Part shown: positions 1 through 64,000 of the stretch, piece by piece
How positions within the stretch are numbered: the stretch's first letter is position 1
Layout: every line of letters starts with the position of its first letter
NCBI GenBank assembly: GCA_000999095.1
Contig: LCFP01000005.1
Coordinates: 36,945-100,944, forward strand
Length of the DNA stretch: 64,000 nt
Direction of reading: 5' to 3'
Source: Candidatus Gottesmanbacteria bacterium GW2011_GWA2_43_14
GTDB lineage: Bacteria > Patescibacteriota > Microgenomatia > 2-02-FULL-39-11
Program-made: the position numbers and the translations under genes
Notes under the pieces: generated by a model
Told to the model about the DNA's origin: nothing
What the model saw: the letters and a program-made list of their open reading frames with translations, nothing else
Databases searched by the model: none

Positions 1-17
1 CGCTTCAAAGGCAATCT

Positions 18-262
18 TTGATTGAGACCAAAGATAAGAATCCTTCCGGAAAAACTCCCGGGATTCAACCAGGTTCGCCGCGCAATTGCGGTTTCACCGG
101 CATGAAGCCAGGGGAGACGAACCGAAGGCTTTCGGCGGTCCGTCTCTCCGGACTTCGGGTGTTTTCACCTGGGAGGAGCCCCTTCGGGTCACCATCCCAG
201 GAGAAAACGGGAGTTTTAATAAAGGGATATATGACGAGTAGGGGAGAATTATGGGCGCAAAT
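18..262. ncRNA. GC-rich, heavily stem-looped non-coding segment; candidate structured RNA of unknown class, possibly continuing past the window start
   Basis: About 60% GC in an otherwise ~40% GC locus. Nested hairpins with UUCG/GNRA-like loops (ccccttcggg, ccgaaggctttcgg, cctggga...tcccagg). The only ORFs called here (18..284 + and 94..279 -) overlap each other on opposite strands and were not given any coding call. Strand not determinable. Confidence 0.25.
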
Positions 263-267
263 TGCCC

Positions 268-295
268 AAAAAAAACCACTCTGAGAGTGGTGTGG
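268..295 (-). terminator. Rho-independent terminator on the minus strand: hairpin ccactctc/gagagtgg followed by T9 on the minus strand
   Basis: Plus strand reads aaaaaaaaa-ccactctgagagtgg. On the minus strand the hairpin is followed by a 9-nt U run. It lies downstream of the minus-strand Fic gene across a ~370 nt untranslated stretch. Confidence 0.5.
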
Positions 296-661
296 AAATG
301 TTAATAAATTCGCTCATCCCCTCAAATGAGCTTCCAAAAGCTTTCCCTCAAAAGCTTTTATTTATCAGGCAGTTTTGAAAGTGCAAAACCTAATTTATGT
401 GCTCTATATAGGAGAAAGGCTCCCGCCTGGGCGGGACAAGCTGTTTAAAGGCCTATAGATAGCCTTTACGAGCCTTTCTAGAGTGAAGAGAACATAAATA
501 AGAATTATTACTTTCTTAGATATGAAATATGTAAAAGTTCTTTCACTTTCGGACTTTGCTCATATATTCCTATAGGATAGTCAGAAAGGACGGGTATGGT
601 AACATGGTAAAAAGAGTTTGTCAAGGGGGTTTCAGAGCGTCCGGATAATCTGAAGGTGCGA

Positions 662-1669
662 TTAAGGCAGCAGAGGCGTATTTAACTTGTGTTTGATTTC
701 ATTTAAGGTAAGCCGCGATTCGTTCTGCCATTGACGTATTTGCCTCACTCTTTCAACCATTGATGGATCATAGAGTTGATAGCCTCCTGGCGAGTAGTCT
801 TTTACTTCGAGTAATCCTTCCCGGGTCCAAAAGCGGAGGGTGGGCACGGTTTCCGCCGTCAGTTTGGCCAGCTGGCCGATTTTCAGGAGTTTGCCGGCCA
901 GTTTTGACTTTGCCGGGGAGGGGAGAGATCCTTGGGCAGCTTCCAGGTAGATATCAAGAGAGCGGTCGGCCGCTTCATAAATTAGCTCCAAATAGTCATC
1001 TATACTACCGTCCAACTGGGCTTTTTCGATGAAACTTATGTACTTCTGACGGTCTTCTTTCCGGATAATGGCCATGGGATAGCCGGATTGCCGCAAAAGC
1101 AGGTTCATCAGGAGGCGGGCTGTCCGGCCATTGCCGTCCGTAAAGGGGTGGATGGTAACCAGTTTATAGTGTGCCCGGGCGGCCAGAGTGACCGGATGGT
1201 CGCTGTTATCCGAGCGCAACCAGTCGATAAACTCTTTCATTAAATCAGGGACTTTTAACGGATTTGACATAATTACGGTAGAACCGGCGATCCGTACGGA
1301 GACACGGCGGTATCTTCCTGCATTGTTATCGTCGATTCTGGTCAGGATAAGCTTATGGATATCCAAAATATCGGCTTCGGTGATATTCTGTCTCTTTTTT
1401 GAAGAGAGGGTTTTTACCAGATCAAGGGCAAGGGCGTGATTAATGGCCTCCATATGTTCCCGTACGGTTTTGCCTTCGACGGTCAGGCCTTTTTCGATCA
1501 CCAGGGCTGTTTCCTGCCGGGAGAGAGTATTGCCTTCGATGGCATTGGAAGTATAAGTAAGTTCTACCTTCAGCCACTCGTCCAGATTGCTTATCAGTTC
1601 GGCCGGGTGCGGCAGGAAGGAGTCCAGCTGGTTCTTTTTTTCAGTGAGAGCGGTTAGTTTGTTTTTCAT
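662..1669 (-). CDS. Fic/Doc family protein (AMPylase-type Fido domain)
   Basis: Canonical Fic motif HPFTDGNGRTARLL in the 335-aa ORF. Confidence 0.9.
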   Translation of the reverse strand: MKNKLTALTEKKNQLDSFLPHPAELISNLDEWLKVELTYTSNAIEGNTLSRQETALVIEKGLTVEGKTVREHMEAINHALALDLVKTLSSKKRQNITEADILDIHKLILTRIDDNNAGRYRRVSVRIAGSTVIMSNPLKVPDLMKEFIDWLRSDNSDHPVTLAARAHYKLVTIHPFTDGNGRTARLLMNLLLRQSGYPMAIIRKEDRQKYISFIEKAQLDGSIDDYLELIYEAADRSLDIYLEAAQGSLPSPAKSKLAGKLLKIGQLAKLTAETVPTLRFWTREGLLEVKDYSPGGYQLYDPSMVERVRQIRQWQNESRLTLNEIKHKLNTPLLP

Positions 1670-1712
1670 AAGTATATAGTATAAAGTAATGCTTTATACT
1701 TTGTCAAGTCAT

Positions 1713-1741
1713 TTGAGGGATAAAATAGGCCATGTTATAAT
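1713..1741 (+). promoter_or_regulatory. Candidate sigma70-like promoter for tRNA-Ala (TTGAGG-17-TATAAT), about 15 nt upstream of the tRNA 5' end
   Basis: -35 ttgagg at 1713-1718 and -10 tataat at 1736-1741 with 17-nt spacing. The tRNA starts at 1757. The same region also carries a divergent TTGACA-17/18-TATACT element on the minus strand pointing into fic. Confidence 0.35.
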
Positions 1742-1756
1742 GGGCGAATTCAAAAA

Positions 1757-1832
1757 GGGCCCGTGGCGTAACGGCTATCGCGCTTCCATGGCATGGAAGA
1801 GATTAGGGGTTCAAATCCCCTCGGGTCCACCA
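1757..1832 (+). tRNA. tRNA-Ala(GGC): tRNA-Ala (anticodon GGC) with encoded CCA
   Basis: Cloverleaf folded by hand. Acceptor stem GGGCCCG/CGGGUCC with the G3:U70 alanine identity pair. Anticodon stem CUUCC/GGAAG with loop AUGGCAU (GGC). T-arm AGGGGUUCAAAUCCCCU. Discriminator A, then CCA. Confidence 0.9.
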
Positions 1833-1924
1833 AGAAGCGTATCAAAAACGGCACTAAATACCCTTCCTGATGTTTCCATTTTTTTACCTGTATCTTACAA
1901 TCCTCAGTCAAAATATAAGACTTA

Positions 1925-2326
1925 ATGGACGAGAGAATAGCGGAAGAAATTCAAGCCTTCAAACCTGTTTTTGAAGCTATTAATGTTGCTACCGTAAAAT
2001 ACGGTACGGAATTGAGGTTATCCAACGGCGGAGATGTCATTTTCAGGAACGGAACAGATACAAATAAGGAAGTTAATATAGACACCAGGGTTGTCAAAGC
2101 TGTCAAAGCAGGCGAGAGATTAATGAATTTGGCATTTGAGGCCGGCATAACTTCTTCTGAATCGTTATACAGCCATCTTCATCTCGAAGTATCGGAATTG
2201 GAAGACTCTCTTTTTAAAATTGCCGATGAAAATGATGAAAGCGGGGGCGCCGAAGAAGCCATGCAAGAATTGGAAATGGTTAAGGATATGAGAGCAATTA
2301 TTGACCGCTTGCCTCAGGCTATTTAG
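1925..2326 (+). CDS. Hypothetical small acidic protein
   Basis: 133-aa ORF with no recognisable motif. Converges on and overlaps the carbamoyltransferase stop by 8 nt. Confidence 0.4.
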   Translation: MDERIAEEIQAFKPVFEAINVATVKYGTELRLSNGGDVIFRNGTDTNKEVNIDTRVVKAVKAGERLMNLAFEAGITSSESLYSHLHLEVSELEDSLFKIADENDESGGAEEAMQELEMVKDMRAIIDRLPQAI

Positions 2327-4112
2327 CCTTCTCGCAGACGAAATTACTCATAACCAGGATATCTATGCCTGAACGCTTAAAAGTGGAGTAAGCGTCGGCA
2401 GGGGAGGCTACAATAGGCTCACCTTTAAGGTTAAAGGAAGTATTAAGAAGAAGCGGCACGCCTGTTTTCTTATAGAAAGCGGAAATGAGGCTATGGAAGT
2501 CAGGATTGGTGTTTTTATAAACCAGTTGCGGCCGGGCAGTGTTATCGGCATGGGTGATAGCCGGCACTTTCTTTCTCCAGTCAGGTTTTACAGGCACGAC
2601 GTAGAGCATAAAGCGGAGAGGGAAATGCTTCGCCACCTGCGAGGAGTCATTCGGCCATTGGCCGATGCCACCTCCCAGGAGTCTCAGGTCAAAGACATTT
2701 CCAGCTTGGTCGGATAGCACGGATGGGGCAAAGGGGCGGAAAGCTTCCCGGAATTTGACTTTTGAATTGATGATATCCTTCATTTTCGGATTTCGGGGAT
2801 CGGCCAGGATAGAACGGTTACCCAGAGCCCTGGGGCCCCATTCGAAGCGCCCCCGGAACCAGCCGATGACTTTGCCTTTCATGATTTGTTCGGCGCAATA
2901 ATCAATAAGCTTATTATTGGATAGTTTTATAACCTTTACCTCGCGGGAGTCATGGCTTCCGCTTCGCTTCAGCCCGCCACCCGCAATGTGTAAAAATTGC
3001 TCGATTTCGCGATTGGAATAAGCTTGCCCTAAGTAGGCATGATTCATGCCTGTACGGGCAGGTTTATTTAAAACATGATGGTAAAGATACAAAGCAGCTC
3101 CCAGGGCACCGCCTGAGTCGCCGGCTGCCGGCTGGACAAAGATGTTTTTGAAGCCTGATTCCTTTAAAAGGCGGTAGTTGGCCACGGAATTCAGGGCAAC
3201 TCCACCGGCCAGGCAGAGATTGTCGGATTTGGTGATTTTCTTCAGGTTTTTGGCCATATTGAGAAGCAGTTCTTCGGTGACAGCCTGGATGGAAGCGGCG
3301 ATGTCGGCGGAGCGGGCAGTGATCAGATGCGCTTCCTGCGGATTGACAGGCTTTCCCAGAAGTTCCACCAGCTTTTGGGAGAAGGAGAAGCGGTCGGACC
3401 AGTGGAAGGAGAAATAGTCGAAATTAAGGCTGAAACTGCCGTCCCCGTTCATTTTGACCGTTTTCCGTATTTCCTTTTGATACTTGGGTTTGCCGTAGGG
3501 AGCCAGTCCCATGACTTTCCATTCGCCTTCATTGACCTCAAATCCCAAAAAAGCAGTAAAGGCGGAATAGAGAAGACCCAAGGATTGCGGAAAATGGATC
3601 TCTTTGAGTAATTTAATTTTATTGCCGGAGCCAAAGCCGGTTGAGGCGGTTGTCCATTCACCGACGCCGTCGACGGTCAAAATGGCCGATTTTTCAAAGG
3701 GAGAGGGGTAAAAAGCAGAGGCGGCGTGGGACAGATGGTGTTCGGAAAAGAGGATTTTATTCCCGGGCAGTTTTAAATATGAAGCTATTTCACTTTTGAT
3801 CCAGAGCTTTTGGGTCATCCAGAGCCGGATGGCTTCGCGGAATGAGGCATAAGAGCGGGGAAAGGTGGATAAAGTTGAAATGAGGATACGGTGGAATTTG
3901 CGGAAAGGCTTTTCGTAAAAAACAACGTAATCAAGGTCAGAGGCATTCAGGCCGGTCTCAGCCAAACAGAAATCGATAGCATTACCGGGAAAGCCGGAAT
4001 CATGCTTTTTGCGGCTGAAGCGTTCCTCCTCGGCTCCCGCGGTAATCCGGCCGTCCTCCAAAAGAACGGCAGCCGCATCATGGTAATAGCAGGATATGCC
4101 CAAGATTTTCAT
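2319..4112 (-). CDS. Carbamoyltransferase (NodU/CmcH/HypF-like Carbam_trans N+C domains)
   Basis: N-terminus MKILGISCYYHDAAAVLLEDG and GVALNSVANYRLL-type signatures over 597 aa, typical of NodU-family O-carbamoyltransferases. Confidence 0.85.
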   Translation of the reverse strand: MKILGISCYYHDAAAVLLEDGRITAGAEEERFSRKKHDSGFPGNAIDFCLAETGLNASDLDYVVFYEKPFRKFHRILISTLSTFPRSYASFREAIRLWMTQKLWIKSEIASYLKLPGNKILFSEHHLSHAASAFYPSPFEKSAILTVDGVGEWTTASTGFGSGNKIKLLKEIHFPQSLGLLYSAFTAFLGFEVNEGEWKVMGLAPYGKPKYQKEIRKTVKMNGDGSFSLNFDYFSFHWSDRFSFSQKLVELLGKPVNPQEAHLITARSADIAASIQAVTEELLLNMAKNLKKITKSDNLCLAGGVALNSVANYRLLKESGFKNIFVQPAAGDSGGALGAALYLYHHVLNKPARTGMNHAYLGQAYSNREIEQFLHIAGGGLKRSGSHDSREVKVIKLSNNKLIDYCAEQIMKGKVIGWFRGRFEWGPRALGNRSILADPRNPKMKDIINSKVKFREAFRPFAPSVLSDQAGNVFDLRLLGGGIGQWPNDSSQVAKHFPLRFMLYVVPVKPDWRKKVPAITHADNTARPQLVYKNTNPDFHSLISAFYKKTGVPLLLNTSFNLKGEPIVASPADAYSTFKRSGIDILVMSNFVCEKAK

Positions 4113-4118
4113 CGTTTT

Positions 4119-4397
4119 TCAAGCCTGTTGAGTGAGTTCGGCGATTGATTCCGTTTGGCTTTTTTTAAGAAGCCAGGATGATTGACTTTGCTTTTTTATT
4201 TTCAATTCGTCTTTAAAAAGGGAATAAAGAAGGCCGAAAGGGGAGAGGATCAGAAAATAGAAAACAGTCAGGATGACTTTGGATTGGAAAACACCGAGAC
4301 GGTGGGCCAGTTTTTTCCAGGCAGACCAGAGAGTGCGCAGGAAACCCATTTCAAAAAAGAGTATAGATAAAGGGAGCGGCCGGAGAGCTTTGGGCAA
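4119..4397 (-). CDS. Small membrane protein, SxtJ-like (carbamoyltransferase-associated); start uncertain (TTG at 4397 or internal ATG)
   Basis: Hydrophobic ORF with ...SKVILTVFYFLILSPFGLLYSLF... directly upstream of the carbamoyltransferase on the same strand. Resemblance to SxtJ-family proteins is from memory. Confidence 0.45.
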   Translation of the reverse strand: MPKALRPLPLSILFFEMGFLRTLWSAWKKLAHRLGVFQSKVILTVFYFLILSPFGLLYSLFKDELKIKKQSQSSWLLKKSQTESIAELTQQA

Positions 4398-4524
4398 AAA
4401 CCATCAGGACACCCAGCAGAATCAGCACGGTTATCATGGGAATCATCCACCACAGCCGCTCTTTCCAAAGGTACTGCAGCAGTTCTTTGATGATGCCGGA
4501 TTTGAGGAAAATCTTTTTCAACAT
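4351..4524 (-). CDS. DUF5989-like 57-aa membrane protein (not in supplied ORF track because it is under 60 aa)
   Basis: Hand translation gives MLKKIFLKSGIIKELLQYLWKERLWWMIPMITVLILLGVLMVFAQSSPAAPFIYTLF. The WW...IP...LLG...APFIYTLF C-terminus matches the DUF5989 family as I recall it, and that family co-occurs with carbamoyltransferase and SxtJ genes. Confidence 0.55.
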   Translation of the reverse strand: MLKKIFLKSGIIKELLQYLWKERLWWMIPMITVLILLGVLMVFAQSSPAAPFIYTLF

Positions 4525-4594
4525 GCGTTCTTTTAATTATTATACTCTTTTTAAGTCAAAAATTAACTCCCAAGAGTGTATAATTGGGTAAAAT

Positions 4595-5200
4595 ATGGCA
4601 GGCTCAATCCGTGTCAAAGTTGTCATTTTTTCGGTCATAAATCAGAAACTGCAGCTTTATCTGCCGGCAGGCAGGCTGCCGCAGGCACAGATTTCCACGA
4701 CTTCTTCCTTAAACTCAATCGCCATCAAAATTGTCCAGGAGGTTACCGGAGAGAAGATAGATGAGGGATATCTTGAGCAGCTTTACACCTTTTCCCATCC
4801 GGTCGAGCACGATACAAGGGTTGATATTATTTATTTCTACCTTTTATCTGACCATGATATCAGGGAAAGCCATAGGGAATCCTTTATTGCCAATGAACAT
4901 CTTTCAAAAAGCGTTTCGGAATTTTCAGCCATCAGTTATGCGGTGCAGCGGCTGAGATGGAAAATCGAATACACCAATGTCGTTTACAGTCTCCTGCCTC
5001 GGGAATTTACCCTCTCGGAACTGCAGAAAATCTATGAAGCGATCCTGGGCAAGGACCTGGATAAAAGGAATTTCCGCCGCAAAATCCTTTCCCTGGGACT
5101 GCTCCGCTCAAGCGGCAGGCAAAAAACCGGTTTGAAAGCCAGGCCGGCCAAAATGTATTCCTTCCGCCACCGCAACCCCATGATGATCAAGGTCTTCTAA
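4595..5200 (+). CDS. nrtR: NrtR-like regulator: Nudix-like N-terminal domain plus C-terminal winged-helix domain
   Basis: C-terminal FTLSELQKIYEAILGKDLDKRNFRRKILSLGLL...RPAKMYSF matches the NrtR wHTH signature. The gene is immediately upstream of pncB, niaP-like and pncA-like genes. Confidence 0.65.
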   Translation: MAGSIRVKVVIFSVINQKLQLYLPAGRLPQAQISTTSSLNSIAIKIVQEVTGEKIDEGYLEQLYTFSHPVEHDTRVDIIYFYLLSDHDIRESHRESFIANEHLSKSVSEFSAISYAVQRLRWKIEYTNVVYSLLPREFTLSELQKIYEAILGKDLDKRNFRRKILSLGLLRSSGRQKTGLKARPAKMYSFRHRNPMMIKVF

Positions 5201-5262
5201 TCGTGTTCTTATCTTTTCCACTTGAAGTAATCATCCTGTATGGTGTATATTGGATGGATACT

Positions 5263-5281
5263 TAGTGTAAAGGATACACTA
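5263..5281 (+). promoter_or_regulatory. Perfect inverted repeat TAGTGTA-AAGGA-TACACTA overlapping the pncB RBS; candidate NrtR operator
   Basis: 7-bp arms are exact reverse complements with a 5-bp spacer. The site ends 2 nt before the pncB ATG and its centre is the AGGA Shine-Dalgarno. Confidence 0.45.
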
Positions 5282-5282
5282 T

Positions 5283-6332
5283 ATGAAATATTTTGATTCA
5301 GAAACAATAACAAAAATAAGACAGGGCTATTATACGGCGGTCTATTTTAACCGCACCAAGGAAATTCTCCTGAAAGTAAATAATTTAAAAAGGGTGACGA
5401 TGCAGATTTTTCAGAAAAAGAAGGGCAGTATTCTAAGCGGGGTAGAGGAAGTCAGGGAACTGATGGAGTCGGCAACCGGGTTTTTTAAAGGCAGCAGTTG
5501 GATCGATAAAAGCCCGGAGCTTAAGGTTTCCACCTTGAACGATGGAGATGATATTTCAGCCTGGGAAACCGTCATGCATTTGATGGGCCCTTATGTCTAT
5601 TTTGCCCATCTGGAGTCAATTTACCTGGGGATTTTAGCCAGAAGGACACTGGTTGCCACCAATACCCGCCGGGCAGTTGAGGCTGCCGGGGGTAAACCGG
5701 TCATATTCTTTGCCGACCGCTTTGATCACTTTCTCAATCAGGAAGGTGATGGCGCGGCTGCCAAAATTGGCGGAGCTTCGGCTATTTGTACCGATGCCAT
5801 GACGAAATGGGCGGGCGGCGAACCTGCCGGCACCATTCCCCATGCTCTGATTGCAGTTTTGGGGGGTTCAACGGTTAAATCAGCCGAACTTTTTAACAAA
5901 TATTATCCGGGGGAAAAATTAATCGCCCTGGTTGATTTTAATAATGATTGCGTCACTGACAGTCTGGCTGTTTCGGGCAGGCTGGGTGATAAACTTTGGG
6001 CGGTCAGGCTGGATACACCTGCCGATATCGCCGATAAGTCATTGGAGCAGAAAAAGGATAATTTCGGCGTAAATCCATCTTTGGTTAGGGCAGTACGGGA
6101 AGCTTTGGATAAGGCCGGTTTTGCCAAGGTTAAAATCATCGTTTCCGGAGGTTTTTATCCGGAGAAGATTGCCAAATTTACTGCAGAAAAAGTTCCGGTG
6201 GACGGATACGGCGTAGGCTCAGCCCTTATCCACGGGGAAAATGATTTTACAGCTGATATTGTCGAAGTCGAAGGCCAAAAAAAAGCTAAAATCGGCCGTG
6301 AGTATAAGGATATTAGAAAAATTTTCCGATAA
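5283..6332 (+). CDS. pncB: Nicotinate phosphoribosyltransferase (short archaeal-type NAPRTase)
   Basis: 349 aa with PRTase type II-like C-terminal motifs (VSGGF...VDGYGVGS). Context with NrtR, the transporter and nicotinamidase supports the assignment. Confidence 0.6.
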   Translation: MKYFDSETITKIRQGYYTAVYFNRTKEILLKVNNLKRVTMQIFQKKKGSILSGVEEVRELMESATGFFKGSSWIDKSPELKVSTLNDGDDISAWETVMHLMGPYVYFAHLESIYLGILARRTLVATNTRRAVEAAGGKPVIFFADRFDHFLNQEGDGAAAKIGGASAICTDAMTKWAGGEPAGTIPHALIAVLGGSTVKSAELFNKYYPGEKLIALVDFNNDCVTDSLAVSGRLGDKLWAVRLDTPADIADKSLEQKKDNFGVNPSLVRAVREALDKAGFAKVKIIVSGGFYPEKIAKFTAEKVPVDGYGVGSALIHGENDFTADIVEVEGQKKAKIGREYKDIRKIFR

Positions 6333-6366
6333 AGTCGGGATCAGCCTTTGGCTGAAGAAAGAAAAT

Positions 6367-7698
6367 ATGGCTCAAAAAAAGATAATACCTGCCTCTGTTG
6401 AAGATATTTTAGCCCGGGGAGGGATGACCGGCTTCCATAAAAAAGTTGTCCTGGTGACAGGCCTGGCCTGGACATTCGTTTCCATGGAGATTTTGCTGAT
6501 AGCTTTCACCCTGCCTTTGTTTGCCTCGATCTGGAAGCTGTCCGGTCTCTGGTTGGGACTTATCGGTTCCGCCTCTTTGATCGGTTCATTTATAGGCTCC
6601 ATGATTTTAGGCAGGTGGTCGGACAGGTTCGGACGGCGCAGTGTTTTTATGGGCAGCGTCCTCTGGTACAGCATCTTTACGGCAGCCACCGCTTTTGCCA
6701 CAGGCCCGGAAACTCTTTTTGTCTTCCGCGTCCTGGCCGGAATAGGCTTGGGAGCGATGCTGGTGATTGACCCGTCGGTCCTGGCCGAATACCTGCCGCC
6801 GCAAAACCGCGGCCGGTATATGGTCTTTCTGGATTTTTTCTGGCCGATCGGCAATCTTCTTGCTCTGGGTTTGTCGTATTTCTTTTTGGAAAGGATGAAC
6901 GGAGACTGGCGCGGACTGTTCCTGACCGCCGCCTTCCCGGCTTTTTTAACCTTTATCATCCGTTTCCTTATTCCGGAGACACCGTTTTACCTTGCCAGGA
7001 TCGGCAAACTGGCGGAAGCAGCCAAAGTGCTGACTCTGGCTACCGGGCAAAAAATCACGGCAGCCATGATCAAAAAAGAAGAGGTATTCAAAAGCGCTCC
7101 GATAAAAGACCTTTTCCGGGGGAAGCTTTTGAAGGCCACCATAGTCACTTTGATTTCCTGGGTTGTTCTTAATTTCAGCTATTACGGTCTCTTTATCTGG
7201 CTGCCGCAGGTTTTGCCGGTGATCCAGAATTTCCGGATAGGCAATATCTATACTTTGCTATTGCTTTCTGTTTTGGCCCAGTTTCCGGGATATCTGGCGG
7301 CCATGTGGCTGGTTGAAGCGTGGGGGAGAAAAAAAACCCTGACAGCCTTTTTAATCCTGGGAGGATTGTCCGGCCTGGTTTTTGCCACGACCAATTCCTA
7401 TGTCTCATTTTTGACCGCTTTGTTTCTGGTCAGTTTCTTTAATCTGGGAGCCTGGGGAGCCATCTATCCTTATACGGTGGAGCTTTTCCCGACCCTATTG
7501 CGGGGCACGGCATTCGGTTTTGCCGCCGAAGGCATGGGCAAACTGACGGCAATATTCGGACCGCTGGTTTTCGGTTACCTTTTGGACAAAACCGGCGGGG
7601 TAGGCATCTCACTGGTGATGGTGGCTGCCGTCATGACAGTGGGAGGAGTGGCCGTCGGCTATCTGGGGCCGGAAACCAAAGGCAGGAAACTGGAATAA
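6367..7698 (+). CDS. MFS transporter, possible niacin/nicotinamide importer (NiaP-like)
   Basis: About 12 TM segments and MFS motif A GRWSDRFGRRS. ATG at 6367 chosen over the longer track ORF that overlaps pncB. Substrate is inferred from operon context only. Confidence 0.75.
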   Translation: MAQKKIIPASVEDILARGGMTGFHKKVVLVTGLAWTFVSMEILLIAFTLPLFASIWKLSGLWLGLIGSASLIGSFIGSMILGRWSDRFGRRSVFMGSVLWYSIFTAATAFATGPETLFVFRVLAGIGLGAMLVIDPSVLAEYLPPQNRGRYMVFLDFFWPIGNLLALGLSYFFLERMNGDWRGLFLTAAFPAFLTFIIRFLIPETPFYLARIGKLAEAAKVLTLATGQKITAAMIKKEEVFKSAPIKDLFRGKLLKATIVTLISWVVLNFSYYGLFIWLPQVLPVIQNFRIGNIYTLLLLSVLAQFPGYLAAMWLVEAWGRKKTLTAFLILGGLSGLVFATTNSYVSFLTALFLVSFFNLGAWGAIYPYTVELFPTLLRGTAFGFAAEGMGKLTAIFGPLVFGYLLDKTGGVGISLVMVAAVMTVGGVAVGYLGPETKGRKLE

Positions 7699-7701
7699 TT
7701 T

Positions 7702-8502
7702 ATGAGAAGTGATTTTTCAGACTGGCTGGAAGCCTGGTTTAGAAAGTTAAAACCGTCATCTTTCCGGGATTTAAAAATAGATCCCGGCAAAACTGCATTG
7801 GTCTCGGTTGACATGGTCAAAGGTTTTTGTTCGGTCGGGCCTTTGGCCAGTCCCCATATTGCCGCCATTATCCCGGAAGTTACGGCGGTGTTTCGGAAAT
7901 GCCATAAAAGCGGGATTAAACACTTCCTGCTTTTCCAGGACACCCATCATCCTGAGACGCCGGAATTTTCCTCATACCCTCCGCATTGCCTTCGGGGGAG
8001 CAGAGAGTCGGAGACGGTCGATGAACTGAAAAGCCTGCCTTTTTCAGGCCAATTTACCATTTTTGAAAAAAATTCCATCAGCCCGCAATACAACACCGGA
8101 TTTGACGGCTGGCTGGAAAAGCATCCGGAGATTGATACCTTTATCATTGTGGGGAACTGCACTGATTTGTGTGTTTATTTCCATGCCATGCATCTGAGGC
8201 TTTCCGCCAACGCGGCAAATTTAAAGAGGAGGATTATTGTGCCGGAGGCAGCGGTCCAGACTTATGATATGCTCGTTGCCACGGCCCAAAAAATCGGCGC
8301 CCTGCCGCATGACAGGATTCTTCTCCACAAAATTTTCCTCTATCATCTTTCCCTGAACGGGATAGAAGTCGTGGCTTCGCTTGATCTAAAAAAATCCAAG
8401 CGCCGGGGAAAATCAGTATACGGATTATTCAATGCTGTGAATGCAACTGAAAAGCACATTGAAGAAGTCTTTCTTTCATTGAAAAGCCTTGATAAGATTT
8501 GA
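7702..8502 (+). CDS. pncA: Isochorismatase-family cysteine hydrolase, probable nicotinamidase
   Basis: VSVDMVKGF and GNCTDLCV motifs (catalytic Asp and Cys of isochorismatase-like hydrolases). Start is 4 nt after the MFS stop. Confidence 0.65.
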   Translation: MRSDFSDWLEAWFRKLKPSSFRDLKIDPGKTALVSVDMVKGFCSVGPLASPHIAAIIPEVTAVFRKCHKSGIKHFLLFQDTHHPETPEFSSYPPHCLRGSRESETVDELKSLPFSGQFTIFEKNSISPQYNTGFDGWLEKHPEIDTFIIVGNCTDLCVYFHAMHLRLSANAANLKRRIIVPEAAVQTYDMLVATAQKIGALPHDRILLHKIFLYHLSLNGIEVVASLDLKKSKRRGKSVYGLFNAVNATEKHIEEVFLSLKSLDKI

Positions 8503-8538
8503 TAAAATTATTCAGTCTCATTAAATTACATTTAATAT

Positions 8539-8973
8539 ATGAATCCGGAAGCCCCGCAACCGACAAACAATAAATTTCTTTTAACAGAAGCTGTATTCAA
8601 CATCGGTGAACATTTTTTGGCTGAGATGCCTGTAGATCAAGAAGGACAAATAGCAGGGAAGCCTGACTTATTAGATATGGTGACTTTAATGTTTTATAGG
8701 GCAGGAAGAGACGCACAAGGATTATTGGGTCAACCTGAATATACTGACAATATTCCCGATTTTAAACGGATAATAGAGGAATCAGTAAGGGTATTAGATG
8801 AAAGGTTATTGGACAGTTATATTAAAAAACATAATCCGGGTCTGAATCGACCTTCCATTCTTGATTTATTGAAAAACCCCAAAAATTTTCATGAGAGAAT
8901 CGGTGAATTAGAGCGGCAAGATGAACTGATTATGGGAATGATTAAATTTGTCAGGGAACACAAACAGAAATAA
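8539..8973 (+). CDS. Hypothetical protein
   Basis: 144-aa ORF with no recognisable motifs; lower GC than its neighbours. Confidence 0.4.
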   Translation: MNPEAPQPTNNKFLLTEAVFNIGEHFLAEMPVDQEGQIAGKPDLLDMVTLMFYRAGRDAQGLLGQPEYTDNIPDFKRIIEESVRVLDERLLDSYIKKHNPGLNRPSILDLLKNPKNFHERIGELERQDELIMGMIKFVREHKQK

Positions 8974-9283
8974 GCATATGGTAAAATTCAACGGTCAACA
9001 ACATGTTGTACGATATATTACAATAGTTATTAAGTCAAAAACTAATTTATATATTCCTGAACATTTGAATTAGAATATTAAGTTAACCACTAGAATTCTC
9101 ATTAAAAACAAGGATTTATATTGGCGTCGGAATTATAGATTTTATAGGGCAAGTTGCGTTTATTGACAGCGTACGATATACTTCCGGCTTAGTAGGTCTT
9201 AGTAATCCACGGTAACCTCGGTAATTTAATACTAGGAATCCTGGAAACAAGAGACCCTTTATTAAAAGGAGGTGAATTCCAGG

Positions 9284-9577
9284 ATGTCAGATGCAGCTCT
9301 TCAAGATCAAACACTAGTCTGCCGTGATTGCGGCAACCAGTTTGTGTGGACAGCCGGAGAACAGGAGTTTTATAAGCAAAAAGGCTTCGAAAACCCGCCG
9401 GCCCGTTGTCCTGACTGCAGGACCAAAAAAAAGTCAGAGAAAATGGCCAACAGACAGATGACCAAAATCACCTGTTCCAATTGCGGCAAGGAAGACGAAG
9501 TCCCGTTCGTTCCCAGAAAGGGAACAGGCGTGCTTTGTCGGGAATGTTTTTCAAAACAACGAGACGCACAAGTTTAA
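9284..9577 (+). CDS. Duplicated CxxC...CxxC zinc-ribbon protein
   Basis: Two repeats of C-x2-C...C-x2-C (CRDCGNQFVWTAGEQEFYKQKGFENPPARCPDCR and CSNCGKEDEVPFVPRKGTGVLCRECF). RBS AAAGGAGG lies 11 nt upstream of the ATG at 9284; the track's GTG start at 9272 is less likely. Confidence 0.6.
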   Translation: MSDAALQDQTLVCRDCGNQFVWTAGEQEFYKQKGFENPPARCPDCRTKKKSEKMANRQMTKITCSNCGKEDEVPFVPRKGTGVLCRECFSKQRDAQV

Positions 9578-9603
9578 ATAGAATCGGATATTAAAAAATT
9601 AAA

Positions 9604-9629
9604 CCCCGCTTTTACCGGCGGGGTTTTAG
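9604..9629. terminator. Bidirectional rho-independent terminator shared by convergent genes
   Basis: Hairpin CCCCGC-n8-GCGGGG flanked by A-run/T-run on both sides. It overlaps the last three codons (PRR*) of the minus-strand gene. Confidence 0.6.
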
Positions 9630-11876
9630 TTTATAGATAACAAGAGATAAAGCAGCCGTGATTTCCAGAATAAGCAAAAAAACCTTTAAAGGCATAGGCC
9701 GGTGGACAACTTCGATGCGGTGGCGGCCGGGCGGAGCTTTGACGGCCACATAGTAGGGGAAGACGGCGAATTTCTCGGTTTCCGCTCCGTCCAGATATGT
9801 CCGCCAGTTAGGATGGTAGCTTGATTTGAACATGATAAAACAGCTTCGGCAGCCGGCCGGCACTTCGACGTCGGCGGAATAAGTCTGTTTGTCGACTTTT
9901 TCGGAGATGAGGCGTCCTGAGGGAGTTGATTCGGGAAAAACGAAGGGAAAGTCGGAGAAAATATTTTTTTCAGCCCCGTTTTCCTCGTAGGTCACCTCAT
10001 TGACCATTTTAATTCGGCGCTCCATTCCTTCCGGAATATAAGGATTTTTATCAACACTGATAAGGGGATGCATTTTCCAGGTGCGGGGATAGCCGCGGTG
10101 CCAGAGATGGACGATATTGATGAAATCTGTTTTGCCGGTCTCCACAAACATGGGGGAAGTAACCACTTCAAACCAGCCTCCGGTTGGCACTTCAAAAACT
10201 TTGAAAGGTCCGAATTCCTTTGTCAGTTTTGCTTCAGGCGGGAAGTTTTTGTTTTCGGGCGCCACAATATATCGGGAATTCAGAAGGCCATAATCAGCCG
10301 CCACCCTTTCGTCAAAGTTCTGGTCGTTCTCGCTCATCATCGACCATGTCTCCGGCAGGAATTGGGTAATGTCCATGCCGAATACACTCAGAAGCATATA
10401 AATCTGACTGGAACCGAGACGGAAATCATGTCCCCAATTGCCGGGACGGCCGGCATAAATCCTGGTTGCCGGCAGGTTTTTGAGATATGACAACATGTTT
10501 TGGAAATTCTTTTCGTCATAGCGGTAAGCGGAATTGGCCTCACCGATCCAGCGGCTGTTCAGGGAGTTATATTTAAAGGTTTGTCCGGCTGTTAAATAAA
10601 AAATAACGGCTGAAACGGTTAGAAATAAAACCTGCGGCAGGAAGCGGACTTGCGGAAACTCGGGTTCCAGACGGGGATATCTTTTTTTAAGCCCGTCCGC
10701 AATTTGATTAAAAAGGTGTAAAAAACCGTTAACGGTCCCGGCAATCAAAAACAGGGAGCCGATATGGACACCGACGATAAAGCGGTGCAAGTGGAAATCG
10801 CTTAAGCCCGGTACCAGGTCGATAAGTCCCCCCCAGGTTGTACGGCCGAAATATAAAAGCATCATAACTGAAAAAGCCAGGGCAAAGACAAACATATTAG
10901 TATCGAGAAGGATTAAAAAAAAGCCGAAAAGGGTCAGATAAGTGATTACAGGAGCCCTCTGCCAGTCAAAAGTTTGTCCGGCCAGGAATTGTTTGGCGGT
11001 TTCATACCAGCCGTATGAATCAAATTTCCAAAGCGGATCCCAGAAGGAAATTATATGGTAATTGTTGTAAAGGAGAATGGGGATTATCCAGTAGGACAGA
11101 ATAAATATTAAGGCAAAAAAGATGAACATCAATTTTTTCAGCCTGGCCAAAAGCTGCCGTTTGTTTAAATCTAAAAAGATGAAAGGGGAAATAAAGATAA
11201 GAGAAATGATGCCCATGCCCAGATGACCGGCAGTTGTCAAAACCAGGAAAAGCACGGCCAAAAGGGTATTTTTATTGACAAGACCCGCAGTTTTAAACGA
11301 TTTAAAACTGTAGGCCAATGCCAGGGGCATGAAAGTCATGGCGTAAAGCTGGGAAGTCAGCCCATAACCTCGCCAGAGAAAACTGGGCGGATCGATGCCG
11401 TAGAGGCCGTCGGTTGAATAGTGGGAGGCAAGTATTGCCACAACTGCAGAAACAATCGGAGTAAAACCAGCAATTCTTAAAGCGAGAAAAACCGGCAGGG
11501 GAAAGAGGGCCAGCAGCAAATATTTAGTCCAATTGTAATATTCAAAAAGGCTAACAGCCTGACCTATAAGCGAAGTCAAAGGATAAATAAGCAGTTTATG
11601 GGAGGCGACGATGACGATTTGAGGCAGATGGGAATAATAAAATGGCAGGGCATACCCCTCCGCCCAGTAGGTGACGTTGTGGTCGACCAGATTGGGCAAA
11701 CAGGCAAGGCTTATCGGACAGCCGTAGTTTTCCCAGACCCAATTGGTCCTGTTTACAAGTGAATACTGGAATATATTATCGTTGGGATCCCCGAGGATTT
11801 GCGTTTCCGGGAAATAAAGGTAGAGGTTTAGAATGACGGCCAGGGCTACAATTGCAAAACTTAAGATTTTTTTCAT
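9612..11876 (-). CDS. Large polytopic membrane protein with ~300-aa C-terminal extracytoplasmic domain; possible glycosyltransferase (YfhO/GT-C-like)
   Basis: 754 aa from MKKILSF at 11876, the ATG 1 nt after the upstream gene's stop. More than 10 predicted TM helices followed by a soluble domain. Family assignment is uncertain. Confidence 0.55.
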   Translation of the reverse strand: MKKILSFAIVALAVILNLYLYFPETQILGDPNDNIFQYSLVNRTNWVWENYGCPISLACLPNLVDHNVTYWAEGYALPFYYSHLPQIVIVASHKLLIYPLTSLIGQAVSLFEYYNWTKYLLLALFPLPVFLALRIAGFTPIVSAVVAILASHYSTDGLYGIDPPSFLWRGYGLTSQLYAMTFMPLALAYSFKSFKTAGLVNKNTLLAVLFLVLTTAGHLGMGIISLIFISPFIFLDLNKRQLLARLKKLMFIFFALIFILSYWIIPILLYNNYHIISFWDPLWKFDSYGWYETAKQFLAGQTFDWQRAPVITYLTLFGFFLILLDTNMFVFALAFSVMMLLYFGRTTWGGLIDLVPGLSDFHLHRFIVGVHIGSLFLIAGTVNGFLHLFNQIADGLKKRYPRLEPEFPQVRFLPQVLFLTVSAVIFYLTAGQTFKYNSLNSRWIGEANSAYRYDEKNFQNMLSYLKNLPATRIYAGRPGNWGHDFRLGSSQIYMLLSVFGMDITQFLPETWSMMSENDQNFDERVAADYGLLNSRYIVAPENKNFPPEAKLTKEFGPFKVFEVPTGGWFEVVTSPMFVETGKTDFINIVHLWHRGYPRTWKMHPLISVDKNPYIPEGMERRIKMVNEVTYEENGAEKNIFSDFPFVFPESTPSGRLISEKVDKQTYSADVEVPAGCRSCFIMFKSSYHPNWRTYLDGAETEKFAVFPYYVAVKAPPGRHRIEVVHRPMPLKVFLLILEITAALSLVIYKLKPRR

Positions 11877-11877
11877 G

Positions 11878-13656
11878 TTATTTATATAAAACAGGATTAA
11901 ACCAGTCGGCATGGTCGCCGTTGATGCCGTCACCGGCGTCTGTCACTTTCAAGCCTATATACCTGATGCCGCTGATTGAAACTTCAATATGCTGCGGAAA
12001 GTCAAAACGGCCCATTTTGTTACTTTCGAACAATAATTTTCCATCCCCGTAAATTTGAAATACGGCTGTAGCCTGGGTAGGCGCTTCAGTATCGATGCCG
12101 TAATCTGTCGATAATTTGCTGAATTTGCGGTTGAGATCAAAAACCAGATTGGAATTGGCATGGGTGCCGAACCCTTTGCGGTAATAGAAATAACTGCTTG
12201 AGAGCCTGCTCCATTTTTTCCAGCCTTCAAAAGAATTAACCGAACGGTTGACCTGGAGGGAGCCGTAATCCTGCTGGATCATGATGGGTTTAAAGGAAGT
12301 CAGGGACATTTTTCCTCCGGCAATGTATGACAGGTGGCTGGCGATAATCAAAAGAAGAAAGGCAGCTGCCGCAGCCAGAATATACAGGTAGCTCAATTGG
12401 CTGATAACAAGTGGCAGCATCATCAGGTATAGAATCAGCGACAGGTATGAATTTAATATGGTCGTGGTTTGATTGGTGACGGCAGTCAGAAAGCCGAGGC
12501 CGTTTTGGGGATAGTTGATGACCAGTCCCGCATGAATATTGAAGAATATGTTGAGGCAAAAAAGGGAATAAAGTATCCAGAAATACTTTTTGAATTTTTT
12601 TTCCAGGAAGGGATAGAGAAAAAGCAAAAGCACCGCAACAGGGTAACTGTATCTTTCATGGCTTTGGGTGGACAGGAGGAAAAAAGAGAAAATGGCAAAA
12701 GTCAAAGACATGATGAAATTGCGGGCAGTCGGACGCAGAAATGTCAAAAGACAGGCGATCAGGTAACCGGCGGAAAAAAGATACAGCCCGACTTTTTTGG
12801 CATTCATAATTCCCAAGACCGTGACTTTATCGGTTGTGGTCATACCTGCCCCTTTTGAGACAATCCACCAGAGATTATGGGCATTCAGGGACATCCAGGG
12901 GAAATAATCGCTGTTGACGGTCAAAAGGTTCAGGACTTGGTCTGTTTTTCCCTGGATGACAAACGGTAGGATGATTAAAAGAAAGACGGTCAGGAATATT
13001 GCCAGAGATTTAATAACGGTTTTCAGGTTGTAGTAGCGGAAAACAAAGATAAAAAAAATCGGGATAAAGATGATGTTCTGCAGTTTGACCTGCGGGCCGA
13101 TGGCAAAAATCAGTGTGGCCAAAAGAGGACGCTTATAAAAAAGAAGCAGCATCGCCGTCAGGGTAAAAAGCAGCCCCAGCGATTCGACCTGACCCCAAAC
13201 TGCGGAATCGATAATAACAACGGGATTGAGGAAAAAAACCGTGGCTATGATAAGCGGCAAATTCCGGGTCAAAAGATGTTGGTCAACGCCCAGGCTGACA
13301 AGTTTATCCTTTTGTTTGAGAAACCAGTAAAGCATGGCGGCGATAACACAATCGGCAGTTATCGCAATTGATTTGGAGGCCAGAAGGAAAGAAAAATTAT
13401 TTACGCGCCAGAAAGTCCAGTAGTCGTGGGGATCCCCCAGAAGCGAATAAAGTTTACCCATTAGGTAGAGGACATAGATAAAACCGGGCGGATAATTGAT
13501 GTTGGTATTAAAGGCTGTCCAGACGATGCCGTGGTCAATGGCGGCCAGACTCCATGATTTCCAGAAGGAAATATCAGCCTCAAATCCGGGATTGCCGACT
13601 AAAATCAAACGGATGACAAGTCCGGTAAATAAAACGAAGATAAAGGCAGTCTTCAT
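11878..13656 (-). CDS. GT-C fold membrane glycosyltransferase (PMT/ArnT-like) fused to a C-terminal NPCBM-like carbohydrate-binding domain
   Basis: N-terminal RLILVGNPGFEADISFWKSW loop and multiple TM helices. C-terminus KGFGTHANSNLVFDL...IYGDGKLLFES...GIRYIGLKVTDAGDGINGDHADWFNPVL matches NPCBM (GH98-associated CBM) signatures. Confidence 0.65.
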   Translation of the reverse strand: MKTAFIFVLFTGLVIRLILVGNPGFEADISFWKSWSLAAIDHGIVWTAFNTNINYPPGFIYVLYLMGKLYSLLGDPHDYWTFWRVNNFSFLLASKSIAITADCVIAAMLYWFLKQKDKLVSLGVDQHLLTRNLPLIIATVFFLNPVVIIDSAVWGQVESLGLLFTLTAMLLLFYKRPLLATLIFAIGPQVKLQNIIFIPIFFIFVFRYYNLKTVIKSLAIFLTVFLLIILPFVIQGKTDQVLNLLTVNSDYFPWMSLNAHNLWWIVSKGAGMTTTDKVTVLGIMNAKKVGLYLFSAGYLIACLLTFLRPTARNFIMSLTFAIFSFFLLSTQSHERYSYPVAVLLLFLYPFLEKKFKKYFWILYSLFCLNIFFNIHAGLVINYPQNGLGFLTAVTNQTTTILNSYLSLILYLMMLPLVISQLSYLYILAAAAAFLLLIIASHLSYIAGGKMSLTSFKPIMIQQDYGSLQVNRSVNSFEGWKKWSRLSSSYFYYRKGFGTHANSNLVFDLNRKFSKLSTDYGIDTEAPTQATAVFQIYGDGKLLFESNKMGRFDFPQHIEVSISGIRYIGLKVTDAGDGINGDHADWFNPVLYK

Positions 13657-13699
13657 AAAATCAAGTAGGGTAGAAATATTCTAACAGAATCTTTCCAAT

Positions 13700-14371
13700 T
13701 TAGGGTGTAGGGGTTGCGGCGGTCCATTTCAAACTGTCGACGATACGGTCGAAGATGGCGGCATCGAGAATGCCGTTGGCCATATGGATCATCAGGTCAT
13801 TTCTTCCCGGCACTTCAAAAAACACGTCCACATTAGGAGCAGTGTTGGCATAATTGACGTAACTGGCCTTGTAGCCTTTCAGACCAAAGATGTTGGTAAA
13901 CGGGACAACGGAAGCAACGTTTTTCAGACCGGAGAAATATTTCCACCAGTTCTCTACATACTCCTGTTTAGGCTTGTTAACCATAGTTTTTTCGCGGATC
14001 TCAATCAGTTCCATGTTGAGGAGGATGTTTTGCTGTGGAGGAATATTGCCCCAGGCGATGGCTACGCTGTCGGTCGGGTCGTTGGTAAAAACAACCAGGG
14101 GCAGAGTCTCCGGAAAAGAAAATGAAAAAGGATAGATGGCGCCAGAATGCTCTTTATAGGGAACGGTGGCATCGGCGGTAAAGCGGAGGGGGGGAGTCGA
14201 TGGCTGGACTCGGCCTGTGGGTGTTGCGCCCAAATAGGTTGTGCCTCCGGGAAGGACGATGTCGCCCTGTTTGGCCAGCGAGTAACGGTAGGCGGCGTAA
14301 AGCGATCCTCCCAGAATGACGGCAGCGCCCGCCGTCATAACAGCAATTTTAACTATATCTTTATTCTCCAT
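13700..14371 (-). CDS. Hypothetical protein with N-terminal membrane anchor
   Basis: 223-aa ORF with a single N-terminal TM segment and no recognisable motifs. Confidence 0.45.
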   Translation of the reverse strand: MENKDIVKIAVMTAGAAVILGGSLYAAYRYSLAKQGDIVLPGGTTYLGATPTGRVQPSTPPLRFTADATVPYKEHSGAIYPFSFSFPETLPLVVFTNDPTDSVAIAWGNIPPQQNILLNMELIEIREKTMVNKPKQEYVENWWKYFSGLKNVASVVPFTNIFGLKGYKASYVNYANTAPNVDVFFEVPGRNDLMIHMANGILDAAIFDRIVDSLKWTAATPTP

Positions 14372-14399
14372 TTTTTATGATAAAATTTTAGCATTTCCA

Positions 14400-16043
14400 A
14401 TGGATAAGTCCAAGCAGATTAATCTCATACTTTTTATATCAGCAGTTGCTTTTACCCTGTTTTCCATGTTTCCGTCGTTTTTTGAATTAGCCACAAGGGA
14501 AAAGCTTCCGCCTCACCGTTATTTCACTTTGGAACACAATTATTTATTTGACTACAATTTCTATTTGTCCAGAATCAGGCAGGGGATGGAGGGAAAATGG
14601 CTCGTTACAGAGAAATATTTTAACCGGACGCACCAGGAAAGCCTTTTTCAGATAGTTTATTTGTATTTTGGCAAACTGGGAGGATTATTCCGACTTGAGC
14701 CTGCGGCTGTTTATCATTTGTCCCGGGCAGTTTTCGGTTTGGCTTTGCTTTTGACAACCGTCAAATTCGGCAGGCGGTATTTGAGCGGCAAATATCTTCT
14801 CCTGTTTTTTCTTTTCGCCACAACCAGCGGAAGCTGGCCGATTTTAGTAACCAGCGGTGGCTTTTACCGCTTCGCCACCTATATGGGCTGGTGGTCGGTC
14901 ATCGACAGTCTTCAGCGCATAACCATTATGCCCCATATTTTGATCGGGCAGCTGTTTTTGATCCTCTTTATTCTCAAATTTTCGGAGCCGCATAAAACCG
15001 GACTCAAACAGATTTTCCTCTGGGGTTTGTTGGGAAATGCGGCCGGGATCATTTTCCCCCCTACTTTAATCATCTGTTTTGCCTTTTTTGCCGTTCAGTC
15101 GTTAATGGAGCTTTTGGGCAGCCATAAAATTCTTTTGAAACCGTTCATCCAAAAAAATCTGCTGCCGCGGTTTGTTTTTGCTTTGACAATCCTGCCTTCA
15201 CTGGTATACCTGCAGCTGATGTTTAAAGTTATGCCCTGGTCGGCCCTGGCTCTTTTCGACATCGAGCACCGCATGTCCATCCCTTACAGGGAATATGCTT
15301 TAGCCTTAGGCCCGATCCTCCCTCTGGGGCTTGCAGGACTGGCTCTCGTTTTTATCCGCGGGGAGAAAAAATATTTTCCGGCCGTATCCTGGATACTGGC
15401 TGTTGCTTTGCTGTTTATAGTCTTTGAAAATGTACCCCAGCAGTCGCCCCTGAGATTTACGGAAGGACTAATCCATGTGCCATTGGCTTTGCTGTCCGTT
15501 TATTTTTTCCTCAGACTGAAGGGAAAAGTCAGGCCTTTCCTGCTGAAAATTGCTTCAGGTGCAATCGTCCTGACGGGTTTACTGGTGATGGTTTCCATGG
15601 TTTTATGGCTGACTGACCAGGGCAGGGCCAAAAGATACGGTACCTGGAAAGTGCCGATTGGGGCAGAACTGGTATATCCCCTTGATGATTTCATGAAGGC
15701 TTTATTTTATCTGAGGGAAAATACCGGGCGGGATCAGGTTGTATTATCATTTGTGACCGCCGGCAATTATATTCCGGCCTACGCCGGCAATTACGTCTAT
15801 ATAGGCCATGCCAATACCCCCCGCGAAGACCGGAAGGAAATAGAGGTGGCGCGTTTTTTCAAAGGGGAATTCGGGAAAGATGAAGCGGAAGGGTTTATAA
15901 GGAGGGAAGAGATCAGCCTTGTTTTTTACGGGCCGCAGGAAAAAGCTTTCGGAAGTTTTCCGGACTTGGCTGCCGTTTATCCCTTCCTGCAAAAAGTGTA
16001 TTCCAATCCGGAGGTAATCCTTTACCGTGTACCTGAGAAATAA
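14400..16043 (+). CDS. Paralog A of a ~540-aa polytopic membrane protein family (putative GT-C-like glycosyltransferase)
   Basis: N-terminal YFTLEHNYLFDYNFYLSRIRQG motif, about 11 TM helices, and conserved C-terminal block TAGNYIPAYAGNYVYIGHANT...ISLVFYGPQEK shared with five other ORFs in the window. Confidence 0.6.
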   Translation: MDKSKQINLILFISAVAFTLFSMFPSFFELATREKLPPHRYFTLEHNYLFDYNFYLSRIRQGMEGKWLVTEKYFNRTHQESLFQIVYLYFGKLGGLFRLEPAAVYHLSRAVFGLALLLTTVKFGRRYLSGKYLLLFFLFATTSGSWPILVTSGGFYRFATYMGWWSVIDSLQRITIMPHILIGQLFLILFILKFSEPHKTGLKQIFLWGLLGNAAGIIFPPTLIICFAFFAVQSLMELLGSHKILLKPFIQKNLLPRFVFALTILPSLVYLQLMFKVMPWSALALFDIEHRMSIPYREYALALGPILPLGLAGLALVFIRGEKKYFPAVSWILAVALLFIVFENVPQQSPLRFTEGLIHVPLALLSVYFFLRLKGKVRPFLLKIASGAIVLTGLLVMVSMVLWLTDQGRAKRYGTWKVPIGAELVYPLDDFMKALFYLRENTGRDQVVLSFVTAGNYIPAYAGNYVYIGHANTPREDRKEIEVARFFKGEFGKDEAEGFIRREEISLVFYGPQEKAFGSFPDLAAVYPFLQKVYSNPEVILYRVPEK

Positions 16044-16123
16044 TTGCATGATTCAGTAAGGAGTAACGCAATTTTACCTTGTATTTGACATATATACCTT
16101 ACATATATATAATTATCATTGTT

Positions 16124-16381
16124 ATGTCATACATTGCTTCAATTACCGAAAAGGGTCAAATTACATTACCCGCCGAAATAAGAAGATTATTGCGGGTAAA
16201 ACCGGGTGATCAGGTATCTTTTAACAAAAAAGGACAGCAGGTTGTAATTGAGCCTGCAAAAAGTTTTCTTAACCATAAAGGATCAGTTAAAACAACAAAA
16301 ATCTATACGGATAAAGGTGCAGATCAGGCTGTATCAGGACATATTAAAAAAACATATGCCCAAAAAAATTCCCGTTCTTGA
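16124..16381 (+). CDS. vapB: AbrB/SpoVT-type antitoxin (VapB-like)
   Basis: SITEKGQITLPAEIRRLLRVKPGDQV swapped-hairpin motif. Overlaps the downstream PIN gene by 26 nt. Confidence 0.6.
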   Translation: MSYIASITEKGQITLPAEIRRLLRVKPGDQVSFNKKGQQVVIEPAKSFLNHKGSVKTTKIYTDKGADQAVSGHIKKTYAQKNSRS

Positions 16382-16760
16382 TACGAATGTCATCATTCGT
16401 TTTTTAACCTCAGACAGTCCGCTCCAAGCCGAAAAAGTTGAAGATCTGTTAAAAAAATCAGAAGTGGGGAGTTTGGTAATACCTGATCTGATTGTGGCTG
16501 AAATCGTTTACGTACTTTTATCTTTTTATGATTTACCAAAGGAAGAGGTTGTCGTTAAATTAGGTGCGCTTTTGGATTATGCGAAATTCAAAACAAACAA
16601 GAAATTGCTGAAAAAAACAATTGAGGTATTTTCTGAAAATAATATATCTTTTTCTGATGCTTACCTCTGTGCCTTAAATCTGATTGGAAAACATCCTTAT
16701 ATATATACTTTCGATAAAAAACTTGAGAAAATTGAAAAGGTAATAGTCAGAACGCCATGA
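16356..16760 (+). CDS. vapC: PIN-domain toxin (VapC-like)
   Basis: VLDTNVIIRFL N-terminus and PIN acidic residues. ATG at 16356 chosen. Confidence 0.7.
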   Translation: MPKKIPVLDTNVIIRFLTSDSPLQAEKVEDLLKKSEVGSLVIPDLIVAEIVYVLLSFYDLPKEEVVVKLGALLDYAKFKTNKKLLKKTIEVFSENNISFSDAYLCALNLIGKHPYIYTFDKKLEKIEKVIVRTP

Positions 16761-16789
16761 TTTTTAATAATGTCCGGAAGCTGTGATAT

Positions 16790-18424
16790 TTATTTCACCT
16801 CGTAAACGTTGGCCACGTCTTCCCGGTAAACAGGCTTCAGAATTTCCGGGTAAAGAAGACCTTTAAACAGCGGCTTTTCTTCAGGTCCCTGGAAAACCAG
16901 CCTGATTTTATTGTCCCGCAGGAATTTTTCCGCTTCTCCCTGTGTCATTTTGTTCTCAAAAAAGCGCATGACGGCCTTTTCTTTCATGGATATATTGGCG
17001 GTATAGCTGGTATGTCCGATAAAACTTAAGGTGTGGGTGTAAACCGGCAGGTAATTGCCGGTGTAAAAGGTAGCCAAGACGATGATTTTGGCCGGGTATC
17101 GGTCTTTGATAAAGGAAAAAACATATTGAAGTCGGTTGTCTAGATAGGTGTTGCCGAAAATCGGCGTATATTCCCTGATCTGGTCTTTGACGCTCCAGGC
17201 GATTGTAGGGTAGACAGACAGGCTGAAAAGCACGATCAGGATAGCATATACAAACCGGTTTACGGGAAATATTAACTTCTGTTTTTTAGACAGAGGCTGA
17301 TTTATAAATACCGAGATCAATTTCAAGACAAGGCGGATTATTACTTCAGTTCCCAATACAGCCAGCATACCAAGGGTCAGAAAGGGTATGCCCTGGATCA
17401 ATCTGATATTGGAGATATTCAGCATCGGGGCAAAGGGAAGCAGTAACAGAGGAACCGCAAACCAGCAGGCGACAAGGATCCGGGAGAATCTGCCGGAGGC
17501 AAAAGCGGCCAGTGTCCCCAGTATAGCCAAAGGCAAAAGCAGGCCGAAACTGCCGGCCAACTCTTCCATCACGGGATATTGCAGGGTTTTTTCCCATTCC
17601 AGATACTGGCTCCAGGGAAAACCGCGGTTGGACTGGGAGACCATCAGGGCCAGAGAGACAAAACCGATAATCCAGAAAGCAGCCAGCCCGAAAAGACCTG
17701 ATATCGACAAGTTCTTTTTTACGGCAAGATAAATTAAAACCGCCGGAGGCAGGATGATGAGCAGAATAAAAAGTGAGGGCGTATGCAGGTAAGCCATTAA
17801 AATTGCCGTCAGGGACAAAAAAACTAAATGGACTTTCTTTGTCGATTTGATGAAGGCATTGACCAGAATGACGGAGACAATCAGCAGAAAGCCTCCGAAC
17901 ATATGGTGCGGCAGGTAGGCAGCCCGTCTGACGGCATCCATGCCTGTCCACCAGTACATAAAGGGTATTTCAGTTATGGCACCGCTGATATTTTTGCTTG
18001 TTAAAAAAGGAGAGGCAAAGAGAAAGAAGAAATAAGCGATATTGGAGTGGGGAATTTTCAATTTTCTGATAGCGGTTGCGGCTGCCAGGAAGAAAAGTAA
18101 GCTGCCGGTAATCCTGGCCGCGTGGTAAGTCAAAGCATAAGGCAAGTTAAAGATGCGGCTGATCTTTCCCAAAACCGTAAAAAAAGAAAAAATTATGGAG
18201 CTGCGGTGTGCTTCCGTCGTATAAGGGTCATAAATCAGCCAGGAACCGGTAGCTCCTTCATTCATCAAAGACTGGTATAGGTAAAAATCCTGGACATTAT
18301 TGTGTATCAGGGCATAAGTCCGTCCGGAAGGCGCCCGGCGTGCCAGTTTGACCAGAGGGTAGAGGTTTAAAAATAAAATAACGGCAGTTGACAGACAAAA
18401 GAAGGCGATATCCGTTTTTTTCAT
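16790..18424 (-). CDS. Paralog B of the ~540-aa membrane protein family
   Basis: YALIHNNVQDFYLYQSLMNEG near the N-terminus and C-terminal YTGNYLPVYTHTLSFIGHTSYT...IRLVFQGPEEK block. Confidence 0.6.
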   Translation of the reverse strand: MKKTDIAFFCLSTAVILFLNLYPLVKLARRAPSGRTYALIHNNVQDFYLYQSLMNEGATGSWLIYDPYTTEAHRSSIIFSFFTVLGKISRIFNLPYALTYHAARITGSLLFFLAAATAIRKLKIPHSNIAYFFFLFASPFLTSKNISGAITEIPFMYWWTGMDAVRRAAYLPHHMFGGFLLIVSVILVNAFIKSTKKVHLVFLSLTAILMAYLHTPSLFILLIILPPAVLIYLAVKKNLSISGLFGLAAFWIIGFVSLALMVSQSNRGFPWSQYLEWEKTLQYPVMEELAGSFGLLLPLAILGTLAAFASGRFSRILVACWFAVPLLLLPFAPMLNISNIRLIQGIPFLTLGMLAVLGTEVIIRLVLKLISVFINQPLSKKQKLIFPVNRFVYAILIVLFSLSVYPTIAWSVKDQIREYTPIFGNTYLDNRLQYVFSFIKDRYPAKIIVLATFYTGNYLPVYTHTLSFIGHTSYTANISMKEKAVMRFFENKMTQGEAEKFLRDNKIRLVFQGPEEKPLFKGLLYPEILKPVYREDVANVYEVK

Positions 18425-18508
18425 TGTTTATTGCCTAAATCTGATTATAAGTGGTAGGATTGGCTGGTAAATAATCGCGCCAATCAGTATAAAGTATAAA
18501 AAATATTT

Positions 18509-19243
18509 ATGAAACATACACCTCCTTCAATCAGCGTCATGTTTCCCTTTCTAAATGACTGGGGAACAGTCGGCAGCCTGGTGGCGTTGGCAATAGAGAC
18601 GGTAAAAAAATATACGGATGATTGGGAAGTGGTTATCGTCAACGACGGCAGTTTAATGTCAAACCGGGAAGCTTTGGAAATGATAGTTAAATTATTGAAC
18701 GAAAACGGGCGCAGGATAAAAATCGTCACCCATGAGATAAACAGAGGCTACGGCGGCGCACTCAGAAGCGGTTTTGCGAAAGCTACCAAAGATCTGGTTT
18801 TTTATACCGATTGCGATGCCCAGTATGACCCGCGGGAGCTGTCATTGCTGTTAAAGAAAATGACTCCGCAAACAGGCCTGGTCAATGGTTTCAAGATAAA
18901 AAGAAACGATCCTCCGCACAGAGTCATTGCCGGACGTCTTTATCATTATCTGGTGAAAGCAGTCTTCGGTTTGCCGGTGAGGGATACGGATTGCGATTTC
19001 AGGCTGATCCGCCGTTCGGTTTTTAAGAAAGTCGCGCTCTACGAAAATACCGGTACCATTTGCGTCGAACTGGTAGACAAAATAAACCGTTTTGGCTATA
19101 AAATCTCCGAGGTGCCGGTACACCACTTCTGGCGCACCTCGGGCAAAAGCCAGTTTTTCAACTTCCGCCGCTTGTCAGCAACCGCTGACAATCTTTTCAG
19201 ACTCTGGTGGAAACTCCGGGTGAAAAAAGATTATCTGCATTAA
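18509..19243 (+). CDS. GT2 glycosyltransferase, DPM1/GtrB-like polyprenyl-phosphate sugar synthase
   Basis: VVIVNDGS and YTDCDAQYDP (DxD) motifs; about 240 aa, the size of DPM1-like enzymes. Confidence 0.7.
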   Translation: MKHTPPSISVMFPFLNDWGTVGSLVALAIETVKKYTDDWEVVIVNDGSLMSNREALEMIVKLLNENGRRIKIVTHEINRGYGGALRSGFAKATKDLVFYTDCDAQYDPRELSLLLKKMTPQTGLVNGFKIKRNDPPHRVIAGRLYHYLVKAVFGLPVRDTDCDFRLIRRSVFKKVALYENTGTICVELVDKINRFGYKISEVPVHHFWRTSGKSQFFNFRRLSATADNLFRLWWKLRVKKDYLH

Positions 19244-20883
19244 TCAACCTGATATAAGACCGCCGGTCCTTCTTGGAAGATGGTTTTGAGGAACGGATAA
19301 TCGACTTTTGCTTCGAAATATTCATCAGGACCTGAAAAAACATAACGGATATTATTTTTTTTTAAAAACGCCAGAGCCTCCCGGTCGGAAAATCTTTTGG
19401 AATAAAAACTCCGGACATTGGTTTGTTTTTCTTCAAAATTCATTGTCTGGTTAATATGGCCGAAATAGACTTTGACAGGGGCATAGGCTGCCAGGATATT
19501 GCCTGTTGAATCATTACTTAAAATAATTGAATTCCTGGGTATGTTCTTTTGGATATAGTCAATTGTTTGCCAAATATAGTTGAAAATATAGATGTTGCTG
19601 TAGAAAGGTATATTCCGGGAAGATGTGATTTCCCGGAAAAAAGACGGCATACCCACCGGAAGTGATGTCAGAATTATAAAAAGTGCAAGAACTGTATTTC
19701 TGACTGATGATGATTTGCTTTTCAGGATTAAATTAAGGCTATAGATTGACAATAAAGACAGGGGAAGAAACGGAACGCTGCCGATCAGTCTGAGCTTGCC
19801 TATGCGCAAAAAGTTTACAAAAGGCAATAAAATAAATGGCATATATGCCCATAAGCTGATAAAAATCCAATGCCGGTTATTTTTTTTTACTGTTTCAACA
19901 ACAGCCGGAACAGAGATTAAAAGAAGGATGCCGAAGGAAAAAAGAAGCGCCCGGTTGAAATTTGGTTCCAGTAAATTCCACTTGTTGATTTCCCAGGCAA
20001 TCCAGACGGTCCAGGGATGTCCCTGTTTGGTCTGCAGGTAGCTGATAAGAAGCGGGATAAGTGAAGAAAAGGTAAAAATTCCCGACCCCAAATTTTCCCG
20101 GTCAGTAAAGATTTGGTTAAGGTCAAACTTCTTTTTTCTGATTATATCCAAAATTATGGATATTAAAACGGCAGCCGGCAGCATAAAAGTGATTGGCAGC
20201 ATAGCCGGCGGATAGAAAAAGCCGGTTATGACAATTAAGATTGAACCGATGACTACCAGCCGGAAATTATTATTTTTAATGAATTTAAAGATGCAGAACA
20301 TGGAAAAAAGAAACATCGCCTGTCCGAAAAGATGATGGGGAAGACCGTCAAGCCGGCGCAGTGCTTCTAGCTGGTTCCACCATGGCGTATATGACACATA
20401 TGCCCCTTTTTCGCCGAAAAAGGCAGGCGGAGAAATAGTTGCAGTCAAAGCCAGAATACTTGACCAGAAACCGAGATGGCGTCCCCCGATTTCCCGGCAA
20501 ACAAGGAAAACGGCAGTTAAAAAAAGACCGACAGCCAAAATTCTAGCCAGATGATAAGCCGCAGGTTGCCAGAGGGAAGCAAGTTTTGCCATTTTGCCAA
20601 CCAGAATATAGTAAAAATAAAATATTCCCGGTTTGGTTTTTTCAGAGGTAAAGGCGTCCCGGTTGAGCCAGTAGCCGTTTTTTCCCAGAGTGATAACAGA
20701 CAGATAAACATTATAGTCATAAGGGGCGCCACCGTGATAATAGGGGAAGATTCTATCCGGAGGGGTTTTTTTGACATTGATGGCCATGGGCAGGTTGGAA
20801 AGTAAAAACAGGCCGAGGCTTAAAAATATAAAAAATAAAACCTGTTTCCCCGGTCTTTTACGTATAATATCTTGAAGGATCAT
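19240..20883 (-). CDS. Paralog C of the ~540-aa membrane protein family
   Basis: YYHGGAPYDYNVYLSVITLGKNGYW and C-terminal STGNILAAYAPVKVYFGHINQT...IRYVFSGPDE block. Start uncertain; it is divergent from 20891 with only a 7-nt gap if both track starts are used. Confidence 0.55.
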   Translation of the reverse strand: MILQDIIRKRPGKQVLFFIFLSLGLFLLSNLPMAINVKKTPPDRIFPYYHGGAPYDYNVYLSVITLGKNGYWLNRDAFTSEKTKPGIFYFYYILVGKMAKLASLWQPAAYHLARILAVGLFLTAVFLVCREIGGRHLGFWSSILALTATISPPAFFGEKGAYVSYTPWWNQLEALRRLDGLPHHLFGQAMFLFSMFCIFKFIKNNNFRLVVIGSILIVITGFFYPPAMLPITFMLPAAVLISIILDIIRKKKFDLNQIFTDRENLGSGIFTFSSLIPLLISYLQTKQGHPWTVWIAWEINKWNLLEPNFNRALLFSFGILLLISVPAVVETVKKNNRHWIFISLWAYMPFILLPFVNFLRIGKLRLIGSVPFLPLSLLSIYSLNLILKSKSSSVRNTVLALFIILTSLPVGMPSFFREITSSRNIPFYSNIYIFNYIWQTIDYIQKNIPRNSIILSNDSTGNILAAYAPVKVYFGHINQTMNFEEKQTNVRSFYSKRFSDREALAFLKKNNIRYVFSGPDEYFEAKVDYPFLKTIFQEGPAVLYQVD

Positions 20884-20890
20884 AAGAGGT

Positions 20891-22552
20891 ATGTTATCTA
20901 TTGATCAGCCTAAAATGACGAAACGCTTTAAAACCCTTCTTTTTCTCTTGATAATCTGGCTAACTGCCACATCTTTTAATATAACAAAGGCAGTATACAT
21001 TGACGATATCTCCACCATCAATATCGGCAGGTATTTATTGCAGGATTTGAAGAAACCCAATCAGGCAATATTAAAAAATGACCGGGAAACAGGCATTGCA
21101 TCAGAAAACAGCCTCACTCATCCACCGCTTGTTCCTTATCTGGGGAGTGCTGTCATTTTTTTCTTCGGGGAGAATGAGTTAATTTTCCATATCGTCTGGT
21201 CCCTTTTTACCCTCATGGCAATTACTTTCTTTTATCTCTTAGCCCGTCACCTGACAAAGCAGGCATTGTTACTGACCTTTTTATTCATTATTAATCCGGC
21301 TTTTGTTCCGTCCCAAAACCTGATGCTGGATTTGCCCCTGGTGGTTTTTACAGTAATGTTTTTTTATTTCCTTTTAAGGCCCCGCGATAATATCTCAAAT
21401 TACCTTATTGCCGGGATATCTGCCGGTCTGGCTTTATTGGTCAAATACACCGGGCTGGTTCTTGTCCCGATTTTGACAGGATTCCTTTTCCTGGGGGGGA
21501 AAAAGAGGCTGCTGTGGATTGTATTGATCCCTGTCGGGATTCTTTTGCTTTGGTCGGCTCAGAATTATTTAGAATTCCGCGGGCTTCATCTCATAAGCAA
21601 TAGCTCAACCGGTTTCGGCAGTCATGTTTTGGAGAAGAGCTTGCTTTGGATTATTGTGATCGGATCGGTATCGCCCTTCAGCATTTTTCTGATTCCTTCC
21701 CTATTGCGTAAAAAATCAGGCATATTGCTGTTTTTATCAATACTCTTGTCAGCCGTTTTTTTGGTTTTACGATTTCTTACCGGCCAGAATGAAGAAATGG
21801 TTAAATGGATCTTGCGGACCCTCTTTTTAACTAACGGACTAGTGGTTTTGATCATCACTTTAAATTCAATTTCCGAAATTTTTCTGCGATATTTAAATGA
21901 GAAAAAACTTTATGATTTGAAATTAGCCTCAATCGCATTTTGGTTTATTTTAATGACAATTGTACTGATTTTTTCCGTTCCATTTATGGCTGTCAGGCAC
22001 GTGTTGACGGTTATACCGGCTTTGCTGTTATTAATCGGGGCAACCGGAAAAATTCATTTTGACCTGAAATACGGAATAATTGGAATTTTTGTCATAATCA
22101 TCCATACTCTATTATTGGCCATCGGGGATAACAGTCAGGCAGACAGTTATAGGAAGGGAGCGGCCGCAATTACCCGCCAAATCGAACATAAATATGGATT
22201 TATTAAGAATAAATACAGGGTTTGGTCCGGAGGCTTTTACGGCTGGCGCTGGTATACGGTGCAAGAGGGGTTGATGGCGTATAATCCGCAGAAAGATGAT
22301 TTAAGAAGCGGTGATTTATTGGTTTTAACAAGCCTCTATCCGGTACAAATCAACCCACTGCATCAAAACAATTTAATTCTTGATTTTGAAATGACTGTTC
22401 CCAGGGATAAGTTTTCGGTAGTTAGCACCATGACCAATTGGCCGCATAATGCTGTTGGTTATTATTATTTGCCTACTATACGGGATTTGCCGTATGAGAT
22501 TCTGCCGCAACACCCACTGGAAAAAATTTCGGTCTACAGGTTTGAGAGGTAA
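20891..22552 (+). CDS. GT-C fold membrane glycosyltransferase (PMT_2/ArnT-like)
   Basis: Polytopic protein with LLVKYTGLVLVPIL-type PMT/ArnT helix. True start may be the internal ATG at 20915 (MTKRF). Confidence 0.6.
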   Translation: MLSIDQPKMTKRFKTLLFLLIIWLTATSFNITKAVYIDDISTINIGRYLLQDLKKPNQAILKNDRETGIASENSLTHPPLVPYLGSAVIFFFGENELIFHIVWSLFTLMAITFFYLLARHLTKQALLLTFLFIINPAFVPSQNLMLDLPLVVFTVMFFYFLLRPRDNISNYLIAGISAGLALLVKYTGLVLVPILTGFLFLGGKKRLLWIVLIPVGILLLWSAQNYLEFRGLHLISNSSTGFGSHVLEKSLLWIIVIGSVSPFSIFLIPSLLRKKSGILLFLSILLSAVFLVLRFLTGQNEEMVKWILRTLFLTNGLVVLIITLNSISEIFLRYLNEKKLYDLKLASIAFWFILMTIVLIFSVPFMAVRHVLTVIPALLLLIGATGKIHFDLKYGIIGIFVIIIHTLLLAIGDNSQADSYRKGAAAITRQIEHKYGFIKNKYRVWSGGFYGWRWYTVQEGLMAYNPQKDDLRSGDLLVLTSLYPVQINPLHQNNLILDFEMTVPRDKFSVVSTMTNWPHNAVGYYYLPTIRDLPYEILPQHPLEKISVYRFER

Positions 22553-22561
22553 AAGAACTAT

Positions 22562-23266
22562 ATGTGGCAAAAGAAAAAAATTTCAGTCATCCTGCCTACT
22601 TTCAACGAAAAAAACTCCATTAAAAAGTCCATCCGGGAATTGGAAAAATTAAAAATTATCGATGAAATAATTGTAATTAATAATAATGCTGTTGAGGGTA
22701 CAAGTAGGGAAATAAAAGCTACCAGTGCAAAAGAAATTCACGAACCGCATCAGGGCTATGGATCAGCCATAAGAAGAGGGTTGTCAGAAGCCAGGGGTGA
22801 TTATTTGATTATTTCAGAACCTGACGGTACTTTTGTCGCCCGCGATATATATAAATTATTAAGTTATGCTGAAGATTTTGATTTTGTAATTGGTACCCGA
22901 ACCACCAATTCTTTGATCTGGGAGGGGGCGAATATGGGATTTTTCCTGAAATGGGGAAATTATCTGGTAGCGAAAATGGCGGAATTCCTGTTTAATACCA
23001 CCCAATTAACTGATGCCGGCTGTACCTATCGCCTTATAAAAAAACAGACTTACCGGAAAATTAAGAATAGTTTCCGCGGATCAGGCAGTGATTTCGGTTT
23101 GGAAATGCTGCTGCTGATAATTCAAAAGGGCATTCCCTTTATCCAGATTCCAGTCAACTACAGGCAAAGAGTAGGGAAGAGTTCAGTAACGGGTAATATA
23201 TTTAAAGCAGCAATTTTGGGATTGGATATGATTTATTTAATTTTCAAAAAACGATATTTCGAATGA
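22562..23266 (+). CDS. GT2 glycosyltransferase, DPM1/GtrB-like
   Basis: ISVILPTFNEKNSI, IIVINNN and YLIISEPDGTF motifs. Confidence 0.8.
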   Translation: MWQKKKISVILPTFNEKNSIKKSIRELEKLKIIDEIIVINNNAVEGTSREIKATSAKEIHEPHQGYGSAIRRGLSEARGDYLIISEPDGTFVARDIYKLLSYAEDFDFVIGTRTTNSLIWEGANMGFFLKWGNYLVAKMAEFLFNTTQLTDAGCTYRLIKKQTYRKIKNSFRGSGSDFGLEMLLLIIQKGIPFIQIPVNYRQRVGKSSVTGNIFKAAILGLDMIYLIFKKRYFE

Positions 23267-25131
23267 AGAAATACCTTCCGTCCGTTCTTCTGCCGGCAAT
23301 ATTGATTTTTATTTTGACATTTCCGGACATCGGTTATCCTGTCAAAGCAACTTTGGACGGAGGTTATCAATATGCTTTAAATATAATTTTTACGAATAGG
23401 TTGAAAGTTGGGATTGATTATATCTTTTCTTTTGGGCCTTTGGGTTTTCTTCATTATCCCCAACCAATTGGTGCAAATTTAGCTATTGGCATCATTTTTT
23501 GGGCAGTAATTAAATTTTTGTTTATTGCAGGTTTGTTGTTAATTGTATTCTTTCAAAACCACAGGAAGGATTTGCTTATCAAAATTTTGCTTGTGTTTTT
23601 ATTTGCCAATATTATAGATATTTGGTCATTACCGACTTTTTTACTTGTTGAATTACTACTATTACACAAAATCAAAGGTAAACCTTTTTTTCTATTTGCA
23701 GCCGTATTCCTTACCTCTCTGACATTTCTTATTAAGCTTAATTATTTACTGGTAAATACATCAATTCTTGCAGTTTATTCCATTTTTCTCTTTGCCAGGA
23801 AACCAAAGGGAAACTGGAGAATACTGATGTTAATTATCCTTTTGACAATACTTTGTTTTGTTGTTTTTTGGCTATTATCAGAATCTTCATTCGTATATCT
23901 ACCAACATATCTTAGAGGAATGCTTGAGATTTCTAGAGGTAATTCTTCTGCTATGGCCGTGAGTCCGCCAAACAACTGGTCTCTTTTAGGGGCCTTTTTA
24001 TTATTATTTGTTGCTCAACCGTTTTTTATTGGGAACAAGGAAGGATTTTTTCTGTTTCTGCTGTTATTTACCCCCTTTTTAGCTACATGGAAATATACCT
24101 TTATGAGGGAGGATACGCCCCATTTGTATTATTTAGTAGATTACGTCATTTATTACTATTTAATGCTTTTGGTCTTTGCTAAAAAAATTCATCCAATGGG
24201 AAGGCTAATAATGATGTTATCGATAATACTGCTTTTGGTACATATGACACTATTGCCTAAATTCGGGGACCCTAATTTAATTAAGAACGAATTGGAAAGG
24301 ATGATTAAAGTTTCCGGCCATAACAATTTCAGAAATCAAGTAATAAATTACCCGTCATATAGAGTCGGTTTATTGAATGAGTCCAGTAATAATATGAAAA
24401 GTTTTCAGCTCGAGGAAGATATTAAACAAATTATCGGTAAAGGAACAATTGATGTCTATCCCTGGGATCTCGCTTACATTTATGCCAATGTTTTGACTTT
24501 CCGGCCTAAACCTATTCTTCAAACCTATGTTGCTTTCACTCCGTGGCTTGATGCACAGGATGCAAATTTTTACCGATCTCCCCGAGCACCTGATTATCTT
24601 CTTTGGACTAGAGTGCATTGGGGAGGTGAAACCGGTTCGATAGACGGACGGTATCTGTTAAATGATGAACCGCAGGCGCTGATGGAGATAATGCAAAATT
24701 ATAAACCAATAAAAAGAGGCGGAAATACTGTTTTATGGCAGCGAGATGGAATAGGACTTTTAAGTAAAGGCTCCTCAATATTTACTAGTTTTGGGCGTTG
24801 GGGTGAGTGGGTTAATGTACCAGACGATAAAGGAGGCATTATCAGGGCAAATATTAAATTGCATCGGACACGAGCAGGCAGCTTGATTAGGGTTTTGTGG
24901 AAAGAGGATGAATCATATATTGAATACAAAACATCCCTAAAAATCTATTCTTACAGACTTGTACCCGACAATGCCATCAGTGGATTATGGATGTCTCCAT
25001 ATTTGGCTCAGTTAGATATAGATTTAAAAGGGGAGAAAGTTCAAGCTGTCCGTTTAATCCATAAATCGAGGGGTTACTATAAGCAGAATATTGAATTTGA
25101 ATGGATTTTCTATCCCTTAAAAGCAAGTTGA
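23263..25131 (+). CDS. Large polytopic membrane protein (uncharacterised; possible GT-C-like)
   Basis: 622 aa with more than 10 TM helices in the first ~330 aa and then a soluble domain. ATGA-coupled to the upstream GT2. Confidence 0.5.
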   Translation: MKKYLPSVLLPAILIFILTFPDIGYPVKATLDGGYQYALNIIFTNRLKVGIDYIFSFGPLGFLHYPQPIGANLAIGIIFWAVIKFLFIAGLLLIVFFQNHRKDLLIKILLVFLFANIIDIWSLPTFLLVELLLLHKIKGKPFFLFAAVFLTSLTFLIKLNYLLVNTSILAVYSIFLFARKPKGNWRILMLIILLTILCFVVFWLLSESSFVYLPTYLRGMLEISRGNSSAMAVSPPNNWSLLGAFLLLFVAQPFFIGNKEGFFLFLLLFTPFLATWKYTFMREDTPHLYYLVDYVIYYYLMLLVFAKKIHPMGRLIMMLSIILLLVHMTLLPKFGDPNLIKNELERMIKVSGHNNFRNQVINYPSYRVGLLNESSNNMKSFQLEEDIKQIIGKGTIDVYPWDLAYIYANVLTFRPKPILQTYVAFTPWLDAQDANFYRSPRAPDYLLWTRVHWGGETGSIDGRYLLNDEPQALMEIMQNYKPIKRGGNTVLWQRDGIGLLSKGSSIFTSFGRWGEWVNVPDDKGGIIRANIKLHRTRAGSLIRVLWKEDESYIEYKTSLKIYSYRLVPDNAISGLWMSPYLAQLDIDLKGEKVQAVRLIHKSRGYYKQNIEFEWIFYPLKAS

Positions 25132-25190
25132 TTTGAATTTAAAAATTGCACTAGTGAGAGTAATAAACTATATTAGTTGAATCTTTAATA

Positions 25191-25856
25191 ATGAATAAAC
25201 GACTAAGTCAAAAAGAGAAGTACAAAAAAAAAGCATATAAGTACGATACTACTGTATCTCTCGGGCCTTGGACCTCTACTGATCTCATTGAGAATCCTAT
25301 TCATCTTACATTCGTACTAGCCCGATATAAATTTGTAGCTAGACATTTTAGTGGTAAAAAGAGTGTGCTAGAAATCGGATGCGGTGATGCATTCGGTACA
25401 CCGATTGTTGCCCAATTTGTCAGGGAATTGACGGCAATTGACATTGACTCCTCAATAATAATTTCAAATAAAAACAGATTGTCAACGATAAAAAATATCA
25501 AATTTCAGGAAATGGATATTAGAAAAGCAGTACCTGCAGGTAAATATGATGGTATATTTGCTCTTGATGTAATTGAGCATATTGAATCTGAATACAATGA
25601 TCTTTTTTTTAGACAAATACTTAAATGTATTAAAGAAAAGGGAATATTAATCCTTGGCACACCAAATCAAACAGCTGAACGGTATGCGTCAAAACGAAGT
25701 AGGGAATACCATGTAAACTTACAGTCGTATGAATCCTTGAAAACAATGATGAATAAGTATTTCCGGCAAGTATTTATGTTTACTATGAACGATGAAGTTG
25801 TTCAGACAGGTTATGGCCCGATGGGCCATTATCTATTTTCCATCGGTGTGAGCTAA
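25191..25856 (+). CDS. Class I SAM-dependent methyltransferase
   Basis: VLEIGCGDAFGT (motif I) and DGIFALDVIEH (motif II/III). Confidence 0.7.
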   Translation: MNKRLSQKEKYKKKAYKYDTTVSLGPWTSTDLIENPIHLTFVLARYKFVARHFSGKKSVLEIGCGDAFGTPIVAQFVRELTAIDIDSSIIISNKNRLSTIKNIKFQEMDIRKAVPAGKYDGIFALDVIEHIESEYNDLFFRQILKCIKEKGILILGTPNQTAERYASKRSREYHVNLQSYESLKTMMNKYFRQVFMFTMNDEVVQTGYGPMGHYLFSIGVS

Positions 25857-25862
25857 GCAATA

Positions 25863-26570
25863 ATGAAGAAAATGTCAGTCTCCATTATTATTCCGGCTTA
25901 CAACGAAGAAAAAAATCTCAACTCTGCTGTAAAAGGAGCTTTATGGGCGGTTAAGGATACAGTTTCTGATTATGAGTTGATTATAGTGGACGATGGTTCA
26001 GTTGACAGAACCCATTGGGTGGCTAATAAGTTTGCCCGTAAAAACCGTAAAATTAAAGTTATCCATCACATTAAAAATATAGGTTTTGGTAGTACGTTTA
26101 AAGACGGGATTAGAAACGCATGCAAGGATTATCTAGTCGGTTTTCCCGGCGATTATGATACTTCTGAAAAATCCTTAAGGGATTTGATTAAGAAAGCAAG
26201 TTCTGCTGATTTAATAATGACATATAATCCTGACATGAGCACAAGAACCTGGGCGAGGAGACTCTTCTCTAAAAGTTTCATAATGATGATGAATCAACTA
26301 TTTGGTTTAAGACTTAAATACTACAATGGTTCTTTTATCTGTAAAACTAAATTGCTGAAAAATTTAAAACTTGTCTCAGGAGGGTTTGCCATTTATGCTG
26401 AGGCAAAAGTCAGGCTTTTACATAATGGTCTAAGTTATGAAGAAATACCTTTTAAATATCTTGGCCGAAAATTCGGAAAATCAAAGGCCGTTTCAATCAA
26501 TAGTGTTCTTCAGACTTTAGAAACAATGTTTATCCTAATCAATGATATTAAATTAAAAAAAGATAAATGA
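25863..26570 (+). CDS. GT2 glycosyltransferase, DPM1/GtrB-like
   Basis: MSVSIIIPAYNEEKNL, LIIVDDGSVDRT and GFPGDYD motifs. Confidence 0.8.
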   Translation: MKKMSVSIIIPAYNEEKNLNSAVKGALWAVKDTVSDYELIIVDDGSVDRTHWVANKFARKNRKIKVIHHIKNIGFGSTFKDGIRNACKDYLVGFPGDYDTSEKSLRDLIKKASSADLIMTYNPDMSTRTWARRLFSKSFIMMMNQLFGLRLKYYNGSFICKTKLLKNLKLVSGGFAIYAEAKVRLLHNGLSYEEIPFKYLGRKFGKSKAVSINSVLQTLETMFILINDIKLKKDK

Positions 26571-27052
26571 TTGAAATTCTATTAGTGATAATCATTTATC
26601 TTTGTGCCTCATTTATTCATATCATCAAATACCGCCGTCAGAAAGCGATCAAGATTGGGATTATTAATACTTATGACATATTCCTTCTGTTTCTTCCGGT
26701 ACTAGTGATCACATTTCAGTTTATACCCGTCAGGTGGCCTTTAAGTTCTGTATTTTTATATCTGTTGTTGTCTGGTGTGCATTTTATTTTTTTTACCTCC
26801 CCTTATTTGGGAGATGAGGGACCATCGGCAAAAATTTATTTTTTAATAAAAAAGCAGGGAGAGATGAATTTCAAATCATTGATAGCTAATTTTTCCGACG
26901 AAGAACTGATTATAAAAAGAATAAGGAATCTTGAGAATTCCAAGCTAATCTTGAAGAAAAAAACACTTTTTAAAACAACTGCCAAAGGCCAGCTGTTATC
27001 GGGATTATTTAATTCATACAGGCAATTATTAAGCTGGGACACAGGAGGTTGA
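26567..27052 (+). CDS. Small membrane protein (2-3 TM plus basic C-terminal tail); tandem paralog 1
   Basis: 161-aa hydrophobic N-terminus. ATGA-coupled to the GT2 upstream and to 27049 downstream. Confidence 0.4.
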   Translation: MIEILLVIIIYLCASFIHIIKYRRQKAIKIGIINTYDIFLLFLPVLVITFQFIPVRWPLSSVFLYLLLSGVHFIFFTSPYLGDEGPSAKIYFLIKKQGEMNFKSLIANFSDEELIIKRIRNLENSKLILKKKTLFKTTAKGQLLSGLFNSYRQLLSWDTGG

Positions 27053-27576
27053 TGGTTAGCGATATAACAATTTTTCTTATTGCTGTTATTAGCACTCTCT
27101 CCTTCGTCTTTTTCCACTTGTTTTTTTTCCGGTTTATCGATAAAAGGAAAATTCTAAAATGGCTAGTAAGACTCTTTTTCCTGGGTATTGCGGTTTCAAT
27201 ATCTATTTTTAATTTTATAGTTTCCGGTCCGGTTACATATTCAAAAATTGAAGCTCAATTGATAATTCTGATGATGTATTCGCTGATGTCGCTGGCCTAT
27301 TCTTTGGCTGTTTTCGGCATTACGGCAACATCCTTAAGGATAAGAATATTAACATTTATCAATAACAATTCCCAAGGGGTAAATCTCAAGCAGATTTTGA
27401 AAAAATACAACCGTCGGGTAATTTTGAGAAACAGGCTGGAAAGATTCTCCTCGTCGGGAGAGCTAGTTAAGGTAAATGGCAAGTATCGGATTAGAAAAAA
27501 ATTTTCCTTATTTCTCCTGCCGGCTTCATTTTTCCGGCTGATTTTTATTCTGTACGGGAGGAAACCTTCTTATTGA
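27049..27576 (+). CDS. Small membrane protein (3-4 TM plus basic C-terminal tail); tandem paralog 2
   Basis: 175 aa with the same architecture as 26567..27052, including a similar C-terminal ...RLE..S.G.L.K.NGKY... segment. Confidence 0.4.
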   Translation: MMVSDITIFLIAVISTLSFVFFHLFFFRFIDKRKILKWLVRLFFLGIAVSISIFNFIVSGPVTYSKIEAQLIILMMYSLMSLAYSLAVFGITATSLRIRILTFINNNSQGVNLKQILKKYNRRVILRNRLERFSSSGELVKVNGKYRIRKKFSLFLLPASFFRLIFILYGRKPSY

Positions 27577-28181
27577 ATATGGTTATCGGTATTGATCTGG
27601 ACAATACAATTATCAGTTACGACCGGGTATTCATAAACGCTGCACAAACCCTTAAAATGCCTGTTGGCGGGGAGAACAAGATAAAGCTTAGAGATAATCT
27701 CAGGCAAATGGAAAAAGGAGAGCAGCTTTGGCAGAAGCTGCAAAAAGTAGTTTACGGCTTCCGGTACCTGGAAGCTGAGATAATGCCCGGTTTTGAGGAA
27801 TTTATGTCAGCTGTCAAGGCAGGCGGCCATCAAATCTATGTGGTCAGCCATAAAACAAAATATCTGTTCGGAGACCGGAAAATCAACTTGCAGCAGAATA
27901 TGGAAGATTATTTAAACAAAAAGGGTTTATTGGACAAGCCTTATAATCTGGACGGGGAAAATATTTTTTTTGAGGAATCGCGAAATCTGAAACTTGAAAG
28001 GATCAAAAAGTTAAAATGTGATTATTTTATAGATGACCTGCCGGAAGTATTGACCGCTGAAAATTTTCCGGGAAAAACAGAAAGGATTCTATTAAGTGAT
28101 GAATCTTTGCCCGGTTTGCCGGAGAATGTGGCCGTTTTAAAAGATTGGTATGCAGTCAAAAATTACTTTTTCCGTAAATAA
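27573..28181 (+). CDS. HAD-superfamily hydrolase/phosphatase
   Basis: IGIDLDNTII (DxDxT motif I) in a 202-aa ORF. Confidence 0.6.
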   Translation: MNMVIGIDLDNTIISYDRVFINAAQTLKMPVGGENKIKLRDNLRQMEKGEQLWQKLQKVVYGFRYLEAEIMPGFEEFMSAVKAGGHQIYVVSHKTKYLFGDRKINLQQNMEDYLNKKGLLDKPYNLDGENIFFEESRNLKLERIKKLKCDYFIDDLPEVLTAENFPGKTERILLSDESLPGLPENVAVLKDWYAVKNYFFRK

Positions 28182-29130
28182 GCTATTCTTCTCGGCCGGA
28201 CTTGATCAGGTTTTGAAATCGGATGAGGTAAAGGGCGGGGCCAACAGCCGTACATTGAAAGTTACTACGGATTCATCCGTCTATTTTTTGAAAATCTACC
28301 CTCAGAGCTTGGACGGTAGAAAGAGGTTAAAAAGGGAATACCAAGCTGTAAAATTTTTTAATAGTGCCGGTATAGACAGGGTGCCGGCGGCAGTTTATGC
28401 CGATTATGCGATACCCGCCGGAATTTACAGTTTTATTCCTGGTGACAGGGTAAATAATAATAATACGGAAATTGATGTAAAGGAGGCAATTGAGTTTATT
28501 TCAGGATTAAAGAAAGCATCCGGACTCAAATCGGCAGTTGATCTGCCTGATGCGTCCGAAGCCTGTTTTTCGGTCAGGGATGTCCTCGGTAATATAAAAA
28601 TAAGAAGGAACAGATTAGGGAAAATAAATCACCCGCACCTTAAGAAATTCCTGACGGAAAGATTCGACTTGGCTTTTGTGGAAATAACAGACAAGATTGT
28701 TGATTCGGAGTGTGCCGAAAAAATTTTAAGCCCTTCTGACTTCGGCTTCCATAATGCGATCAGGGGAGAGGATGGCCGGCTATATTTCATTGACATGGAG
28801 CATTTCGGTTGGGATGATCCGGTAAAATTGCTGTCTGATTTTTTATTGCATCCGGAAATGAAGCTTTCCGGCAAACTGAAAGAAAGCTTTCTGAGGCAAG
28901 CAAAACCTAGTTTTAAAACGGAAACTTTTGAGAGGCTGAAGATTGTTTATCCGTTGTTTGCCCTTAAATGGTCGCTTATAATGCTCAATGAGTTTACCCG
29001 TGAAGGCAGGCTTCGCCGTACACTGGCTCAAAAGTCTCCTGATGAAAGAGGCCAGTTAAAAAAGGCAGGGAAGATGCTGGAAAAAGCCTTGTCTGCCGGA
29101 CGGCGTTTTCCTTTCGCCTCAATATTATGA
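28150..29130 (+). CDS. Aminoglycoside-phosphotransferase/choline-kinase-fold small-molecule kinase
   Basis: Brenner-type HNAIRGEDGRLYFIDMEH catalytic loop and DFGF... motif. Confidence 0.6.
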   Translation: MQSKITFSVNKLFFSAGLDQVLKSDEVKGGANSRTLKVTTDSSVYFLKIYPQSLDGRKRLKREYQAVKFFNSAGIDRVPAAVYADYAIPAGIYSFIPGDRVNNNNTEIDVKEAIEFISGLKKASGLKSAVDLPDASEACFSVRDVLGNIKIRRNRLGKINHPHLKKFLTERFDLAFVEITDKIVDSECAEKILSPSDFGFHNAIRGEDGRLYFIDMEHFGWDDPVKLLSDFLLHPEMKLSGKLKESFLRQAKPSFKTETFERLKIVYPLFALKWSLIMLNEFTREGRLRRTLAQKSPDERGQLKKAGKMLEKALSAGRRFPFASIL

Positions 29131-29930
29131 ATAAAAGATCGAAAGACGTAAGAAGAACTGTTCTTGATATGCTTGCCTCGTCCAAACGCGGGCATCTCGG
29201 TTCGGCCTTTTCCATCACGGAAATTCTGCTGGTTTTGTATGACAGGATATTAAAATACAGACCCGACGAGCCGGAATGGCCCAATCGAGACCGTTTTATA
29301 CTCAGTAAAGGTCAGGGATGCCTTTCTTATTATGCTATTTTGGCTGAAAAAGGCTTTTTTCCTGAAAAAAAGCTAGTGACTTTTTGCCGTCTGGATACCT
29401 ATTTGGGCGGACATCCGGAAAAAAATATCCCCGGGGTGGAAATATCAACCGGCAGCCTGGGCCACGGTTTAGCGGTTGCCGTCGGCATGGCTTTAGCAGC
29501 CAAATTGGACAGGAAGAAGCACAGGGTTTTTGTGCTTATCGGCGACGGCGAATCAAACGAAGGGTCAGTTTGGGAAGCCGCTCTTTATGCTGCGAAACAC
29601 CGTCTCGACAACCTGACGGTTCTGGTTGATTACAACAAAATGCAGTCCTGGGGGCCGACCAGGGAAATCCTGGATCTGGAGCCCCTTGCGGATAAATGGC
29701 GGGCATTCGGTTTTGCCGTCAGGGAAGCTGACGGACACGATACCAACGGGATATACCGTTCTTTGCATAAATTGCCTTTTAAAAAAAATAAGCCGAATCT
29801 TTTGATTTGCCATACGGTTAAAGGAAAGGGCATTAAAAGTTGCGAGAATAATCCCGAATGGCATCACCGCCGGGGATTAGAAGGGAAGATAATGAATGAT
29901 TTATACCGGGGATTGGAGGAATACAGATGA
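29127..29930 (+). CDS. Transketolase, N-terminal (TPP-binding) subunit
   Basis: GHLGSAFSITEILLVLYD and GDGESNEGSVWEA motifs; 267 aa, the split-transketolase form. Confidence 0.85.
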   Translation: MNKRSKDVRRTVLDMLASSKRGHLGSAFSITEILLVLYDRILKYRPDEPEWPNRDRFILSKGQGCLSYYAILAEKGFFPEKKLVTFCRLDTYLGGHPEKNIPGVEISTGSLGHGLAVAVGMALAAKLDRKKHRVFVLIGDGESNEGSVWEAALYAAKHRLDNLTVLVDYNKMQSWGPTREILDLEPLADKWRAFGFAVREADGHDTNGIYRSLHKLPFKKNKPNLLICHTVKGKGIKSCENNPEWHHRRGLEGKIMNDLYRGLEEYR

Positions 29931-30844
29931 GGAAAATGAGTCTGGAGATGGTTTACCGGCTTGCAAAAAAGGACAGGCGCGTCTTTTTTATCGGTTCCGA
30001 TCTTGGTTTTGGCACCCTTTTGCAATTTGAGAAAGAGCTGCCAGGGCAGTTTTTAAAAGAAGGCGTCAGCGAAGCTTATATTATCGGTCTTGCCGCAGGT
30101 TTGGCCCTTGAAGGCAAAATCGTTTATATCAATACCATTGCCACTTTTCTCACACGGCGCTGTTTCGAGCAGATTGTGGTTGATCTGGCCCTTCATAGAG
30201 CTAAAGTCAGATTAATCGGCAGCGGCGGCGGTTTGGTTTATGCGCCTTTGGGACCGACGCATCTGGCCATCGAAGATATCGCCATCATGCGGGCCATTCC
30301 CAACATGACGGTTATCGCCTGCGCCGACAGCCGGGAAATGGAAAAAATGATGTTAAAAACGGTTGACTGGCCCGGCCCGATTTACATCAGGCTGGCAAAA
30401 GGCAGTGATCCTCTTGTTACCCGCGGCGGTTTCACAATCGGCAGGGCATACGTTTATGCCCGGGGCAAAGATGTGCTTTTGGTGACAACCGGTATTACTT
30501 TGCAGCTGGCCCTCGAGGCTAAGGAAATATTGGGCAAGAAAAATGTCAAAGCAGGCATCCTGCATGTGCCCACCTTGAAACCCCTGGACAAAAAAACCAT
30601 AATAAAGACCGTCAGGGCCTATCCGGCAGTAATTTCCGTCGAGGAGCATTCATTAATCGGAGGACTGGGATCGGGTATTGCCGAAATTATCAGTGAAGCT
30701 GATTTTATCGGCAGAAAACTATTCAGAAGAATTGCATTACCTGATGAATTTCCGGAAGGCTACGGTTCACAAAAAGAGCAGCTTCTGGATAAGAGGATTA
30801 CAGTTGCAGAAATCGTTAAGACTGCGGAAAAGTTGCTGAAATGA
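29927..30844 (+). CDS. Transketolase, C-terminal (pyrimidine-binding/C-terminal domain) subunit
   Basis: 305 aa, ATGA-coupled to the N-terminal subunit; pyrimidine-binding-domain-like sequence. Confidence 0.85.
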   Translation: MRKMSLEMVYRLAKKDRRVFFIGSDLGFGTLLQFEKELPGQFLKEGVSEAYIIGLAAGLALEGKIVYINTIATFLTRRCFEQIVVDLALHRAKVRLIGSGGGLVYAPLGPTHLAIEDIAIMRAIPNMTVIACADSREMEKMMLKTVDWPGPIYIRLAKGSDPLVTRGGFTIGRAYVYARGKDVLLVTTGITLQLALEAKEILGKKNVKAGILHVPTLKPLDKKTIIKTVRAYPAVISVEEHSLIGGLGSGIAEIISEADFIGRKLFRRIALPDEFPEGYGSQKEQLLDKRITVAEIVKTAEKLLK

Positions 30845-31716
30845 CCAAAAAAATACTGATTCTGGGAGGCTCGAGCTTTATCGGCGGGCATTTTCTCAAT
30901 CGCTTGGGAAATCAGGCAACCGGCACCTACAATTCCAGAAAAATTCCCGGAGGCATAAAATTTGATGCAGTCAGACAAAATTTGTCCCAGGTAATCAAGA
31001 ATCCTCAGGAGTTTACCGCTGCCGTAATACTTTTGGGAGATACCCATCCTGATTCCTGCGCCAAAGATAAAAAACGATCCGAATTGCTCAATGTTAAAAG
31101 TATCAAAGAAATAGTCAGAACACTGAATCAATGGCAGTTGCCGCTGATTTTTACTTCAACGGAGTTTGTCTACGACGGCAAAAAAGGAAACTATACGGAA
31201 AAGGAGGTGCCCCGCCCGATCTTAACTTACGGTAAGCAGAAAGTGGCAGTGGAAAAATTTATCCAAAAAATTTGCCCTCAACATATAATTGTCAGGTTTG
31301 GTAAAGTCTACGGATCGGAAAGGGATGACGGCACTCTCTTTACTGATTGGATAAATCAGCTCAAGACGGAAAAAAGCATCAGGGTGGCGGCTGACCAGAT
31401 TTTCAGTCCGGTTTATGTCGAGGATGTTGTCCGGGCAATATTAAAATTGTTGGAAAAAAAAGCCTGGGGCTTATACAATTTGGGAAATGAAAGTGGTTTT
31501 AGCCGTTTACAGCTTTTGAAAATGCTGATAAGCAAAATGAATGACAAACAGGCCGACGGTGTTAAAATTACCGCCTGCAGCATTGATGATTTCCCATTGC
31601 TTGAGAAAAGACCGAAGAATGTTTCTTTAAACACAAATAAAATCAGGAGAATCACAGGAATAAATATCCGTCCTGTCGGTCAGGTGTGTGAATTAATTGT
31701 AAATAAGTTGCGTTAA
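30841..31716 (+). CDS. NAD(P)-dependent sugar-nucleotide reductase/epimerase (RmlD-like SDR)
   Basis: ILILGGSSFIGGHF Rossmann motif and YGKQK catalytic YxxxK; 291 aa. Confidence 0.6.
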   Translation: MTKKILILGGSSFIGGHFLNRLGNQATGTYNSRKIPGGIKFDAVRQNLSQVIKNPQEFTAAVILLGDTHPDSCAKDKKRSELLNVKSIKEIVRTLNQWQLPLIFTSTEFVYDGKKGNYTEKEVPRPILTYGKQKVAVEKFIQKICPQHIIVRFGKVYGSERDDGTLFTDWINQLKTEKSIRVAADQIFSPVYVEDVVRAILKLLEKKAWGLYNLGNESGFSRLQLLKMLISKMNDKQADGVKITACSIDDFPLLEKRPKNVSLNTNKIRRITGINIRPVGQVCELIVNKLR

Positions 31717-31717
31717 G

Positions 31718-32263
31718 ATGATTCCGTTTAAAAGCATAAAAGTAAATCATGACAAGCTGGGCAGAAGCCTGACGTATATAGCTGTAGCAAAAAATCCGCT
31801 GCTGTCCGGGGTAACTATTCAGGAGATGCTCAAGCTCTCACAGAGAAAAAACAATTGCGATCTCAGAATTTGCCTTCATCGCAATACCGATGAGCATCTT
31901 CACCAGATGATTATTTTGCACCACAAGGGGATATACAGAAGGCCGCAGAAGCATATTTATCGCGATGAAGCGTACCAGATAATTGCGGGCAGGATGGTTT
32001 TATTCCTCTTTGACGCAAAAGGAAACGTAAACAATGCGGAAATCTTAGCTAAAAATGGTAATTTTATTTGCCGTATTGGCAGAGGTTTTTGGCATCTGAC
32101 CATTCCCTTGACAGCTTATGTTATATTTCAGGAGATAAAATCAGGTAAATTCAACCGCAGTCTGGATGCGGTTTATCCGTCCTGGGCTCCGGCAGGTGAT
32201 AATCAAGCTGAAAACAAAGTTTATTACCAAAAATTATTAAAGAGAGTAATAAAAACAGGATGA
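31718..32263 (+). CDS. Cupin-like protein (WbuC-like, polysaccharide-cluster associated); function unknown
   Basis: 181-aa ORF with His-rich beta-strand motifs (HRNTDEHLHQMIILHHKG). Assignment is tentative. Confidence 0.35.
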   Translation: MIPFKSIKVNHDKLGRSLTYIAVAKNPLLSGVTIQEMLKLSQRKNNCDLRICLHRNTDEHLHQMIILHHKGIYRRPQKHIYRDEAYQIIAGRMVLFLFDAKGNVNNAEILAKNGNFICRIGRGFWHLTIPLTAYVIFQEIKSGKFNRSLDAVYPSWAPAGDNQAENKVYYQKLLKRVIKTG

Positions 32264-32913
32264 TCATAAGCATAATTACGCCGCTGCATAAAAGGACCAA
32301 ACGGGACTATCTGGGCAGAATGCAGGATGACAAAGTCCATTGCATGAAGGTTGCCAAAAAATACGGCCGGGATTACTGGGACGGGGACAGAAGGTACGGC
32401 TACGGCGGATATAAATATGACGGCCGCTGGTCGGTGGTGGCAGACAAACTTATCAAAAAGTATAAACTGACGAATAAATCAAAAATTCTGGACGTCGGCT
32501 GCGGCAAAGGTTTTCTTCTTTATGAAATTAAAAAACTGTTGCCCGGGGCAAGTGTTGCCGGATTCGATATATCACGTTACGGATTGAAAAACAGCAAAAA
32601 AGAAATCAGGCAGTATTTACATTACGGCCGGGCTGAAGGCAAATATCCGTATAAAAACAGGGAATTTGACCTGGTAATTTCCATAACTGCGCTGCATAAT
32701 CTGACTTTACCTAAACTGTCACGGGCTTTGGCGGAAATTGAGAGGGTGGGAAGACAGAAATACCTGGCTGTCGAAAGTTACCGCAATGAAAAAGAGCTCT
32801 TCAATCTGGAGTGCTGGGCTCTGACCTGCGAAGCATTTTTCGATAAGGAAAGCTGGATATGGGTACTTAAGCATTTCGGTTATACAGGGGACTTTGAATT
32901 TATCTATTTTTGA
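32260..32913 (+). CDS. Class I SAM-dependent methyltransferase
   Basis: ILDVGCGKGFLLYE (motif I) and DLVISITALHNL. Confidence 0.65.
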   Translation: MIISIITPLHKRTKRDYLGRMQDDKVHCMKVAKKYGRDYWDGDRRYGYGGYKYDGRWSVVADKLIKKYKLTNKSKILDVGCGKGFLLYEIKKLLPGASVAGFDISRYGLKNSKKEIRQYLHYGRAEGKYPYKNREFDLVISITALHNLTLPKLSRALAEIERVGRQKYLAVESYRNEKELFNLECWALTCEAFFDKESWIWVLKHFGYTGDFEFIYF

Positions 32914-33944
32914 ATGATATGAAAGCGGCCATTTTAGTCAAGCAAAAAGCGCCTCTGGAAATCGGGGAAATAGAGCTTCCCGGGTTTCTTGAATACGGCC
33001 AGGTGCTTGTCAGGGTTATCTTCAGCTCCATCTGCGGTGCCCAGATCAATGAAATTGACGGCACAAAAGGAGAAGATAAATTCCTGCCGCATCTTCTGGG
33101 TCATGAAGGCAGCGGAGTGGTCGAAGATACCGGAAGCGGGGTCACCAGGGTAAAAAAAGGCGACCGGGTGATCATGCATTGGCGCCAAGGATCCGGTATC
33201 CAGTCGCCAACACCCAGTTACCTGTGGGGAGGAAAGAAAGTAAATGCCGGCTGGGTGACCACTTTCAATGAATATGCCGTTGTCTCCGAAAACCGTCTGA
33301 CACCTGTTGCGGAAGATACTGATTTAAAAACAGCTGTTCTTTACGGCTGCGCTCTGACGACGGGCTTTGGTGTGGTTCATCATGATTCAAAATTAAAAAG
33401 CGGCGAATCGGCGGTAATTTTCGGGGCCGGGGGCGCCGGGTGCGGCATTATTATGATGGCCAAACTGGTAAATGCCAATCCGATTGTGGCTGTTGATATC
33501 AATAAATTCAAGCTGGGAAAAGCTTCCGCATACGGAGCTACCCATACCTTTATAAACTCTTCCCGGATCAGGCAGGATCTGGAAAAAATCATAGGCAGGC
33601 AGGGAGCTGACGTAACCATTGACACGACCGGCATAAACTCCATCCGCGAGCTGGCCTATGAATCTGCATCTTCCGCCGGCCGCACAATTCTGGTGGGTGT
33701 ACCCAAAAAAGGGGAGAAGATGGCAATTGATTCATTTCCTTTGCATTTCGATAAAGTCCTGACGGGCTCATTCGGCGGCGATGTCAATCCGGGACTGGTG
33801 ATACCCAAACTTATGAATCTGCAAAAACTGGGTATTTATAACCCCCAGGGCATGATTACCAAGACCTATCCTTTGGCTAAAGTCAATGAAGCCATTTCCG
33901 AAGTAAGGAACGGCGATGTCATCCGCGTGGCCATAAGACTATGA
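32910..33944 (+). CDS. Zinc-dependent alcohol/sugar dehydrogenase (MDR family)
   Basis: GHEGSGVVEDTG zinc-ligand motif and IFGAGGAGCG NAD-binding motif. Confidence 0.8.
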   Translation: MNDMKAAILVKQKAPLEIGEIELPGFLEYGQVLVRVIFSSICGAQINEIDGTKGEDKFLPHLLGHEGSGVVEDTGSGVTRVKKGDRVIMHWRQGSGIQSPTPSYLWGGKKVNAGWVTTFNEYAVVSENRLTPVAEDTDLKTAVLYGCALTTGFGVVHHDSKLKSGESAVIFGAGGAGCGIIMMAKLVNANPIVAVDINKFKLGKASAYGATHTFINSSRIRQDLEKIIGRQGADVTIDTTGINSIRELAYESASSAGRTILVGVPKKGEKMAIDSFPLHFDKVLTGSFGGDVNPGLVIPKLMNLQKLGIYNPQGMITKTYPLAKVNEAISEVRNGDVIRVAIRL

Positions 33945-33957
33945 GCCTTTTTATATT

Positions 33958-34944
33958 ATGAAATGCATAGTGACCGGCGGGACCGGTTTTATCGGCAGCC
34001 ATTTAGTCAAAAGACTGCTGGTAGACGGGCATACCGTCAGGCTTTTGGACAGCCATAATCCAGGAGAAGATGATTCCGTTCTTTTTAAAAAATACGGCAG
34101 GAAATACCTATTTAAAAAATGTGATATCTCAGATAAAAAGCAGCTTAAACAGTCTTATTTCAGCGGTATCGATTGGGTATTCCACCTGGCCGGCATGTCC
34201 AATATCGTTCCGTCAATTGAACAGCCGGAACTCTACCACAGGATTAATGTTTCCGGTACAGTTTATATCCTTGAAGCATCGCGAAGAGCAGGCATAAAAA
34301 AATTCCTCTATGCCGCTTCGTCTTCCTGTTACGGCATTCCCGATAAATATCCGACTCCGGAATCAGCACCGATCCGACCCCAATACCCGTATGCCCTGAC
34401 CAAGTATCTGGGAGAAGTTTATGCATTGCACTATGCAGCTGTGTATAAACTTCCGGTTGTTTCTTTGCGTCTCTTTAATGTCTACGGGCCGAAAGTGCGC
34501 ACCTACGGCACTTATGGTCCGGTCATCTCCATTTTTCTGGCGCAGAAAATGAACGGTAAACCGATGACGGTTGTGGGGAACGGCAGGCAAACCAGAGATT
34601 TTACCTATGTTTCGGATGTGACGGAAGCATTTTTGAAAGCAGCCCAATCAAAAATAACTGCCGGTTTTTTCAATGTCGGCAGCGGCGGGAGTTATTCCAT
34701 AAATCAGATGGTGAAAATAATCGGCGGGGAAGTCGTTTATATTCCCAAAAGGCCGGGGGAACCGGACAGTACTTATGCCGATATCACTAAAATCAAAAAT
34801 GCGCTCAATTGGCAGCCGAAAGTCACCTTTTCTCAAGGTATGAAGTTGGTTTTGGAAAACAGCGCTTACTGGAAGTCTGCCCCCGTCTGGACGCCCAAGT
34901 CCATCGAAAAAGCCACCCGCGGCTGGTTTAAATACCTCTCGTAA
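33958..34944 (+). CDS. NAD-dependent epimerase/dehydratase (extended SDR; UDP-sugar 4-epimerase/decarboxylase-like)
   Basis: IVTGGTGFIGSHLV and YALTKYLGE (YxxxK) motifs. Confidence 0.8.
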   Translation: MKCIVTGGTGFIGSHLVKRLLVDGHTVRLLDSHNPGEDDSVLFKKYGRKYLFKKCDISDKKQLKQSYFSGIDWVFHLAGMSNIVPSIEQPELYHRINVSGTVYILEASRRAGIKKFLYAASSSCYGIPDKYPTPESAPIRPQYPYALTKYLGEVYALHYAAVYKLPVVSLRLFNVYGPKVRTYGTYGPVISIFLAQKMNGKPMTVVGNGRQTRDFTYVSDVTEAFLKAAQSKITAGFFNVGSGGSYSINQMVKIIGGEVVYIPKRPGEPDSTYADITKIKNALNWQPKVTFSQGMKLVLENSAYWKSAPVWTPKSIEKATRGWFKYLS

Positions 34945-34991
34945 CACCTACGAGGAGTCAAAGTCGTTGCTTTGCCACCTCCTAGGAGTTA

Positions 34992-36071
34992 CTAATTAGA
35001 TGTCGTAAAGTCTTCTTCGGCCAGGTAACCCAGGGGAATATATGTAGCCAGGATTGTCGCGTCATTTGATTTAAGCGACATCGTGTCCTCAACAAGTTTC
35101 ACTCCCTGTTGCCTTACTTCCAGCAAGTATTTGCTGTCCTTATCTATCAGTTTTCCCTGTTCGTCATGAAGACGGGCATGCTGGTGGGGATAGATGACCT
35201 CGTCAGGCCGGAAAACAGCCATCAACCTGCCGAAATTATCGATGACTGTTTTCCGTTCATAGGTTAGAGGTGAGATCCGGCTGTCCAGATGATGGATGCG
35301 CCAATTGGCTTCGGCATGGCCAACCATGACTACGGTTTTGCTTGCCTTTTTAGCTTCAGAAACAGCATTTAAGCTGTCACGGATGAATTGTTCATTGATT
35401 TCTTCAGAACGCAGAAGAGTAATGTAAGGAAAAAGAAGATGCACCGAGGATTTTGATTGGAGAAGAGAAGGCCTGTTGATAAAAGGGTATCCCCGGGATT
35501 TAAAAAAAGCCTGAGTATCAAAAACATCAGGAATGTCATTACCGGCAACAGCCCTGACTCCGCTTATTTCCGGATTGTCCCAATTGCCTTCCAGTATACA
35601 GATTTTGGTTTGGGGATTTTTGATTTTTTTTATGATTTTCAGCAGGCGTTCCGCATGGGGTTTCAGAGTTGACAGCAGTTCCCAGCGCTTGGCTTGAGGG
35701 AGAGTAGCCGCCCAATCGCCGAAATACGCATATTTCCGATAGACGCTGTCTTTGTTTGACTCTTTATCATCGTAGAAGTGCTTCTTCAGCTTTTCGATTT
35801 CCGGTGAGCCGCTGATGTCGCCTGTGAAAATCAGATAATCAGGCGGATTTTCGGCGACCTGCTCCAACCGGTTATAAATTGTCTCATTCCCGCCATGAAG
35901 ACAGCCGACATAAATAAACCGTTCCGGAAAAACTTCTGTCTCCGGTGAAGGTTTGGTGACCACATGCGCTTTATGCCGGAAGCCAACCAGAGGGCCTATG
36001 AACGATGAGTGCCTGTCGGGCTTGTCCGGAGTTAACCAGCCTGAAAATTTCTTAGGGTTGTTTGTCCCCAT
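34992..36071 (-). CDS. Calcineurin-like metallophosphoesterase
   Basis: VGCLHG, FTGDISG and ILEGNWD (GNH[DE]-like) motifs. Confidence 0.7.
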   Translation of the reverse strand: MGTNNPKKFSGWLTPDKPDRHSSFIGPLVGFRHKAHVVTKPSPETEVFPERFIYVGCLHGGNETIYNRLEQVAENPPDYLIFTGDISGSPEIEKLKKHFYDDKESNKDSVYRKYAYFGDWAATLPQAKRWELLSTLKPHAERLLKIIKKIKNPQTKICILEGNWDNPEISGVRAVAGNDIPDVFDTQAFFKSRGYPFINRPSLLQSKSSVHLLFPYITLLRSEEINEQFIRDSLNAVSEAKKASKTVVMVGHAEANWRIHHLDSRISPLTYERKTVIDNFGRLMAVFRPDEVIYPHQHARLHDEQGKLIDKDSKYLLEVRQQGVKLVEDTMSLKSNDATILATYIPLGYLAEEDFTTSN

Positions 36072-36080
36072 TTAAAAAAT

Positions 36081-36473
36081 CTACCACACTCTTTTAAGAC
36101 CTGACAATCGGTAGATGTCGAAGCCTTTGTCTTTTGACAGGAGAGTAAAGTTGCCGGAAATTGCCTGCCAAGCGAGCATCAAATCAAAGGGATCTTTATT
36201 TTTTATCCTTGGGAGTTTATAAAAAGTTGCGGCCGTTTCTGAGTCTAAATCCAAAACTGTAAAACCGGTTTTTATTGACGATTCGCGAATCTCATCCGGT
36301 TTCACATTTTGAAGATTCAACTTACCGATCGTATATTTTAAAGAAATTTCCCAAAAAGATACCACGCTTATCCACGATGTATTATCCAGAATTATTTTTT
36401 TTACCTTTAGGGAGAGTTTTTCAGGCGATACCAGAGCCCAGATGAGGGTATGAGTATCCAGCAGATAATTCAT
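36081..36473 (-). CDS. vapC: PIN-domain toxin (VapC)
   Basis: MNYLLDTHTLIWAL N-terminus; 4-nt overlap with the upstream antitoxin. Confidence 0.8.
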   Translation of the reverse strand: MNYLLDTHTLIWALVSPEKLSLKVKKIILDNTSWISVVSFWEISLKYTIGKLNLQNVKPDEIRESSIKTGFTVLDLDSETAATFYKLPRIKNKDPFDLMLAWQAISGNFTLLSKDKGFDIYRLSGLKRVW

Positions 36474-36709
36474 AACTTGAGAAATTCATCAACAGTCATT
36501 TTGAAGTCTTTGGCGAATTCGACTGAGACTTTTCCTTTCAAAATTCCCAGTTGTACCTTTTTCTTTTTCTGGTAATCCTTATAAGGAATCATGACTCCTA
36601 TCTTTTCTTTTTTTTTGCCGTAAGAAACTACTGTTTCTTTTCCCTGAAGCAGAGACTCAACAACTTCGGAAAATTTGGCTTTGAATTCGCCGACAGATAA
36701 AACTTTCAT
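36470..36709 (-). CDS. vapB: Antitoxin (Phd/YefM- or VapB-type) paired with the PIN toxin
   Basis: 79-aa ORF immediately upstream of and overlapping the PIN gene. Confidence 0.55.
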   Translation of the reverse strand: MKVLSVGEFKAKFSEVVESLLQGKETVVSYGKKKEKIGVMIPYKDYQKKKKVQLGILKGKVSVEFAKDFKMTVDEFLKL

Positions 36710-36729
36710 GCAATTATTCTAATATTATC

Positions 36730-38328
36730 TTGTCAAGTTGTCAAGATAGAAAGGACTTGAATGGAAAGAAAGAAGTAGTTATATTACAGGTCATGAGCAG
36801 GGCAGGCAAGATAAAACGGATCAATGAATTGGCTAAGATTGCCCTTAACCTCAGGAAAACCGGAAAGAAAATAGTCCATTGCCACGGAGTCTTTGATCTT
36901 CTCCATCCGGGTCATATCAGACATCTGGAAAGCGCTAAAAAAAACGGGGATGTTTTGGTGGTGACTGTTACGGCTGATGCTTACGTGACCAAGGGTCCGG
37001 GCAGGCCGATTTTTAACCATAATTTACGGGCAGAAGTATTGTCAGCCCTGGAACAGATCGATTATGTATCAATTGTCGAGTCTGATTCTGCCGTCCCAGC
37101 CATCAGAAAGATAAAACCCGACTTTTATGTCAAAGGACCGGATTACCGGAAACGCCGGAATATAAAAGATTTGCCGCAAAAACTGGCGGATGAGGAAAAA
37201 GCGGTAAAAGCGGCCGGGGGCAAGCTTATTTTTTCCCATGATGATATCATTTACAGCTCATCCAAATTGATCAACCAGTACCTGGATGTCTTTCCTCCCA
37301 AAACCAGGCATTATTTGGAAACAATCGGCCGGAAATATACCTCTGATGATATTGCTGGAAAACTCTTAAAGCTGAAACCGCTGAAAGTTTTGATCATCGG
37401 GGATGCCATCATCGACCAGTATGTTTACTGTCTTCCCCTGGGAAAATCGTCCAAAGAACCGATTATGGTCCACCGTCATATTACTGAAGAATCCTATTTG
37501 GGCGGCTCTTTGGCAGCTGCCAATCATATGAGCTCTTTAAGCGGCAACGTGGAAATATTGAGCGTATTAGGCTCCAAAAATTCCTTTGAAAATTTCATCG
37601 GCAAAAATTTAAATCACACCGTTAAAAGACAGTTCTATTTTTGGGAAGACAGGGAAACCATAGTCAAGCGGCGTTTCCTGGACGCCTTTACCAAGCAGAA
37701 ACTTTTCCAGATTTCCTATCTGGGGGAGGATGATATTCCGAAAGTTGTCGAGGATAAAATTATGAATTATCTCAGGAAAAACCTGAATAGTTTCGACCTG
37801 GTGGTTGTTTATGATTTCGGTCACGGACTGTTTACCCCTAAAATCGTTAAATATCTATGCTCCAAAGCACCCTTCCTTGCTCTAAACGTTCAGGCCAACA
37901 GCGCCAATTACGGATTCAATATTATTACCAAATACTCCCGGGCCGATTATATCTGCATCGACGAGCAGGAAATCAGACTGGCCACCCATAAAAAGCACGA
38001 TGATTTAAGGCAACTGATAAGAAAGATTTATAAGAAAATGAAGTGCAGAAATATGATCATTACCCGCGGTCCATACGGCAGCGACGGTTATTTCCGCGGT
38101 AAAGGATTTTTGAACAGCCCGGCTTTGACCGATAAAATTGTCGACAGGGTCGGGGCTGGAGATGCTTTGTTCGCCGTTACCGCTCCCTGCATGGCGAAAG
38201 GATTGGAAAACGACCTGACCGCTTTTATCGGCAATGTGGCAGGCGCTTTGCAGATTCAGACAGTCGGGAATAAGAAACCGGTAGAATTTGCCGAGATGAT
38301 AAAATTCGTCAATAGGTTGCTGAAATGA
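36730..38328 (+). CDS. Bifunctional sugar-phosphate nucleotidyltransferase (HxGH cytidylyltransferase fold, N-terminal) plus PfkB-family sugar kinase (C-terminal); HldE-like with reversed domain order
   Basis: N-terminal HCHGVFDLLHPGHIRHLESAKKNGDVLVVTVTADAYV matches the RfaE-II/HldE adenylyltransferase domain. C-terminal DRVGAGDALFAV matches the PfkB anion-hole motif. Confidence 0.75.
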   Translation: MSSCQDRKDLNGKKEVVILQVMSRAGKIKRINELAKIALNLRKTGKKIVHCHGVFDLLHPGHIRHLESAKKNGDVLVVTVTADAYVTKGPGRPIFNHNLRAEVLSALEQIDYVSIVESDSAVPAIRKIKPDFYVKGPDYRKRRNIKDLPQKLADEEKAVKAAGGKLIFSHDDIIYSSSKLINQYLDVFPPKTRHYLETIGRKYTSDDIAGKLLKLKPLKVLIIGDAIIDQYVYCLPLGKSSKEPIMVHRHITEESYLGGSLAAANHMSSLSGNVEILSVLGSKNSFENFIGKNLNHTVKRQFYFWEDRETIVKRRFLDAFTKQKLFQISYLGEDDIPKVVEDKIMNYLRKNLNSFDLVVVYDFGHGLFTPKIVKYLCSKAPFLALNVQANSANYGFNIITKYSRADYICIDEQEIRLATHKKHDDLRQLIRKIYKKMKCRNMIITRGPYGSDGYFRGKGFLNSPALTDKIVDRVGAGDALFAVTAPCMAKGLENDLTAFIGNVAGALQIQTVGNKKPVEFAEMIKFVNRLLK

Positions 38329-39323
38329 TGAACCAAAGCATAAAAAATGTCCTGGTGACCGGGGGTGCGGGTTACGTAGGGGCAGTGCTTGTGCCTAAAT
38401 TATTAAAGGAAAGTTATAAAGTAAAAGTCCTGGATTTGTTTATCTACGGCAGAAATGTTTTGCCAAAACATAAAAATCTGATTGAGATAGTAGGGGATAT
38501 CAGGGACAGAAAGTTATTACAAAAAGAGCTTAAGGGAGTGGACGGTCTCATCCATTTGGCCGCCATCTCCAACGACCCGAGTTTTGACCTCGACCCCCGC
38601 TTGGGTAAATCAGTTAACTATAAGGCCAATAAACTGCTTACTGACCTTGCGGAAAAGGCCGGAGTAAAAAGATTCGTCTTCGTTTCAACTTCCTCCGTTT
38701 ACGGTATCAAAAAGGAAAAAAACGTGACAGAGGATTTGCCGCTTGAGCCTTTGACCGATTATTCCAAATACAAAGCCCTGTCGGAAAAATATGTGCTCAA
38801 AAAAAACAGCGGTGATTTTACCGTCCTGGCGATCCGGCCGGCGACCGTCTGCGGCTTCTCGCCCAGATTAAGGCTTGATTTGAGCGTCAATATGCTTACC
38901 GTTCAGGCTTTGGTCAATAAAAAAATTACGGTTTTCGGGGGCAGGCAGCTCCGTCCCAATATCCATATAGAAGACATAACCGATTTATACGTTGAATGCC
39001 TGAAATATCCCAAGACTCTTGTCGGAGGCCAGGTGTTCAATGCCGGATATGAGAATCTGTCCGTATCTTCAATTGCCCGTCTGGTCAAAAAAGTCCTGGC
39101 TGATCCGGACATTAAGATTACCGTAACAAAGTCCGCTGACAACCGTTCCTACCATATCAGTTCCGAAAAGATAGCCCGTATCCTCGGTTTCAGGCCGAAA
39201 CATACCGTTGAAGAAGCGATTTCGGATCTGGTTAATGCATTCCGGTCGGGACTGATGGAAAATCCGTTGGACAATGAAATGTATTACAATCTTAAATTGA
39301 TGAAAAAAATTAAATTAAACTGA
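38325..39323 (+). CDS. NAD-dependent epimerase/dehydratase (extended SDR)
   Basis: VLVTGGAGYVGAVLV and YSKYK motifs. Confidence 0.75.
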   Translation: MMNQSIKNVLVTGGAGYVGAVLVPKLLKESYKVKVLDLFIYGRNVLPKHKNLIEIVGDIRDRKLLQKELKGVDGLIHLAAISNDPSFDLDPRLGKSVNYKANKLLTDLAEKAGVKRFVFVSTSSVYGIKKEKNVTEDLPLEPLTDYSKYKALSEKYVLKKNSGDFTVLAIRPATVCGFSPRLRLDLSVNMLTVQALVNKKITVFGGRQLRPNIHIEDITDLYVECLKYPKTLVGGQVFNAGYENLSVSSIARLVKKVLADPDIKITVTKSADNRSYHISSEKIARILGFRPKHTVEEAISDLVNAFRSGLMENPLDNEMYYNLKLMKKIKLN

Positions 39324-39940
39324 TGGCTGATTCTGTCAAAAAAACCGTAGACCGGATCATCGGGAATTATATTTCGGAGTTGAAGCAGGCTTTGGACAGC
39401 CTTGACAGGGCTAGGATTCATAAGGCAGTCGGGATGATCCTGTCGGCTTATATAAACAACCGTAAAGTTTTTATCATGGGCAACGGCGGCAGCGCCGCCA
39501 ATGCCTCCCACTTTGCCTGCGATTTGTCCAAGAACACTTTGGAAAGAGTCGATGATAATAAGGAGAAGCGCTTTAAAGTTTATTCGCTGACCGATAATAC
39601 AGCCCTTTTGACGGCATTTGCCAATGATTTTTCCTTCGAAGACGTTTTCCTGCAGCAACTGAGGAACTTAATCGGGGCCAACGATGTCCTGATTGTTCTA
39701 TCAGGCAGCGGGCAGAGCAAAAATCTGATCAAAGCCGTAACATACGCCAAAAAACGCAGAGCCAAAATCATCGGCATACTCGGCTTTGTAACGGGCGGAA
39801 CCCTGGGCAAACTGGCAGATTGCCCCATCCTCATTCAGAGTAAAGCGTATGGCCCCTGTGAGGATATCCAACTGGTTTTAGACCATATAATAACCACATC
39901 CCTGTCAGTCATGAAAAAAAACCATGCAAAGAAAAAATAA
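39323..39940 (+). CDS. gmhA: Phosphoheptose (sedoheptulose-7-phosphate) isomerase, SIS domain
   Basis: GNGGSAANASHFACDL is a near-exact GmhA signature. Confidence 0.85.
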   Translation: MADSVKKTVDRIIGNYISELKQALDSLDRARIHKAVGMILSAYINNRKVFIMGNGGSAANASHFACDLSKNTLERVDDNKEKRFKVYSLTDNTALLTAFANDFSFEDVFLQQLRNLIGANDVLIVLSGSGQSKNLIKAVTYAKKRRAKIIGILGFVTGGTLGKLADCPILIQSKAYGPCEDIQLVLDHIITTSLSVMKKNHAKKK

Positions 39941-40922
39941 ACCATCATTTTATCACGGCAAAAATATCCTGATTACCGGCGGAGCAGGTTTTATCGGTTC
40001 CAGTCTGGCAATCAGATTGGCTGATGAAGGAGCCGAGCAGGTTTTAGTAGATGCCCTGATCCCCGGTTATGGAGGCAATCTTTTCAACTTAAATCCGGTA
40101 AAGGACCTGGTAAAAATCGTCAAAACAGACATCCGCAACCGGGAGAAAATGAACGGACTGGTCAAAGGCAGGGACATTATTTTTAACCTGGCAGGCACTC
40201 TTTCCCATGTCGACAGTATGACTGACCCGATGACTGATTTGGAAATTAACTGCCGGGCACAGCTGTCTTTCCTGGAATCAGTCAGGCATTTCAACCCGAC
40301 AACCAGAATCATCTATGCAGGGACCAGAAACCAGTACGGTAAAGCGCGGTATTTGCCTGTAGACGAAGACCATCCCCAGGAGCCGACCGATATCAACGGC
40401 ATAAACTCAATCGCCGCGGAAAAATACCACCTCATGTATACCCGGGTATACGGTATCAAGAGCGTATCCTTACGCATGAGCAATATTTACGGTCCGAGAC
40501 ACCAGATGAAGCATCCCCGCCAGGGCGTTTTAAATTATTTCCTCAGGCAAATCATGGACGGAAAGACAGTCCTGCTTTACGGTTCAGGCCAACAGGTGCG
40601 TGACGTAAATTACATTGACGATGTGGTTGAGGCTTTATATCTCGTTGGTCTCAGCAAAAACGGCTGGGGGCAGGCATATAATTTGGGCGGTATACCGCTT
40701 TCGCTTAAGGACTTCGTCAAGTACGCCATTGAAATTTACGGCAGGGGCAAAATGAAAGTCGTACCCTATCCGGCTGACAGGAAAAAGATAGAGATAGGGG
40801 ATTATCAGGCAAGTTGGGAGAAAATGCGCAAGACTTACGGCTGGCAGCCTGTTGTTTCTTTAAAGGAGGGGATTGCCAAAACTTTCGCTTACTACTCCAA
40901 ATACAAAAAATATTACTGGTAA
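39924..40922 (+). CDS. NAD-dependent epimerase/dehydratase (extended SDR)
   Basis: ILITGGAGFIGSSLA Rossmann motif; 332 aa. Confidence 0.7.
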   Translation: MQRKNKPSFYHGKNILITGGAGFIGSSLAIRLADEGAEQVLVDALIPGYGGNLFNLNPVKDLVKIVKTDIRNREKMNGLVKGRDIIFNLAGTLSHVDSMTDPMTDLEINCRAQLSFLESVRHFNPTTRIIYAGTRNQYGKARYLPVDEDHPQEPTDINGINSIAAEKYHLMYTRVYGIKSVSLRMSNIYGPRHQMKHPRQGVLNYFLRQIMDGKTVLLYGSGQQVRDVNYIDDVVEALYLVGLSKNGWGQAYNLGGIPLSLKDFVKYAIEIYGRGKMKVVPYPADRKKIEIGDYQASWEKMRKTYGWQPVVSLKEGIAKTFAYYSKYKKYYW

Positions 40923-42226
40923 GCCGGCCGCAGGAGGTATAAAACCGTCAGATAAGAAAAGACCTGTGAGATGCTTAAGACCCTGCCGAATTCACCGTAA
41001 TCAATAAAGACCGTCAGCAGTATATGATACAGTGCTAGCAGGGAAACAGCCAGCCATTTTGAACTGGCGGCGTTTTTTTTCCTGAAGAAACTCCGTACTT
41101 GCCAGAGAGCAATCGGGATAATAGCCAAGAGTGAATACTGTAAATATCTGTAAGTTTCATACAAAAAAATGATGCTCCGGTTTTCCCGGGTTCCGTGGGT
41201 ACTTAAAATAACTTCGTTATTGGCTTCAGTTATGCCGTATGGGATCTCCCTCAATGTTTTAGTTATATAGTCGGGAAAATTATGCAAAATCACCGATCTG
41301 ACCAGTGGCACCAGCTGGTTCATTTTTTCCTTTTTATCCCAATAGAAAGGCAGGGCAAAGTCCATAAACCTGAAAGGATGGGTTTCCCGGTTTTCAGCCA
41401 GGTATTGTTTTAGAAAGGGATAATAATAATTGTTGTTTGCCGGGCTTATATCCAATTTATAAATAATGATTTTACCTAGAAGTCCGATTTCTCCTGCCCG
41501 GGAAAGTCCGGTATAACCATAATTGAGAAAGTTCAGATATATATAACCGGCTGTCATCAAAGCGGCTGATAATAACCAGAGGAAACCGTGAAAAAGGAAT
41601 TTTTTGCCGTATCGCAGGAGAAGCAGCATTACAACCGGTAAAGGCAGGAGAAAGTAAACCGGTTTGGTCAGAAATAAAAGTGCAGCAACAAGCCCCATTA
41701 AAAAAAGCTTGGATGGCCGGTAAGAATTTAAAATCGACAGCAGAAGATTAGCAAACATCAAAACAATAAATCCGCATAAAGTTTCCGTCAGAAGCAGCCT
41801 TTCCATGGAAAAGACCATGATGTTTAGACCCATAAATAAGGCAAAGAAATAAGAGGCAGCCGGTGAAAATCCCAGCTTTTTGGCCAGACGAAAGGTTAAG
41901 AGGAGGGAAAGCAATCCGAGAAGGGATTGAGCCAGGATAACCACAGTCATATCCCGGTAGAAGGACGGAGAATAAATGGCTGTTTCAGGCCGGTTGTTTA
42001 GAAGTGCGGGCAGCATAAGGAAAAGCGGATAGAGGGGAGACCTTAAATCGTCTATCAATATCTGCCCCCCGATAATTTTTTGTCCCACCCGGTAGTAGCT
42101 GTCGGTGTCGGCATTGACAAAAATGTGGGGATAAGTTCTCCAGTAAATTAAACGGATTCCCGAAACCAAAAAAACAAAGAGCAGAAGAAAGGCAAATTTT
42201 TTTCTTCTTACTATTTTCCGAATCAT
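40913..42226 (-). CDS. Polytopic membrane protein, GT-C-like (DUF2029/GT87-like architecture)
   Basis: 437 aa with about 11 TM helices and an N-terminal loop carrying acidic residues (NADTDSYY). Confidence 0.45.
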   Translation of the reverse strand: MIRKIVRRKKFAFLLLFVFLVSGIRLIYWRTYPHIFVNADTDSYYRVGQKIIGGQILIDDLRSPLYPLFLMLPALLNNRPETAIYSPSFYRDMTVVILAQSLLGLLSLLLTFRLAKKLGFSPAASYFFALFMGLNIMVFSMERLLLTETLCGFIVLMFANLLLSILNSYRPSKLFLMGLVAALLFLTKPVYFLLPLPVVMLLLLRYGKKFLFHGFLWLLSAALMTAGYIYLNFLNYGYTGLSRAGEIGLLGKIIIYKLDISPANNNYYYPFLKQYLAENRETHPFRFMDFALPFYWDKKEKMNQLVPLVRSVILHNFPDYITKTLREIPYGITEANNEVILSTHGTRENRSIIFLYETYRYLQYSLLAIIPIALWQVRSFFRKKNAASSKWLAVSLLALYHILLTVFIDYGEFGRVLSISQVFSYLTVLYLLRPAYQ

Positions 42227-42304
42227 GATTGGTTGTAATATAGCAAAATTACCTGAAGAAAAATATATTTTACTTTGCCCGGGTATCTAGCTAGAATAGC
42301 AATA

Positions 42305-43399
42305 ATGATTCCGGTTTATGACGCCAAAAGGCAGTTAAAACAGTACCGCCGGGAATTCAACAGTGCCATTGAAAAGGTACTCGCTTCCGGGAATTTTATT
42401 TTAGGACCTTATGTTTCCAGATTCGAAAAGGAATTTGCGCAGTACCTGAATGTAAAATATGCGGTTGGCGTAGCATCAGGCACCGATGCCCTGCTGTTGA
42501 GTTTACTGTCTTTGGATATAAAACACGGGGACGAGGTCATTATGCCGGCCAACAGTTACCCGACTGCTTTTGCAGTGGCAGCCGCCGGCGCCCGGCCAAA
42601 GCTGGTTGATATCGACTCTTATTTCAATCTTGACGCGGATAAACTCGAAAAAGCCGTCACTTCCAAAACCCGGGCGGTTATTCCCGTCCATATGTACGGC
42701 AGGACGGCTGATATGGAAAAAATAATCAGTATTGCGGAAAAACACAAGTTGCCGGTAATTGAGGATTGTGCCCAGGCTCATGGTGGGCAATACAGGGGAA
42801 AAAAAGTAGGCACAATTGGAAATATCGGCTGTTTTTCCTTTTATCCGACAAAAAACCTGGGCGCATTCGGTGATGGCGGTATGGTCACAACCGACAACAG
42901 GGAGCTTTACCGGAAAATCCGCAGGCTGCGTTTATACGGAGAAGAGGAAAGATACAAAAGTATGCTTTTAGGGCGGATCAGCCGTTTGGACGAACTGCAG
43001 GCAGCTGTTCTCAACGTCAAGCTGAAATACCTGGACCAATGGAATGAAAGAAGGAGGCGGATAGCTGAAATTTACGAAACTTCCCTCAAGGACTGTCCGT
43101 GCCGCTTGCCCCGCCCGGGCACGCTGGATCATATTTACCATCTTTATGTCATCAGAACAGCCCAAAGAAACAGGCTGAAGAATTATTTAGCCGGGAAAGG
43201 TATTGCCACTGCCATACATTACCCCTTGCCGGTCCACCTGGTTTTCTCATTTAAATATCTGGGGTACAGAAAGGGGGATTTCCCCGAAAGCGAAAAAGCA
43301 GCCGCTGAGATTTTGACGCTGCCGATGTTTCCCGAGCTTAAGGATCAGGAGGTAAAACAAGTAGCTTTAAGTATCAGAAATTTCTTTCTTAAAAAATGA
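42305..43399 (+). CDS. DegT/DnrJ/EryC1/StrS-family PLP-dependent sugar aminotransferase (ArnB-like)
   Basis: GPYVSRFEKEFAQYLNVKYAVGVASGTDALLLSL and FSFYPTKNLGAFGDGG motifs. Confidence 0.85.
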   Translation: MIPVYDAKRQLKQYRREFNSAIEKVLASGNFILGPYVSRFEKEFAQYLNVKYAVGVASGTDALLLSLLSLDIKHGDEVIMPANSYPTAFAVAAAGARPKLVDIDSYFNLDADKLEKAVTSKTRAVIPVHMYGRTADMEKIISIAEKHKLPVIEDCAQAHGGQYRGKKVGTIGNIGCFSFYPTKNLGAFGDGGMVTTDNRELYRKIRRLRLYGEEERYKSMLLGRISRLDELQAAVLNVKLKYLDQWNERRRRIAEIYETSLKDCPCRLPRPGTLDHIYHLYVIRTAQRNRLKNYLAGKGIATAIHYPLPVHLVFSFKYLGYRKGDFPESEKAAAEILTLPMFPELKDQEVKQVALSIRNFFLKK

Positions 43400-44763
43400 T
43401 CAGAAAAATGCGGGCTGAGGACGCAGCACGGGTGGCGCAGATCCATTTTCAGGAAATAACCGGCTTCCTGCCCTCACTGGGAGCGGATTTTTTACGGAAG
43501 TTCTATCTCAACTCTTTAAAAGTACCGGGATTCATAGCCTTTGTGGCGATAGATGAGGGGAGGGTATTTGCTTTTATTACAGCCTGCCGGGTATCGAAAA
43601 ATTTCAGCCGATTGGCAGTCAGTCAGGATCCGTCCGGCTTTTTTTTCAGCCTGATTACCGTTCTTTTAAAAAATCCGCTTAAAATAATAAATTTGGTAAG
43701 GCTTCTGTCCTATAGAGGCTTTGCCCGCAAAGGCGCTGAACTTATATCCCTGGCAGTTGATAAAAAGTACCGGCGCCGGGGCACAGGCAGAAGCTTGTTC
43801 AAAAGGTTGGTAAAGGAGCTTAGGCAATCAAATATCAACAGTTTCCATATAAGCGTTTACGACGGCATGAAAGCAAACAGTTTTTACAGGAAAATGAACT
43901 GCCGGCTGTCGGACAGCTTTAATTTTTTAGGCAAAAAGATGAATGACTATCGGTATGGGCTGGCAGCCGGACGGAAACTGCGGGTAGTGCTTCTCAATTA
44001 TGACAGTTTATACGCCAACCCTGTTTTCCTGCCCCTCTTGGATATGGAAAAAATCGAAATCGTTGCGGTTTTCGATTCCGGCTGCATTCTATACGGAAAA
44101 AGCAATGCAAAAAGCCTTCTTTTTTTATGGAAAAGGCAGGGATACAAATATTTTCTTTTTAAAGCCTGCGACCAGATTGCCTACAGCCTGACGGGTTTAT
44201 GGCCTGCCCGGGGTGTCAGATTTATGAGGGAGATAAAAAAAAGAGATATTCCCATAATAAAAGTACGGGATGTCAATTCGGCTGAGTCGGTAGCAATGCT
44301 GTGCCGCCTTAAACCTGATCTGTTAATATCCTATTTCAACCAGATACTGAAAAAAGAGGTTTTGTCCGTGCCGAAGATAGCCTCTATCAATATCCATCCC
44401 GGATATCTGCCCGAGTTCCGGGGAGTGGCTTCCTCGTTTTGGGCAATGAAGAACAAATCGGCTTACGGCGGGGTCACTTTGCACCATATGAAGTTAAAAC
44501 TTGATGAAGGGGATATTATCTCAAAAGCAAAAGTCCCCATAAGTAATGAATCGCTTCACCGCCACAATTACCTCTGCTGCCGTATGGGAGGTTTGCTTAT
44601 GAGGGAGCTTTTGGGAAAAATTGAATCGGGCAGGAGCATTCCCGGGCAAATTCAGAAGGGCGGCAGTTACTATTCCTGGCCGCGGCCCCGGGATATCGAC
44701 GGTTTTCTGAAACAGGGTTTCTCTTTATTCAAACTCCGTGATCTTAAACTCTATTTTCAGTGA
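43396..44763 (+). CDS. Fusion of N-terminal GNAT acetyltransferase domain and C-terminal formyltransferase (Fmt/ArnA-N-like) domain
   Basis: GNAT motif A LAVDKKYRRRGTGRSL and formyltransferase SLLP motif INIHPGYLPEFRG. Confidence 0.7.
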   Translation: MIRKMRAEDAARVAQIHFQEITGFLPSLGADFLRKFYLNSLKVPGFIAFVAIDEGRVFAFITACRVSKNFSRLAVSQDPSGFFFSLITVLLKNPLKIINLVRLLSYRGFARKGAELISLAVDKKYRRRGTGRSLFKRLVKELRQSNINSFHISVYDGMKANSFYRKMNCRLSDSFNFLGKKMNDYRYGLAAGRKLRVVLLNYDSLYANPVFLPLLDMEKIEIVAVFDSGCILYGKSNAKSLLFLWKRQGYKYFLFKACDQIAYSLTGLWPARGVRFMREIKKRDIPIIKVRDVNSAESVAMLCRLKPDLLISYFNQILKKEVLSVPKIASINIHPGYLPEFRGVASSFWAMKNKSAYGGVTLHHMKLKLDEGDIISKAKVPISNESLHRHNYLCCRMGGLLMRELLGKIESGRSIPGQIQKGGSYYSWPRPRDIDGFLKQGFSLFKLRDLKLYFQ

Positions 44764-44778
44764 TAAACTCTATATAGA

Positions 44779-46272
44779 ATGCCAAAAATAAGTCCGGCCA
44801 AATCCATACAGTGGCTGATAATACTTGGTGCACTGGCGCTTTTTCTGTATTGGAAGTTTGATGTGGGCATCCGCCGTTATTTTGACGTCGATGAATTTGC
44901 CCATCTCCACTGGGGATATAATGTCCATCTGGGCAACAAGCCTTATCAGGACTTTTTTTACAATTTCCCGCCGTTTTTTCTTTACCCGATGGCCGCTATT
45001 TTTTCCGTGTTCGGCCGTACTGCCGCTTCATTGGTCGCGGCCAGAATACTGATGTTTATCGTATTTCTGATCGGCGCTTTTTTCCTGTTTCTCCTTTCAG
45101 CGCTTCTGAGAGGCTATTTTTTTGCCGCAGTCGCCACAACCGTCTTTATTTTTCTGCCTTTGCCTTACGATAAACTGGTTGAGGTCAGGCCTGATTTGCC
45201 TTCTTTGACTGCCGCATTAGCCGGTTTGTATTTTTTCATCCGGGGCAGGGAGGGAAAAAGCCGGAACAAGTTCTTTCTTTCAGGGTTGTTTTTTTCCTTA
45301 AGTTTGGCTCTGGTGCCGAAATCATTGTTTATGCTTTTGCCCCCTTTAATAATTTTCGGAATTGACTTGTTGCGGACGAAGGGAAAAGAGAGGATGTTCA
45401 TTCTGAAAAGTTTCCTGCCGTTTGCTTTGGGCATGCTGATTCCCGGAGTTTTTCTGGTTGTGCTTATTTTAAATACGGACAAACCGTTATTGGCGGTTTA
45501 CTCCATGAGCAGGTTGTCTGTCAATATCGCCAATTCCCTCTCAAGGCAATTTTATATGGCCCCCAACCTTTTTTTCTATCCCAATGACGCCTATTACAGT
45601 TTCGCGGGCTATAATCCTGTTTATTTTTCCAATCTGGCAATCTGGATAGGGGCGGCCATATACGGCATCTGGCAATTTCTGGTTTCATTCACCCTTGATG
45701 ATGAAAAGAAATCCCAGCGGCTGTTTTTATTGACCGGTGTTTTTTTGGCCAACCTGATAGGATTTATCCGTTTTTTTCCGTTGAAGCACGCCCAATACCT
45801 GATGCCTACCGCGCCGTTTGCCGCCTTGTTTTTTACCATGCTCTGGTTTGATTTTTGGCAGAAAACCATCCCGAAAAGATTTGTTCCCATAGCCACCGTC
45901 ACAGGAGTGGTGTTAATTTGCATCCTGGGTTTCAGGATGTACCGTGTCAAGAGGAACTGGACCAATGCCGGAACCCTGGCTAAATTAGAGAGAATACTCA
46001 ATAAATATCCTGCCGACAGCCCGATTTTCGACCTGACCGGCGAGACTGTTTTTTTCCCCGACGGCTATTATTTCTGCTGTCTGCCGTACGGGCAATATCA
46101 GCAGACTCTGCTTTTTGACTATCCGGCACTCGAGTACGACATGGATAAAAAAAATACCCTATATGTCCATGCAGGAATACCAGAACGGCTTAATGTAATT
46201 CCAGATATGCACCGTAAATATTTGGAGGATAATTTCCAATGGTCCGACGACGGCATGATGGAAAGAAAATAG
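44779..46272 (+). CDS. GT-C fold membrane glycosyltransferase, PMT/ArnT family
   Basis: First extracytoplasmic loop YFDVDEFAHLHWG (DE motif) and about 12 TM helices. Confidence 0.65.
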   Translation: MPKISPAKSIQWLIILGALALFLYWKFDVGIRRYFDVDEFAHLHWGYNVHLGNKPYQDFFYNFPPFFLYPMAAIFSVFGRTAASLVAARILMFIVFLIGAFFLFLLSALLRGYFFAAVATTVFIFLPLPYDKLVEVRPDLPSLTAALAGLYFFIRGREGKSRNKFFLSGLFFSLSLALVPKSLFMLLPPLIIFGIDLLRTKGKERMFILKSFLPFALGMLIPGVFLVVLILNTDKPLLAVYSMSRLSVNIANSLSRQFYMAPNLFFYPNDAYYSFAGYNPVYFSNLAIWIGAAIYGIWQFLVSFTLDDEKKSQRLFLLTGVFLANLIGFIRFFPLKHAQYLMPTAPFAALFFTMLWFDFWQKTIPKRFVPIATVTGVVLICILGFRMYRVKRNWTNAGTLAKLERILNKYPADSPIFDLTGETVFFPDGYYFCCLPYGQYQQTLLFDYPALEYDMDKKNTLYVHAGIPERLNVIPDMHRKYLEDNFQWSDDGMMERK

Positions 46273-46278
46273 TAAATT

Positions 46279-47460
46279 ATGAAGCGGATCCTGTTTTTCC
46301 TGCCACTGATAATATTTATATCGGTTTTGGCTGTCTATTTTTTTACCAATCAGGACACGGCAAATTTATTCCGCCATTTTGTTTTCATGGCCGATGCCTT
46401 TCTGCACGGCCGTTTCGACATTGCCAACCCTACTTATGACTTGGGCGACAGGGTAATTGTCAACAACAGGATTTACTTCCAGTTCGGACCGGCTCCTGCT
46501 ATTATCCTTCTCCCCCTGGTTTATATCTGGAAGACAAATGTAAGCCAGACGTATGTATCCATGCTATTCGGCGCTTTAAATTCAGTTCTGGTATATATTT
46601 TGTTGGGCCGGCTTAAAATTCCGGGCCTGGCAAAAAAACTGTTATTGACGGTATTTTTTGCCTTCGGAACAGTGCATTTTTCCTCAGCCGTCACAGGCAC
46701 CACCTGGTTTTTCGCTCACATCATTGCCGTCTTTTTTCTTCTTCTGGCACTTATTGAAAATTTCGGCAAAAAAAGGCCGTTTCTGATGGGATTGTTTTTC
46801 AGCATGGCCGTCTTCAGCCGGCAACCGACTTTTTTATGCCTGCCCTTTTTCCTGCTTTTTCTGAAGAAGGAAGCTCCATACCGGCTGTTTTTCAGGAAGT
46901 TTCTGTTGTTCTTTTTGGGTGCCCTGCCTCTTTTTCTTTTTGCCGCTTTCTATAATTTTGACCGCTTCGGCAATATTTTTGAAGACGGCCGGAATTATGT
47001 ATACAGGGAATATGTCAGCTCGTCCGCTCCTTACACTTTTATGCGCCAAGACAACCCGAACTTTGTTACGGGCATGGTGGACTGGCGTAATATTCCTCTT
47101 AACCTCTATACCTTGTTTTTAATGCCGCCTGTGACAACGCCCAGATTCCCCTATATTGCTCCTTCACCATACGGATTAAGCGTTATTCTGACCAGCCCGT
47201 TTTTCGTATATGCCCTTTGGGCGAAAAGAAACTTTCTGACAAAAGTCTCCTGGCTGGCGGTTGTGCTGATTGCCTTTTTTGATTTTCTTTGGTTTGGGCA
47301 GGGGTGGGTCCAGTTCGGCTACCGATATGTATTGGATTTTATTCCTTTTCTTATGATTCCTCTGGCATTCGGATTCAGAGATATATCCAAATTGAAGATT
47401 TTCCTGCTGTTTTGGTCTGTCATCATCAATACCTGGGGCGCTTATTATCTTAGAGTATAG
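46279..47460 (+). CDS. Polytopic membrane protein, GT-C-like (uncharacterised)
   Basis: 393 aa with more than 9 TM helices. Confidence 0.45.
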   Translation: MKRILFFLPLIIFISVLAVYFFTNQDTANLFRHFVFMADAFLHGRFDIANPTYDLGDRVIVNNRIYFQFGPAPAIILLPLVYIWKTNVSQTYVSMLFGALNSVLVYILLGRLKIPGLAKKLLLTVFFAFGTVHFSSAVTGTTWFFAHIIAVFFLLLALIENFGKKRPFLMGLFFSMAVFSRQPTFLCLPFFLLFLKKEAPYRLFFRKFLLFFLGALPLFLFAAFYNFDRFGNIFEDGRNYVYREYVSSSAPYTFMRQDNPNFVTGMVDWRNIPLNLYTLFLMPPVTTPRFPYIAPSPYGLSVILTSPFFVYALWAKRNFLTKVSWLAVVLIAFFDFLWFGQGWVQFGYRYVLDFIPFLMIPLAFGFRDISKLKIFLLFWSVIINTWGAYYLRV

Positions 47461-47477
47461 GGCAGGGGACATCATAT

Positions 47478-49037
47478 ATGGAAAAACTGGCAGCGGTTTT
47501 GCTGATTGTAGCGGCAGTTGTGGGCATAGAACTTCAATATCTGGTAAATAAATTCCTTACTCCCGAGGGTATGTTTTATCTGGGGACTGTCCATTGGCCT
47601 TCCGATTACTTTTACTACCTGTCCCAATTTGTCCAGGGAAAAGAACATTGGCTTTTTTCAACCATGCTTTTTACACCCGAAAAGCTCAGGCCGGTTCTGG
47701 TCGGCTGGCAAAATGTCCTTACCGGGAGACTACTCATGCTGACAGGCTTGGATGTAATTTCGGCCTATCAGGCAGCCGTGGGAATTTATCTAGCCCTTTT
47801 CTTATACTCAGCCTATTTGTTCATCAGGGAAGTATTCCCCGAAAGCGGGACAAGGAGGATTTTAAGTTTTTTCTTTTTCCTGACTTCAAGTTCGTTTTTT
47901 CATATAAAAGCGGCGGCAGGAAAAATTGAATGGTCATATTTCAACCACTGGTATAACCAGGGCATACCTTTGGCCCGCTTCGGTCCCCGTCCGCACCATT
48001 TACTGGCATATACACTTGGAGTAACAGGCTGGTTATTTTTTGTCCGGAAAAAATATTTTCTGATGGCTTTGGCGGGTTTATTATTGGCCTCGATCAGTCC
48101 GGTAGCCTGGGGATTGGATCTTTTGGCCTTCTTTATAACCTCACTGGTTGGAGAAATCAAAAATAAAACAAAATCCGGCAGCAGATGGAAGTTTCTTCTG
48201 CCATCCGCCATTTATTTTGCCGCAGGAGTGATACCCGCTCTTTATGTCAAAGCCGTCTTCTCGGTCAGTCCCTATAATCTGTCCTCCGTCTGGGAATCTT
48301 ATCAGCACCTGAAACTGAGCCCTTATCATTTATTCCTGGGCACAGGCCTGATTTTCATCCCGGCTGTAATCGGTATCAACAGCTACAGACTCAGGGCAAA
48401 AACCGCCGGAGTTTTCAGTCTGGTATTTTTGGCTTTAGCCGTATTTTTTTACCTGACCGATATCTCGCAGAAATTCAATGTCTCCAATGTCCGCTTCTGG
48501 CCTTCTCAGGTCTATTTGGTTTTCGCTCTTTTGGCAGCAGAAGGCGTTATAAAGACGGCAAAAATATTCGCCAAATTTAAAAAGCAGGCATTGGCTGTCC
48601 TTCTGGTTATCTATCTGTCTTCAATTGCGCCGACGCTTTACCTGTCATACCGTGAGATTCTCAGCCCGAAATACCGGAACGGATATTATTTTATCCCGGA
48701 AGATGTTTTAGATGCGTTTAATAATGCTGAAGTCATGTCAACTCCCGAGGATGTTTTTCTGGTACTCTGGCCTTATAACGAATCTTTTCCTGCTCTTACC
48801 GGCAGAAAAACGTTCTTCGGTTATGAACTTTTTACCATCAACCACCAGGAAAAAATGACCAAAGCATTTGAAATTATTGACGGTAAAATGGGGGAGGCAG
48901 AACTCGGGAAAACCCTGGCATACTATCAGATCAAATATCTTGTGATGTATTCGGGCAATAATTATTTTAAAAAGTTTCCCTTTCTGAAAGCCGTATATAG
49001 CAATCCGATGACGATTATATACAAGGTCGACTTATGA
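47478..49037 (+). CDS. Paralog D of the ~540-aa membrane protein family
   Basis: YLGTVHWPSDYFYYLSQFVQGKEHW and C-terminal block ...IKYLVMYSGNNYF. Confidence 0.55.
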   Translation: MEKLAAVLLIVAAVVGIELQYLVNKFLTPEGMFYLGTVHWPSDYFYYLSQFVQGKEHWLFSTMLFTPEKLRPVLVGWQNVLTGRLLMLTGLDVISAYQAAVGIYLALFLYSAYLFIREVFPESGTRRILSFFFFLTSSSFFHIKAAAGKIEWSYFNHWYNQGIPLARFGPRPHHLLAYTLGVTGWLFFVRKKYFLMALAGLLLASISPVAWGLDLLAFFITSLVGEIKNKTKSGSRWKFLLPSAIYFAAGVIPALYVKAVFSVSPYNLSSVWESYQHLKLSPYHLFLGTGLIFIPAVIGINSYRLRAKTAGVFSLVFLALAVFFYLTDISQKFNVSNVRFWPSQVYLVFALLAAEGVIKTAKIFAKFKKQALAVLLVIYLSSIAPTLYLSYREILSPKYRNGYYFIPEDVLDAFNNAEVMSTPEDVFLVLWPYNESFPALTGRKTFFGYELFTINHQEKMTKAFEIIDGKMGEAELGKTLAYYQIKYLVMYSGNNYFKKFPFLKAVYSNPMTIIYKVDL

Positions 49038-50659
49038 AGTGGAGGATTTTACCGCTGGTTATTTTTTGGCTGGTGATATTGGTAATTGTTGCCCTTCCTG
49101 ATCTGAGGCGGGTTTCTTATACACCCGGTAATTCCTTTTACCCTCTGATCCATAAAGAGCACGAAGACTACTATTCATATTTGTCCTATATCAAACAGGG
49201 CCGGAGCCGGAATACCCTGGTGGATCAGTATACTACCCGGCAGTTGTCTCCTTCGCTTCTCCATAATTACTATTTGATTTTGGGGAAAATCGGGAAAATT
49301 ACGGATTTGTCGGATATTTTCATGTACCGGATCGGTTTATATGCCCCGCTCATCTTTTACGTTTTTATGAGTTTCCGGCTGGTTACCCTTTATCTGCCTC
49401 CCAAATACCATTGGCTGGCTTTGTCCATGATTTTTTTTGCCAGCCCGTATCCTTCGGAAAAGTTCAGTCTTTTAGGCAGAAGTTTTTCATTGGGAGCCGA
49501 ATGGTGGACGGGACTGGATATTTACAGCAGGCTGATGATGAAGCCGCACCATTTTATCTCCACAGCACTCATGATGGCGGCTGTCTACGCTTTCCTGAAA
49601 TTTCTTAGGTTGAGAAAGCTGCACGATTTGGTGTTTACCGGAATATTAATGGATTTGGCCATGGTTTTTTTCGCTCCGCCTGCCTTGATTCTGTTATCCT
49701 CCTTATCATTTCTGTTGTTTGTTTATCTGCTGAGCCTTCTTTACGGGATTATAAAAAAGAATCCTTTGAAAAAGCCAAAATTAAGGGAAGTTGCGGCAGT
49801 AATACTTATCCTGATCTGCTCTCTGTTTATAATTAAATTTGTTCAAAACGAAGCGGCAAAGAAAAACCTGGTGAATTGGGAAAGCGCCAGATTAAACGCT
49901 CCATTGGAATCCCTGCCCCTATTAACTTACAGGTTTTTCCTGCCCCTGGGAATTTTGCCGTTATTTTTCATACCCGCATTTTTTTATATCAGGCGGAAAA
50001 AACAGCTTATTTTTGCCTTTCCCATGCTGATTATTTTCATTTCATACTTGCTGTTTATCTTTTCGGCCAAAGGTATTGTGCCTATACCAATGATCAGGAT
50101 GATTTATTATGCTCCCTATGTTTTCGGCGGTCTGACGGCTGCCTTTGGCGCTGTATACCTGATTGAGCGTACGTCAAAAACCTGCAAAAGGGCAGTATGG
50201 ATCTGTTTAAGTTTGCTGTTTTTTTTAAATGCCCTTTGGGGTTTGAAATCGTATTGGTGGCCTGAGGTGGTAAAAAAAGAGATTTTTCTAAATACCTATA
50301 TTCCTGTTCCTTATCTTGAAGCCATGGATTTTCTAAATTTCGGTACAGACCGCTATTCCAATGTCATGAGCACTTTTTATACCGGTATGTTTATACCCGC
50401 ATTTACTTATAACAAGGTTTATATCGGGCATGAAGCCATTGAGGAGTTTCCCGTAATTTGGTGGACAGCCGGACATTTTATGGCGGGTAAATTTTCAGCC
50501 GGTGACGCCGCGAAGTTTTTGACGGAAAACCGGATCGACTATGTTTTCTGGGATCAGGGAGATTTACCGCAGGCGTATTCGGGTCTGATGGATCAGGTCT
50601 ATAAAAATGAATACGTAACAATATATAAGATAGTGGAAACGCAAGATAAGCCGGGCTAA
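49034..50659 (+). CDS. Paralog E of the ~540-aa membrane protein family
   Basis: YPLIHKEHEDYYSYLSYIKQGRS and C-terminal YTGMFIPAFTYNKVYIGHEA...IDYVFWDQGD. ATGA-coupled to paralog D. Confidence 0.55.
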   Translation: MKWRILPLVIFWLVILVIVALPDLRRVSYTPGNSFYPLIHKEHEDYYSYLSYIKQGRSRNTLVDQYTTRQLSPSLLHNYYLILGKIGKITDLSDIFMYRIGLYAPLIFYVFMSFRLVTLYLPPKYHWLALSMIFFASPYPSEKFSLLGRSFSLGAEWWTGLDIYSRLMMKPHHFISTALMMAAVYAFLKFLRLRKLHDLVFTGILMDLAMVFFAPPALILLSSLSFLLFVYLLSLLYGIIKKNPLKKPKLREVAAVILILICSLFIIKFVQNEAAKKNLVNWESARLNAPLESLPLLTYRFFLPLGILPLFFIPAFFYIRRKKQLIFAFPMLIIFISYLLFIFSAKGIVPIPMIRMIYYAPYVFGGLTAAFGAVYLIERTSKTCKRAVWICLSLLFFLNALWGLKSYWWPEVVKKEIFLNTYIPVPYLEAMDFLNFGTDRYSNVMSTFYTGMFIPAFTYNKVYIGHEAIEEFPVIWWTAGHFMAGKFSAGDAAKFLTENRIDYVFWDQGDLPQAYSGLMDQVYKNEYVTIYKIVETQDKPG

Positions 50660-51894
50660 TTCTTTTTGAGAAATCCCATGAGATATTCTTCCAAGTGTTT
50701 TGCCAAGAGCTTGTTTCCCTTGGCATTAAAATGTCCGTCGTAAGGAAAAAAACAATCGTCGGCACATTTTTCCCGGAAATATGAAAGATTGTCAAAAACC
50801 GTCATGCCTGAAGGTGAAGCAGCCTGTTTAAGAAAGTCGACAGGCTCACCGGACATCCAGGGTTGTCCGGAATACATAAAACCCATTTTTACCATAGTGT
50901 CAGCGCGGACTTTTGAGATAAACAGGCCGTAGGGAATATCGACGATAAAAGGGACCGCACCGTGGTTTTCGGCAACAGTACTTATTTCATTAAAAACAAC
51001 ACCTAGTTTTTCCGCCGCCTGTTTGACTATTTCATCATTCTCCATAAAGGCAGAAAAAAAATCGGGTTTGGCAATAGCCAGGGATAACAGATTGGGATTG
51101 AGGTCCCCTTTAAGATACATATCCAGCACCTCCGGGTCAATTGTGTTTTCAATGGAGGTTAGCTGTTCGTCGGCCACCCGGCTGATAAGAGTGACAAGGT
51201 TGGACATATTTGCCGGGCGGATATCGACTTTTTTATAGGGGGATAGGAGAGCGGAAAAATAAGGAAACAGGTTTGTGATATACCGGCCGATATTTACCGT
51301 TTTATCGGAAAAGGACTGTCCGGCGGCAATTCTTGCCAGCAGTCTGTTTCTTACCGTATCTCCTGATTGTGCCGGTATAAACTGCTTTTCAGGCGGGGGG
51401 GCGATCTGTCCGATATCTTCCCCCTCGACAATACCGATAAGCAGAATATCGGGGTTGAAAAGCGGAACAAATTTTTTAATATTGTCCAGATAGTTATATG
51501 GGCTTGTACCCGGCTGGCCAAGATTGAAAATTTCGATTTTCCTGTCCTTCAGGCGGCGGCCTAAATTTTTTTCAAGCACAGTTATCCAAATATCATTCTC
51601 ATCCGCACCGTTGCCGAAGGTAAAAGAATCGCCGAAAGCCAATATTCTTACGGTGTTAACCGCTTTCGGCTTTTGATATTCCCGCCCGCGGAAGCCCAGG
51701 GAGTTGGTTTTGGCCAGATAGCTGAATTCCGGGCCCTGATAGACAACGGCAGTATTTGGGGGTAAAAAAAAGACATCCCGCAAGTCAGGTTTTACCGGAA
51801 TTCCGAAAATCTTTAACAAAACTTTGTCAGCCGAAAAAAGCAGGGTCAAGGTAGCCAAGGGCAGTAATAAAATGATTACGGTTTTTTTATTCAC
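50656..51894 (-). CDS. SGNH/GDSL hydrolase with N-terminal signal/anchor (possible carbohydrate esterase or O-acyltransferase accessory protein)
   Basis: ILAFGDSFTFG block I motif in a 412-aa ORF. Confidence 0.6.
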   Translation of the reverse strand: MNKKTVIILLLPLATLTLLFSADKVLLKIFGIPVKPDLRDVFFLPPNTAVVYQGPEFSYLAKTNSLGFRGREYQKPKAVNTVRILAFGDSFTFGNGADENDIWITVLEKNLGRRLKDRKIEIFNLGQPGTSPYNYLDNIKKFVPLFNPDILLIGIVEGEDIGQIAPPPEKQFIPAQSGDTVRNRLLARIAAGQSFSDKTVNIGRYITNLFPYFSALLSPYKKVDIRPANMSNLVTLISRVADEQLTSIENTIDPEVLDMYLKGDLNPNLLSLAIAKPDFFSAFMENDEIVKQAAEKLGVVFNEISTVAENHGAVPFIVDIPYGLFISKVRADTMVKMGFMYSGQPWMSGEPVDFLKQAASPSGMTVFDNLSYFREKCADDCFFPYDGHFNAKGNKLLAKHLEEYLMGFLKKN

Positions 51895-51930
51895 AGGAAA
51901 TTGTATAAACTTGTTATAGCACAGAAAGCA

Positions 51931-52614
51931 ATGAACCTGAAAGATAAATTATCGGAATTTTACGGCAGCTTGTCAGTTGTTGCCCAAAAGTGCGGCAGAA
52001 GCGAAGACAGCCTCACTGTCCTTTTTGCCACCAAGTATTTAAATTCAGAACAGTTGGCGGCTTTTATTGACATATATTGGCTTTTGAAGGGGGAAAAAGC
52101 CGTGATAGGCGAGAACCGGGTGCAGGATGCCGGGGAGAAACTTTCATATCTTAATGAATTTCATCCGGATTTGAAAAATAAATTCTATCCCGTCCTGATC
52201 GGCAACCTGCAGAAGAATAAGATCAATAAAGCTTTAAACCTGTTTGAAGAATTCCACGCAGTCGACAGTTTAGAGCTGGCGTCAGACATAAATTTTAGAG
52301 CCGCTAACCGGAATGTACCTGTTTTTTTGGAAGTGAATATTTCCGGAGAAAAATCAAAGCATGGAATAAGTTCTGATACCGCACCCGAAGTGATAGAAAG
52401 AGTAAATATTATGCCCAATTTAAAATTAGAAGGACTTATGACCATGGCTCCGGAAATAGCCGACAAAACAGTCATCCGCAAAGTTTTCCGTAAATTGAAA
52501 AAATTGGCGGCTAAATATGAGTTAAAAACATCCATGGGCATGAGCCATGACTGGCAGACAGCTGTTGAGGAAGGCAGCGACATCCTGCGCATCGGGTCAA
52601 AGTTATTCAAATAA
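51931..52614 (+). CDS. YggS/PLPBP family PLP-binding protein
   Basis: AVIGENRVQD motif and alanine-racemase N-terminal fold. ATG at 51931 preferred over the TTG at 51901. Confidence 0.7.
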   Translation: MNLKDKLSEFYGSLSVVAQKCGRSEDSLTVLFATKYLNSEQLAAFIDIYWLLKGEKAVIGENRVQDAGEKLSYLNEFHPDLKNKFYPVLIGNLQKNKINKALNLFEEFHAVDSLELASDINFRAANRNVPVFLEVNISGEKSKHGISSDTAPEVIERVNIMPNLKLEGLMTMAPEIADKTVIRKVFRKLKKLAAKYELKTSMGMSHDWQTAVEEGSDILRIGSKLFK

Positions 52615-52656
52615 ATTTGCATCCGATGCATTTCCATTGTATATTTCCGATTTAAT

Positions 52657-53514
52657 ATGTCAGTTTTATCCCGATTAGAAGCTGAAAGGCATTATATTAT
52701 CAGAGCAGATGAAATTGCGACTAGACTCACAAGAATTGAGTCAAATTTACCTTTGATTACAGATGAACGCGTAAATAAGCAGGACAATATTGCAAAACAC
52801 GTAATTGTCAGGTCGATTATAGCAGGAGATTTTTCCGGTACAAATATAAGTGAGTCTGTGATTGTTGACTCTCAACTGACTGGTAATTTCAACGGTGCAG
52901 ATTTGACTGAAACAGATTTTATTGACACAGGTTTTAAAGGTGATTTTATTGGTTGTCCGAATAGCGGCTCATACTATAGAAGATGTGATATTTCCGGAGC
53001 AAAATTTAATCAAAGAGTGCCTAGAAGTGTTGCAATTGATGATCTTAAAATAAAAAGACTTACAGGTATTGTCATTTTTTGTGCGAGGGTAGAAGAAAGT
53101 ATGTTTGAATCTGATGATTTTGCTGTTTTCATGCCTGTAAATTTTAAATTAAAGGAGTTAGAAATTCCATTTTTGGCAAGATTGTATTTTGACGGAATTA
53201 GGAAAAAATTAGGATTGATTTCAACCCAAGATTTATTAGTTGGAAATTCCGATTTTTCAGAAGATAGAATATGGTCCGGTTTTATATATACAATGCCTAG
53301 AGAACAAGTGGAAATTAGACAACTAATAATTGAGAGAATGGTTCAAGCACATGGCCAAAGTTCAGAATTTAAAATTGCCGACCCGTTAGAAATTAGAGTC
53401 CAAGATCAAGGATTAACATTACGTCCAGCAAGACCGTTAGATATAGTAAAAATAGAACATAACCTGGCAGGTATTCATGGACAGATTAGGGAGAGTATAG
53501 CTCCGATCATATGA
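52657..53514 (+). CDS. Hypothetical protein with a pentapeptide-repeat-like segment; AT-rich
   Basis: Residues ~60-110 (GDFSGTNISESVIVDSQLTGNFNGADLTETDFIDTGFKGDF) resemble pentapeptide repeats. GC is clearly lower than the flanking genes. Confidence 0.4.
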   Translation: MSVLSRLEAERHYIIRADEIATRLTRIESNLPLITDERVNKQDNIAKHVIVRSIIAGDFSGTNISESVIVDSQLTGNFNGADLTETDFIDTGFKGDFIGCPNSGSYYRRCDISGAKFNQRVPRSVAIDDLKIKRLTGIVIFCARVEESMFESDDFAVFMPVNFKLKELEIPFLARLYFDGIRKKLGLISTQDLLVGNSDFSEDRIWSGFIYTMPREQVEIRQLIIERMVQAHGQSSEFKIADPLEIRVQDQGLTLRPARPLDIVKIEHNLAGIHGQIRESIAPII

Positions 53515-55135
53515 TATACAAATATACTTGGGAATTATCATATATTTGTTGAACAAAAGGGTAAATAAAATTCAATTTTCTATCGCCCAGCATGTCTTTT
53601 TCTTCAGGGCCTACAAAGACGTATTTGATCCGTCCGTTGCGGAGGAAGATTTGGGCCTGGCCGGCGGACATTTCGCCTTTGAAGAATTTTTCGACCTCGA
53701 GCTGTTTTAAGTTATAGTCGACCGTATTGGACTGGCCGAAGTAAACGAAATTTCCCGCGTAAGCCGGAATGAAGTTGCCGGCGGTGAAGCCGGCCAGAAC
53801 AACCTCATTTTTGCCGGTATTGTTTTTCAGCCAATTGATAGCCTCCATCCAGGCAGTCAAAGGATACATGGTTTGCGGAGGGTTAGGCACTTCGGGATAA
53901 TCAGCGCCTATCCGCTGGCTGATAAATGAAGTCTGCCATTTCAGGCTGTTATACATGATATAAAGATTGGCCAGAAGATAGAGAGTAATTGCGGCCACAA
54001 GAATTGCGCGCCCGGTTGATGTGGTAAAGAAAAGCCACATCCGCCGCAGGAAATAGGCTGAGAGAAGACCCAGGGGGATAAACAAACCGGTTTGGGTAAA
54101 TCTTAAAGGGCTCTGTTCACGGATTATTGAAAACAGCGAGGCAAAAAGAAATGTGGATACGACCCAGAGTATCAGCGGATAATATTTTTTTTCACGCCTG
54201 ATAACTGCCGCAAGTGAGCCAAAGAACCCCAAAAAGATAATAGGACCGGTGCCTAAGACATACTGGTCAAAGGGAATCATCATCGGATGGGTGCGGTGGA
54301 ATTCGATCAGCGCCGACCAGGGCGCGATTTTGGTAATCACAAAAAGATATAAAAGAGAAAGAGACGACAGGATTACGAAGATGAGCCGGTCCGTTCTTAA
54401 GGTTTTCCGCTTGTGGATATCGAGGCCTATAAGCAGTAAAATGACGCCGTTGAGAGTCATAAGGCTCGGGGGGAAAACCAAACCCGCCAAGATGCCCAAA
54501 AAGGCCAGGAATACGATTTTTTTAAGGGATAGTGGTTTTTTCAGGTTGAAAATTTGATACAGCAGGTAGAAAGAAATTACCTGTCCGAAGAGAATATGCG
54601 GAATAAAGGTCAGGCGTTGCAGGCTGTCGGTATTCGACCACCATTCCATATACCTTTCGATTTTTAATCCCTGGCCGGTTGCTACAAATTTGGGAAAACT
54701 TCCGGAAACAACTGTCGTCAGGAAAGCCAGAAGTGACCAATGGTAATTTTTAAATAATTTCCGGGAAAAGAAGGCAACTATTACCAATAAGAGCGGAGAA
54801 AGAATAAATCTGCCAAGCTGGTAGGCGTTGTTGGGAGAAATTGAGAGGAGGTTGCCCAGCCGTCCCAGATACAGATAGAATATCTGGATTAAAGAGCCGC
54901 GGTGTGGTTCCGAAGTATATTTTTCTACAGCCGTCCACCTGCCTTCATAACCCTGTCTGATTTTGGACAGATAAAGGTTGAAATCAGGCCAGTAATAATT
55001 GTGTTCCAGTATAAAAACCCGGTTTTTGGCAGCCAGTTTGCCTTTCTGCGACAGCTCAAAAAGTGTCGGATAGTAGGAAAAGGAAAGGAAAAAGACTATC
55101 AGGATGGCAAAAACAACGGTTTTATACTTGACCAT
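53507..55135 (-). CDS. Paralog F of the ~540-aa membrane protein family
   Basis: VFILEHNYYWPDFNLYLSKIRQGYEG and C-terminal TAGNFIPAYAGNFVYFGQSNT...IKYVFVGPEEK; closest to paralog A. Confidence 0.6.
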   Translation of the reverse strand: MVKYKTVVFAILIVFFLSFSYYPTLFELSQKGKLAAKNRVFILEHNYYWPDFNLYLSKIRQGYEGRWTAVEKYTSEPHRGSLIQIFYLYLGRLGNLLSISPNNAYQLGRFILSPLLLVIVAFFSRKLFKNYHWSLLAFLTTVVSGSFPKFVATGQGLKIERYMEWWSNTDSLQRLTFIPHILFGQVISFYLLYQIFNLKKPLSLKKIVFLAFLGILAGLVFPPSLMTLNGVILLLIGLDIHKRKTLRTDRLIFVILSSLSLLYLFVITKIAPWSALIEFHRTHPMMIPFDQYVLGTGPIIFLGFFGSLAAVIRREKKYYPLILWVVSTFLFASLFSIIREQSPLRFTQTGLFIPLGLLSAYFLRRMWLFFTTSTGRAILVAAITLYLLANLYIMYNSLKWQTSFISQRIGADYPEVPNPPQTMYPLTAWMEAINWLKNNTGKNEVVLAGFTAGNFIPAYAGNFVYFGQSNTVDYNLKQLEVEKFFKGEMSAGQAQIFLRNGRIKYVFVGPEEKDMLGDRKLNFIYPFVQQIYDNSQVYLYII

Positions 55136-55174
55136 GGGATTGATAATTTATTATAACGTAAGAATACTTCTTAC

Positions 55175-56200
55175 ATGATTTTACTTTCAATCGTCATTCC
55201 TGCCTACAACAGCCAGGGGACGATCGCGCGCCTTCTTGATTCCATTTACCGCTCTAAAAGAACAGATTTCTCAAAAATCGAAGTCATTGTCATTGATGAC
55301 CACTCCCGTGACGGGACAGTTGGGGAAACTGCCCTGTTTTTGGAAAAACATAAAAGAGACCATTTTCAGTTCAGAATCATCGAGCTTCATAAAAATGCCG
55401 GTCCGGCCGCTGCCCGCAATACCGGGGCAAAATACGCCCGGGGCAAAATCCTGCTGTTTTTGGATGCTGATGTCGAACTTTATCCCGGTTCACTGGCAGA
55501 AGTAGTCAGGAATTTTGCCGAAGATGAGGATATATTTGCCCTGACCGGCGTCTGGTCTAAAAGCCAGAGAAGCCGTAACTTTTTCCCGAAATTCAAGGCT
55601 TTGCGCGACTGGAGCTATTGGATCAATGAGCGGGATCCGAAAAATTATTACTATTTGTTTTCCACGAGGGTCGCCGCCATCAATAGAGATTTATTTCTGC
55701 GATTGGGCGGTTTCGATACAACCTACAAATCGGCATTGGTTGAGGATATAGAACTGACTTACCGCATAGCGCGAAGATACGCCATTGTATTTAATCCCAA
55801 GGTGATGGTCAGGCATGAATTTGAAGATTTCCTCCCGATTGCCAAAAAATACTTCTGGCGCTCATATTTCTGGAGCCGGATCTACCGCAATCGGAAGAAA
55901 TTTGACCCGGTAGCCACAACTATGAAGGAGGCGCTGACGACTGTTTCGGCTGCGGCAATTGTATTTTCTCTGATTCTCGCTCTTATCCTTTCCGCCTTAT
56001 CATTGCCGGTAGCTTTAACTTATGTGGTTTTGGCTGTCTTATGTCTGGTATTTCTGGTGCATCTTTGGGGGGTAAGGAAATTTTTAACCTTTGCCCGGCG
56101 CGAAGAGGGAATGGTTTTCGCCGTCAAAGCTTTCTTTACGGGTCTGATACTTTACCTGGTTATCCTTTCCGGAGCCTGCTATTCTTTAGTGAAAAAGTAA
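55175..56200 (+). CDS. GT2 glycosyltransferase with C-terminal TM helices (ArnC/polyprenyl-phosphate glycosyltransferase-like)
   Basis: LSIVIPAYNSQGTI, VIVIDDHSRDGT and LFLDADVEL (DxD) motifs, with two C-terminal TM segments. Confidence 0.8.
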   Translation: MILLSIVIPAYNSQGTIARLLDSIYRSKRTDFSKIEVIVIDDHSRDGTVGETALFLEKHKRDHFQFRIIELHKNAGPAAARNTGAKYARGKILLFLDADVELYPGSLAEVVRNFAEDEDIFALTGVWSKSQRSRNFFPKFKALRDWSYWINERDPKNYYYLFSTRVAAINRDLFLRLGGFDTTYKSALVEDIELTYRIARRYAIVFNPKVMVRHEFEDFLPIAKKYFWRSYFWSRIYRNRKKFDPVATTMKEALTTVSAAAIVFSLILALILSALSLPVALTYVVLAVLCLVFLVHLWGVRKFLTFARREEGMVFAVKAFFTGLILYLVILSGACYSLVKK

Positions 56201-56252
56201 TTTAAAACCCCAGCAATTCCTGTCTTATTTTAGACTGGTCAGGGGAGTTGAT

Positions 56253-56280
56253 TTGACAGTAAATTGAATCTCAATATACT
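56253..56280 (+). promoter_or_regulatory. Near-consensus sigma70 promoter (TTGACA-16-TATACT) driving the DUF3800 gene; predicts a leaderless or very short-leader mRNA
   Basis: TTGACA at 56253-56258 and TATACT at 56275-56280. The ATG at 56289 is about 9 nt after the -10 element. Confidence 0.4.
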
Positions 56281-56288
56281 TGAAGCAA

Positions 56289-56915
56289 ATGCTTGTATTT
56301 ATTGATGATTCAGGGGATCCCGGATTTAAGTTGGGGCATGGTTCTACACCGGTTTTTGTAGTTAATTGCGTGATATTTGATGATGAATTGGAAGCGGAGA
56401 GAACAGCTGTGTCCATAAAAGAACTGCGTCGGAAACTTAAGAAGTCGGATAATTTTGAATTCAAATTTAATAAAGCCAATCGTGAGTTACGTTTGAAGTT
56501 CTTAAATCATGTAGCTAGTTTCAAATTTCGTGTCAGAGCCATTGTGTTTGATAAGAAGAAAATAAGGAGTATTGAGCTAAAATCATCAAATCAATCTTTT
56601 TATAACTATGCCATAAAAATGGTTTTGAAGCATAATTTCGGTACGATTAAAAATGCTAAGTTAAGGTTGGACGGTCATGGTGACAGATTATATAAAAGGG
56701 AAGTAGTCAGGTATTTGAGGAATGAGTTGAATGATAAAGAAGTTAAAGTATTCCAAAAATTACAATTTGTCGATTCACGAACAAACGTACTTATCCAACT
56801 TACTGATATGATCGCCGGATCAATTCATAGATGTTATCAGAAAGATAAAAATGATGCGAAAATTTATATTGCCACTATTAAGAAAAGAATTGAAGATTGC
56901 TGGAATTTTTGTTGA
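56289..56915 (+). CDS. DUF3800-family protein
   Basis: N-terminal MLVFIDDSGDPGF and C-terminal QLTDMIAGSI match the DUF3800 signature (YIDESG...QxADxxAG). The gene is AT-rich. Confidence 0.6.
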   Translation: MLVFIDDSGDPGFKLGHGSTPVFVVNCVIFDDELEAERTAVSIKELRRKLKKSDNFEFKFNKANRELRLKFLNHVASFKFRVRAIVFDKKKIRSIELKSSNQSFYNYAIKMVLKHNFGTIKNAKLRLDGHGDRLYKREVVRYLRNELNDKEVKVFQKLQFVDSRTNVLIQLTDMIAGSIHRCYQKDKNDAKIYIATIKKRIEDCWNFC

Positions 56916-57072
56916 AAAATGGTCGATCCGCTTTCTAGACTGGTTGTCCCAGCCACGCCACCATACGGCGACAGTTCGAAAAGCGGATCTTTGTATGTAT
57001 ATTATACATCCCAACAGCAAACAACATAGAGTTTGGTAGGCAGGATAAGTAAAATATTATCTTGACAGCTTT

Positions 57073-58830
57073 TCAGAGTTCTCGCAAATTCTCCAATTCC
57101 TGTCTGACTTTGGGCTGGTCGGGAGAATTGGGGGGAAGTAACTTCAGGGTTTCCTCAAACTCTCTCTTAGCTTCATCATTTTTACCCTGGTTCTTTAAAA
57201 CTAAACCTAAGTTGTAACGGGCAGAGGGCAAGTCCTTTTTAAGGCTAACCGCACGGCGGAATGCATCTTCGGCTTCAGGGTTTAGATCCCGTGAGTAATA
57301 TAAAGCACCTAAAGTGAGATAACTGTTCGGATTGGCAGGATCAAGCTTTATTTTCTGCTGAGCCGCTTCGATAGCCCAGTCTTCAGAGCCTATAGCAAAA
57401 TTCTTTAATGACCCATAGATTTTACTTAAGTTATCCCAGGAGACGGCATTTTGCCTGTTTAAACTTACGGCTGTCCGCGCTTCTTCGATGGCCTGCTGGG
57501 CCAGTTTGGTCACCTTCTGTTTGTTATCGGCGCTTTGAGTAGCGATTTGACCGAAAGAATCGGCCAGGGCCAGGGAAGTCCGGGATAAAGCCAGGTGATA
57601 TTTGTCCGTAAACGGATTTAAGATGACGGCGTTTCTTTGCCGGTTATATATAAAAGCTCCATTCTTTTCAGTCAGTAAGTCATAAGATGATTTGAAATAA
57701 TACTCAGCCAAATAATTGCGGACGGAAAGATAGCCGTTTAAAAGAAGCATGGTCAGAAAAAGAACAGGCAACAAGTAAACCGTAAAAATGGGGAGGTTCC
57801 AGGTATTTTGATTTGATGAATCAGAAGTATTCAGGGTGAAAGCCATTAAGACAAAAGCCAAATACAGGAGTGTCATATTGGCCGGGAAAAATGCCAGCAA
57901 AAATAGCAGAGTGAGGAGGCTTAAGGCAACGGGTGGATTTTGCCGCAGGTTTCTGATTGCCAGAGCCACGAGAAGGAGATAAAAAATACCTGTCAGTATG
58001 CCGCCTTCGGTAAGAAGGTTAAGTAAAAATGAGGAAGAACTGGTAAAAGTAACATTCCAGTTGGGCGTATAGTTTATCTCAGCAGGTTTATAGCGGGTAA
58101 AGGCCGTCAGATATTGGCCGGGTCCAACTCCAAAAAGAAATTCTTTGGGATCGGCCGTCATCTTTCCCAAAATCGAGACGGCTGTTTGATGTGGCAAAAG
58201 TAGAGCTTTCTGGTCAGTTGTCAAATGAAAAGCCAAAAAGAGGCCTGCTGATGCCATAAGTATAAGTGCGATTAAATAAAGAATAATATGTTTCATTTCT
58301 TTATAGTTTGAAGCAATAAGCGTCAACAAATAGACAGAAAGAACAGATATGTAAATTGCGCTTGCCAATAGACTGCCGGATGGCAGAATAACGGTCCTGG
58401 GTAAAATCCCGAGATAAATAAAGATTACCTCCAGGCTGACAAGAACAGCGCCTAGAAGAGTCAGTTCCAGATATTTTTGCCGGAATGTAAGATTGTTGGT
58501 GCCGGCTAAAACCAGAAAAAGCAGAAAAAAGAGCCAGAGGCTGCCAACTGAAGCCGGTGTCGTTACAGCCGAAATAAAATCCGCTGACGAAAACAGTCCC
58601 GAGACAGTAAAAAGACTGATCATAAAAAGGAGAGTGAGAATGAAAGGATTGGCGGGTTTTTTAATTTTCCTTTTTTTAAAAATGGAGATTGAGGCTAGAA
58701 AAAGTAACAGTGGAACAAAGACTGCCAAAAGGGTCAGTTTGGACACTTCTGTCGGATCATAAGTCAGGTAGAGGTAAGTCAAGGGAAATATAAAGCTTAA
58801 AATAAGAAGGACATTTGTTATCATAAGCAT
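57073..58830 (-). CDS. Polytopic membrane protein with C-terminal TPR repeats (O-antigen ligase/polymerase-like)
   Basis: About 10-12 TM helices followed by three or more TPR-like repeats (LGALYYSRDLNPEAEDAFRRAVSLKKDLPSARYNLGLVLKNQGKNDEAKREFEETLKL). Confidence 0.45.
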   Translation of the reverse strand: MLMITNVLLILSFIFPLTYLYLTYDPTEVSKLTLLAVFVPLLLFLASISIFKKRKIKKPANPFILTLLFMISLFTVSGLFSSADFISAVTTPASVGSLWLFFLLFLVLAGTNNLTFRQKYLELTLLGAVLVSLEVIFIYLGILPRTVILPSGSLLASAIYISVLSVYLLTLIASNYKEMKHIILYLIALILMASAGLFLAFHLTTDQKALLLPHQTAVSILGKMTADPKEFLFGVGPGQYLTAFTRYKPAEINYTPNWNVTFTSSSSFLLNLLTEGGILTGIFYLLLVALAIRNLRQNPPVALSLLTLLFLLAFFPANMTLLYLAFVLMAFTLNTSDSSNQNTWNLPIFTVYLLPVLFLTMLLLNGYLSVRNYLAEYYFKSSYDLLTEKNGAFIYNRQRNAVILNPFTDKYHLALSRTSLALADSFGQIATQSADNKQKVTKLAQQAIEEARTAVSLNRQNAVSWDNLSKIYGSLKNFAIGSEDWAIEAAQQKIKLDPANPNSYLTLGALYYSRDLNPEAEDAFRRAVSLKKDLPSARYNLGLVLKNQGKNDEAKREFEETLKLLPPNSPDQPKVRQELENLREL

Positions 58831-59144
58831 GACATATCAAAACGGCATTCAAGGCTTTGACTGACTTCAACACAGCGGGACAGATAACCGCAGGACATGC
58901 CGAGGCTACCTGATCCGCATAAGCGGCAAAAACCGCATTGGTTTTTCCGGCAAACAGGGTTCCGGTTAAGCGTTTCATAAGAAGCGCCTAATATGTTTAC
59001 AGAATAGTCGGTTTGGGATTGCCTCTGCCAGCGGGATTTTTGTCCGATCTGTGAAAAAATGACCGCCGCCGTAATAGCTAAAATGACCACAACCACAAGC
59101 AGGATTTCAAAACGGGATGAATGCAAATTTTCCGTACTGTTCAT
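58821..59144 (-). CDS. Small membrane-anchored cysteine-rich protein (hypothetical)
   Basis: 107 aa with a single N-terminal TM helix (FEILLVVVVILAITAAVIF) and more than 8 Cys in the C-terminal half. Not a canonical prepilin: there is no G-F/M-x-x-x-E motif. Confidence 0.35.
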   Translation of the reverse strand: MNSTENLHSSRFEILLVVVVILAITAAVIFSQIGQKSRWQRQSQTDYSVNILGASYETLNRNPVCRKNQCGFCRLCGSGSLGMSCGYLSRCVEVSQSLECRFDMSCL

Positions 59145-59163
59145 AACTGATTATTATAATCCT

Positions 59164-62100
59164 TTAATTTACCAGCCACCAATTGAAATATAAGTCACTG
59201 TTGATAGCTTCGTTTAAGGCTACTTTAAAATATTTTTTGCAGGCGGGATTATTTAACCCCGGTTTAGCTGATGGGCAGGTTTCCTTGCCGGCCAGATAAA
59301 GGCTTTTGCCCTCCGTATCTGAAGCCGGAGTCAGGTAAATGAGTGTTTTATCCGTAAGATTGTCATTGAAAACCGTAATTTCAATATTGTTGGCAGGCAA
59401 ATAATCCGCGCCGATCGATCCCTTGCTATATACTCCCGGAGTATTGATTCCGTTCTGCAGGAAGTTGTCGACCGCCGTAAGCAAAGTTTTACCAGATGTG
59501 CCTTCTTCGACGGATAAGTCCAATTTAGCGGTTGAAAGCGTGCCGGCAACGGAAGCATTGCCTTCGACAATCAATGTGCCGGCACCGCCGATACGTCCTG
59601 CTTCAGAGGAAGAAGGTGTCTGGTCCAGTTTGATAGTAAGGTTATCATTTTGTGCGTAAATTTCCTTTGTCACGATGCCTTTTTCAGCCAAAATCTGTCC
59701 CCGGACAGTTAAGTTGCCTTCCCGGTCGACGACCACCTGTCCACCCATCAGGTCAATCGCTTTTTGGGAAGTCAAATACAAAAAATCAGACAGTGAAGCC
59801 AATTGACTGCTTTCCATTACCAGTTGGCCGTCTACCATGAGTTGGCCGGCAACTGTCGTATCCGCCAGTGAAGATGTGCCTGTCACTTTCAGGCTGTTTA
59901 GCGCCCGTTCCGACAAGGTTATATCTTCTTCAACTCCGATCAGATTATCCGAGGGCAGGGTGACGGCCGCAATTTGCGCGGATGAACTGGCAATATAGGC
60001 GGATACCCTTTCATAAAGAGAAAGAAGGGAAGCTGTATTTTGATGAGTGTCACTTATAATTTGAGCGTGTTGGTCGGCGATTGCATCAGTAGGAGTTATT
60101 TTTTCAGCCGGAAGTGCCGGTGTTACCGATATGTCCCAGCCAGGAGCGGAGATACTGGGGGGAGCGGGAGTTGTTGAAGCGCTGGCGCTGGATTCAAACT
60201 GGGAAAGCCGCTCATTCAGTTGGCCGAAAGAGTTGTTTAAATTATCCAGCTTGGATGATTTAATGTCATCGGCAAAGAGCGTACCGCTGACGGTAGCCGA
60301 GCCTGATAGACTGCTGTTTTTAGCTGTTAAATCACCGGACAAATCCAAATCTCCTTGCGTATTTAACGTCAGCAGTTCTTCGTTGGGCCCCTTTATTTTC
60401 AATTGTCCTGAACCTGAGGCTAAATCAATGACAAGGTCCTGTTCGGGGAATGGTTCAATCGTGCCTGCGGTCAGATTGGAAGTGGTAATATTTTCAGCCT
60501 CAATCACAGGTGAGTTGATGGTTTGGGCTTTAAGGTTTCCGACAATGAGGTATTCCAGATTGCTCCGTGCGAAACTTAACGCCTGCGAAAACTGTGAAAA
60601 AGCTTCGTCAATAGCTCCTGATAATATATCAAAAGATATGAAATTATCCCTATCGTTGTCAGGTGTTGGTGACCCTGGATCGAACCAGGAATACTGGACA
60701 AAAACCAGGATGATTCCGGTCTGATTGGTAAAATCTTCAAGCGCCCTGCCGATTACCGGACCTTTATTTAAAGCTTTCACCGCGTGACCGGGAACAACCG
60801 AAGAAGTCAGTGGGTCGCCTATTTGAATGGGTCCGTTGAGTGCGGATACTTTGGCAGGCACCCTCCCCACCAATCCGACAGTTTTTAAGGATATGTCTTC
60901 ATTGTTCTCCTGTTTGCCTCCGATAAAACCGGCTCTATCCGTAACAAAACCTATCATTTTCTGACTCTGATTTGTTTGTGTCCGGCGGACTTTAGGGAGA
61001 TTGGCGGCAAGATCCGAGCCTTCGGCGATTTCCACCAGATCACCGATTTCCAGGTTGTCGGAAGAATCAAAGACCTCGGCAAAGTCCGTGCCTCCGGAAG
61101 AGAATGATGAAGCATTGGTCAAAATTGAACCGGTGCCTGTTGTGTCGGCTACAATGAAATATGATTCCTGGTCCTCATGGTTTGACGTAGTTGAGGGATA
61201 AAAACGGCCGGAATCGATGAAAAGATCTCCGCTGACCATCAAATCACCCGAGTTGCCGGTGGCTATCCAGTTTGATCCGTTCCAGAAATAAAGCTGGTTG
61301 TCGCTGGTGTTGAAATATAAAGCACCGTTACCCGCGTTTGAGGGAGCAGAGGAATAGCTGCCTGTTCTTAACTGGCCGCCTGACAAGATATGGTCACCAG
61401 CTTCGATTTTGCCTCCGGCTTTGGCATCGCCTGAAGTCAGAATAATGTTGGAATTTGGCGATATGCGCAAATTGTTGATTGCCGCAAGTCCTGAGGTAAA
61501 ACGCATCCAGCCATTTGAGATCTTGGGTATATCAGTCTGAATATTGGTATTCACCCTGGCAGAATTGTTGTCAAGGTCAAAGCGGATAGTGTCTGAAATG
61601 AAACGGATATAGCCGTGGTGCCAGCTGTTATTGGTCCAGGTCAGGGAGGAAGAAGCAAGATCGGTGCAGGTGCCTGTGCATTTCTCAATTTTCATGCTGC
61701 CGTCAGTGTCCCAGTTGAACCGGTAAAACTTTGAGCCTTCGCTGTTTATATTGGCATCGATAATAATTTTTCCGGTTCCGCTCTTAAAATCGAATTCGAC
61801 AGTCGTGTCTTTGGTAAAGTCAAAAGATACCGGTAGGGCATTACCCTTGGAAGAGAAAAAACCCAGGCCTCCGTCATTGATAAGACCGCTGATAGTCAAA
61901 GGCGAATTGATTAAAATTCCCGAGGCGCTGGCTTCAAAAATATTGGAAATTTTCAGGTCTCCGGCAATATTGGTATTTCCGGTAGCGTCAACGGAAAATT
62001 TCACGGTTGAAGGGTCACCGGAGAGCAGTTCCAGCAGATTGTAACCGGCAGTTAAGGATGAGCCTGCTGCTGAAATCAGGCTGTTTGATATCAGGTTGGG

Positions 62101-63507
62101 CGCTTTGAGGTTTAAAAGCCCTGATCCTGATGCCGGGATAAAACCCGAGAAGTCAAGATTTACTGTACCATTTTGATCCGGTTTTAAGCTGATTGACCCG
62201 TTTGATCCGGTAACCGTAGACAGGAGCAGGTTCACACCTTCGATGCTAAATTGGCCTGCAGTTGATTTAATCAATGGAGAGGAAGCGGATATTATCAGCC
62301 TGCCGTTTTCGTCAATGAAAGGAATGGTACTTATTCCGGCAGGGGATTCCGGCCCAAGCCCCTGCAATTTTTCACTGTTCAGAGCATATCCTACCGAGGC
62401 TATCTGTTGTCTGGGCGACATCTCTTGGTCGGTGCCGGCAGTAATACCAAGAAAGGCAGATGTATTTTCCGAAAAAACGTCTGATGAAATCTCTGTCCCG
62501 CAATTTGAGCCTATCAGAGTATAGAAAATACCATTTTGATCCGGTGATAAGGGACAATAACCTGAGTCATACAGGTTATTGCCGCCGGTAGCCTGGTCCC
62601 AGATCCGGAAGCGGAGTTGAGTCTTATTTACTATAGGGCTACCCGAATTATCAGTTAACCTTCCCTGAAAATTTAGTATTCTCGACGGCCGGGCAGTTTG
62701 ATTGGCTATAGCCATTGGCTGGGACGGCTGAATAAAAAGCTGTTGATATAATCCGATACCTATGGATAGTGATAATAAAGAGGTGATAAAGATCGTGAAA
62801 ATCCACTTTATACTGCTTGTGAAGTTAAAGAATTCTGTTATTGAATTTTTAGACGCGGATTGTTGTAAATGGCTTAAGGTAGAATCTGGGCTTTCCGGTT
62901 TAGGTTTTATTTCGGATATATTGACTATATTTTTGGAAGGGATGATTTTTTTCATGATCCATTTTCTGAAGGAGTTAATAGATGATAATTTTCTATTGAG
63001 GGAACTGGGCATGACTCCGACGGAGTTTTCCTGAAACTCCATAAACCGGTCGATAATATCCTTTGATATATTAAAGTCTTTTAATTCTGTTTCGGCGAAA
63101 GTAAGAAATTGTTGAATATCAGATTTATAATTTCTAATTGTGGAGGATGAGAATTTCTTTTTCCCTAAATAATCAAGGTATGACTTAAGTAATTTATGAT
63201 AGTCTTTGATGTTATCTTTACCATTCACATTAGTAGAATTCACTTCAGAGTGGGCGATAAAGGATGAGAGATATGTGGCAAATTCGTCATAGTTTTTATC
63301 ATGCGGAAACATATTTTTAAAGGTATTTTTAAATCGTTTGAGCCTGTGAAAACTATATATTTGTTTTTGATCTGATTTGATAGGCTCACCGGACAGCTTA
63401 AGGAACGTGTGAAAATCACTGAATAACCGCAAATTCAGCTTTCTTGCCTTGCGGGAAATCCTAAGGGAATTAAGGTATTTTTTAAATTTAGCTTCAATAT
63501 TAGACAT
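59164..63507 (-). CDS. Giant (1447-aa) single-pass membrane/surface protein: cytoplasmic N-terminal domain resembling a tyrosine-recombinase core-binding SAM-like fold, one TM helix, then a Ser/Thr/Gly/Asn-rich repetitive extracellular region (beta-helix/fibre-like)
   Basis: Residues ~100-190 (HKLLKSYLDYLGKKKFSSSTIRNYKSDIQQFLTFAE...MPSSLNRKLSSINSFRKWIMKK) match the integrase N-terminal core-binding pattern. The TM helix is IFTIFITSLLSLSIGIGLY. The remaining ~1200 aa is low-complexity and repeat-rich. Confidence 0.65.
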   Translation of the reverse strand: MSNIEAKFKKYLNSLRISRKARKLNLRLFSDFHTFLKLSGEPIKSDQKQIYSFHRLKRFKNTFKNMFPHDKNYDEFATYLSSFIAHSEVNSTNVNGKDNIKDYHKLLKSYLDYLGKKKFSSSTIRNYKSDIQQFLTFAETELKDFNISKDIIDRFMEFQENSVGVMPSSLNRKLSSINSFRKWIMKKIIPSKNIVNISEIKPKPESPDSTLSHLQQSASKNSITEFFNFTSSIKWIFTIFITSLLSLSIGIGLYQQLFIQPSQPMAIANQTARPSRILNFQGRLTDNSGSPIVNKTQLRFRIWDQATGGNNLYDSGYCPLSPDQNGIFYTLIGSNCGTEISSDVFSENTSAFLGITAGTDQEMSPRQQIASVGYALNSEKLQGLGPESPAGISTIPFIDENGRLIISASSPLIKSTAGQFSIEGVNLLLSTVTGSNGSISLKPDQNGTVNLDFSGFIPASGSGLLNLKAPNLISNSLISAAGSSLTAGYNLLELLSGDPSTVKFSVDATGNTNIAGDLKISNIFEASASGILINSPLTISGLINDGGLGFFSSKGNALPVSFDFTKDTTVEFDFKSGTGKIIIDANINSEGSKFYRFNWDTDGSMKIEKCTGTCTDLASSSLTWTNNSWHHGYIRFISDTIRFDLDNNSARVNTNIQTDIPKISNGWMRFTSGLAAINNLRISPNSNIILTSGDAKAGGKIEAGDHILSGGQLRTGSYSSAPSNAGNGALYFNTSDNQLYFWNGSNWIATGNSGDLMVSGDLFIDSGRFYPSTTSNHEDQESYFIVADTTGTGSILTNASSFSSGGTDFAEVFDSSDNLEIGDLVEIAEGSDLAANLPKVRRTQTNQSQKMIGFVTDRAGFIGGKQENNEDISLKTVGLVGRVPAKVSALNGPIQIGDPLTSSVVPGHAVKALNKGPVIGRALEDFTNQTGIILVFVQYSWFDPGSPTPDNDRDNFISFDILSGAIDEAFSQFSQALSFARSNLEYLIVGNLKAQTINSPVIEAENITTSNLTAGTIEPFPEQDLVIDLASGSGQLKIKGPNEELLTLNTQGDLDLSGDLTAKNSSLSGSATVSGTLFADDIKSSKLDNLNNSFGQLNERLSQFESSASASTTPAPPSISAPGWDISVTPALPAEKITPTDAIADQHAQIISDTHQNTASLLSLYERVSAYIASSSAQIAAVTLPSDNLIGVEEDITLSERALNSLKVTGTSSLADTTVAGQLMVDGQLVMESSQLASLSDFLYLTSQKAIDLMGGQVVVDREGNLTVRGQILAEKGIVTKEIYAQNDNLTIKLDQTPSSSEAGRIGGAGTLIVEGNASVAGTLSTAKLDLSVEEGTSGKTLLTAVDNFLQNGINTPGVYSKGSIGADYLPANNIEITVFNDNLTDKTLIYLTPASDTEGKSLYLAGKETCPSAKPGLNNPACKKYFKVALNEAINSDLYFNWWLVN

Positions 63508-64000
63508 TTTTTACATCCGCTCCCCTATAGTTTTAGTATTTACAATAATAATAAGATTGTCAATAGCCTGGTGATGCAGTTAGGAGATATTCAGTGTGCC
63601 TGAAATTTAGAATTGACAAATAAATAACACGATATATTTCACGATTTCCCGCAATATGTTTTCGCTTGAATTAATACATCTTAATATATCAATTAACTAC
63701 GGGGTAGAGATTAAGCGGGTTGATATCTTTTGATGCTTTAAAACCCTAAAAAAGAGATTGAACCAATTAAGTTTTTTATAAATCGAAGTTGTCAGTGGTC
63801 AAAATCAGCTTAAAAGAGATTTATTATAATTACTATAGGGGAATTAATATGTAAGATAAGATGATCTTGATGTAAAGCCTGATTTTTTACCACTAAAGAA
63901 GATACTATAAGCTATTTAAGAATTTTTACGGTTTATTATCTGATTATTACCTCCAAAGAGCGTAAATCTTAAAGAAAGCATAAATTCAATTGTTAGCAGA

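Follow-up and report, generated by a model that had tools for sequence, protein, structure and literature searches.

A predicted membrane-anchored surface fibre with a tandem recombinase-type core-binding tail in Candidatus Gottesmanbacteria

Results

All coordinates refer to the window, the whole 64-kb stretch of DNA that was analysed. The open reading frame for a giant protein named in the preliminary description is present on the reverse strand, together with two downstream genes and several conserved upstream elements. Its module order, computed directly along with domain identities, fold, family-wide conservation and synteny, is CB1, CB2, linker, transmembrane (TM) helix and fibre ectodomain, where CB stands for core-binding.

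57073..58830 (-), polytopic membrane protein of 585 aa with TPR repeats at its C-terminal end (TPR families, E 5e-11)
58821..59144 (-), 107-aa protein with a single TM helix near the N-terminus and a C-terminal half rich in Cys
59164..63507 (-), giant gene, 1447 aa, ATG start
63238..63501 (-), aa 3-90, degenerate first CB four-helix bundle, CB1 (hhalign, AF2, relatives)
62941..63195 (-), aa 105-189, canonical CB/SAM-like domain with helices A-D, CB2
62812..62940 (-), aa 190-232, disordered, predicted cytoplasmic linker with the clade-conserved motif EIKPK
62743..62811 (-), aa 233-255, single TM helix, predicted signal anchor, N-in/C-out (hydropathy, charge, AF2)
61918..62724 (-), aa 262-530, conserved membrane-proximal module M2, R.L.FQGRLTD...PDQNGIF...PRQQIA.VGYALN.E.LQG
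61123..61917 (-), aa 531-795, region that varies across the family and may determine specificity
60508..61122 (-), aa 796-1000, intramolecular-chaperone (IMC) module of Peptidase_G2/phi29 gp12 type
61075..61086 (-), aa 808-811, DFAE, predicted autocleavage at T807/D808 (GGT/DFAE at 805-811)
59167..59895 (-), aa 1205-1447, conserved C-terminal module M5
63535..63563 (-), promoter-like TTGACA-17-AATACT, lying 28 nt before the ATG (scan, alignment)
63637..63653 (-), invariant 17-mer TGCGGGAAATCGTGAAA, upstream of the promoter-like site
63671..63690 (-), two direct 10-bp repeats, GATATATTAA and GATGTATTAA, conserved in orthologues

The giant protein is identical to KKS97820.1 / UniRef100_A0A0G1DIZ6 (Candidatus Gottesmanbacteria), automatically named 'Core-binding (CB) domain-containing protein' in UniRef, and was found with identical sequence on five independently assembled contigs. 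Several relatives are labelled 'site-specific integrase, partial' or 'XerD' by NCBI and JGI.

The 107-aa gene begins 20 nt past the stop of the giant gene and overlaps the TPR gene by 10 nt, and no terminator-like site was found between the giant gene and these two genes. The 107-aa protein, which matched no family in profile searches, is encoded directly downstream in L001-L004 (29-41% identity), where the TPR protein occupies the equivalent position (37-56% identity). Both genes keep their place beside the giant gene in orthologues as distant as 37% identity. This arrangement agrees with the earlier suggestion that the two membrane proteins are partners of the giant protein, and they are probably its operon partners.

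Upstream, the promoter-like site was the top site in the promoter scan (10/12), and its -35 box and spacing are kept in orthologues. The 17-mer TGCGGGAAATCGTGAAA is unchanged in orthologues with as little as 37% protein identity and occurs exactly once in the window; in 9 loci its 16-mer core is found as a single copy that lies upstream of the giant gene and reads in the direction of the gene. We regard the 17-mer as a candidate regulator binding site.

Residues 105-189 match PF02899 (Phage_int_SAM_1) with 33.4 bits against a cut-off of 22.3, over profile positions 1-81 of 83, and the phrog_1 integrase with an E value of 1e-6. The preliminary description had assigned residues ~100-190 to a recombinase-type domain; profile and structural similarity are both significant, and the helix motifs that it quoted are present in the sequence (LKSYLDYLGKKKFSSSTIRNYKSDIQQFLTF; PSSLNRKLSSINSFRKWI). 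Models of XerC, XerD and XerA are matched only over their first ~100-110 positions (E 1e-10 to 4e-5), and Xer equivalog models reach 35-41 bits against cut-offs of ~330, covering only positions 2-100. In CB2, helices B and D still carry the basic residues R125, R172 and K173, and the basic positions within TI[KR]NY (helix B) and N[RK][KR]LSSL[RK] (helix D) are conserved to the same degree as in eight verified Xer-type recombinases. The CB domain is equally near to genuine Xer recombinases and to many family members (E 1e-8). As had been noted, the catalytic domain is missing: a profile search that readily finds PF00589 in real recombinases gave no match to it across the 1447 aa at E<=1. The giant protein cannot be a recombinase.

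Residues 1-100 are not a featureless leader and correspond to a degenerate first CB domain. CB1 aligns in register with the family CB profile over 83 columns (hhalign, P 8e-5, probability 61%), and AF2 predicts four helices with a pLDDT of ~87-96. Tandem CB domains are the norm across the family, and most relatives have a canonical domain at this position; in the giant protein, most signature residues have been lost from CB1. Identity among orthologues is 21-43% for CB1 and 31-57% for CB2, compared with 42-73% for M2; the ectodomain evolves more slowly than the tail. CB2 is split into two genes between helices B and C at about one third of species loci (25-27/80), with coupled stop and start codons (TAAATG and similar). 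A handful of fibre relatives carry no CB domain at all; the tail must therefore be dispensable for fibre assembly.

The linker that follows CB2 has a pLDDT of <50 (AF2) and only 13-30% identity among orthologues, in whose sequences the EIKPK motif is evident. This segment is possibly left over from the interdomain linker of a recombinase, and the CB module seems to continue through it, because the Xer models match up to positions 100-110. The earlier reading of a 'domesticated integrase fragment' fits this anatomy. Judged from these similarities, we take the tail to be the remnant of a Xer-type tyrosine recombinase, comprising the DNA-clamping half without the cutting half.

Residues 233-255 form the sole segment with a Kyte-Doolittle score of >1.4, over which AF2 predicts a helix at 229-258. 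The net charge is +17 for the N-terminal 232 aa and -50 for the ectodomain; the inside-positive bias is seen in nearly all of 68 relatives, which share the TM layout. The charge bias is the basis for predicting a cytoplasmic N-terminus, and a nearly invariant Cys pair (C318/C336, from the alignment) in M2, the first ectodomain module, agrees with the N-in topology. The single TM helix of the preliminary description is borne out, and its inside N-terminus is favoured by the charge bias. Two outcomes that would have spoken against it, a lack of CB-domain similarity and an N-terminus outside the cell, were both checked, and the evidence points the other way in each case.

The ectodomain spans 1190 aa. 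It had been described as Ser/Thr/Gly/Asn-rich repeats; the composition is as described (36.7% S/T/G/N), but self-BLAST detected no internal sequence repeats. M2 is the part of the protein most widely shared among relatives. NF053851 (Bdello_MAT_N) weakly matches three members, with E values of 6e-4 for the giant protein and 5e-5 and 1e-5 for two relatives; the matches (19.6-25 bits, below the 60-bit cut-off) cover positions ~10-75 of 162 and always lie directly after the TM helix. The variable region, placed between the conserved ends of the ectodomain, has the lowest coverage by relatives and ranges from ~270 to ~4500 aa across the family. Residues 709-752 resemble phage structural proteins (phrog_8309, phrog_1325, phrog_20787; E 3e-5 to 4e-4). 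M5 always terminates the protein with FNWW(I/L)VN and found no match in PDB or PHROGs.

The IMC module was identified transitively. On the giant protein itself, PF11962 scores 14.6-16.7 bits, below the cut-off of 25. Residues 797-1102, however, align with the relative P0022 at an E value of 4e-21, and the PF11962 match of P0022 passes (32.9 bits). The family profile A4 matches the phi29 gp12 autochaperone structures 3gqh (E 3e-5) and 6qz9 (1e-4), with the alignment beginning at residue 1 (DFAEYFE) of 3gqh, the solved C-terminal gp12 domain, and, in the full-length gp12 chain, at residues 690-692 (wsD). Through the family profile and P0022, the Peptidase_G2 chaperone match thus includes the DFAE start, and the family as a whole preserves G(A/T)D[FLYI]AE. 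Autocleavage would be expected between T807 and D808. Cleavage of phi29 gp12 needs ATP. Extracellular cleavage of the giant protein is uncertain because of this dependence and because its chaperone lies mid-protein, with ~450 residues behind it, unlike in phage proteins. In other members the IMC position is taken by an S74 chaperone whose SDxRxK motif is intact, and a 48%-identical relative (P0007) contains a collagen triple-helix segment. The G2-type chaperone motif, the transitive PF11962 assignment, the gp12 match, the S74 members, the collagen segment and the weak MAT N-domain signal together argue for a fibre. The collagen segment and the chaperone modules also give an indirect hint of an intertwined trimeric beta-helix or prism shaft like that of MAT fibres. 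The earlier reading of a phage- or tail-fibre-like appendage fits the gp12-type chaperone and the Bdellovibrio MAT signal.

CB domains and the fibre module M2 occur together in 108/117 long relatives and in 73/78 species-representative loci, mostly Microgenomates, and relatives found with the CB query alone nearly always carry M2. Because the two modules are found together in all three comparisons, we take their linkage to be under selection. [quoted passage not shown] The preliminary description had called it unusual, which holds in comparison with characterised proteins, yet the homologue search shows it to be common in CPR bacteria. We found no description of a CB-tailed fibre in the searchable literature. 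No relatives of the fibre module were found among 2.9 million viral contigs (IMG/VR), and the giant gene is surrounded by cell-envelope genes rather than phage genes; it is therefore cellular, not phage.

Discussion

We tentatively favour, at somewhat less than an even chance, a type II membrane-anchored surface fibre whose catalytically dead tandem-CB tail most likely binds DNA without cutting it. From the sequence we infer its topology, trimerisation, cleavage, adhesion and, with most reserve, DNA binding. The single TM helix would act as a signal anchor (N-in, C-out), and the ectodomain would trimerise, aided by its internal phi29-gp12-type chaperone. It would probably be cut at T807/D808, so that the conserved module next to the membrane stays on the surface of the cell. 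Residues 531-795 would form the distal specificity part, gripping a host cell or substrate. The trimer would display three CB tails inside the cell, serving either as a nucleoid tether for the fibre base or as a ToxR-type membrane-bound DNA-binding regulator. Because the tails retain the basic face of helices B and D with which recombinases hold duplex DNA, binding of uncut DNA would be their most likely activity.

A rather unlikely alternative keeps the fibre and takes its tail off DNA, with the CB domains reused as a cytoplasmic docking or assembly module that recruits a soluble partner or a cytoskeletal or secretion component, or that bundles the three tails of the trimer. Where CB2 is divided between two genes, soluble CB1 plus half of CB2 would have to dock onto the membrane-bound half, and the split suits docking no less than a DNA clamp. 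The loss of signature residues from CB1, and a tail less conserved than the ectodomain, point the same way, and the conserved CB residues could have been retained for folding or for a protein partner. Against docking, the conserved positions are the basic and polar ones that mark helices B and D in real recombinases and not a new surface, the tail carries a net charge of +17 with positive tails across the family, and a reassembled split domain might still bind DNA.

We consider it improbable that the protein is a releasable membrane-tethered transcription factor, in which host contact would trigger proteolysis in or near the membrane, through regulated intramembrane proteolysis or by self-cleavage in the manner of MYRF, and send the CB tail to the chromosome. 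The combination of a DNA-binding-type domain, a TM helix and a phage chaperone recalls MYRF, a disordered 40-aa linker separates CB2 from the TM helix, and a strongly conserved cis-element and direct repeats lie upstream of the gene's own promoter-like site. The chaperone and cleavage module is, however, predicted to be extracellular, so that self-cleavage would free the C-terminal part and not the tail. The linker is also poorly conserved, and no site-2-protease-type gene was seen beside the giant gene at the loci examined.

Still less probable is that the tail forms half of a recombination or DNA-handling machine, recruiting a separate catalytic subunit or positioning DNA at the fibre base, for example during DNA uptake or transfer at a host contact site. 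CPR bacteria rely on imported nucleic acids, which would suit such a role, as would the equal proximity of the CB domain to genuine Xer recombinases and to family members. One distant family member is encoded five genes from ComEA/ComEC, but this was observed just once, and no linked recombinase catalytic domain or competence gene was found in the window or in close orthologues. Moreover, no tyrosine recombinase catalytic domain is known to function apart from its own CB domain.

A non-functional ORF, either what is left of a prophage or an integrase 5' end joined to a tail-fibre gene by chance or in assembly, might be read from the integrase-like and tail-fibre-like signals within one frame and from the database names of relatives, but is effectively refuted by the five contigs, the recurrence of the intact architecture, the viral-contig negative and the cell-envelope neighbourhood.

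The protein can be set beside several known systems. With Xer-type recombinases (XerC/XerD/XerA/XerH, IntI) it has in common the CB four-helix domain, its helix B and D signature and homology that runs into the interdomain linker. Unlike them, it carries CB in tandem, lacks a match to PF00589 with its R-K-H-R-H/W-Y active site, and continues into a TM helix and a predicted 1190-aa extracellular region. Yeast Ndc10, SPbeta MrpR and phi3T SroF are domesticated, non-recombining recombinase folds; these are soluble proteins that retain a catalytic-type domain in inactive form, whereas the giant protein keeps the CB half alone and is membrane-tethered.

ToxR and CadC likewise place a DNA-binding-type N-terminal domain in the cytoplasm ahead of one TM helix and an outside domain, the topology being predicted for the giant protein. 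They combine an OmpR-type winged helix with a small sensor; the giant protein, in which profile searches found no winged-helix family match, combines a recombinase CB domain with a fibre of >1000 aa. MYRF, which in eukaryotes is a membrane-tethered transcription factor carrying an S74 chaperone domain of phage origin, also joins a DNA-binding domain, a phage chaperone/trimerisation domain and a TM helix in one chain. Its chaperone, however, lies on the DNA-binding domain's side of the membrane and releases that domain, whereas the chaperone motif of the giant protein (aa 808) is ~550 residues past the TM helix, on the predicted outer side.

MAT fibres are trimeric adhesins whose conserved domain sits beside the cell surface and whose tips vary (PMC10769870). 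In the MAT superfamily a beta-rich domain of ~130 aa comes directly after the export signal; the NF053851 matches of the giant protein and two relatives lie at the equivalent place, just behind the TM helix, with scores below the cut-off. Like these fibres and phage tail fibres and tailspikes, the giant protein has a conserved surface-near domain and a variable region followed by a chaperone of autoproteolytic type, DFAE (G2) or, in other members, SDxRxK (S74) (PMC10769870), and a predatory or epibiotic lifestyle is a trait shared with the Bdellovibrio MAT fibre producers. It differs from MAT and phage fibres in that its chaperone is internal and followed by the ~240-aa M5. MAT fibres have a cleaved signal peptide and no cytoplasmic part; in the giant protein, 232 aa of folded basic sequence precede the sole hydrophobic segment, giving it a TM anchor and a DNA-binding-type tail instead.

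A giant Microgenomates protein begins with a tandem of core-binding domains

The open reading frame singled out in the preliminary description proved to be real: it occupies 59164-63507 on the minus strand, starts with ATG and encodes 1447 aa. The product is identical to GenBank KKS97820.1 (locus tag UV73_C0005G0097), from a Candidatus Gottesmanbacteria metagenome-assembled genome, and carries the automatic UniRef name 'Core-binding (CB) domain-containing protein'. Five independently assembled contigs encode it with its sequence unchanged; it is therefore a CPR (Microgenomates) gene, as had been guessed.

The N-terminus had been read as a recombinase CB domain without its catalytic partner, and both halves of this claim stand. 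Phage_int_SAM_1 (Pfam) matches residues 105-189 with 33.4 bits over 81 of its 83 profile positions, above the curated threshold of 22.3 bits. The NCBIfam models XerC, XerD and XerA match the same residues (E 1e-10 to 4e-5), only through their first ~100 positions and with scores tenfold under the whole-protein cut-offs. No Phage_integrase (PF00589) signal was seen at E<=1 anywhere in the 1447 aa; the same library easily found PF00589 in real recombinases of ~290 aa recovered as distant matches. Comparison of the N-terminus and the ectodomain with PDB sequences (phmmer) returned nothing significant.

An AlphaFold2 prediction from the single sequence of aa 1-262 was unusable (pLDDT 47); a run on a 28-sequence alignment of N-termini (A1) was used instead and reached a mean pLDDT of 82.5. 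In the model, aa 3-90 and aa 97-188 each fold into a four-helix bundle; residues 189-228 are disordered, and a long helix spans 229-258. Its Foldseek ranking agrees, with similarity to recombinase core-binding domains. The first bundle has no Pfam match, and hhalign placed 83 columns of a profile of the clade's first 100 residues in register with that of the family's CB domains (P 8e-5, probability 61%). The tail is therefore a tandem, in which a degenerate CB domain (CB1, aa 3-90) precedes a canonical one (CB2, aa 105-189). Elsewhere in the window, there is no second CB-domain gene or recombinase.

The ectodomain resembles a phage-type trimeric fibre

Only aa 233-255 are hydrophobic enough for a transmembrane (TM) helix, in keeping with the single helix first described. 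The 232 residues before it hold 40 K/R versus 23 D/E, the 1192 residues after it 74 K/R versus 124 D/E, and almost all of 68 full-length relatives have in common both the single helix and the charge asymmetry. The first ectodomain module contains a nearly invariant cysteine pair (C318/C336), as expected of an extracytoplasmic domain. This pair and the charge asymmetry lead us to accept an N-in/C-out topology, as predicted from composition.

The ectodomain had been described as repetitive and rich in Ser, Thr, Gly and Asn. The composition holds (36.7% S/T/G/N) and the repeats do not, since self-BLAST and TRF found none within the ectodomain. Mapping of 206 relatives onto the protein divided the ectodomain into five parts:

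aa ~262-530: M2, membrane-proximal module, very conserved
aa 531-795: variable middle, shared by few relatives
aa 796-1000: intramolecular-chaperone module
between the chaperone module and M5: less conserved stretch
aa 1205-1447: M5, C-terminal module, always ending in FNWW(I/L)VN

M2 shows a weak resemblance to the Bdellovibrio MAT-fibre N-terminal domain (PMC10769870). The NF053851 matches (E 6e-4 here, 5e-5 and 1e-5 in two relatives, all below the cut-off) cover the same profile positions each time, directly behind the TM helix. The variable middle reaches ~4500 aa in the largest family member (6192 aa). M5 has no relatives in the PDB or PHROGs; across the family, the proteins end in an invariant FNWW(I/L/M)(V/I)N-COOH (alignment A5; window 59167-59184, minus strand), which could be a sorting, capping or assembly signal.

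On its own, the chaperone module is sub-threshold for Pfam Peptidase_G2, and it aligns at E 4e-21 with relatives whose Peptidase_G2 match passes the cut-off. A 12-sequence family profile matches the structurally solved autochaperone domain of gp12, the phi29 pre-neck appendage protein (E 3e-5), the alignment starting at the first residue of that domain, DFAEYFE, and a G(A/T)D[FLYI]AE motif is conserved across the family. At the equivalent position, other members have a Peptidase_S74 chaperone with intact SDxRxK in place of the G2 type, and a collagen triple-helix segment is present in a relative with 48% identity. Together, the chaperone motif, the S74 variants, the gp12 match and the collagen segment indicate that the ectodomain is a putatively trimeric fibre on the phage tail-fibre / MAT plan, in agreement with an earlier suggestion of a tail-fibre-like appendage. 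By homology, the chain would be cut between T807 and D808. If this cut happens, the mature fibre, still anchored in the membrane, would have the variable region at its distal end, which is where specificity resides in phage and MAT fibres. We infer that the fibre serves adhesion.

The architecture is an old feature of CPR genomes

A word-indexed homologue search with aa 1-260 yielded one match only, whereas 328 proteins came up (E<=1e-3) when aa 1-262 were run in a full HMMER scan against 1.84 billion cluster representatives. The best matches are overwhelmingly long, with 49 of the 143 new ones at least 800 aa and up to 6192 aa in length, alongside short contig-end fragments; genuine recombinases enter only around E 1e-8. 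Among the 117 relatives of at least 800 aa, M2 is present in 115, CB together with M2 in 108 and the full series CB-M2-chaperone-M5 in 65. Most members have two canonical CB domains and a TM helix 40-120 residues further on. Databases label the family proteins as hypothetical, 'CB domain-containing', 'site-specific integrase' or 'XerD', and we found no description of the combined CB tail, TM helix and fibre in the searchable literature.

One genome per GTDB species was then scanned with the M2 alignment (A2) as seed, A1 being too divergent, and at least 235 loci were recovered. The best 80 belong mostly to Gottesman-, Woese-, Roizman-, Collier- and Pacebacteria and unclassified Patescibacteria. 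Of the 78 loci whose 5' end is complete, 73 encode CB upstream within the same gene; the architecture for which a homologue search had been proposed thus recurs widely in CPR genomes. A prophage origin was rejected, as the same M2 scan found no fibre-module relatives in 2.9 million viral contigs (IMG/VR). Given this absence and the wide coupling of CB and M2, the union of CB tail and fibre is old and has been selected for in a gene family of CPR cells; it is neither a one-genome accident nor a prophage. Annotation as 'site-specific integrase' or 'XerD', combined with tail-fibre-like signals, can mislead mobile-element and prophage counts in CPR genomes.

Many of the genome records in which this Microgenomates-typical gene occurs bear the title 'uncultured Gammaproteobacteria/Pseudomonadales' ('binchicken', SRP co-assembly MAGs; loci L011, L013, L014, L018, L021 and others), and individual ones are listed as Bathyarchaeia, Melioribacter roseus, Spirochaetia or Micrarchaeia (among loci L031, L045 and L062 and relative P0025). 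These may be mislabelled or contaminated bins; the archaeal cases may alternatively reflect real transfer to DPANN-type organisms. Intein/Hint domains (PF14890, PF07591, PF01079) occur in the relatives P0020 (aa 763-823) and P0048, in one case with an NYN domain, and the gene family seems to attract selfish insertions. PF26696 is listed for two relatives.

About a third of loci split the second CB domain

At 25-27 of 80 species loci, the coding sequence of CB2 breaks between helix B and helix C, at a point some 2-3 kb into the locus (L011, L013, L015, L020, L022, L027, L031, L039, L043, L044, L047, L048, L071, L073, L075, L077, L086 and others). The upstream ORF comprises CB1 and helices A-B and ends just past ...D[IV]RQFL.WLE. 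The downstream ORF comprises helices C-D, the TM helix and the fibre, and begins at its own ATG a few bases on, stop and start codon being coupled as in TAAATG or TAACTTATG, and at some loci in another frame. Four split loci have a gap of 680-820 nt with a small gene, encoding 23S-rRNA-intervening-sequence proteins in L020, L043 and L027 (PF05635: E 2e-20, 6e-17 and one below cut-off) and an NYN-domain protein in L015 (PF01936, E 1.5e-19). On a rough tree, the two forms, split and intact, intermingle; the window gene has an unsplit CB2. From the split it is evident that a separate polypeptide can provide the N-terminal head in trans, a point relevant to the choice between docking and a DNA clamp. 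A small domain that is repeatedly divided over two genes, with 23S-rRNA-IVS or NYN genes lodged between them at some loci, is an unusual case of gene fragmentation and worth its own study.

Conserved neighbours and a candidate operator

Two membrane-protein genes follow the giant gene, and two genes for exported proteins lie upstream of it, outside the window:

20 nt past the stop of the giant gene: 107-aa protein, one TM helix, Cys-rich C-terminal half
10-nt overlap with the 107-aa gene: 585-aa polytopic membrane protein, C-terminal TPR repeats
L007 2949-3680: exported protein, 243 aa
L007 3684-4592: exported protein, 302 aa, with signal peptide, C-terminal TM anchor and basic tail

The Cys-rich and TPR proteins had been suggested as partners, and the genomic evidence speaks for this: both genes keep their place in orthologues down to 37% identity, even where the small gene is uncalled, and no terminator-like site lies between the three genes. 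Further downstream, a family-2 glycosyltransferase and large unannotated membrane proteins are also syntenic; it is reasonable to suppose that the S/T-rich fibre may be glycosylated. A DUF3800-IX RNA motif (RF02968; 56921-56989, minus strand; 63.7 bits against a gathering score of 36.8) is placed between the fibre operon and the glycosyltransferase gene, directly 3' of and antisense to a DUF3800 protein gene (56280-56915, plus strand).

The 243-aa and 302-aa exported proteins are kept upstream of the giant gene even in distant loci (L001, L003-L005, L008, L069, L087). L005 has a 337-aa exported protein at a similar upstream position, without a match to the 302-aa query and with a very weak WxL-interacting-protein match (E 0.05). 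In L003-L005, a small Big_1/invasin-like gene lies on the opposite strand between the exported-protein genes and the giant gene. L005 (14719-22717), from a 1.13-Mb Patescibacteria genome, also has a second giant gene (>2696 aa; Gly_rich_2, Laminin_G_3) directly behind the CB-fibre gene, and ComEA and ComEC genes five genes upstream.

At ~930 bp, the intergenic region in front of the giant gene is unusually long. It contains:

63563-63535, minus strand: promoter-like site TTGACA-17-AATACT, the best in the scan
63653-63637, minus strand: invariant 17-mer TGCGGGAAATCGTGAAA, about 75 nt upstream of the promoter
63690-63671, minus strand: two 10-bp direct repeats of the GATATATTAA type, conserved, beyond the 17-mer

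Orthologues with as little as 37% protein identity have the 17-mer unaltered, and in nine loci (L001-L004, L007-L009, L011, L013) it is present as a single copy upstream of the giant gene, oriented as the gene is. Judged from this conservation, the 17-mer and direct repeats are a candidate operator. In this genome only, a perfect 11-bp inverted repeat (TCCCCTATAGT / ACTATAGGGGA, 63521-63531 and 63832-63842, 300 bp apart) encloses the promoter, the 17-mer and the direct repeats. An invertible-promoter switch was rejected because the orthologues have neither this repeat nor an equivalent pair, and the repeat is probably due to chance.

Does the tail bind DNA?

The CB1 and CB2 sets of 74 two-domain members, 48 single-CB members and 8 verified recombinases were compared on one profile. 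All sets have in common the conserved positions of helix A (F..YL), helix B (S..TI[KR]NY..D...F) and helix D (S..S.N[RK][KR]LSSL[RK].F), and K/R occupies the basic positions of helices B and D in 60-90% or more of each set. The major groove is contacted by helices B and D in Cre, XerD and lambda Int. R125, R172 and K173 are retained in the window protein. Such conservation is compatible with retained DNA binding, without proving it. Between orthologues, identity is 21-43% in CB1, 31-57% in CB2 and 42-73% in M2; the cytoplasmic tail evolves faster than the ectodomain.

The anatomy of the window protein is well supported, and we hold it with high confidence. That the tail is a non-catalytic DNA binder at the base of the fibre is only moderately likely, and the mechanism as a whole, a membrane-anchored fibre with a DNA-binding recombinase-remnant tail, is a tentative reading to which we give slightly less credence than to its opposite. 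If the tail binds DNA, it would offer a direct, testable route from surface contact to the chromosome. It is improbable, in our estimate, that the CB array physically couples a host-attachment fibre to DNA, either anchoring the chromosome or handling incoming DNA at the host contact site, or reporting host contact straight to promoters without a soluble signalling chain, the two-gene variants then acting as an exchangeable DNA-binding head through complementing CB2 halves. Were it true, it would constitute a previously unknown link between attachment and nucleoid in ultra-small episymbiotic bacteria.

CPR/Patescibacteria make up a large share of bacterial diversity. To our knowledge, their cultivated members are episymbionts without exception, and beyond type IV pili little is known of how they recognise their hosts and hold on to them. 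The family is conserved throughout Microgenomates and related lineages, and it is a strong candidate for a fibre that binds a host or surface and has an exchangeable middle. We know of no characterised adhesin with a recombinase-derived cytoplasmic tail, and we rate the family as a combination of known kinds: it joins a trimeric fibre of the phage/MAT type to a domesticated DNA-binding module from a recombinase, with its parts in ToxR-like order.
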